Source: Kondoa subrosea
Lineage: Eukaryota
Assembly (NCBI GenBank): GCA_039545335.1
Contig: BCIN01000001.1
Location: forward strand, 4,191,347-4,234,854
Length of the DNA: 43,508 nucleotides
Reading direction: 5' to 3'
Shown: positions 1 through 43,508 of the stretch, one piece after another
How the letters are laid out: every line of letters starts with the position of its first letter
Position numbering within the stretch: the stretch's first letter is position 1
Position numbers and translations under genes: made by a program
The notes under the pieces: model-generated
The model's input: the letters and a program-made list of their open reading frames with translations, nothing else
Database searches by the model: none
What the model was told of the DNA's origin: nothing

Positions 1-1611
1 GCTGAGAGAAAAGCATGGACATACTTTGCGCGTCGTAGTCGAAGCCATCATTACAAGTAGCAGAGCAGATACAGTTCAATCGAGCCTTCTTGTCTGTCAA
101 TTCCGAGCAGATCTGTTTTGTGTCCGCTGCAATACAAAGTACATCCTCAACGTTGTCCAATTTCTGGCAAGGAGTTTCACTTCTGCCACAAGTATCGATA
201 GAGCTAGCATCAACGCAACTAGGATCTGAACTTGATTTGGGTCGATAGCCAGAATTCTAGACAAGCTGTTGGTATAATAGAGAGCAACTGTCGGAGAACT
301 CACCTCGTCACAGACCTGCAGATTTCCGTTAGATGGATTCAAGTCCTGATATGGAATCCTTGACTTACGCATTGATTCTGGTTATTTGGGACCGAATGCT
401 CAGGACAAGTCTTGACGCAAGGACTATCAGAGCGAGTAGGATCTTGTCTAGCAAAGCCATCTTTGCATTTCTTGCTGCAGACACAACTATCTCTCTGGCT
501 TGCATCAGTCAGGCTTGAACAGTCGCCGTTCAGATCTGTAGAGGTAGCACATGTTGCGTCTGCGTTGGTATCGATTGTGGTACAGGCTGTATGATCTTGA
601 CCACAGAAATCAGAGGTAGTGATGTCTCTGCATTTCGTGCCATCGTAAGCTTGACCCTTGTGCAAGACCTTAGCCAAATGCAAAAGCTGGATCGTCATTG
701 ACTCACGTCGTTACATTGCCTTGGATCTGGCGCAACGGTAAGTACTTTAGCGGGACATTGCTGCTTGATTTGCGCGTCTGTCGTTTTAGTGGCCCACTGA
801 GAACAGGGTTTCCCGATTTGATCTTGTGTTACGCTAGCGTTCTCCCAATCGATTAGAATCATGTTCACTGAGTCATCTGAGCCAGCGGCTGCTCTCAATT
901 TGGCCATGGCAGCTTTAGAAAGATTGAGATCTGTTGGTCCGTAATTTGGATCGGTGAACTGGTCACAATTAGCTTACAGATGTTGGCAAATCAGATTGAC
1001 CTACAGCATCAGCAACAGATAACTGTATAAGCAATTAGCAGTGCTCCATTAGCGTTCTATGGCGGCTGCATAAACGCACTGTTAATATTGCATTTGCTTG
1101 TCCTTTCAAGTAAATAGTGACATATGCACCACACCACCTAATACAGCATCACTCAATTCGGCCAACCCATCTGCAAAGGAAAGATTACTCACTCTGTTGA
1201 AATCTCCACGGAGCTCCGAATCAGATCATCCAGAAGCAATCCTAGAACTTACTTGGTCCACCGAAGTAGGGGGAGTGAGACTACGGCCGGGCGCAGTCCA
1301 TAGCGATGCAGCTATACCAACCCCTGAAGAAAGGTCAGCGAAAGGAAACAGCAGGAAGTTTTCTTTACCTACATAAAGCGTCCTCGGAATTGAAGCATCC
1401 GCATTTGCCAACTCTGTGATGAAGGTATATGCAATATGAGCATGATTGACGACGTGTCAAGGAGAGCTTACGAATTGCAATCCGTCGTGGTCCAGATTGC
1501 TTTTCCCGTATTTCTTGCAGCCGCTTGCCGAGGCTCAAAAGCTGATTTAGCGAGAGTAGTGCTGACGAGTAGCAAGAAGTAAAGATTGTAAGATACCATA
1601 TTGGTAAGCAT
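1..1611 (-). CDS. Secreted cysteine-rich repeat protein, multi-exon, 3' end outside the window
   Basis: The minus strand from ATG 1611 (or 1599) reads MLTNMVSYNLYFLLLVSTTLAKSAFEPRQ, which is signal-peptide-like. Multiple GT..AG introns follow, then Cys-rich exons with two homologous ~60-aa repeats (453-632 and 41-217). Exon structure between ~950 and 1320 is not fully resolved. Confidence 0.7.
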
Positions 1612-2163
1612 GGTAAGAAGAGTCACGATACAGAGCTTCAGAAGAGTTAGATCTTAAACAAAGGGAAATGGTAGGCTTCAAGCTAAACTCCCATCAAGAA
1701 GAAGCAGAAGAATAGAGTCCGAACAGCCAGCACAGTTGCATCTTCGAACCTCCAGACAGATACTTTACCAAGGTGAAATCGAAACCGTCGGAGTAAGTTC
1801 TGATGCGAGTTGATGCGAGTCCAGTAATCATCGTCAGTGAAGAATACCACAGCAGAAAGATCATATTAAGACAGCAGCGGAGCAAAGCAGAGCAGCTAAC
1901 CGCCAGATTGGTCGTCCCAAGAGAAGAAGACGTCGAAATAATGGTCTTCTAGCAAGAGCCATGGCATATGGAGCTCCATGGAGATGTGCCTCCAGTTGGC
2001 CACTGAGCGTCGCGCACTATTCTGCGACCAGATCCTACTGTTCACCGCAACCACTGCATGTTATGTCTGAGCTGTGTCTCCGAGCTTCCCGTTTTACGCA
2101 ATGAATACACGCGAGCTATGCTGCTATGTAAAAGTCAATTGTCAATACTGTTGTCTTTGCAAC

Positions 2164-2180
2164 CCTCTCTCTCTCTCTCC
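2164..2180. repeat. (CT)n microsatellite / pyrimidine tract upstream of the ABC transporter start
   Basis: cctctctctctctctcc is directly visible ~35 bp before ATG 2214. Confidence 0.7.
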
Positions 2181-2213
2181 TTGTCTCCGTTTTGAAAGGT
2201 GCCAGTAACGCCT

Positions 2214-5200
2214 ATGCATATTTGCGAAAACGACTTCCACTTGGGAGCTTCCATCATCGCTGAATGTCGCACCACTGGTCAGTCCAGCGTTGTGCATGGT
2301 TCTCTGTACTGATAATTCTATAGATTTCACTCTTGTTTTTGAGAACTTGTACGTCGCTGAATCACATATGTTCGACTTGTCGAACTCTCAATGACAGCGC
2401 CCTATCGGCCATTCCAAATCTATGTTTCTCCGTTGTGGCATCTTGGCTGATTGCGAATTTCCGCCGCAAGCCTAATCTGCTCCTCAAGCGGTCTACTCTA
2501 CATTTAGGAAAAATATTGCAGGTCTTCAAGCTCTTGGTTTGTCTGACACTTGTCGTGTCTGCTACCGCTACTCTCGCTGATTGGAGACCTCGCGAATGGT
2601 CTGGTTTGCTATCGGCGACGTCAACTTTGATCCTCTGTTTGGTCTTTCTGCCTTTGACAGTTCTAGATCATGAGCGAACTCCCGCTGGTCATCTTGCAAT
2701 TGCGATGTTTCTATTCTTCTCCGTTCTATTCGATGTACCTCGCATTCGAAGTCTGACATCTTCAGGCATTCTACAAGATCGTACGGCAATAACTACTGGT
2801 TTCTATCTAAACTTCTCCTGCAAGATCACTCTGTTCTGCTTGGCTAATGTAAACAAGCGTAAAATGTTAATGCAGCAAGACCTTGGCGACGAGCATTATG
2901 AAGTGTTTTTGCAAAAGCTTTTTATGGCTTCCACGACATCCTTGATAATCAAGGGATATGCAACATCGCTCGATCTCGCCGACCTACATCCTCTACCGCT
3001 TGCGCAATCGACGGCTGTCTGTCATGAGCGTTTTGCCAAATACTGGCAAAAGAATCAGCCAGGCCAAAAGAAGATCAAGCATGCCCTCTTGAGATGCTTG
3101 GTTAAAGCATTCTGGGTGCAAATCCTCAAGTACTTTGTTCTGCGTACGTACTGTCGGACCGTCCGTTTTCAGATGTCCTTACTGTTTGGTAGAAATCTGG
3201 AATATCATTGCTTTGGGTCTGCAACCGTTGCTACTCTACTCAATATTGCGATTTGTGCGGAGTTATCAGAACGGCAACTCGCAGGAACCGTGAGCAAGCT
3301 TGTTTCACGATATCTTAGCAATCTCTAAGGACTTTAGTGTTCTACATGGGTATCTTCTGCTTCTTGCCTACATTCTCGATTATGGCTTCAACGTGAGTCA
3401 AATGTCTTAAAACGTATTAGATCTCTAGACACATTGTGCCCAGGTACTAGTCTTTGCCCACCTGCGACTGGAACAGGCTAAGCTCAATGTTATGGTCCGA
3501 GGCGCGCTCACGCCAGAAATCTTCGAAAAGGCACTCAAGCTGGACATAGCCAATATTTCTGCCATTGGTACCGGAAAAGCTAGCAGTCTGCTATCAGTCG
3601 ACGTCGCTTGCATCATGCGAGGCTTCACTATTGCAACTGTAGTCGTTCAAGCTATCGGACGCACCTTTTGCTCCGTTTTGTGAGCAAGAATCAGCTGTAT
3701 GTGGACGTATGGACGAAACCTGATCATTCTCTTACAGTGTGGCCGCTTTCATGATTGGTTGGCTAGCTGCATTTCTTCTCTTCGGTCTTATCGCAGGGGC
3801 TTTGGTGCTCTACAGTGGATCTGTGCTAAAGCTCAGCGGGTCTCAAACCACATGGTCACAAGCAAGCGATTCGAGGATCAAGCTAACGACGTCTTTACTC
3901 AAAAACATGCACTCGGTGAAGACCGGTGCTTATGAAGAGACGCTCGGAAGCAAAATCAACAGATTGCGACAGAAGGAATTGGACAGAATGACGACCTTTA
4001 AGAGGCGTAGTGTCTTGTCCATTGCAGTCAGCGGTAGGTCGGGTTTTTTGGTGAATATCGTGTTCCCGCTGAGCTTCTATGTCTAGAGCTGATCATGCAG
4101 AATTCTAAGGCAATGAGCATAATGTGGGTCTTTTAAAAAAACAGTACAGCTATGATTTGACGAAAGGATAGTATTTTCGCCTTGACAGCGTTTTACGGTA
4201 GTCAGAAGTTCACCTTAGCTTTGGCATCTGCGGTCTTCACCTATGTAAGAAACTTTTGCCTGCCGAAAGTATATGCCAACACCGCTATGACAGACAGACG
4301 CCGTCTTCGGCTCGTGGCAGGATGTCGGCTCTTCCATGTCTGAATTGTTCATGGCTGGATCATCATTCGAACGTATTGAAGTAAGCCTTTGGGCTGTATT
4401 TGTTCAGCTGTCTTTATAGTCTTGCAGGATTTTCTCGGACTTCATGAAAAGCAGACACCTTCAGATACAAGCAATAAGGACAGCTCAACATCTTTGGACG
4501 CTAAATACGAAAAGCAGGTCCTTAACGATGCAGACATCTCTTTCGAAGCGGCTACTTTTGGGCTGAACAAGCAACCCTTCCTGCATTATATCTCTGCTAC
4601 AATTCCCTTAAATCGCCTCACTATGATCTTTGGTCGTAGCGGCTCTGGTAAATCAACTCTTCTGCATGCTCTGCTGGGTGAATTGGATCTGCAAAGCGGA
4701 TCATGCGCTATACCTCAATTCTCGACGATTGCTTACTGTTCACAAGATTCATTCTTGATGTCCAACAAAACTATCCGAGAGAACATAATCGGCAGCCGTC
4801 CTTGGGATGCATCGCTATACGCTCAAACTATCTCTGCTTGTGCTTTAAAACAAGATTTTAAGCTTGTGTCCGAAAACAAGCGAGCAACTGGTCTTTCAGG
4901 CAAGCTTGTTCCTCTTGTATGCGATATGGCACGTCAATTGAAAGCTTGCGCTTTCAGGCGGTCAAAGAGCGCGGATATGTCTCGCTAGAGCAGTCTACTC
5001 TGAAGCACCATGTTACCTGTTGGACGATTGCCTGAGCGCATTGGACGCAAAAAGCGAAAGTCACGTCTGGAACTCTCTATTCGATAAGCAGAATGGGCTT
5101 CTTCGCGATAAAACCGTTGTTATGGCTAGCAATATGATCCATCGCATGCAGTCAGCAGATTGGCTTCTGCTTGTGAACAAAGGTCTTCTAGTCGAGGAGG

Positions 5201-7745
5201 GCACTGTGCAGAATTTGCTACTTTACGGTAAACATACAGCAATGATGTTGCAGGAGTTGAAGAAGACAATCGATCGCAAGACAGACGAAGCAGAAGCGGA
5301 ATACGCATCGAGGTATGAAGATGCTTCTGGAAACCCAATTCAAGACAGCATCGCGGAAGAGTTATCAAAGCTAGGTTGGACCGGCAATGCTGCAGGGCTG
5401 TATATCAAGAGTGTCGGCTGGAAGAAATCAGCGATACTGCTTCTCCTTACTATCACCGTTGTAAGTAACCAGTGCCTTGTCCGCTGACAAAAACTGACCT
5501 GCTGACTACGAAGTGGCCTCTGTGGCAGAGTGGACTTCTCTCATGATTTTCACTCAATGGGCCACTTATATCGAGACGCGCGGTCTGTCTTCAATGCCGA
5601 AATGGATTGGCGGCTTCGCTGGTGTGCCGTGCCTTATAGCGGCTCTTGTCACTGTCAGCTTGAAAGCCGCGGGAAGAATTTACGATTGCTGACTGATCCT
5701 CCCTTTCATAGGCTTTGCATTACTTTCAAAAGGTAAGTAGCTGAATCATTGTTTCCGAATAGCGTGATCGAATAGTTTTGCAACGAAGGTTATCTATGCA
5801 CCGACCGGCAGCAAAATAATACACGAGCAAGAGCTGAAGGGCCTGTTGATGTGGGGCCCAGTCATTCTGTCTTCTCTTCGAGTTTGCTCACTCAGGTTTC
5901 AGGTCATCCTCTGCCGCTGTCGACGTTGGTCTTCTACAAAATCGCTTCTCTAGCGACGTGCATGTGTTGGACAGTGAATACTGGTCTGCTTTTGAGCAAA
6001 CAATACAATTTGTTGTGCGGACATTAGCGACCTTGATTCTGGTAGCTGTGGTCGGAAGAGTGAGCTACTGTATCAGAACATTGAAAAGCAGGCTAATGAT
6101 ACGACAAAGTATGCAGTTCTTACAGTGATTGTCGTCCTGGTCCTAGGTTCCATCATGCAGCGAGGTTATATAGCCACATCTACCAGATTCAGGAAACTCG
6201 ACGGTGGTAAGTCAAAATTGGCTTCTTCATCTGTGACTGATTTGATGTATCAGCCAGCAAATCCTCATTACACACCATCTTTGGCCAGATATTTGACCTA
6301 GATGGCATTCGTACAATAAGAGCGCTGGCTTACCAAGATGCTATTAGCGAGACATTCGTGGAAGAATTCGAGAAGTCGCAAAGGACACATTGTAGGTCTT
6401 CGGTTATCTACAATAGATCCGATATCGATCTTTTTGTTGGTTAATAGACACGATGACAATGCTACAACCGTGGATCATTCTATACGCGACTTCTATCGCC
6501 AGCTTGGTCGGAGTTGTCCTAGTACTGATTGCTATACTCCTTCGAGAGAGTACATCGTCTAGCTGGTTAGCTGTCGCTATGGTCCAATCCATGACTTTGA
6601 CCTGGCTGGCAAGTCTTGGATCTACAACCCCGAAAACTGAATTTTGATACCACGCTGTTAGGTTTTCTGGTTAATCTTGGCTTTGACGAATCTTGAAGTG
6701 GCCAGCGTCTCGATTGAGCGGATCCAAGGCATTGCTACTTTGCCCGCTGAAGAACCTTCGCCTGTTGACAATTCTAAGTGGATCAACATTAGCCCTGCAG
6801 TCGAATTCGATCAAGTGGTAGCACGCTATGCGACAGATCTACCACCAACATTGGATCGAATTACATTTCAAGTTAAAGCTGGTCACAGAGGTGCGCTCAA
6901 AGTCAAGGTATACTTCCGTGCTGAGCTGAAACGATCAAAGTTGGACTCGCTGGTAGAAGTGGTTCCGGAAAAACCACTACTATGAATGCCCTATTTCGTA
7001 TGCTCTCGCTCGAAAGCGGAAGCATCAAAAGTATGCTTTCTTCCGCTCACTTGCTTCGGAAGCCTTGTCTGATTTCTCACTAATTAAGTTGGCGGCCACA
7101 ATATCTCTACACTCAGCTTACATCAGCTTCGAACTTACGCAGCTATCATTCCACAAGATCCCATGATACTCGATCAGCTTTCTATTCGCGAAAACTTGGA
7201 TCTCGAAGGCAGTTGTTCTGATGCGGAAATTTGGTCGGCTTTAGAGGCTTGCGCTAGTAAAGAGATGGTGGAACGCTTAACTGACAAATTGGATGCGGAA
7301 GCTACTTCTGCTGGATTCAGCCGAGGGTGAGTTTCACCTCTTTTCATGCGATGGAGGGAGAGGATTGATGAGAAGTGTGATTTTGAAGACAAAGACAGTT
7401 GTTGGCTATGGCTAGAGCTATTCTACAAAAGAAGCAACTCCTGTGCTTGGATGAAGCGTCTTCTTCTTTAGATCATGCGAGCGATCGTTTGATGCAAGAA
7501 GCTTTAAGGACTGCTTTCGCCGGCAGAGATGTGACAATGATCATTGTTGTACGTGTGCTTTTTCAAAACAAGCAGACACAAGCTGAGATAAGAAAGGACA
7601 GGCTCATCGGATCAAGACTATCATTGATTGCGATCATGTTGTGATTCTTGATAACAGTAGAATAGTAGAACAAGGCTCGCCTGAAGAGTTGATTGGCAGA
7701 GATGGAGAATTCGCTGCTTTAGCTAGAGAACAGGGATGTATTTAG
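2214..7745 (+). CDS. ABC transporter, ABCC/MRP subfamily (two TMD-NBD halves plus N-terminal membrane extension), many introns
   Basis: Spliced N-terminus MHICENDFHLGASIIAECRTTDFTLVFENL resembles fungal ABCC N-termini. NBD1 has Walker A GRSGSGKS, signature LSGGQRAR (split by an intron) and Walker B LLDDCLSALD. NBD2 has GRSGSGKTT, IIPQDP and LCLDEASSSLD. Ends QGCI-TAG at 7745. Confidence 0.92.
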
Positions 7746-7840
7746 ATCGAGGTAGCAAGTGTTGTGTGAATATATTGACGTAGTGCCGAATCGTTTGCTT
7801 TTGCTTTTGATGCCCTAGATCCTATACAAGTGTATTTGAT

Positions 7841-8765
7841 CTATAGACGAACGGATGATCCCTCTTTCTTGCCCAATGAATGTAAATCCTGTGCATCTTT
7901 AATCAGCCAGACACTGAAGAAGGTTTAGATTCATACATACCGCTTCTACTCCCATAAGATGTGATTTGACATTAAGCAAATCCACATGTTGACCGTTCTG
8001 TACGTGTCCTCTTCAAACGTATGCTCAAAGGCAAAAGCCTGAGTAGAGACGTACAGTTACTTTCTTCAGTTCCTGCCTTAGCGCGCTCAGATCATCTTTC
8101 GTGGTGATCTTGGCTTTTAATGTTCCCAATTCTCTTTCCAGCTCATCGATCCGTTTGAGTGAAGTAGTGAGTGATTTAGTACTTCCTTTGAGTTCTTCTA
8201 CGCTGACGAGCAGAAGATTCGAAGCGGACTGTGAAGTAACCAATCTTCTTAGCTTGATACAGCTGAAGAGACCGGTCAGCTCACCTGGAAAGTAATGAGC
8301 TTGAGATCTGTGCGTCGTCAAGGGGACACTAACCTGATATTCATCAAACAGTTGCGAATAGCCCCAAGTTCCAACACCAGTCCTGAGCACTCCTCTATTC
8401 AGCATACATTCAGACACTCTTAGACGTAACTGACAAGCCTAACAAGAAGCCAATCAAGCCTGCACGGAAACCGCCTATCGGTCTCTTTCTGTTCTCAGAT
8501 CACTGCATCAGCTGAGAACCAGCTAGAGGAGAAACTTGACGAACGGTTTTATGAGAGGTTTAGGAGGAGGTGCATGATGCACAACAGGTTCAATAGGTTT
8601 AGGTTCTACGACTTTATGTTGAACAACAGGTTCTGGCATTGTTTGATTTGCTGCAATTGATGGTTGAGATTGTTGAACACCAATAGGAGCAGTTGGAGCT
8701 AATTCAGCATTGACTGAAGGTAGTTTAGCCCAATGTCTTGCTGTTGTTGAGAAAGCTCTTTGCAT
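7841..8765 (-). CDS. Conserved fungal small mitochondrial membrane protein (presequence, one TM helix, coiled coil)
   Basis: MQRAFSTTARHW presequence-like start; RPIGGFRAGLIGFLLGLS hydrophobic segment; coiled-coil exon SVEELKGSTKSLTTSLKRIDELERELGTLK; last exon DLHSLGKKEGSSVRL-TAG. Confidence 0.75.
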
Positions 8766-8793
8766 CGTCGTTGCTCTCAAACCAAATTCACAA

Positions 8794-11700
8794 ATGTCGG
8801 GCAAAAGGAAGAGGGATGATAGTAGAGGTGGCAGCAGTCGTAGAGGTAGAGGAGATAAGAAGAGACAGCGTACGAGTAACAGGGATGCAAGAAGCATTCA
8901 GGTCCAGAAATCAATGCAAGCCAAAGGTGAAGTAGCTCGAACTTGCTCATATGCGTATCTGCTGACTGGAGAGGCTACAGACTCTCGCGCTGGCTTACCT
9001 GACAATGTGGAAGTGGAACCTTTCGTACAGGTCTGTTTGCGCTTTCATACATGACTTCACTTTAGAAGGTTGATTATGTACTCAGGCTCGTTCTTTCGAA
9101 ATCGTAGCTTTGGAGAGAAGCATGCAATCCGCAAAGTCAGTAGATGAAGTGGTTGTGCAATCTTCATGCTCATCTGTTTCCATCTTTTGACAGAAACGCT
9201 GGAGCACAAAGAGCTTTTCAATCCCTACCTCGTCATTTACGTAGACGTGCAGCAAGTCATGATCTCCGTCGCTTACCTGTAAGACTACGAGCGAAAGCTT
9301 TGCGTGAGGTAAGTCTGCTCTCTCATCGATTCTTCTTCAGAATTAATGAGTTGGGAGTTTTACAGGTCGAGAAAGATAAGACTATTGGACCGAAGAAACG
9401 TAAACTACGCGATCTACCTTTCAAGAAGAAGATGAAGCTTCTCAAGGGCAAAGGCTTTGGTTACAAAGACAAGCTGATGAAACGTAAAGGTGCGAGATCG
9501 GGCTCTGTCGTAACCTTAGTTGCTTATGCGGTCACTCCTTCTGGTACAGTCGCCAAAGGCTGGTTGGAGACACATCTCTGGCATGCAAAGCGAATGCACA
9601 TGGTCAATCTTTGGGGTCGACGAATAGTCAGCTTTGATCTCTCCACCTAGATTAACCTTACATACTTTGAGCAGGCCATGACACCTACTGAGAAATCTTT
9701 CAGACCTGCTTATCGAGCTGCGCAACATGGTTGTATAGCCCACGACGCTTCTTACACCGATACTTTTATCTTGAGCTGGTCTTTTGCGGAACTTAAAGCC
9801 GTCTTTGGTAGAATCTGTGATCCTACTGAAGTATCTCCTTCAGCTGTTCGGTGCGTACGATGCTCAAGATATTCAGCCTTTTAGCTTATTTTGAACCATC
9901 CTGATGCACAGATTTAATTCTGGAGCGAGAATCTGTACTTCTACTATCTATGCAGCTGCAGACTTTCCTTTTAACCTTATTGGCTCAATCCAAATCTTAT
10001 GGGATCCTCTACCACCTCATGTAACAGCAACAGATCAAACTAAACGAACAATTACAATCTTTACTCATCCTTCTATAAGTGGAATGGTTCAACGTCAATT
10101 AAAATCATCAATCGAAACAGTCGAAACCGATCGAATACTAGATTATGAAAGAGAAATCTCTTCTTTAGCTAATTTAACGGTTAATCCAGCTGAACAAGAT
10201 TTCAAAGAAAAAAACGAAAAGAAATTGATCCTTTTACAACAAGAAAGAAAGAAATGGTTGTACAAACCTGTTCTGATACCTAAAGAAGGAACGAATGTTT
10301 TTGAATTCGTTGGACCGGAAAGTGGTGCGGTTTTGTACAAGTTGTTGAGACCTGTTGTTGGTACTGCGATTGATAAGACTGAGGTGGGTTCATGCCACTA
10401 GCTCCTGGAATGGCGATTGAAAAACTTGGTCCTGTTAGTTCTTGAGATTGGTTTCGTTACAAGGTCCTTCAGCTATTGGTGTTGGAGTACTTGTACGGAT
10501 GGACGTCTACGATCCTAGACTGAGGTCAGTCTCTTGTGAATTACAACCATGTTGTGCAGTTTCTCAGGAAGGGAATGACAGTTTCCCACCACGCAAAAAT
10601 GCTCAAATCCAGCCCAATCCGAAAGCTAAAGTTCTAGGCTCTACCCAACTGTATCACTCTGAAAGGAACATCTTCGATCAAGGTCCTCCCAGATACAGCA
10701 AACTAGCGCTAGATGAGCGTCGAAAGCAGAACAGGGAGATGAGCGAAAGTACTGGTTTACGACCCGAAGCGAATGATGATCGAGTACCTATTATCATCTA
10801 CAGACAAGACATCGCTTCTGGTAACAAAGATTCTATCAGTGGACTTACTCTTGTGGTACCGAAAGATTGGGGTATGGCATTCTGGCACTCGATTGCCTAC
10901 TGTTCTGTTCGCATTGGAGGACAGAGGGAGAAAGCTCAACAACACTTCGAAGCTGGTCAACCTACTTTCCCGCAAGATTACTTACTTTCTCAACCTGGAT
11001 TAGAGATGTGGACGATGATCAAGAACCATTGGGAAGAAAGTTGGAAAAGGAAACCACCTGCCAAAAGAGTCAATTACCTGAAAGCTGGAACATTGCATCC
11101 CTGGAATCTAAGCGCAACGGCTTTCTTACCCACTTCCGCCGATCAAGGTATCAAATCACCTATCTTGCTTCGAGGCAGACTACTCTCAGATTTATTGGAG
11201 TACTTTGATCGTCAAGGCAATTCGCCTCGGTTCAGTGATACACCAGAAGCATCAAGCCAAATCAAACTCGCCGATGCAACAGGCGCTGTGCTTCATAATG
11301 GAATAGCAGAAGCATACAAGAAGAAAGGTTTACCGCTTATTACCAACATGATGCATCATGCTATTCTCTTTGAACGACTTTACGATCAGATCTGCGTAAT
11401 GGCTAGATTGATCCCTCTCAACAAGGGTTCACCCGAAGATATGGCAATGGTCTATTCTTTGTCGGATGAAGAGGAATGGAAGCGATGGTGCGGTGTGTTG
11501 AGACGGCAGAAGCTTGATGAGAGTGTCGAGATCGATTATGAGGAAGTGAGTGATCTTTAACATTGCCTTCATTTCTTGCTGAGAGATCGATCAGGATCTG
11601 GTACTCGATAACAAGAAAACTCTTATGGGCTTAGTCACTTCTGGTAACCATTCTCTTAAGCGAGCAAAAGGCTTTGGCATTTGCACCATTTCGTTGTCTG

Positions 11701-11880
11701 AGTATTTGCAAATCAAAATCAGAGATCATTCGTAAGGTCTTCCTTACTTATTCTTGACGAAGTGTCTCTGATGTGGTGTCGAATAGTCTGGACAAGGATG
11801 ACCCTTTACGTAATCTAGTCGTTTTCAAAAATAGGAATTCCCGCATGTTAAGATTTGCAAGACTTGATATCATTATATAA
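8794..11880 (+). CDS. POP1: RNase P / RNase MRP protein subunit Pop1
   Basis: Diagnostic motifs QRAFQSLPRHLRRRAASH, WLETHLWHAKRMHMVNLWG, TPTEKSFRPAYRA, WGMAFWHS...RIGG..E..Q.HFEAG...FPQDY and WKRKPPAKRVNY. C-terminal GLVTSG and VVFKNRNSR; stop TAA at 11880. Confidence 0.95.
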
Positions 11881-12091
11881 GTAACAAGAGGGGAGATATG
11901 ATACGTTCATCATTAGATACCACACATAACAACAAGATAGTATAACAATGCAATCATGAGATTAAGAAACAAAGAAGTCTACTAAAAGAAATAAACAAAA
12001 CTCTACATACACCTCAGCTATATACGCACAACCATGAGAAGCCTAAACTGAAAAGCGAAACGTCCATATCCATATACCTAACAGCACAAAA

Positions 12092-13102
12092 TTACTGTGT
12101 CCCTTCAACCTCCCTCACTTCACCAGGTAATCGTTGACGATTATTATAAGCTTCCGAATAAGTCGGTAAAGCATTTTGCTCTTGCACTAATTGGGCATCC
12201 AAAGATTCAGGTCTGAAATCCACTTGAGCCAAATTAAAAGTTCCAGTAGGTCTTCGATGCAAAGATGAAGAAGCATGAGGTGTTAAAGCGATATCTGAAC
12301 CTTCTCTTTCTTCTTCTTTGGATGGATCTTCATACCAAGCTTCTTTACCTCTTGCTGTATTACTTCGTGATTGTCTGCTTGGTTTGAGGAAGAAGAACCA
12401 GATGGCTCCTGAGAGAGCTGCAACGCCCAACAGTACTCCAACCGCTATTCCTGCTTTTGCCCCAGCTGAAAGCCCAGTTTGTTTTGGTCTATCCGATATT
12501 GAATCAGCTTGCGGATGGATAGAAACAGATAGAATGTACGAACAGACAAGAGGAATCATCGCTCGTTTGAACTACTACCGGCGCAGAATAACCAGTCGCA
12601 TTCAGTGAATCTTTGACAACAAAAGTGATGCTTGTGCCAGGCCGTATGTCTACACCCCAAGAAGCTGTTTGTGGTGCAGGAGCGGGAGGTAAAGTTTTGA
12701 GTATAGGTGCTTGTGATTGACCGGAATTGATTATAAAGATATCTATATAAGGAGGTGTGCCGCCAGTGAAATTGTAGGAAGCAGGAATACATTGAAATAC
12801 TGTGCAAGATGAATAAGTAACGCGCGATATGGAGTTTGATTTCCCCAGCCAGACTTACTTGGTTCTTGCGAGAAGACTATTGGTTCATTTGAGCCCGGAG
12901 TAGAGACGTTAGCTGTAGAGCTGTTTCCGCTTGATGAAGGAGCAGCAGAAGCCACTGAAGCCTGTTAACAAACAGCAGGTAAGACAAAGCATCGATAATC
13001 TGACTGTGCCAGAGATCTAGAACGGACTATGCTGGATAATCGTGCTGTTGTACCAAACAGCGAAGGCACGGATGAGCTGGATGCGGCCAGGCTTGTCGAC
13101 AT
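12092..13102 (-). CDS. Ser/Thr-rich single-pass membrane protein
   Basis: Ser-rich N-terminal exons (MSTSLAASSSSVPS; SAAPSSSGNSSTANVST), TM helix GLSAGAKAGIAVGVLLGVAALSGAIWFFFL followed by basic residues, and a cytoplasmic tail containing LPTYSEA. The start codon is tentative. Confidence 0.65.
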
Positions 13103-13358
13103 AGTGCCAGGGAGAAATCCAAGTTGGCCGATGTTTGTTAACAAGCGAGATCTTTCTTTCGCAAACAATGAATTGCCTTTGTTCGGTCGGTGCACTGATT
13201 TGGCCGTATGCTGGTCGAAGCTGTGGTGTGGTCCTCGAGGCTCAGGAACGCCAATCAAGTAGTCTATTCCGCAATCTGCCTGGCCCTTACTTTCCCAGAC
13301 AAGATGTCCGCAATCCTGGTCTCTCCTAACCATTATCTCGCCCAGCATATCCCTCGCA

Positions 13359-14396
13359 ATGCAATTTCAAATAGACACTGATGGGCAAATCCAGAACGCT
13401 CCTGGCAACAATCCGAGAGTCCAGGAACTCATCCAGCAAGCTTTCAAGTACCTGGGCAGCAACGAGAAAGCTCTTGCTCTTATATTAAAGAACATGCAGC
13501 AGTTTTATGCATTCATAGAACCTGAACGCGCTGCCTTATGCTCAGAACCAACAATGAAAGACTTCTCTGCTTTCTTCCAATTTGAGCAAAACAAGGTCAG
13601 ATATGTGAATTGCTTCACCTCTGAGAGTCGGGTTTGGGGTTATGGCCATAAAGAAGAAGAATCGGATGATAGGCTGGTTCTGATTTCGAATGATTTGGCT
13701 TTCGCCATTCATCATATTGTCAGTGAGATCCAAGCATTTCCATATATGCAGTTGTCTGACGTGGGGTGATCGATCATACAGGACGGACACCAAGCTCAAT
13801 ACTTATCAGACGCGGCTTACTTGAGCTTTCTACTCTTCATCACCGTCACACAAGAGGCTCAACATTGCTTGGCGAAAGTTCTCTTTGGTTGTGATCTTGG
13901 AACGTTCAAGGGTATTGACCCGACTAAGTTCTCCAACGGTATAGAAGTAGGGCAAAGTGGCTGGGAGTTGGAGTCAGCGCTCGTTGGAGGAAAGACGCTT
14001 ACAGATTGGGAAGGGACTGTTGGCGTAATGGAACGATTGACTGGAATGGTGATCAAGCTTCACGATGGGTCGGTTCACAACTTTGGTATGTTCTACTTCG
14101 TTCATCTAGTATTCGTCTAAGTGTGATATACAGATTTGTCATACGCTCGAAATTTCAACGCATGCGTCTATTCAGGCGCCGATATTACGCCCTTTTCACC
14201 AACTGACGCGCAACAAGTCTCACCCACTCTGCCGTCTGCCTCGACAAGAATGCGCGAAAGGGTATCTTTTTCCGGACACCATAGTCCCACTACCTCACCA
14301 CGCAGTACAGGGCAGGGCTTAAGTTCAGGCAATTTAGTTCGTATCGAGACGGGCCCTGACAGACGCGTTGTAGGCAAAGTCGTGTACGTGTGCTAG
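13359..14396 (+). CDS. Hypothetical protein with a degenerate HExxH-type (zincin-like) signature, three exons
   Basis: Three collinear ORF segments joined by GT..AG introns. Contains FLLFITVTQEAQHCLAK...GQSGWELESALVGG. Confidence 0.65.
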
Positions 14397-14638
14397 ATTG
14401 CTTTCATTTTTGCTCGTTGTAACATCATAATATACCAATCTATACTGCTTTACAAGACTTCTAGAGCTTTTCATTGCAGCACGTTCTTGATATGATAGCA
14501 ACTGATCTAGTAGATGCAACCCAAAGCAAGTTTGAACCTGTTGCCAGAAACCGTCACGATAGCAAAGCCTTTGCGATCGGCTTAGTGTTCAAGTGTAGCC
14601 TGATGAATACTATTGTGCAATATACTCAAGAGGCCTGC

Positions 14639-16418
14639 TTAGAGCACGAATACACCTGTCAAGTCCATTCTTTCGCGAAGGTCGACCTTGAAGCCATTAC
14701 TCTCTTGCTGCCTAATATCACGAACCAGCCGTTGGGCCTTGTCTACGGTATCTCTACTGATCATATTGTATGACAAGCTGTTCATCGCTAAAGAAAGACG
14801 GGTTTTTGAGCGGAGTTTCGCTTTGCTTTCGCAGAAGCACACTTACCTGAATCTAATGATATCACTTCTGTCGCTTCCAAAGCTGCAAATACAAGAGCTA
14901 TAGCCCAAACGGGCTGCAAGATAAGATTTAGCGTGAGCGAATGAGGAAAAGAGAATACCGTACTCGCAAAGGGTTCAACTTCGAGTTGCGCTCGACAATA
15001 TGCGAGGCGATGATACGATGAGCTGCTTGAACTGGTGGGCGAGGAAGCTTGATCGTATTGATTGGTTGAACGCGGTGAAAGAGACGATTGATGTAAATGA
15101 TACAAGTATTGAAAAGTGCTGAGGAGAGTAAGAGATTGCCAGTAGCTACTGAGATTTGCGCGTGCTGGTCATAACTTGAAGTAGATAGAAGTTGATCATT
15201 TGACGATGGATCGATAGCAGGAGCCAGAGTGCAAATTTCTGCTTGAAGGATTTGCAATTCATTGATGAGCTGAAGAAGATCTTGACGATTTGATATTGTT
15301 TCGATCTGCTGCAGACGCCGATGTAGGTTACTGAGGCGTGACAGAAGCCAAAGGGTATATAAGACATTGCGTAAGGTTCCAGCGAAATGAGAAGAAGGAT
15401 CTTCGACGTCGATGGTTGGTACAGAAGTAGTGGCTGTAGTGAAGGTTTCGGTGCCAATCATCGACAGGAAGTTGCCACATCCAAAACCAAATATTGACGC
15501 GCGCAAATCCAGAGTAGCAATAACCAAACATATTCGTTTCGCAGTCGGCCCAAAGTGATCGAAGTTCATACCTACATCGATCAGCTTTTGGTTCCGGACG
15601 CTGATACATGGTCACCTACTGGGTAATCGTCGAATAATCTTGCATGCGATGTCAATTCGAGCTTGCAGATGAGCGTGATCTGATCCACAAGCCGTTTCGT
15701 ACTCGCAAACCGCTAAGCTAGCAGCGATCAGCCACTCGAGATCTCTGCCGCCGGTTGGCGTTACTCTTTCTGTGCCCAAAGGAAGAGGTCCATACAAAGT
15801 AAAGCGATTCCATGCTTCAGTCGGTAAAGAGGAAGCGAAGTTTTCATGGCGACCTAGATCTTCTTGCGGAGCTCGGGTAAGATGCATGGCGCTAAGAGCT
15901 AAGAGAGTGCCGAAAAGAGTTGGGTTCTGCAATGCTTGTTTGTGTATCGAAGCTGCATAATCGATAACGCGTGTGTCTCTATCTTGCGCTTTGCGTGCCA
16001 TGGATAAGAGGAAATGTTCCACTAGTTGTTGATCGCTTGGGATCTTGCTTTCTTGGCTTTCATTTTGAGGGATGAGCAAATCAGAGGAGAGAAATTGGGT
16101 CCAATCGATGTCAGCAAAGGTTTCGGGCGCATCTGTCTCTTGTAAGGTGTTGAAGGGAGCTGCAGTAGTGTAAAGAGTAGACCCAGAAGCCACAGGCTGT
16201 TCATACACAGGTGACGGCATGTAAGGCGAGAAGCTCTCATAAGCTTTCGGTCGTGCTTTTGCTTTGGTCTTCAGTGTTGATTGGGGATATTCGCAGTCCA
16301 GATTCAGGGATAGACATCCGGTGCAGATAGGTCTCTGCTCATTGCATTTGACATGACGCTGTCGACAAGACAGGCAGCCGGCTCTTGATCGACTGAACTT
16401 TTGCTTCCGCTCGCTCAT
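14639..16418 (-). CDS. Zn(II)2Cys6 fungal transcription factor
   Basis: RSRAGCLSCRQRHVKCNEQRPICTGCLSLNLDCEYP is a canonical binuclear cluster. Downstream LFGTLLALSAMHL and the following helical exons fit a fungal TF regulatory domain. The 3' end is inferred from the last ORF segment ending at 14639. Confidence 0.9.
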
Positions 16419-16731
16419 ATTGGAATCGTTGCAGACAATACTTCAGCAAGCCAAGCCAGTAATGGTAGCATCAAGAGCAAAGGAAAATCAAATCAAGCGT
16501 ATGATACGGGATCTGACTTCGCGGCGTGCCCGCACATCGTTGGTCTCTGCTGTCGGTCAGCTAGCAGGCCTGCTGTCATTTGCAAGGATGGAGGCAGGCA
16601 AGATATAGGAACGCATTGTAAATTGTGGTCTGTTGTTCGTGGAAGACCATTCAGATGATCTGCTCTGTCCCGTACGGGCGTCAGCATTGTTCTGAGTTCC
16701 TTGTCCTACTACACCACACAGCATTATTCAT

Positions 16732-18445
16732 ATGGCAGCTCCCGGAGGCCTGCCTGCTCGTGTCCTCGTAACATATCAAGATGAAGAAATCCTAGTCAAG
16801 CGCGTTCCTTCTGTCAAGCAGCTCATCTCGCTTTGTCTGCAAGAATTCGAACTGACAGGTCCTGCATGTGATTATCGCATTTCGCTAGCTGGACATATAC
16901 TCGGAAATTCAGTCTACGAAGATCTTGCACCGGAGCCTCTGCCGCAGCTAAATCTCGTCGAAAAGCCGAAGCCCAGATTGTCGCAGGCCGGAACTCAAGC
17001 TGCAAGCACTTCAGATGCGTTGGTCAATACAACCATAGCGGGAAATACAAATCAAACGGATTCTCCGAGTACTGGTGTCACAGCAAATCAAAGCAGCTTC
17101 AGTACAGCTGCGGAATTGGCTGTAGGAGATGAGGTAGGGGACTGGACTGTCAGAAAGGCCGTACGTCCACATGGTCGCAGGTCTTCGCAAGCCTGATGCA
17201 GGAATTCAGGCTATAGTCGCACGCGCTACTGGAGCTTGCTTCCCTTCCTCGCAGCAGCCTTCCGCTCAATATCGGCCGCTATCTCAGCCCTCAGGCGAAT
17301 CTTCTACTGAGCCTACTCTCCACCCAGAACAGCGAAAGGAACCTATTTCGACCGATCCTGTGCCCTCTTCTACCCGACAGAACAGCTCTCTATCTGCCAC
17401 ACCAGCAGTTTCTCATCCACCACCGGCTAAATACCAAAAGACTACTCATGTAATACAGCGGGGTCAAGATCCAATCTCCCCATTTAACAATTATACATTT
17501 GTCATGCCTGTTCATACGTATACAAACTACCAAGCCAACTTTAGCACTCTTTCAGAAGATCAAATTCGAGGCGCGTATAATTCTTGCCATGGCAATTACA
17601 TCAACACTTTCAACCAACTTATTCTGTCAGCCGAAAAACTGTCAGCTGCCGCCGCCGCAACCGGAACTCAGCCTACAACAATGAATCAAACGGTACAGTG
17701 TGAATATTGTGATTGGAAGTCATGCAAAAGCGGGGGTTTGAAATCCAAATGCGCAATGCTCAAACGAAAAGCAGCTAAGAAGGCAAGAGAGGTGAAGGAT
17801 CAGCAAATTATGAGATCCACGTGTCAAAGCAAGACAAGTAAAGCACCTTCAGCTGCATCTTCTGCTCCGGCTGCTTCTGCTCCTCGAAGGAGTCCTCGCA
17901 AATCTGTGCGGAGAGGAGCTCAAATCCCAACGGCGCTGGGGGGATTTACTGCGGCAGAACAAGCTTTGATTGCTCGAGCTAAAGAAAGTCTGGAACAGAG
18001 TACGGTCTTAGAAGTGCTCCAAAAGCAATGCATCATCAAGACTTGGAGAGATCTTGGTCCGAGATCTATGCTTGGCTTGACCGATGCTGCACGAAACTTG
18101 GCAGATATTCACTTGATGCAGAATAATGGTGATGAAGCGGAGTGTCCTTATATTTTCAAGCTAGCAGTGGACGTTTCGTACTTTGACAGCAGTCGCTCCG
18201 ATCCGATCATCATTGTAGCAAAGAAGACTACTTCGATATGGGATATCATACAAAGATTGGCAAAGTTACTCAAGTTACAGAACATCAACCTGGACCTTAC
18301 TCGTGAAATCGAAACTTGCGATACAACTAAATGTATCGGGGAATTGGAAAGCGAGACATCAGGGATTTCTGAGAGCGGTGAACATGAAGGCTTCGCGGTG
18401 GTCGGATTATATGTATTAAGATTGCCAAATCGTACGTGGATTTAG
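16732..18445 (+). CDS. Hypothetical protein, possibly with ubiquitin-like folds at both ends and a central CUE/UBA-like helical motif
   Basis: ORFs 16732-17196 and 17171-18445 are probably joined by an intron (gtaggg...ctgatgcag at ~17134-17201). The 424-aa open frame supports coding. Domain calls are pattern-based only. Confidence 0.65.
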
Positions 18446-19183
18446 CAATAGGCAAGGAGCTCAAGGCGCGCTGAACTTAAGTAATCAATCCCGATTCCAT
18501 TTTCATAATCGTCGTCTTCTCCTCTGCATATCCACTGCACAATCAACGGTCATTCCCTCGATGCCTTAGGATGGACTTGGTGCTTTTCCCACAAGTAATG
18601 CTTTTGGCTTCCTCAAGCACAATCCAAGAAATTTCTCAAGCCAAGTATAGGAATGCGAAGCTCCAGATACACTGATTAGGCCGTAGTTGTAAGAAGGAGT
18701 CTCTTGGACACTCTCAATTCAGTGAATTGTTTCTTCCTTTCTGTCAGAAATCCATCTTCTCCAACCCATTTTGTCATAAAATCAAGCAGCGCTCTTCTTT
18801 CCTCGATATCTTTCTCTTGCTGTTCCTCTCCTGTGATCAATCTCACGCAGTACAGCAAGTATATCTCTATCATTTCGTATGTACTTGCTTACAGGTTGCT
18901 TCACTTTTCGCTGACCATCTCTACAGTGAACACATTGAATAAGGTCAACGCAGACGGACTAAACACTTCTTAGCTGCTCCCAGCCCGATGGCAGATTGCA
19001 TACCCGAACTTACCTCCAGTGCGATCATTCAAATGGCTTTGCTTGGTACTGCACGAAGAGTCGCGAAGAAGCTGCTTCGGCAGAAGAGCGTTGCAGGATC
19101 AATCACGTCGACGGTTTGGGAGGACATGATGTAGTACTTCTAGTAGAGTCTCTGAAATAGATACTTGACCGCGAGCCGTCATC

Positions 19184-21291
19184 ATGACTTCGACAATGCA
19201 CAGCGTGCTGCGATTGGACGAGATACCACATGAATTGGTACCTTTGTGGCAATGCGCCCTGGATAGCTATACCCTTGCTAACCAATTCGAAGTGAAAGAA
19301 ACTCAGAATCGCTCGCTTTATTTCTCAATCGCGCAAAAGCTGGCTGCACAGGCTGGCTATGCTCTCAAATGGTCGAGTCTGATACCTCTTGCTGCTTGCT
19401 ATGGCAAAACAAATCGTTCTGCCGTCTCTGCAATACTAGAAAATGGCGATTCGCAAGAATTGGCAGATGACATCCTTCCAGCTTTTCAGCGCCAAATAGA
19501 AACGCTGAACGAGACCAAGAATCTTACAATGAAAGATCTTGATCGAATGCACAAGCTTTCGCATTTGCTAGTCTGTCTATGTTGGACTTCTGCAACAGCG
19601 TCAAGTCTCTTAGCTGCTAACAAGACTTTCATGCTGTCTCTCTCTACACTCTATTCTCATTCTTCTACTCTACTGAAACGAATACAAGTAAAAGAGCCGC
19701 TCTCACCAGAAGCAAAGCAATACTTGAATACTCGCATCAATCTTTTGACTACTGTCTCGACTGCGCTGGAAACATACTTCACGCCCTCTCTTTCAAGCAT
19801 GGATCAAATTGAACCTCTGGCAGATCTGATGTTAGCACTGCTAGATCAACCTGAGTCAGAATCGTTAGATGAATTGGCGAATGGTCTGCTCATTGACCTG
19901 GAAGCGTACTCTGAAGTGTCTACTTGGTTCGGAACAAGAGTGCAGGGTAAAGTGAAAGGAGATGATAGACTGGAGTACATTAAATCGAGCTTGGTCTCAC
20001 TTGAAGCGGCAAATAGCAGGAGAGCGCTTGATCTGCTGCAATCGGAAGGAACTGACGCGAAGGTACCTAGTCACCATGTCTTGTATTCGTCACGACTAAG
20101 TATGATGATGCCAGGCCGAAACAAAGAGCTCACCGCTACAAGAAGCTATTGAAGCTGTCCTCTCTATTTTGCCTGATCAAACAACAAGTTTCCTCACCAA
20201 AGCTTTCCAGCATCCTTCTTTCCATACCGACTCGACATATCATGTCGATCGATTGGTCTCTGCTATATTAGAAGGAAATCTGCCATCCTCTTTCCTACTC
20301 AATCCAGCAGCTGCAGATTTCTCTCCTACAGCAACATCACCTGAGCTTAATCCAAATGCAACAGAGTTCTCCTTCCCTGCAACATCTCCTTCAGCTACTT
20401 TCAATCCTTCTGCACCTTCTTTCACTCCTGCTACAGCAACTAAACCCACTTTGCTAAGTCAACGAGCCAATATTTACGATTCCCAACCTTTGACTCAGGA
20501 AGATTTGATCTGGAAACAAAAGAAAGAAGCGTTAGAACGGGATGTACGAATCAGTGATGATTTGAAAAAGACTATAATAGCTATGGCGGAACATCAATCT
20601 GATTCAGAAGATGAGGATGAACAATATATCAGAGCTTCAGGTTGGGAAGATACTAGAGGAGTTATTGGTGGAGAAAGAAGTATTCCTTTGGATGAATATG
20701 ATGATTATGGTTTACATCTTACTGGTACGAATGCAAACAATGCGGAAAGGGATGAAGAGGATTCAGAAGATGAAGCTGCTGCTGCGGCAGAGAAGGGACC
20801 GTTCAGTCAACGGATTGTGGATTTGCTGAGTGCTGCTTATGTGGAGCATGGATTGGATGTGTTGTTGAGGATCAAACCTATGGATAAGAAGAAAGCTTCT
20901 CCTGCTAGATTGGAATTATTGGACAAGCTGAAGCGAGCTGGTTGGAATGATGGCGGTGAAGATTTGATCGAGAGTTGGGGCAAGCAGCTTGATCGAGATG
21001 TGAGTTTCACATTCCTTGCCCGAAAGAACTTGCGCTAATTTTGCCTTGCAGCCCAAGAAACAGAAAAGACTAGCCGCTTTCGAATTTGCTGGCAATCGTT
21101 CAACAGCTCCTTCTGGACCAAGCAATTCAAACAGAGGAAACGATCGTGGTCGTGGAAGAGGCAGAGGCGGTCCTTCGAGTCGAGGCGGATCCGATAGCAG
21201 TAGAGGCTCTCGAGGAGGAGGTCAACGGGGAGCACATCAACGAAGACAAAGAGGTCACGATAAAAAGACTAGAGGTGGAATAATGGGATGA
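19184..21291 (+). CDS. CUE3: CUE-domain protein, Cue3/ASCC2-like subunit of the ribosome quality-control trigger complex
   Basis: Helical N-terminal region; CUE-like AIEAVLSILPDQTTSFL...VDRLVSAILEGNLP; RANIYD; acidic DEYDD; IESWGKQLDRD; RG-rich tail ending RRQRGHDKKTRGGIMG. This matches the architecture I know for fungal Cue3/ASCC2. Two introns (~20064-20114, ~21000-21051). Confidence 0.8.
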
Positions 21292-21328
21292 CTTTCGTAA
21301 CATCTAGACATGCAACAATTGATGTATT

Positions 21329-22793
21329 CTACTTGTAAATGATTCTGAGCATTTCCTCTACTGTACCTGGATGCCAGTGCCGCCACATAGGGTTTCCATC
21401 AGCGATCTCTTCCCTATACGAAGCTGTTTGATGACCAGTAGCCATATTCAGTCGAACTTGATCCAGAAAAGTATTTGGACTAGGACTGTTCAGATCCTGC
21501 ATTAGCCTACAAGCAACTAGGTGCAGGCGCAGAAAGGAGGACGAACTCTTTTTCTATTCTTGATTTTACTTCATCCACATCTTCCCTTGAAACTGAAATC
21601 TTCTTCTTTCCTATCTTTTCGAGCAGTTGAACTATTTCAACCATGGATTTCTTATCCCCACTGATTTGGATTGATCGATTTACTAGATCTTCATGATGTG
21701 TATGCGTGATGATATGCCTGTTAAATCCGGACAATCAGCCTTAAACAAAGGAGAAGCGGAATAGGATTTATTTCGAAACATACGCCAGAAATCGCGCAGC
21801 TGTCAAGTTGAAGATAAGGACCAATCAGCGATACATGCTGATAAGCCAGTAAATCTCCACTGACTATCCAATAGACTCGTCCAGCGAACTTTCTCCTCCC
21901 CTTCTCCAACAACCGTAAACTTCCCGCTCTCCAAATCAAAGAACCGAGAGTTCTTAGCAAATAGTATATCCATAAACGATCCGGTATAAAGAAAAAGATA
22001 AGGTTGTTGTAGTTGATGAATTAGATTATGTACTCGGACTTTGTTGGAAAAGGGAGAACGAGGAATAGGATTCGTCAGAGGATCGTCGAAATCGCTGTAC
22101 CATCTCTTCGGCATGAGCAATGAGCTTGCTAATACCGAAAGGAACGTACGAGGGAATAAAGAGTTTCACTCGGGCTGCTTTGGCTGCCCGAACTAGATTT
22201 TGCTGCGGTTGACCTAATCCGCTGCCACCCTGTCAACAATGATCCTATAGATCAGAGCAAATCTGACTTCAGTAGACCTTTGCTGACCTGTCCAGAAGCA
22301 AATCAAACATTAGCCCAAAGCTAATTATGATCGAATGCGTACGGACCAAACATGAGATCAATACTCCAATATCGCTCAACGCAGCAATAAGACTATCCAT
22401 ATCTGCAAAACAAAGGAGACCAAGATGAGCTTCAAGACTCAAAAAGCTGTGTATCCCTGCGAGCTTTACCATCATATTCTACTTCTCTCCTTTGTGCAGC
22501 AGTAGGTATTTCTCTTCTATCTTCACCCTGATGTCTTCTTCTCGTCAAACAAGCTACAGTTTTGATCATCATTGAGTTCTTGAGTAGTTCCACTGATGTC
22601 ACGCGAAATCCGAAAGTCAAACACTCTCAAGCGCTGATGGAAAGGTGTGATAGCTAACCCATTAGTTGATAAGCTAGTTCACCACTACCTGCTACTGCTA
22701 CAGTACTGTAGGCCGAATAAGTCTTGTGAGCTGTTCAATTCGTGATCATCAGCGTGCTTCATGGTGCAATACAGCAGAAGCCTCACGAGCCAT
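21329..22793 (-). CDS. NmrA/isoflavone-reductase-like NAD(P)-binding oxidoreductase
   Basis: Spliced start MAPHKTYSAYSTVAVAGSG (Rossmann loop). Further family-typical segments: VACLTR, DMDSLIAALSDIGVLIS, QQNLVRAAKAARVKLFIPS, YTGSFMD, VVGEGEEKVRWTSLLD, NRSIQISGDKKSMVEI. Confidence 0.85.
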
Positions 22794-22885
22794 AGCTATC
22801 TTGTCTGTCTGTAGAAGTGTAATGAAGGCCGTTGCACGACAACCTCTCCTCGAGCAATATTCGTCGCTATCACTCGAACCACGAA

Positions 22886-24081
22886 ATGTCCGCTAAACCA
22901 GCTTCAACCCAAGCAGCAGCAGCAGTGGAAGAGGAAGATCTAGATGACTTAGACGACGTCTTGACAGAATTCTCTAAACCTGCTCCATCTACTGCTGTCC
23001 CTTCTTCTTCCAACAACAATACTACAACAAATGCTGAGGATCCACCTGAAGCTGAAATGGATTCTGATTTTCTTGCTGCTTTATCAAAAAACATGGAATC
23101 CCTGTTCAGCAAGAACTTAGCTCAAGATTCATCATTAGGAGGAGGGAATGAGGATATGAAAGCGTTCTTGGAAGCTATGATGACTTCTTCAGCAGGGGCA
23201 GGTGGTGATGGAGTATCAGAGGAAGAAGTGAACAGAGCAATGTCTGATTTGGATAGTAAACTAGCTGCGGCCTCTAGTAGTAACAATAAAGGAAAGGCGA
23301 AGGAGAGTAAAGGGTTTCAACATGCTATTAAGAGTACTGTGGATAAGATGAATGCTTCAGATGCATCAGCAAGGGTGCGTTTTCTTGTCTACTTTTGCAT
23401 CAGTGCATAGTCAGACATGGAAAGCTCACAGGCCGAAATGAACGCTTCTACTTCTGCAGCATCAGATCCATTGGCTTCTATTCTTGCCAATCTGGAAAAC
23501 GGTTTATCGGACGATCCAAACTTACAATCCGCTCTAGACGAAATGATGTCTCAACTAATGTCCAAAGAATTACTCTACGAACCAATCAAAGATCTAAACG
23601 AGAAGGTAACTCATCATCCCTTCTCTCCATCTTCTTTTGATTGTACTCTCTTTACTACTATAGTTCCCGGAATATCTAGCAACTCATAAAACTACTTTAC
23701 CAAAAGAGGAATTCGATAGATACACGAAGCAATACAAGATCATTCAACAGATTTCTGCCAAATTTGAAGATCCCAATTACACTGATGATGGTTCTAAACC
23801 GGAAGAGACCGCAGAGCTTGTTAACCTTATGCAAGAGGTGCGTTTACACATTGCGGTTTTCAGCTTGAATGCTGATGCTGCAGGTTGGTGGATGCACAGA
23901 TGCAAGCTTGTGGAGCTCGTCAGTCTGAAGCGAGTGTTCCATCAACCTTATACTGATGTTAAATTTCGCTTGGCTGACAGCACCGAAAGAACTTATGGGC
24001 GATATACCTGGAATGGATTTCGGTGCAGACGGAATGCCAGCTTTACCTCCTGGTGCAGTTCCAGATTGTCCTCAACAGTAG
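22886..24081 (+). CDS. PEX19: Peroxisomal membrane-protein import receptor Pex19
   Basis: N-terminal EEDLDDLDDVLTEF Pex3-binding motif; MMSQLMSKELLYEPIKDLNEK; MQE-MQACG..P; C-terminal CaaX CPQQ-TAG. Confidence 0.95.
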
Positions 24082-24233
24082 CAAGATTCTTTGCTTGTCA
24101 AAGAATGAAGACGGAATGGGCAAGGCGAGCTGGAGAACAGAGCGCGAAATGTATATGTCATATGCAATGTATTACTACAATTCAAGTTGTTATATCCGAA
24201 TATGAACACTGCAATACATATCGAAGCGGCGAA

Positions 24234-27107
24234 CTAGTCAAACTCTTCTAGGTATAATCTAGGGTTTCTTCTAACTTCTCCTCTCTGCCAATTGAAACAT
24301 AAGCGTTGAACACAATTCATCCAGTAAAAGAACCTTACAAGTACTTTGCTAGCGGATGTAGCTTTCGATACCACAGATGTGAGATCAGCAGCCATAGGTC
24401 CTGCAATACAAGTCAATGAGACTTGCTAAAGTCTCATTGACGAAAGCCTGACCAGGTCCACAAAAGCCAACCTGCCAGAAAACAGAATGAAAAAGTGGTA
24501 CAAAGAGGAAGGATGATCATACTTACACAAACGTGATCGCTAACTGCACTGAGCTCAATCTCTTCCTCTACAATCTGTCCTAGATTGGGTCTTCCAGCAC
24601 AGATCTCGAGAGGTGTTATAGGTGGTTTATTGAAAGCAGGTTCAGTGTTCGCGCGCTAATCCTAAATCAGCGCGCGATAGATAAGAGAAATCGTCAGAGA
24701 ACGCACAGATTGTTGAGGTCTTGATCTTGATGCTTTCCGATCTGGACTTCTCACCGATTGAGGCGGATAACTTTCACTTGGAGTATAAACCATTGAAGCT
24801 TTACTAGGTGATCGAGCAGGTGAATAAGTATCAGCTGGAACAGGTAAACTGTTGATCTTGTTTCGATCCCGATCATGTTGCATAGCATTGTACATATCTT
24901 CAGGTAAGATTTGTCTTGACATTCTTTGTTTTGGAATCTCCTTCATTCGAGTAACATANACTTTGATCTTCAATAATCCAGGNGGAGCTAGAGAAATCGC
25001 TTCTTGCAATTTNCCATCNAGCCATGCCAAGTGNGAAGCATCTTTGATTGACCAAACGAAAAGAATACGTTGAGTGCAAACTGCCATATTCGATCGACCT
25101 AAGGCTAATGCTCGAGCTCGTCGAACCAATTCCATCATAACGCTAAGAGTGAANGATACGCCTGATCCACCTGCAAAAAGTAGTACTGTTTCTGCATCTT
25201 CTCCTAGTAAGCGAGTCGGTCCATATCTGATGAACGATTAGAGAAAGTAGTTCACCAGACTTGATGACTTACGGTCCTTCGGTCCACTGAGCGATTGTAA
25301 GCATGATTCAAGCATTGCTAGAACAAGGAGAACGCACGGCATAAATCTCGCTATGTTATTCGATCAGCTACTACCGTGCAGGTAACATTCTCACTTACTG
25401 CGAAGGATATTTCCCATCTTGAATGGGTTTCAACTCTTTCCCATCAGGTTGTATTCCAACATCTTGTTCACCGATAGCCACANCATATAGTCGTTTAGTC
25501 AGACCACCTCTGACTCTGATGATCAATTCATGCTGCGCTTCTGATGGTGCTGAGTTGTCTAGCTGAGTGAGAGGATGAGGAATCGAGGCAAGTGAGAATG
25601 GATGTCCGCCAGCTGAAAGGAATGGTAGATGTAGGTAGACTAAAAAGGCATCAGCTGAGGCCTGGAGTTAAACGGTCACAGAAGTACCATGTGATCCAGC
25701 TGTCCATGTCATTTTCGTTCGAACAGCTGGAAGGGTATGTCAGCTGCGCGATTAGATTGACACGAAGCGTTTACTTACTGACACGCAATGTATCATCGGT
25801 CAGAGCTTCAACCCAAGCTGTTCGCTTCATGTCTTTCTTCGAGAAACCGCGGAAACCGAAGTAGAAGATGATTCTTCCAGCTCGCCAACAGTGATCCGCC
25901 AGATCTGTTCATCATTAGAAGAAGCTTCACAAATCAATCTTTAGAGCTTACAAAGCGCTAGGCCGACATATAAATATCGAGCTAGCTCTGCTCTATGCTT
26001 TATCAGGCAAGCAATCATGACCAAGACGGAAACTTATCAAACATATAAGCGAGATTATGAGATAGCAAAACCAATAACTGACCGACATGAATGAAGATGA
26101 AAGCCGAGAAGAAGCGACTCCTAAACCACCGAACGCCCGTGATATTGACCAACAAATAGCACATAGCTCCACCTATACCCCATTTCACCATCTCCCTATG
26201 ATCTGTTTGACCAGGAAGAAGGATCAATCCAGCTGCACCAAGTTGGATATTCGGTACATTGACCCAGACTCGACCTATTATATGGACAGTAGCAAGAGCA
26301 AGGACCAATCTAAATCTTTCTCAGTTGGGCTCGAAGATAGCTGGAAGAAGCTGACCTTCCTGCCCAGCGATGAAAGCTGTCATAAAGAGGCATCAGCAAG
26401 TAACGAGGACATACTTCAAATATTGACTGACAGGTTAAGGCCTTCGTACTGAGTCAATTTTAGCAACGTCTGAGACCGAACCACATTCGCTTACACTGAA
26501 GCCAGTGAAGTATGATATGAGATTGTTCTGTCGACGTAGTGATCAATCGCGTCTACATCAAAGATGCAAATGGTGCTCACCTTCCCCGCCAAACCGATGA
26601 TGAGCGGCATGAAGGCGTACATGGTTCGAGCGCAATGATGCGCGACCCAATCGATATCCCAACTGCCTCCAAAAGGAACGACCGCAAGTACGATGATCAA
26701 AGCAGCCAGAATGATACTGAATTGTCCAACATTCGAGATATGGACTTTGTCTAGGTAGCGAACCTTCTGTCCTATTCTTCGCCTGACGACAGCTTGAGCT
26801 GCTTCGAAGAGACATGACCAAACGATTGTCGGACTCGGCTTCCTTCGCTTAGGAGGATATAGCAAGCTTCCAGCATATGAGGCAGCTCTTCTTCGCCGAA
26901 AGAAAGATAACAAAGTCTGAACGATATTGATGAGGACTGCTAAAGCGAATATCGTAGATAGTCCAATCCAGATGTCCAAAGGTACAGCCTGATTGCTGAA
27001 GAATATACTTCAGACGAGATCAAACGTTGACTGCATACAACGAACTATTTGGCCAATGCAGCAAGCTGGTCATCGCTATACGCTTTTGNGTTCGTAGGAA
27101 GAGGCAT
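24234..27107 (-). CDS. Ferric/cupric reductase-like transmembrane oxidoreductase (FRE/NOX superfamily), copy A, complete
   Basis: Heme-ligand segments FHRWAGR...LATVH and FIFIH...ACLIKH; HP..LAS FAD-binding segment; EGPYGP; VLLFAGGSGV; RILFVWSIKD; C-terminal GPMAADL...LYLEEFD. Spliced start MPLPTN at 27107. Confidence 0.9.
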
Positions 27108-28032
27108 AAGGAGGGAAGGAAAGACAGCGAGAGCGCGGAATAGCAAGATTNANCAAATCCATCAACACAAAGGCAAGAACGCTCCTTCGAGTGTCAGAAG
27201 ACTGAACAACGCAAGCTTTGAACGTTGTATTCGCTCTGGCTTCTGCTTCATCGTGGGTGTGCACTGNGATATCTCTTTGTCTGGCCTTTGTATTGGTGTA
27301 CATGGAAGAACTTATGATTTTGAAAATTCTGCAACACTGTGTCTGGGCCATACAGGCGATGAGTAATACAACGTCTGCAGATGTGATCTATATTCTGCTT
27401 TTCTCCCTTCGAAATCTTGTTACCGCTTCAAGCTTGAAATTTGTCGCTTCGTCAGCTTTTGTCTTCGACTTATTTAATACTTCGCCTGTCTGTTGTACTA
27501 TTCCGACAATCAGTACACTTTTTGATTGGCGAATCGCAAGCGGGCAGAGCGTACACCATAGTTGCGGTGATTGCTCGATTTCTTATCACAGCCACGGTCC
27601 AGTCGAGTTGCCCAAGAGCCACGTCGAGCTTCATACCTGCCTATCCTTCAAGGATCAACCGTCTAGTAGGAAATCGCGCTGCTTTGCGTTACTGAGAACC
27701 CTTGTACTGGCAAAGTCAGACTACCTCTACAAAGCAAGCTGCAATCGTTCAAAGAAAGCCTGGCGCTGAAGTAAAGTCCGCTTGTCCCTTCTGCAGCGAG
27801 ATTTTGGCCCACCCTTGTGAGCTTTTCTCGTCTTACATCGTATCACTGTGCCGAAAATATGTTTGGACAATCTTCGTGCACAACATATTGGTTAGTGATT
27901 GACCATGCACTGGCCCGAGCTGGACGCGTAGGTGCTGGGCGTAAACCGTTAAAGTGGAAATTTCTTTTGAAAGATTACGAGACAATGCGTGATTCTATGT
28001 ACAATGCGACTATGAGAGCCACCAGTTCATCA

Positions 28033-29772
28033 TCAAGAAGAATAGAACGCTTTAAGTTGGGCACCAAACCAAGTTCGGAGTTCATTGTCCTGTTGCATAA
28101 TCTTCTCCGCCTTCNCGACTAGTGATTTAACAGCAGAAAGATCACTGGAGCAAATAGTCAAATTCTGAAGCAGGTCGCAGGAAGGACGTTGAACTCACTC
28201 TCCAGCATCGATACCAAAATGTTTGCGTAAGGCGGGATCAGCTTGCGACAAGGACGTAGGTGATGCAGCAGCAAAGAGCTGAACAAAGCTGATCAGAGAG
28301 GCGACTTGCTTTGACTCGCTGAACCGGCCTTGAGCGTATTGATGCGCCATCACATGTAGCTCAGTGCTATCGAAAGTCTGATAGAATGAGCCCATTCCGG
28401 TCTGCCTCGAATTGTTTGGCCACGCAAAGCATGCAAAAAAAATTTAACGCACTTCAAGGAAGAACAAGGTACTAGCAAAGGCATGAAGATCGAATTCCTC
28501 ATGAAATTTGTGCTGTTCTGGCGGCATTTGAGCGAACGAATATGCTTGACCGAAATCGATAATCTTGATGTGGTAATCGGGTGTAATGACCACATTGCAA
28601 AAACGCAAATCCCGCCAGGCGATCTTGCATTTATGTAGATGCTTCACGGCCAGATAAATTTGGGCACCAAAGCTCTTAGCGAGAGCGTTAGGCAAAGCTC
28701 TGAAATATNNGAGTCAGCGCCAGCGGTCGGCTGAATGNAGAGCAGTCCTACTTGAGAGGCGGTACACCACGTCTCTTCAANGCATTGAAGCGAGCTGAAT
28801 TCTTTGAGTGATGCTCGAGCAGTGCCGTAAACCACGAGGGTTCGGCATAGCTCTTGGAAGACTAGGATAGTGATCAACGATTGTTTCCCAGNNCTCACTT
28901 CTCTCGTAAACTTACCTTGTTCTCGGGCGTCCACACATGANCCGCATCTGTCTTATTGACTTGCAGATATCCCTCCTCCACAAACTGCTGAAGACTGCAA
29001 GGCATCAATTCGGTAAGCAGAACGTTGGCAATGGAGTTCAGATCAGAATTGGTCGTGATAATGAACGAGCTGGTAAGATACTGCAGAATGGTCCTCTCAC
29101 GAGCCAAAGCCTCTTGAATCTGGATGTGAGTTTTGCGATAAGCTAAAGACAGATGAAGTCAGCAGTGGAATTCGACATTTCTAGATACGGCACTTACAAG
29201 ACATAGAAGCGCCAACAGCGAACTTTAGCGCAGCCGACTTTCCAGCAGTCGAACCAGCAGTCGGACGAGCTTTGTAAACAAGAGTTCCAGAACCAGCGCC
29301 AATCTTAGACAAGAGCGTATATGATCTGAGTAGTGCATTAGCCCGCAACGTCTCCAAAGCTAAAAGCTTGGACTGACTTGATATGAGCTTGTGGCTTGAT
29401 TGCATCGACTCCGATATACTCCAAAGAAGAAGAAGAAGTAGGTGTCTGCTTCACTAGGCCGCCAAAAATACTGCTCATGATGAGCTTCATTATGTTTTGG
29501 GTGCTCGAGTCTGGCTGTTTCGTGCAATGCTGGAACAGCTTGAGTCCCATGAAGCGCATATGCAATATTAGCGCGCTGTCATCTCGGGTTAGCATCGCCA
29601 GACAAAGATTAGAAGGCGGGTTCACCTCTTGCCATTGTTTGTTCAATTCGGACTGGGACATGACTAGAGAGAAGTATGAGCATGCATAAGAATAGAAATG
29701 TGAAAGAATACCATGATAACCGTCGAGCCCGGGTATATGAGATTGGATATGAGGGAAAGCAGGGTTGGACAT
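28033..29772 (-). CDS. Atypical eukaryotic-type protein kinase, copy A
   Basis: Spliced product has YTLLSKIGAGSGTLVYKA (Gly loop), AALK, ARERTILQYL (alpha-C Glu), TELMPCSL (hinge), HLHKCKIAWRDLRFCNVVI (catalytic loop), IKIIDFG and DLHAFASTLFFLETG (subdomain IX-like). Confidence 0.85.
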
Positions 29773-29842
29773 GATTTGACGTGAAAAAGCAAGGACTTTG
29801 ATTGAACGGAAAGAGAGAATAAGAAAAGATGCACTTAGGGGA

Positions 29843-29857
29843 AGAGAGAGAGAGAGA
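29843..29857. repeat. (GA)n microsatellite upstream of the kinase gene (also present in copy B near 37933)
   Basis: agagagagagagaga is directly visible. Confidence 0.7.
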
Positions 29858-30246
29858 CGAAGCGCCAAGCGATTCTGATGATCATGAGAACAAAGGCAAA
29901 ACTGAAGCTGCGAATGTCAGAAGACTGTATCTCCCGGACTTCAACTTGGCCTCGAAGTCCAGGAGAGATATAGCGCCAGTAGATGTCGAAAGGCTCCCTG
30001 AGTATACCTGTGCAGATAGCTAAGCAATCTGAGCAATTCTCAAGAAGTTGCGATGATCGGACTTAATGCTCGACCGAAATATACATTGAATGATCTAAAT
30101 GCGCTGAACTAACGATTTGCGAAAATGAACGACTTGAGAAAGAGGGTTACTGATGCTATTTACTGAAATGTTGGGAATCAGAACGTCTTGATGAATGAAT
30201 TGTTAGTCATTATGCCGAATACCATGCTTTGCCCTGTTAACTGGTG

Positions 30247-31843
30247 TCAGCAATATCCTACAACACAAAACGGAAGACGTACAGGCTGAACGCCGACCAT
30301 ACGAATACTGACGTATCTCTTGAAGCGCTCACTTTCTGGTATACTATCGCTTGATTCCATGCTTTCCCTTCGATCAGCTGCGAGATGGAACTTCATTCTT
30401 GCAAAGACTCTGTGAGCGACATCTGCTGTTTCCGGTAGCATAGCGCAGATTTCTTCTTTGCCATTGCTGGAAAGATAGTTCAGCTCAAATGTAATGAAAC
30501 ACAAATGAGTCACTGACCTAAGATAGTGCCGAGTTACATCCCGAAGCAGACTATCTGCTATACCTCGACCCTGCAGATGACTTGTCGTATGAATCTGCAC
30601 CGAAATTTCAGCTCAAACGCAAGCCGCAGCATTTCGAAGAACCTACTGCAGTAATAGCAATAGTTCTATCGGTCTCTAAAGCAACAGTGACGAATCCAGC
30701 GATCAAACTCAAGCCTTTCAAAGTATTCGAGTAAATGCTGAATCGCATTCATCAGTCGTCACTCCCATTATTTNATAACTGCACACTGACCTATAAATCC
30801 AACAAGTCTGCTTCTTGACCAAACTTTCTACCGCTTTCAAACAATTCTCATAAGAAACATGTTCATTCGGGTTCCCAGAAACAGCAATCTGATAATCTTT
30901 AAACATGTTTGCCAAAGTTTTCAACTTGTCTTCCATGTTTGCTAAACGAATTTCACANCCTTCCGATAATTTGATTTCAGGTGGCATTCCAGANCAAGGT
31001 AAATGAGTGTAACGAAATTTAGAGATTTTGTTACATTGTGGTGTTGTTATTGAAGCGGAAGAACCTAACGGATTGAGAGGTTGCAATTTCTGTGCTAAGA
31101 TAGTAGCTAATCGAGTTGGACCAACAACGGAAGGAACGTTGTAGACTGGAGAATGTAGATTTGCAGGTTTGATCGTTCCACCTGGTGTATTGATTGATGA
31201 AGGTAACAAAGAACGAAGACGAGACGCAAGCTCTTCCAGACCAGCTGAAAGACGATCGGTCGATAATTTGGAAAGATCCTTCGGACTGCCAAGTACAACT
31301 GAATCTCCATGTAGTTTGGTAAGAATGATTTCAGCTGTTTTCTGACCATTGGTGGTAGTTGAGAACAGGATTAGCCAGATATTGACTTGTGGCGCAGAGA
31401 AAGTTCTTGCAGAAGGTGGTTCTTGCAATTGAGCCAAAGTGGGAGCGATCTGTGGATTGAAGAGCCAAGTCTAGCGAAATAATGAGCATAAGTTTAACCT
31501 GACAGAGTATTTGTCTTACATCAAANTGATCTCCNANTTGCTGNTTCATTCCGGTGATNAANGCANTGCCATTTGGAAAAGCTTCAACCGAGAACGAGAC
31601 TTCTTCAAGATCGGTTGACATTCTTCTCGTACCATTCTTGAGCGATCTTAGACTGAATTGAGAACTGCGTCGAGATAGACTGAGAGATGTGAGAGGAGGC
31701 GTTACAGTCAGGTCTGTCAGCGAGTCTGCTTCATCTTCGGTCAGAACACTTTCTGAGTCGTCTGAGGTATCGTCGGTCAAAGCTGAATCAGAACTCTTGC
31801 TTGATGATACTGTGCTAGATGTAGTAGAGCTGTCTCTTGACAT
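30247..31843 (-). CDS. GNAT-family (FR47-like) acetyltransferase with a Ser/Asp-rich N-terminal extension, copy A
   Basis: C-terminal IAGFVTV...TIAITA|VHTTSHLQGRGIADSLLRDVT carries the acetyl-CoA motif A (QGRGIA), followed by EEICAML...AHRVFARMKF. The exact 3' end is uncertain. Confidence 0.75.
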
Positions 31844-32270
31844 AGCCTGCGAAGGTGCAGTCGCGCTTAGAATCTCAGTCTAGCAAACGTGATTGCTAAG
31901 CATGTTTGCGGAAAGTCGAAATGCAGCAAGAGCTCACAATGTATGAAGCAACACAGGCTTCAGAGCCCGTTCCAGACTTCTTGCCTCGATATGATCGGAA
32001 CATGATGGGACAAATGCAGAACAATGGAAATGCGAAATGCGATGTTCTGAACGAACCAGAGCAGTGCTAGCAGGTCTCTACACAGGTGGTATATATCTGC
32101 TGGTTGAGGTCTGTAGGTGAATCAGCAAGAGCGACTAGTCCGGCATCATGGCTTGGCTTAGAAGTTATAGGAAGAACTAATCCTGTGTATCCCAGACTTG
32201 CCCACTTTTGCTGACTTCCTCTCTTGCTTTCAACCACGACTTACGAGTATATACCACTAAGAGCTATACC

Positions 32271-33472
32271 ATGGCGAGAATACCACGTATAGCAGTCGTC
32301 GGGGCAGGAGTAGCTGGGTTGAGCGCAGCAAGGAGATTGCAGGATCATGCAAGCGTTGTTATTTACGAAGCAAGAAATCGTATTGGAGGCAGAGTATATA
32401 CAGAAGACAAGGTAGATATGGGTGCCAGTTTCATACGTCAGCATATCAGACCAAGACGTTGCGATTGGATCTCATGCTGTGCTTGAATAGACGGACTTGG
32501 AACAGAAGATGAACCGAATTCCTTCATGGAGATCGTGCGTAAGGCCGGAGCACGATTCTCGCAATTCGAGGAAACGCCATGCATGTTTGATTCGCAAGGA
32601 ATCAAGATCTCAAAAGAAGAAACAGCGAAGATAGCTGAACGCTTTTGGTCTCTGTTTGAGGAAGCCATCGAGTACTCTAAGAACAACTCGAGCAAGATCC
32701 CTTCGTCTGAGAGCTTGCATGACTATGTGTCCAAGGTAGAGTAAAGGTTCTTCATCAGACGGCAGTGCTCAGACTTTGTCATAGTCCCTCTCGCACGAAC
32801 ACCCTCTCTTCCGCGACCATTGTCTTCAGTACGCAGATCTTTGGGGCTGCTTTGTCGGCACAGATATGCGCAAGCAATCTCTTCGCTACTTCTATTTTGA
32901 ACAAGTCGCTCCCGGGCCAACAGCTCTTGTTACTTCCACCTATCACAGCATTATCTCTACTCTTGCTGAGCCAGTACTATCGATTGTACAATTCAACAGA
33001 GAAGTCGTCTCGGTCAATACCACGCAATAAGCTTACATTGGCAGACGGGTCTGAAGAAACCTTTGACCAGGTGTTGATCACTATTGCTCTCGGCTGTCTA
33101 AAACACAAGACCATCTCTTTCTCCCCACCGCTTCCTTCTAGACTAGAATCAGCTATCTCATCACTCGGTTATGGGAATCTCGAGAAAGTCTACTTCCGTT
33201 ATCCTAAAGCTTGGTGGTCAAGTAACTCAGAATCATCATCAGGCTTTACTTTCCTTGCTCCCACTTATGATTCAAAGAATAAAGAAGAACAAATAATAGA
33301 AATCATGTCCCTTTCTTCTTTCGCTTCAGATCCACAACCAGTCCTTCTGATGTTCGTTTATGATCCTGTAAGCTCTTGGTTAGCTAAATCACCACCAAAA
33401 GAAGAGATTATCGATTTCTTTTCTACGTATATTCAACGATTGCCGAATTACTCTTCGACGAATCCAGATTGT
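32271..33472 (+). CDS. Flavin-containing amine oxidase (polyamine oxidase/Fms1-like), copy A; frameshifted near 33020-33030 and truncated by the gap
   Basis: IAVVGAGVAGLSAA..L...IYEARNRIGGRV, DMGASFI, DQVLITIALGCLK and LGYGNLEKVYFRYPKAWW. A +4 nt difference relative to copy B puts TAA in frame at 33028-33030. Confidence 0.85.
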
Positions 33473-33572
33473 NNNNNNNNNNNNNNNNNNNNNNNNNNNN
33501 NNNNNNNNNNNNNNNNNNNNNNNNNNNNNNNNNNNNNNNNNNNNNNNNNNNNNNNNNNNNNNNNNNNNNNNN
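33473..33572. other. Assembly gap (100 N, typical placeholder for unknown size)
   Basis: Run of exactly 100 N separating the two block copies. Confidence 0.99.
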
Positions 33573-35196
33573 CATATAGTCGTTTAGTCAGACCACCTCT
33601 GACTCTGATGATCAATTCATGCTGCGCTTCTGATGGTGCTGAGTTGTCTAGCTGAGTGAGAGGATGAGGAATCGAGGCAAGTGAGAATGGATGTCCGCCA
33701 GCTGAAAGGAATGGTAGATGTAGGTAGACTAAAAAGGCATCAGCTGAGGCCTGGAGTTAAACGGTCACAGAAGTACCATGTGATCCAGCTGTCCATGTCA
33801 TTTTCGTTCGAACAGCTGGAAGGGTATGTCAGCTGCGCGATTAGATTGACACGAAGCGTTTACTTACTGACACGCAATGTATCATCGGTCAGAGCTTCAA
33901 CCCAAGCTGTTCGCTTCATGTCTTTCTTCGAGAAACCGCGGAAACCGAAGTAGAAGATGATTCTTCCAGCTCGCCAACAGTGATCCGCCAGATCTGTTCA
34001 TCATTAGAAGAAGCTTCACAAATCNATCTTTAGAGCTTACAAAGCGCTAGGCCGACATATAAATATCGAGCTAGCTCTGCTCTATGCTTTATCAGGCAAG
34101 CAATCATGACCAAGACGGAAACTTATCAAACATATAAGCGAGACTNTGAGATAGCAAAACCAATAACTGACCGACATGAATGAAGATGAAAGCCGAGAAG
34201 AAGCGACTCCTAAACCACCGAACGCCCGTGATATTGACCAACAAATAGCACATAGCTCCGCCGATACCCCATTTCACCATCTCCCTATGATCTGTTTGAC
34301 CAGGAAGAAGGATCAATCCAGCTGCTCCAAGTTGAATATTCGGTACATTGACCCAGACTCGACCTATTATATGGACAGTAGCAAGAGCAAGGACCAATCT
34401 AAATCTTTCTCAGTTGGACTCGAAGATAGCTGGAAGAAGCTGACCTTCCTGCCCAGCGATGAAAGCTGTCATAAAGAGGCGTCAGCAAGTAACGAGGACA
34501 TACTTCAAATATTGACTGACAGGCTAAGGCCTTCGTACTGAGTCAAATTTAGCAACGTCTGAGACCGAACCACATTCGCTTACACTGAAGCCAGTAACGT
34601 ATGATATGAGATTGTTCTATCGACGTAGTGATCAATCATGGCTACATCAAAGATGCAAGTGGTGCTCACCTTGCCCGCCAAACCGATGATGAGCGGCATG
34701 AAGGCATACATGGTTCGAGCGCAATGATGCGCGACCCAATCGATGTCCCAACTGCCTCCAAAAGGAACGACCGCAAGTACGACAATCAAGGCAGCCAAAA
34801 TGATGCTCAGTTGTCCAACATTCGAGATATGAACTTTGTCTAAGTAGCGAACCTTCTGTCCTATTCTTCGTCTGACTACAGCTTGAGCTGCTTCAAAGAG
34901 ACATGACCAAACGATTGTTGGACTTGGCTTTCTTCGTTTAGGAGGATATAGCAAGCTTCCAGCATATGAGGCAGCTCTTCTTCGCCGAAAGAAAGATAAC
35001 AAAGTCTGAACGATATTGATGAGGACTGCTAAAGCGAATATCGTAGATAGTCCAATCCAGATGTCCAAAGGTACAGCCTGATTGCTGAAGAATATACTTC
35101 AGACGAGATCAAACGTTGACTGCATACAACGAACTATTTGGCCAATGCAGCAAGCTGGTCATCGCTATACGCTTTTGNGTTCGTAGGAAGAGGCAT
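33573..35196 (-). CDS. Ferric reductase-like gene, copy B (5' part only, cut by the gap)
   Basis: Near-identical to 25484-27107, with a cluster of largely synonymous differences in ~34260-34940. Confidence 0.85.
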
Positions 35197-36126
35197 AAGG
35201 AGGGAAGGAAAGACAGCGAGAGCGCGGAATAGCAAGATTTATCAAATCCATCAACACAAAGGCAAGAACGCTCCTTCGAGTGTCAGAAGACTGAACAACG
35301 CAAGCTTTGAACGTTGTATTCGCTCTGGCTTCTGCTTCATCGTGGGTGTGCACTGNGATATCTCTTTGTCTGGCCTTTGTATTGGTGTACATGGAAGAAC
35401 TTATGATTTTGAAAATTCTGCAACACTGTGTCTGGGCCATACAGGCGATGAGTAATACAACGTCTGCAGATGTGATCTATATTCTGCTTTTCTNCCTTCG
35501 AAATCTTGTTACCGCTTCAAGCTTGAAATTTGTCGCTTCGTCAGGGTCAGGCTGCTTTTGTCTTCGACTTATTTAATACTTCGCCTGTCTGTTGTACTAT
35601 TCCGACAATCAGTACACTTTTTGATTGGCGAATCGCAAGCGGGCAGAGCGTACACCATAGTTGCGGTGATTGCTCGATTTCTTATCACAGCCACGGTCCA
35701 GTCGAGTTGCCCAAGAGCCACGTCGAGCTTCATACCTGCCTATCCTTCAAGGATCAACCGTCTAGTAGGAAATCGCGCTGCTTTGCGTTACTGAGAACCC
35801 TTGTACTGGCAAAGTCAGACTACCTCTACAAAGCAAGCTGCAATCGTTCAAAGAAAGCCTGGCGCTGAAGTAAAGTCCGCTTGTCCCTTCTGCAGCGAGA
35901 TTTTGGCCCACCCTTGTGAGCTTTTCTCGTCTTACATCGTATCACTGTGCCGAAAATATGTTTGGACAATCTTCGTGCACAACATATTGGTTAGTGATTG
36001 ACCATGCACTGGCCCGAGCTGGACGCGTAGGTGCTGGGCGTAAACCGTTAAAGTGAAAATTTGAAAGATTACGAGACAATGCGTGATTCTATGTACAATG
36101 CGACTATGAGAGCCACCAGTTCATCA

Positions 36127-37862
36127 TCAAGAAGAATAGAACGCTTTAAGTTGGGCACCAAACCAAGTTCGGAGTTCATTGTCCTGTTGCATAATCTTCT
36201 CCGCCTTCNCGACTAGTGATTTAACAGCAGAAAGATCACTGGAGCAAATAGTCAAATTCTGAAGCAGGTCGCAGGAAGGACGTTGAACTCACTCTCCAGC
36301 ATCGATACCAAAATGTTTGCGTAAGGCGGGATCAGCTTGCGACAAGGACGTAGGTGATGCAGCAGCAAAGAGCTGAACAAAGCTGATCAGAGAGGCGACT
36401 TGCTTTGACTCGCTGAACCGGCCTTGAGCGTATTGATGCGCCATCACATGTAGCTCAGTGCTATCGAAAGTCTGATAGAATGAGCCCATTCCGGTCTGCC
36501 TCGAATTGTTTGGCCACGCAAAGCATCCAAAAAAAATTTAACGCACTTCAAGGAAGAACAAGGTACTAGCAAAGGCATGAAGATCGAATTCCTCATGAAT
36601 TGTGCTGTTCTGGCGGCATTTGAGCGAACGAATATGCTTGACCGAAATCGATAATCTTGATGTGGTAATCGGGTGTAATGACCACATTGCAAAAACGCAA
36701 ATCCCGCCAGGCGATCTTGCATTTATGTAGATGCTTCACGGCCAGATAAATTTGGGCACCAAAGCTCTTAGCGAGAGCGTTAGGCAAAGCTCTGAAATAT
36801 TCGAGTCAGCGCCAGCGGTCGGCTGAATGNAGAGCAGTCCTACTTGAGAGGCGGTACACCACGTCTCTTCAANGCATTGAAGCGAGCTGAATTCTTTGAG
36901 TGATGCTCGAGCAGTGCCGTAAACCACGAGGGTTCGGCATAGCTCTTGGAAGACTAGGATAGTGATCAACGATTGTTTCCCAGNNCTCACTTCTCTCGTA
37001 AACTTACCTTGTTCTCGGGCGTCCACACATGANCCGCATCTGTCTTATTGACTTGCAGATATCCCTCCTCCACAAACTGCTGAAGACTGCAAGGCATCAA
37101 TTCGGTAAGCAGAACGTTGGCAATGGAGTTCAGATCAGAATTGGTCGTGATAATGAACGAGCTGGTAAGATACTGCAGAATGGTCCTCTCACGAGCCAAA
37201 GCCTCTTGAATCTGGATGTGAGTTCTGCGATAAGCTAAAGACAGATGAAGTCAGCAGTGGAATTGGACATTTCTAGATACGGCCACTTACAAGACATAGA
37301 AGCGCCAACAGCGAACTTTAGCGCAGCCGACTTTCCAGCAGTCGAACCAGCAGTCGGACGAGCTTTGTAAACAAGAGTTCCAGAACCAGCGCCAATCTTA
37401 GACAAGAGCGTATATGATCTGAGTAGTGCATTAGCCCGCAACGTCTCCAAAGCTAAAAGCTTGGACTGACTTGATATGAGCTTGTGGCTTGATTGCATCG
37501 ACTCCGATATACTCCAAAGAAGAAGAAGTAGGTGTCTGCTTCACTAGGCCGCCAAAAATACTGCTCATGATGAGCTTCATTATGTTTTGGGTGCTCGAGT
37601 CTGGCTGTTTCGTGCAATGCTGGAACAGCTTGAGTCCCATGAAGCGCATATGCAATATTAGCGCGCTGTCATCTCGGGTTAGCATCGCCAGACAAAGATT
37701 AGAAGGCGGGTTCACCTCTTGCCATTGTTTGTTCAATTCGGACTGGGACATGNCTAGAGAGAAGTATGAGCATGCANAAGAATAGAAATGTGAAAGAATA
37801 CCATGATAACCGTCGAGCNCGGGTATATGAGATTGGATATGAGGGAAAGCAGGGTTGGACAT
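36127..37862 (-). CDS. Atypical protein kinase, copy B; apparent 2-nt frameshift just after DFG
   Basis: Same motifs as copy A. atgaattgtgctg (copy B) versus atgaaatttgtgctg (copy A) ends the frame at PPEQHNS-stop (36593). Confidence 0.75.
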
Positions 37863-38335
37863 GATTTGACGTGAAAAAGCAAGGACTTTGATTGAACGGA
37901 AAGAGAGAATAAGAAAAGATGCACTTAGGGGAAGAGAGAGAGAGAGACGAAGCGCCAAGCGATTCTGATGATCATGAGAACAAAGGCAAACTGAAGCTGC
38001 GAATGTCAGAAGACTGTATCTCCCGGACTTCAACTTTGCCTCGAAGCCCAGGAGAGATATAGCGCCAGTAGATGTCGAAAGGCTCCCTGAGTATACCTGT
38101 GCAGATAGCTAAGCAATCTGAGCAATTCTCAAGAAGTTGCGATGATCGGACTTAATGCTCGACCGAAATATACATTGAATGATCTAAATGNGCTGAACTA
38201 ACGATTTGCGANAATGAACGACTTGAGAAAGAGGGTTACTGATGCTATTTACTGAAATGTTGGGAATCAGAACGTCTTGATGAATGAATTGTTAGTCATT
38301 ATGCCGAATACCATGCTTTGCCCTGTTAACTGGTG

Positions 38336-39932
38336 TCAGCAATATCCTACAACACAAAACGGAAGACGTACAGGCTGAACGCCGACCATACGAATACTGA
38401 CGTATCTCTTGAAGCGCTCACTTTCTGGTATACTATCGCTTGATTCCATGCTTTCCCTTCGATCAGCTGCGAGATGGAACTTCATTCTTGCAAAGACTCT
38501 GTGAGCGACATCTGCTGTTTCCGGTAGCATAGCGCAGATTTCTTCTTTGCCATTGCTGGAAAGATAGTTCAGCTCAAATGTAATGAAACACAAATGAGTC
38601 ACTGACCTAAGATAGTGCCGAGTTACATCCCGAAGCAGACTATCTGCTATACCTCGACCCTGCAGATGACTTGTCGTATGAATCTGCACCGAAATTTCAG
38701 CTCAAACGCAAGCCGCAGCATTTCGAAGAACCTACTGCAGTAATAGCAATAGTTCTATCGGTCTCTAAAGCAACAGTGACGAATCCAGCGATCAAACTCA
38801 AGCCTTTCAAAGTATTCGAGTAAATGCTGAATCGCATTCATCAGTCGTCACTCCCATTATTTNATAACTGCACACTGACCTATAAATCCAACAAGTCTGC
38901 TTCTTGACCAAACTTTCTACCGCTTTCAAACAATTCTCATAAGAAACATGTTCATTCGGGTTCCCAGAAACAGCAATCTGATAATCTTTAAACATGTTTG
39001 CCAAAGTTTTCAACTTGTCTTCCATGTTTGCTAAACGAATTTCACANCCTTCCGATAATTTGATTTCAGGTGGCATTCCAGANCAAGGTAAATGAGTGTA
39101 ACGAAATTTAGAGATTTTGTTACATTGTGGTGTTGTTATTGAAGCGGAAGAACCTAACGGATTGAGAGGTTGCAATTTCTGTGCTAAGATAGTAGCTAAT
39201 CGAGTTGGACCAACAACGGAAGGAACGTTGTAGACTGGAGAATGTAGATTTGCAGGTTTGATCGTTCCACCTGGTGTATTGATTGATGAAGGTAACAAAG
39301 AACGAAGACGAGACGCAAGCTCTTCCAGACCAGCTGAAAGACGATCGGTCGATAATTTGGAAAGATCCTTCGGACTGCCAAGTACAACTGAATCTCCATG
39401 TAGTTTGGTAAGAATGATTTCAGCTGTTTTCTGACCATTGGTGGTAGTTGAGAACAGGATTAGCCAGATATTGACTTGTGGCGCAGAGAAAGTTCTTGCA
39501 GAAGGTGGTTCTTGCAATTGAGCCAAAGTGGGAGCGATCTGTGGATTGAAGAGCCAAGTCTAGCGAAATAATGAGCATAAGTTTAACCTGACAGAGTATT
39601 TGTCTTACATCAAANTGATCTCCNANTTGCTGNTTCATTCCGGTGATNAANGCANTGCCATTTGGAAAAGCTTCAACCGAGAACGAGACTTCTTCNAGAT
39701 CGGTTGACATTCTTCTCGTACCATTCTTGAGCGATCTTAGACTNAANTGAGANCTGCGNCGAGATAGACTGAGAGATGTGAGAGGAGGCGTTACAGTCAG
39801 GTCTGTCAGCGAGTCTGCTTCATCTTCGGTCAGAACACTTTCTGAGTCGTCTGAGGTATCGTCGGTCAAAGCTGAATCAGAACTCTTGCTAGACGATCCT
39901 GTGCTGGATGTAGTAGAGCTATCCCTTGACAT
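38336..39932 (-). CDS. GNAT-family acetyltransferase, copy B
   Basis: Near-identical to 30247-31843. Confidence 0.75.
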
Positions 39933-40364
39933 AGCTTGCGAAGGTGCAGTCGCGCTTAGAATCTCAGTCTAACAAACGTGATTGCTAAGCATGTTTGCGG
40001 AAGTTCGAAATGCAGCAAGGGCTCACAATGTATGAAGCAACACAGGCTTCAGAGCCAGTCCCAGACTTCTTGCCTCGGTATGATCGGAACATGATGGGAC
40101 AAATGCAGAACAATGAAAGTGCGAAATGCGATGTTCTGAACGAGCCAGAGCGATGCTAGCAGGTGTCTACAAAGGTGGTATATATCTGCTGGTTGAGGTC
40201 TATAGAGGAGCGTGAATCAGCAAGAGCGACTAGTCCGGCATCGTGGCTTGGCTTAGAAGTTATAAGAAGAACTAATCCTATGTATCCCAGACATGCCCAC
40301 TTTTGCTGACTTCCTCTTGCTTTCAACCACGACTTACGAGTATATACCACTGAGAGCTATACCC

Positions 40365-41865
40365 ATGGCGAGAATACCACGCATAGCAGTCATCGGGGCA
40401 GGAGTAGCTGGGTTGAGCGCAGCCAGGAGATTGCAGGGTCATGCAAACGTTGTTATTTACGAAGCAAGAAATCGGATTGGAGGCAGAGTATATACAGAAG
40501 ATAAGGTAGATATGGGTGCCAGCTTCATACGTCAGTATACTGGACGAAGAGGTAACGATTTGATCTGATGCTGTGCTTGAATAGACGGACTTGGAACAGA
40601 AGATGAACCGAATTCCTTCATGGAGATCGTGCGAAAGGCCGAAGCACGATTCTCGCAATTCGAGGAAACGCCGTGCATATTTAATTCGCAAGGAATCAAG
40701 ATCTCAAAAGAAGAGACCGCGAAGATAGCTGAGCGCTTTTGGTCTCTGTTTGCGGAAGCGATCGAGTACTCTAAGAGCAACTCGAGCAACATCTCTACGT
40801 CTGAAAGCTTACATGACTATGTGGCCAAGGTAAAGTGAAGATTGTTGGGAGACAAATAGTGCTCAAACGTTTTATAGTCTCTCTCGCAGGAGGACTCCCT
40901 TTTCCGTGATCAATGTCTCCAATACGCAGATCTTTGGGGCTGCTTTGTCGGTACAGATATGCGCAAACAATCTCTTCGCTACTTCTATTTTGAACAAGTC
41001 GCGCCAGGACCAACAGCTTTTGTTACTTTCACCTATCACAACATTATCTCTACTCTCGCTGAGCCAGTCCTATCACTTGTGCAATTCAACAGAGAAGTCG
41101 TCTTGGTCGATACTAGTCAGCTTACATTGGCAGACGGGTCTGAAGAAACCTTTGACCAAGTCCTGATCACTATTCCTCTCGGCTGTCTTCAACACAAAAC
41201 CATCTCTTTCTCACCATCGCTTCCTTCTAGACTAGAAACAGCTATCTCATCACTCGGTTATGGAAATCTCGAGAAAGTCTACTTCCGGTATCCTAAAGCT
41301 TGGTGGTCAACCAGCTCAGAATCATCATCAGGCTTTACTTTCCTTGCTCCAACATATGACCCAAAGAACCAACAAGAACAAATAATAGAAATCATGTCCC
41401 TCTCTTCTTTCGCTTCAGATCCACAACCAGTCCTTCTGATGTTCGTTTATGATCCTATAAGCTCTTGGTTAGCTAAATCACCACCAAAAGAAGAGATTAT
41501 CGATTTCTTTTCTACGTATATTCAACGAATACCGAATTATTCTTCGACGGATTCAGGTTGCATACCGGTCGCTGTTGGTCATAGCTCTTGGACTGCAGAC
41601 AAATTGAGCGGGTATGGTAGCTATACAAATTTCCAGGTAATCCAGCTTCCCTCCCTGTACAGAATCCGCTGAAAATGCACGATAGATCGGACATGATCAT
41701 TTGGACGAGAGTATAAAGATCATTAGAGAAGGAATGCCAGAGAGAAAGATCTGGTTCGCAGGTGAACATGTGCCGCCGAAAGTTATGGGCATTGGAACTG
41801 TCAATAATGCTTTTCATAGTGGACAAGCAGTAGCCGAAAGAATGTTAGGAGCAATGGATCTTTGA
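40365..41865 (+). CDS. Flavin-containing amine oxidase (polyamine oxidase/Fms1-like), copy B, complete
   Basis: GAGVAG FAD loop, EARNRIGGR, SSWTADKLSGYGSYTNFQ and IWFAGEH...GTVNNAFHSGQAVAERM; stop TGA at 41865. Confidence 0.92.
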
Positions 41866-41910
41866 TTAATGTTGCACAGACTATTCGACATCAATCAATC
41901 TTATATACGT

Positions 41911-43508
41911 TCATGAGACGGTCAGGTTCGACACTACGGGCCATTGAGTCATGTCAACACCTCGCAAGTTCCTAGCACTCGATTAGACCTGTCTTAGGCC
42001 GCGTATTGAGACAGAGACATACCAATCATTCCGCTTGTCTTGCATTGTGCCATCTTTGCAGACTGTCAGAGAACAGAAATGAAATCTTGAAGACGTAGTC
42101 TTGTAGATGCATCTGCACTGACCTGCTCTGCCCACTACAGCGACTTTCTCTCCCTCTTTGATGCTCTCAGGTACTTTCAACTCAGCTTTCCATAATGTCC
42201 AAGCAAATCGATGTTCGCTGCCTTCCAATTCTGCGTCAACCCAACCTTGCGATTGATCCGCTTTCTCGATCAGGTCATCGTCTGCTGATAAATGAGGTAC
42301 GATAACTACTTGGACTTTGCTGATAGGTGAAGCACCACTAGAGATCGCATACCCTTTGGCGGTAAAAGTACGGGATGATAAAGTTGAAGAAGCAGAAGGT
42401 GTTGCTATTACTGAATTTGTGCCGTAGGTTTGAAGAGCTGGTATCTTGACAGCAGTATTAGTATTTAAAGGCAAGGGGAGATACTGTCTACATACTTTGT
42501 CCATTACTTCGAATTTCGTTTCCATGGCTTAAAAGCATAGTAAGTAGAGGAACAAGTTTGTTGTGTGCGACTGACTTGTTCCGAGAGGTAAGACCTATGT
42601 CAAGGGTCAGCATGATGCTCGAATGGATGCAAACGCTGTGCACACCTTGTAATCCTTCTGTTGGTAGAAGTTTGGACTTTCGTCTGAGCGAATTCTTATA
42701 CGAGAAAGCCACTTGACTGATCTTGCGCCAATTTTGCCTGGAATAGTAGCACGAACCGGTCCGCCATGTTTCGCACTGTTCAAAGCGATATCATAGCATT
42801 AGCTAGAAGACAATGTTATTTTATGCTGCAAACCTCAGCAGCTCGCCGTTCATATGAGTACTGAGCAAAATAGGTAGGTTTTCATCCCTGCAACGCCACA
42901 TATCAGCCAATACTTGAGCATAACAAGAACCGCAGCATACATGGCATCTTTGAGCGGAATGGAACCAGCATAATAGCTATCTTCNTGCACTTTCTGATCA
43001 CTGATGAATTCGATATGACAATCTTTCAGTTCAGGTTGCGAATCGATTCCCATCTTCACGAGTAGAGGTCGAAGTAATGCTCCATACCAGCGAGAGTTGC
43101 TAATATTGATCTCGATGAGCCAATGACAGCTTTATAGATGAGCGAGAAGTGTACCCTATTGTGCCAGCACCCCTGAAGTAACGTTGTTGGCAAAGCATTT
43201 CCCCGCAAAATGATGCTGACTAACCAAGGTAATCCTTCAGTCTCCCCCATACCGCTGAGACCTGCCATTTCGCTACGTCTATTCCCAGCACATTGAAGAG
43301 CAGCAATGACAGATTGGCTAGCGAGATTGTACAATTCTGGCATCGGAATCTCGAAACTCTTCAATTCCACGCCCAGATCAGGCTGAGCTTCAAAGTAGAC
43401 TTGATGAGTAGCAGCATCGATCTGTGGAATGTCGCCATGATTCCTGTCAAAGAGTTTGTCTGCTGGAGTTATGAAGTCTTGCACGAGATCTTTCAAGCCA
43501 GGTTCTGC
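41911..43508 (-). CDS. Sulfite-oxidase-family molybdopterin oxidoreductase, 5' end outside the window
   Basis: [26 protein letters not shown] (Mo-ligating Cys); [28 protein letters not shown]; dimerisation domain [21 protein letters not shown] and WNLRGV. Confidence 0.92.

What the first reader, a model, noticed from the sequence alone, without database searches (positions are those of the whole stretch)
20289..20429. Cue3/ASCC2 homolog carries three tandem PAM2-like (poly(A)-binding-protein-interacting) motifs
Seen: directly after the CUE domain lie LLNPAAADFSP, ELNPNATEFSFP and TFNPSAPSFTP at 16-18-aa spacing. Established: PAM2 motifs (LNxxAxEFxP) bind the MLLE domain of PABP, as in eRF3, Ataxin-2, PAIP1/2 and Tob. 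Cue3/ASCC2 binds K63-ubiquitinated collided ribosomes for the Slh1/ASCC3 splitting helicase. I know of no PAM2 array in yeast Cue3 or human ASCC2. Inference: this lineage may physically couple the ribosome-splitting complex to Pab1, for example to target ribosomes stalled in poly(A) tails or to link splitting with mRNA decay. This is the best candidate for new biology in the window.
Basis: partly seen in the sequence, partly recalled or inferred. Interest (0 to 1): 0.72.

Follow-up and report, generated by a model that had tools for sequence, protein, structure and literature searches.

The report
Fungal Cue3 with triple PAM2 insert
A fungus has added three copies of the short peptide that docks onto poly(A)-binding protein to the ubiquitin-reading subunit of its ribosome-splitting machine, which may tie ribosome rescue to mRNA tails, but the insert is missing from the relatives examined and binding is untested.

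Summary
The three motifs are real, at the stated place and spacing (16 and 18 aa), in a three-exon gene of 667 aa. The protein is an ASCC2/Cue3 orthologue. Its modelled N-terminal domain matches human ASCC2 best (Z 18.5, next 11.4), and a basidiomycete family profile aligns end to end (E 2.8e-31). The array is a roughly 40-aa insertion in the unstructured linker after the CUE domain. It probably arose by tandem duplication, so it is one origin, not three. Only motif 1 keeps all three residues shown essential for Ustilago Pab1 binding (L, F, P). The genome's Pab1 MLLE domain keeps the contact residues. Against a conserved role: 0 of 151 homologues match the PAM2 pattern, including the three nearest that span the linker (29-41% identical). 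No close relative was available. PAM2 triplets (Upa2), PAM2 plus CUE (plant CID5-7) and PAM2-based poly(A) quality control (MKRN1) are known, and the Upa1/Upa2 PAM2s were dispensable. I found no PAM2 on Cue3/ASCC2 in print. Verdict: a lineage-restricted, probably Pab1-binding accessory tether. Moderate interest.

The parts
19184..20062 (+). Exon 1 (293 aa): ASCC2/Cue3 N-terminal helical domain, the Slh1/ASCC3-binding part in yeast and human
   Evidence: AlphaFold2 model, pLDDT 83.7. Top match 6YXQ_B, human ASCC2: Foldseek E 1.4e-3, TM 0.58; VIA Z 18.5, rmsd 3.4, 254 aligned, next Z 11.4. Family HMM E 6e-07.
20063..20114 (+). Intron 1 (52 nt, GT-AG, phase 0), inferred
   Evidence: Splice dinucleotides and frame; the joined model aligns collinearly to the family HMM. 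No RNA evidence.
20115..20999 (+). Exon 2 (295 aa): CUE, PAM2 array, RxNIxD motif, acidic region, small helical bundle
20133..20273 (+). ASCC2-type CUE domain (aa 300-346)
   Evidence: Three helices, pLDDT above 90. Foldseek rank 1 is the ASCC2 CUE 2DI0 (E 0.92, prob 0.98, TM by target 0.63); VIA Z 6.2, rmsd 3.9, 62 aligned. Family profile hits 2DI0 at E 0.0015. No direct Pfam CUE hit.
20298..20327 (+). PAM2-like motif 1, LNPAAADFSP: keeps L(0), A(+4), F(+7), P(+9)
   Evidence: essential positions from PMC11572963 section 9; no Pfam hit on its own
20346..20378 (+). PAM2-like motif 2, LNPNATEFSFP: keeps L, N(+3), A, E, F, but has F where the +9 proline should be (FxF, resembling the PAM2/PAM2L FxY hybrid)
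   Evidence: Pfam PAM2 13.7 bits
20400..20429 (+). PAM2-like motif 3, FNPSAPSFTP: F in place of L(0); keeps A, F, P
   Evidence: Pfam PAM2 17.7 bits
20463..20480 (+). Family-conserved RxN[IV][FY]D motif that closes the linker
20799..20999 (+). C-terminal small helical bundle (continues into exon 3); same place as the four-helix bundle of yeast Cue3
   Evidence: yeast layout from PMC9938168 passages
21000..21051 (+). Intron 2 (52 nt, GT-AG, phase 0), inferred
   Evidence: Relatives P0001-P0005 diverge from the family at the same point, as an unspliced intron would cause.
21052..21291 (+). Exon 3: RGG-rich region and the family's basic RGHDKK tail
   Evidence: Family HMM E 1.2e-05

Best explanation
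The gene is this fungus's Cue3/ASCC2 (shown by profile and fold). In its own lineage it gained a PAM2-type peptide in the floppy linker behind the CUE domain, and tandem duplication made three copies (inferred from the DNA and the alignments). Most likely at least one copy binds the MLLE domain of Pab1 weakly, and the repeat adds avidity by engaging neighbouring Pab1 molecules on one poly(A) tail (inferred by analogy with Upa1 and Upa2). With the N-terminal domain on Slh1 and the CUE domain on K63-ubiquitin chains (known for yeast Cue3, assumed here), the array would be an accessory third tether. It would enrich the splitting complex on Pab1-coated mRNA and favour collisions in or near poly(A) tails, where the 3' mRNA that Slh1 must grip is covered by Pab1. 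It probably tunes quality control rather than being required for it.
For: Orthology; 19 of 120 homologues carry a source label 'activating signal cointegrator complex subunit 2'. Pfam PAM2 is over the cut-off on the 57-aa piece; the motifs lie in a low-confidence coil. L-to-F spacing of 7 and P at +9 are the residues needed for Ustilago Pab1 binding (KD 15 uM), and motif 1 has all three. The genome's Pab1 MLLE has Q, E, Y and K at the spacing of Ustilago Q573/E577/Y580/K593 (read). The copies differ at 37% of core bases yet all keep hydrophobic(0), N, A and F; a neutral simulation kept that pattern in 138 of 81,141, 118 of 70,079 and 138 of 81,158 runs. The Upa2 triplet binds more strongly with more motifs. 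RQT needs an accessible 3' mRNA overhang. Slh1-like and Rqt4-like genes are present.
Against: 0 of 151 homologues match the strict or loose pattern, and 0 of 51 hit Pfam PAM2 at E up to 10. The nearest linker-spanning relatives P0006, P0008 and P0009 have linkers of 50, 20 and 30 aa without the motif, against 62 here. No single motif reaches the Pfam cut-off. Motif 2 lacks the +9 proline and motif 3 the leucine. Invariant columns are not significantly enriched at consensus positions (P 0.45), and the spacers are also similar between copies. The simulation uses a pattern chosen after the fact on a locus picked for matching it, so it is not a p-value. In Ustilago the verified PAM2 motifs of Upa1 and Upa2 were dispensable. 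No expression evidence.
Confidence: 0.55

Rival explanations
1. Functionless look-alike: one chance PAM2-like word in a Ser/Thr/Pro/Ala-rich linker was tandemly duplicated and is drifting. It may bind MLLE weakly in vitro but does nothing in the cell.
For: Absent from 151 of 151 homologues. One match arises in 0.4% of linker shuffles, and only one origin is needed. One unrelated homologue, P0130, has a partial LNxxAxEF match at the same slot without the proline and without a Pfam hit. Linker length and sequence vary freely (median 31, maximum 55 aa in 124 parsed homologues). No enrichment of invariance at consensus positions.
Against: All three diverged copies keep the anchors, seen in about 0.17% of neutral runs. 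There is no other match in 87,012 window codons or in 87,532 homologue residues. The host is a translation quality-control factor, the kind of protein in which PAM2 motifs are known.
Confidence: 0.25
2. Localisation tag: the array binds Pab1 and, through the FxF motif 2, the Rrm4 MLLE3 domain. This places RQT on transport mRNPs, endosomes or stress granules rather than selecting poly(A) stalls.
For: A PAM2 carrying the PAM2L tyrosine (FxY) bound both MLLE domains in Ustilago, and motif 2 has FxF in that register. The genome encodes an Rrm4 MLLE3 homologue (E 3e-26 to 8S6N). The known fungal multi-PAM2 protein Upa2 works in endosomal mRNPs.
Against: The PAM2L core is FxY, Y-to-A abolishes binding, and the Tyr hydroxyl contacts K732; FxF was not tested in the sections read. 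There is no acidic run before the F as in PAM2L. No localisation data.
Confidence: 0.12
3. Brake, not hook: Pab1 binding restrains RQT/Slh1 on polyadenylated mRNAs, sharpening the discrimination against non-poly(A) (viral) mRNAs.
For: In yeast, ski2 slh1 double mutants no longer distinguish poly(A)+ from poly(A)- mRNA, and Ski2/Slh1 are placed downstream of poly(A)/Pab1 (review PMC13517382 passages).
Against: No evidence read that Cue3 takes part in that Slh1 function. No PAM2 on Cue3 is reported for yeast, where the effect was shown. Nothing here addresses the direction of the effect.
Confidence: 0.08

Closest known systems
Human ASCC2 (PDB 6YXQ_B, 2DI0) and yeast Cue3/Rqt3 of the RQT/ASC-1 complex
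   Same: Same order of parts: N-terminal helical domain, CUE, helical bundle, flexible tail.
   Different: A roughly 40-aa PAM2-like triplet follows the CUE. None was seen in 151 basidiomycete-type homologues and none is reported in the searches. Full-length yeast Cue3 and human ASCC2 linkers were not scanned here.
Ustilago maydis Upa2 (four PAM2 motifs, central triplet) and Upa1
   Same: Basidiomycete protein with a PAM2 triplet that binds the Pab1 MLLE domain, more strongly with more motifs.
   Different: Upa2 is an endosomal mRNP scaffold whose PAM2 spacing is conserved in several basidiomycetes. Here the host is a ribosome-splitting subunit and the array is so far in one genome.
Human MKRN1
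   Same: PAM2-dependent PABP binding places a ubiquitin-system protein at poly(A) for ribosome quality control.
   Different: MKRN1 is a RING ligase that acts upstream, with one PAM2 conserved across metazoans. Here it would be the ubiquitin reader of the splitting step.
Plant class C CID proteins (Arabidopsis CID5/IPD1, CID6, CID7)
   Same: PAM2 and CUE in one polypeptide.
   Different: No ASCC2 N-terminal domain is described; CID7 carries DUF1771 and SMR instead, and the family is conserved across land plants.

Membership tests
ASCC2/Cue3 | N-terminal helical domain of the ASCC2 fold | tested here: met
   VIA Z 18.5, rmsd 3.4, 254 aligned to 6YXQ_B, next Z 11.4; Foldseek rank 1; family profile E 0.0017 to 6YXQ_B
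ASCC2/Cue3 | ASCC2-type CUE domain after the helical domain | tested here: met
   Family profile's best hit is 2DI0, E 0.0015; the model's best Foldseek hit is 2DI0, but weak (E 0.92); 31 of 51 homologues hit Pfam CUE at E up to 10; the protein itself does not
ASCC2/Cue3 | Best and only family member in the genome (reciprocal test) | tested here: inconclusive
   The family HMM scores this gene at E 2.8e-31 and the six Pfam-CUE loci of the genome at E 0.9 or worse; exon 2 finds only itself.
ASCC2/Cue3 | Partners Slh1/ASCC3 and Rqt4/TRIP4 encoded in the genome | tested here: met
   L017 best matches yeast Slh1 (E 2.5e-25, ahead of Brr2 at 9.5e-23); a zf-C2HC5 gene is over the cut-off
ASCC2/Cue3 | Binds K63-linked ubiquitin and Slh1 | not testable with these tools
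   Known for yeast Cue3; assumed here
PAM2 motif (PF07145) | Pfam score over the curated cut-off | tested here: inconclusive
   22.8 bits on a 57-aa piece, 14.1 on the exon; single motifs none, 13.7 and 17.7 against a cut-off of 20
PAM2 motif (PF07145) | L at 0, F at +7, P at +9 (each needed for Ustilago Pab1 binding) | tested here: met
   Met fully by 1 of 3 motifs (motif 1). Motif 2 lacks P(+9) and motif 3 has F for L.
PAM2 motif (PF07145) | Lies in an unstructured, accessible region | tested here: met
   Coil, pLDDT about 44-56 over residues 61-110 of the exon-2 model
PAM2 motif (PF07145) | Conserved among orthologues | tested here: not met
   0 of 151 and 0 of 51 by Pfam. The nearest linker-spanning relatives are only 29-41% identical, so conservation in close kin remains untested.
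PAM2 motif (PF07145) | Binds an MLLE domain | not testable with these tools
   Needs a binding assay. A cognate Pab1 MLLE with the contact residues exists.
PAM2L (Rrm4 MLLE3 ligand) | FxY core preceded by acidic residues | tested here: not met
   Motif 2 has FxF after one acidic residue

The most novel reading that the evidence does not exclude
This lineage evolved a direct, multivalent link from the ribosome-splitting complex to Pab1, so that RQT reads ubiquitin and the poly(A)-Pab1 coat together. That would be a solution to poly(A)-stall recognition convergent with metazoan MKRN1 but placed at the splitting step. Motif 2 may also couple RQT to Rrm4 transport mRNPs.
Probability: 0.25. Interest if true: 0.72.

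Novelty: new variant of a known kind. Interest (0 to 1): 0.45.

Why it matters
RQT needs free mRNA 3' of the stalled ribosome, yet at a poly(A) stall that mRNA would be coated with Pab1 (inference). Yeast genetics also puts Slh1 downstream of poly(A)/Pab1, and my searches found no physical link between Cue3/ASCC2 and PABP. A natural Cue3 with a built-in Pab1 hook makes both questions testable: graft the 53-aa linker into yeast Cue3 and ask whether splitting at poly(A) or non-stop stalls, or poly(A)+/- discrimination, changes. Being found in one genome so far, it would be an instructive variant, not a general rule.

Tried and rejected
Complex prediction of the PAM2 linker with the genome's Pab1 MLLE, given as its two exons in separate chains, without alignments: no answer, score 0.00 in 2 of 2 runs, no controls folded; it is not evidence either way. 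Word-indexed search with exon 2 against longer proteins: 0 of 4,612 candidates. Two metagenome scans for close relatives: 0 of 118 and 0 of 384 pattern matches confirmed. Sequencing runs: 2 DNA holders of one sample that may be the source; no RNA holder listed. PDB sequence search with exon 2 (6 weak unrelated hits) and with the PAM2 linker (0). ESM Atlas on exon 2 gave only CUE clusters at 0.85-0.86, a lead only. Tandem Repeats Finder does not detect the array: the copies are too diverged. P0041 against the own genome found nothing. The C-terminal bundle's homeodomain-like matches (Z up to 6.7) were rejected as a common helix arrangement. The one paper holding 'PAM2' and 'Cue3' uses PAM23 as a plasmid name. 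Rejected ideas: that the three motifs are independent evidence (they are duplicates); that the conserved 'EF' before RxNVFD in agaric homologues is a PAM2 remnant (no L/N/A pattern). The supplement of PMC4466420 listing 14 Ustilago PAM2 candidates could not be read, so I cannot say whether U. maydis Cue3 is on it; the smut orthologues I scanned lack the motif. PMC87206 is not held.

Full report
1. Observation. Window 20289-20429 (+) reads as 47 aa holding the three motifs, starting at 20298, 20346 and 20400. They lie in exon 2 of a gene with exons 19184-20062, 20115-20999 and 21052-21291 (two 52-nt GT-AG introns; 667 aa). The splicing is inferred; no RNA was available. Motif starts are residues 355, 371 and 389, so the spacing is 16 and 18 aa, as stated. 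Pfam PAM2 passes its cut-off on a 57-aa piece (22.8 against 20) but not on the exon (14.1). Singly the motifs score nothing, 13.7 and 17.7. None equals the consensus xxLNxxAxEFxP quoted in PMC4466420 (passages; comparison). With a pattern I fitted after seeing them, they are the only 3 hits in 87,012 six-frame codons of the window. Linker shuffles gave one or more matches in 798 of 200,000, two in 1, and three in 0.

2. The host protein is ASCC2/Cue3. A full HMMER search with exon 2 gave 10 relatives. Two profile searches added smut and agaric orthologues (23 hits; 134 hits, 120 listed), and 19 of those 120 carry the source label 'activating signal cointegrator complex subunit 2'. An HMM built from the 120, without any window sequence, aligns to the model from residue 39 to 661 (E 2.8e-31) and hits each exon separately. 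Exons 1 and 3, which were not in the query that fetched the set, score E 6e-07 and 1.2e-05. The six Pfam-CUE loci of the genome score E 0.9 or worse. A 51-sequence profile finds both solved parts of human ASCC2 in the same order: N-terminal domain 6YXQ_B (E 0.0017) and CUE 2DI0 (E 0.0015), beside a glycine-rich false hit at E 0.0016. The AlphaFold2 model of exon 1 (pLDDT 83.7) matches 6YXQ_B best by Foldseek (E 1.4e-3, TM 0.58) and by VIA-align (Z 18.5, rmsd 3.4, 254 aligned; next 11.4). The exon-2 model shows a confident three-helix domain whose best match is 2DI0, though weakly. The layout agrees with yeast Cue3 (PMC9938168 passages). No yeast Cue3 chain appeared in these PDB lists. Slh1-like and Rqt4-like genes are in the genome. 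The organism is a basidiomycete by inference from these relatives and its Rrm4-type gene.

3. The array is a lineage-restricted insertion. It aligns as an insert between the CUE end and the RxN[IV]FD motif. The linker is 62 aa here, against a median of 31 and a maximum of 55 in the 124 of 151 homologues that my parser resolved. Of the other 27, 18 were shown by eye without a motif, 4 had no CUE end found and 5 are fragments that start after the linker. The strict and loose patterns match 0 of 151 whole sequences (87,532 residues). Pfam PAM2 hits 0 of 10, 0 of 22 and 0 of 51 in three overlapping scans. One homologue, P0130, has a partial match at the slot of motif 1. The sample is skewed to agarics and smuts and is partly redundant. 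Only three nearer relatives span the linker (P0006, P0008, P0009; 29-41% identity), and all lack the motif. Two metagenome scans found no closer kin. So conservation in close relatives is untested, while deep conservation is excluded in this set.

4. One origin, then duplication. The units share 15-20 of 30 bases in the core and have related spacers, so they are not independent matches. They have diverged by 37% in the core, yet all keep hydrophobic(0), N(+1), P(+2), A(+4) and F(+7). A neutral star simulation kept the pattern in about 0.17% of runs (138 of 81,141; 118 of 70,079; 138 of 81,158). This suggests selection but is biased by how the locus was picked. Invariant columns are not enriched at consensus positions (P 0.45).

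5. Would they bind? In Ustilago, L132, F139 and P141 of the Upa1 PAM2 were each needed for Pab1 MLLE binding (KD 15 uM), with contacts to Q573, E577, Y580 and K593 (PMC11572963, section 9 read whole). Motif 1 has all three residues. Motif 3 swaps L for F. Motif 2 has F at +9, giving FxF, which resembles the FxY hybrid that bound both Pab1 and Rrm4 MLLE domains. The genome's Pab1 MLLE has Q, E, Y and K at the same spacing, and an Rrm4 MLLE3 homologue exists. I put in-vitro binding of at least one motif at about 0.7 and a measurable cellular role at about 0.3; these are judgements, not results.

6. Mechanism. Shown here: the domain layout, the insertion, its disorder and the presence of the partners. 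Known from yeast: Cue3's CUE and Rqt4 bind K63 chains independently and partly redundantly (PMC9831982 passages), and splitting needs an accessible 3' overhang. Inferred: the triplet adds a weak, avidity-based tether to Pab1 beside the ubiquitin reader, enriching RQT on Pab1-coated mRNA and perhaps on collisions in poly(A). The rivals are a functionless duplicated look-alike (0.25), a localisation tag to Pab1/Rrm4 mRNPs (0.12), and a brake that spares poly(A)+ mRNAs, suggested by Ski2/Slh1 genetics (PMC13517382 passages; 0.08).

7. Comparison and novelty. Each ingredient has a precedent: the Upa2 triplet, which binds Pab1 but is dispensable (10.1101/455378 passages); Upa1, likewise; PAM2 plus CUE in plant CID5-7 (PMC4574140 passages); and PAM2-dependent poly(A) quality control by MKRN1 (10.1101/516005 passages). 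Unchecked notes of this scan also list triple and seven-fold PAM2 arrays in giant viruses, and none on Cue3. The combination on ASCC2/Cue3 did not appear in these library searches: PAM2 + CUE domain, 3 papers (one read in passages, two seen as listings); PAM2 + Cue3, 1, irrelevant; ASCC2 + PAM2, 0; Rqt3 + Pab1, 1, where Pab1 is only in a reference title; ASCC2 + PABPC1 + ribosome collision, 3 reviews seen as listings only. The library lacks most subscription papers, and the supplement with 14 Ustilago PAM2 candidates was unreadable.

8. Verdict. It works like a PAM2 tether on a true ASCC2/Cue3, but it fails the conservation test in the available relatives and has no binding evidence. New variant of a known kind; interest 0.45, and 0.72 if the functional coupling is shown (probability about 0.25).

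Noticed in passing
L013:460-1569 (- strand; G000:C1 near 783,600): A DEAD-box helicase exon (Pfam DEAD 147 bits; Ded1-like by my recall) begins with a PAM2-like SNPSAPAFVPR, close to motif 3.
   Followed up: partly
L010:1447-1581 (- strand; G000:C5 near 626,050): An unidentified gene seems to begin with a PAM2-like MNPDAPAFVPR; best own-genome PAM2 score, 18.6 bits.
   Followed up: no
L011:1018-1935 (+; G000:C6 near 579,130): A protein without a clear Pfam family carries LSPEATEFVP, a PAM2-like motif (15.1 bits).
   Followed up: no
L003:1468-1716 (- strand; G000:C8 near 674,100): Rrm4-type MLLE3 domain in an RRM-containing gene (E 3e-26 to 8S6N), so the endosomal mRNA transport factor appears to be present.
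   Followed up: partly
window 20750-21072 and P0001-P0005: The C-terminal bundle of this gene and its five nearest fragments shares lineage-specific insertions (YxEHGLxVLL, GWxxGGEDLI) not seen in smut or agaric orthologues.
   Followed up: partly
P0130 (homologue, residue 451): LNRIAAEF at the same distance from the CUE end as motif 1, without the +9 proline or a Pfam hit; 1 of 151, about chance level.
   Followed up: yes
window 29278 and 37371 (+): Two 32-aa frames score identically against the family HMM, which hints at a duplicated stretch about 8.1 kb apart.
   Followed up: no
window 10499-11560, 15612-16418, 22886-23410: Neighbours: POP1-like (POPLD 100 bits), a Zn2Cys6 factor (46 bits) and Pex19 (24.8 bits); the upstream ORF 17171-18445 has no confident Pfam family.
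   Followed up: no
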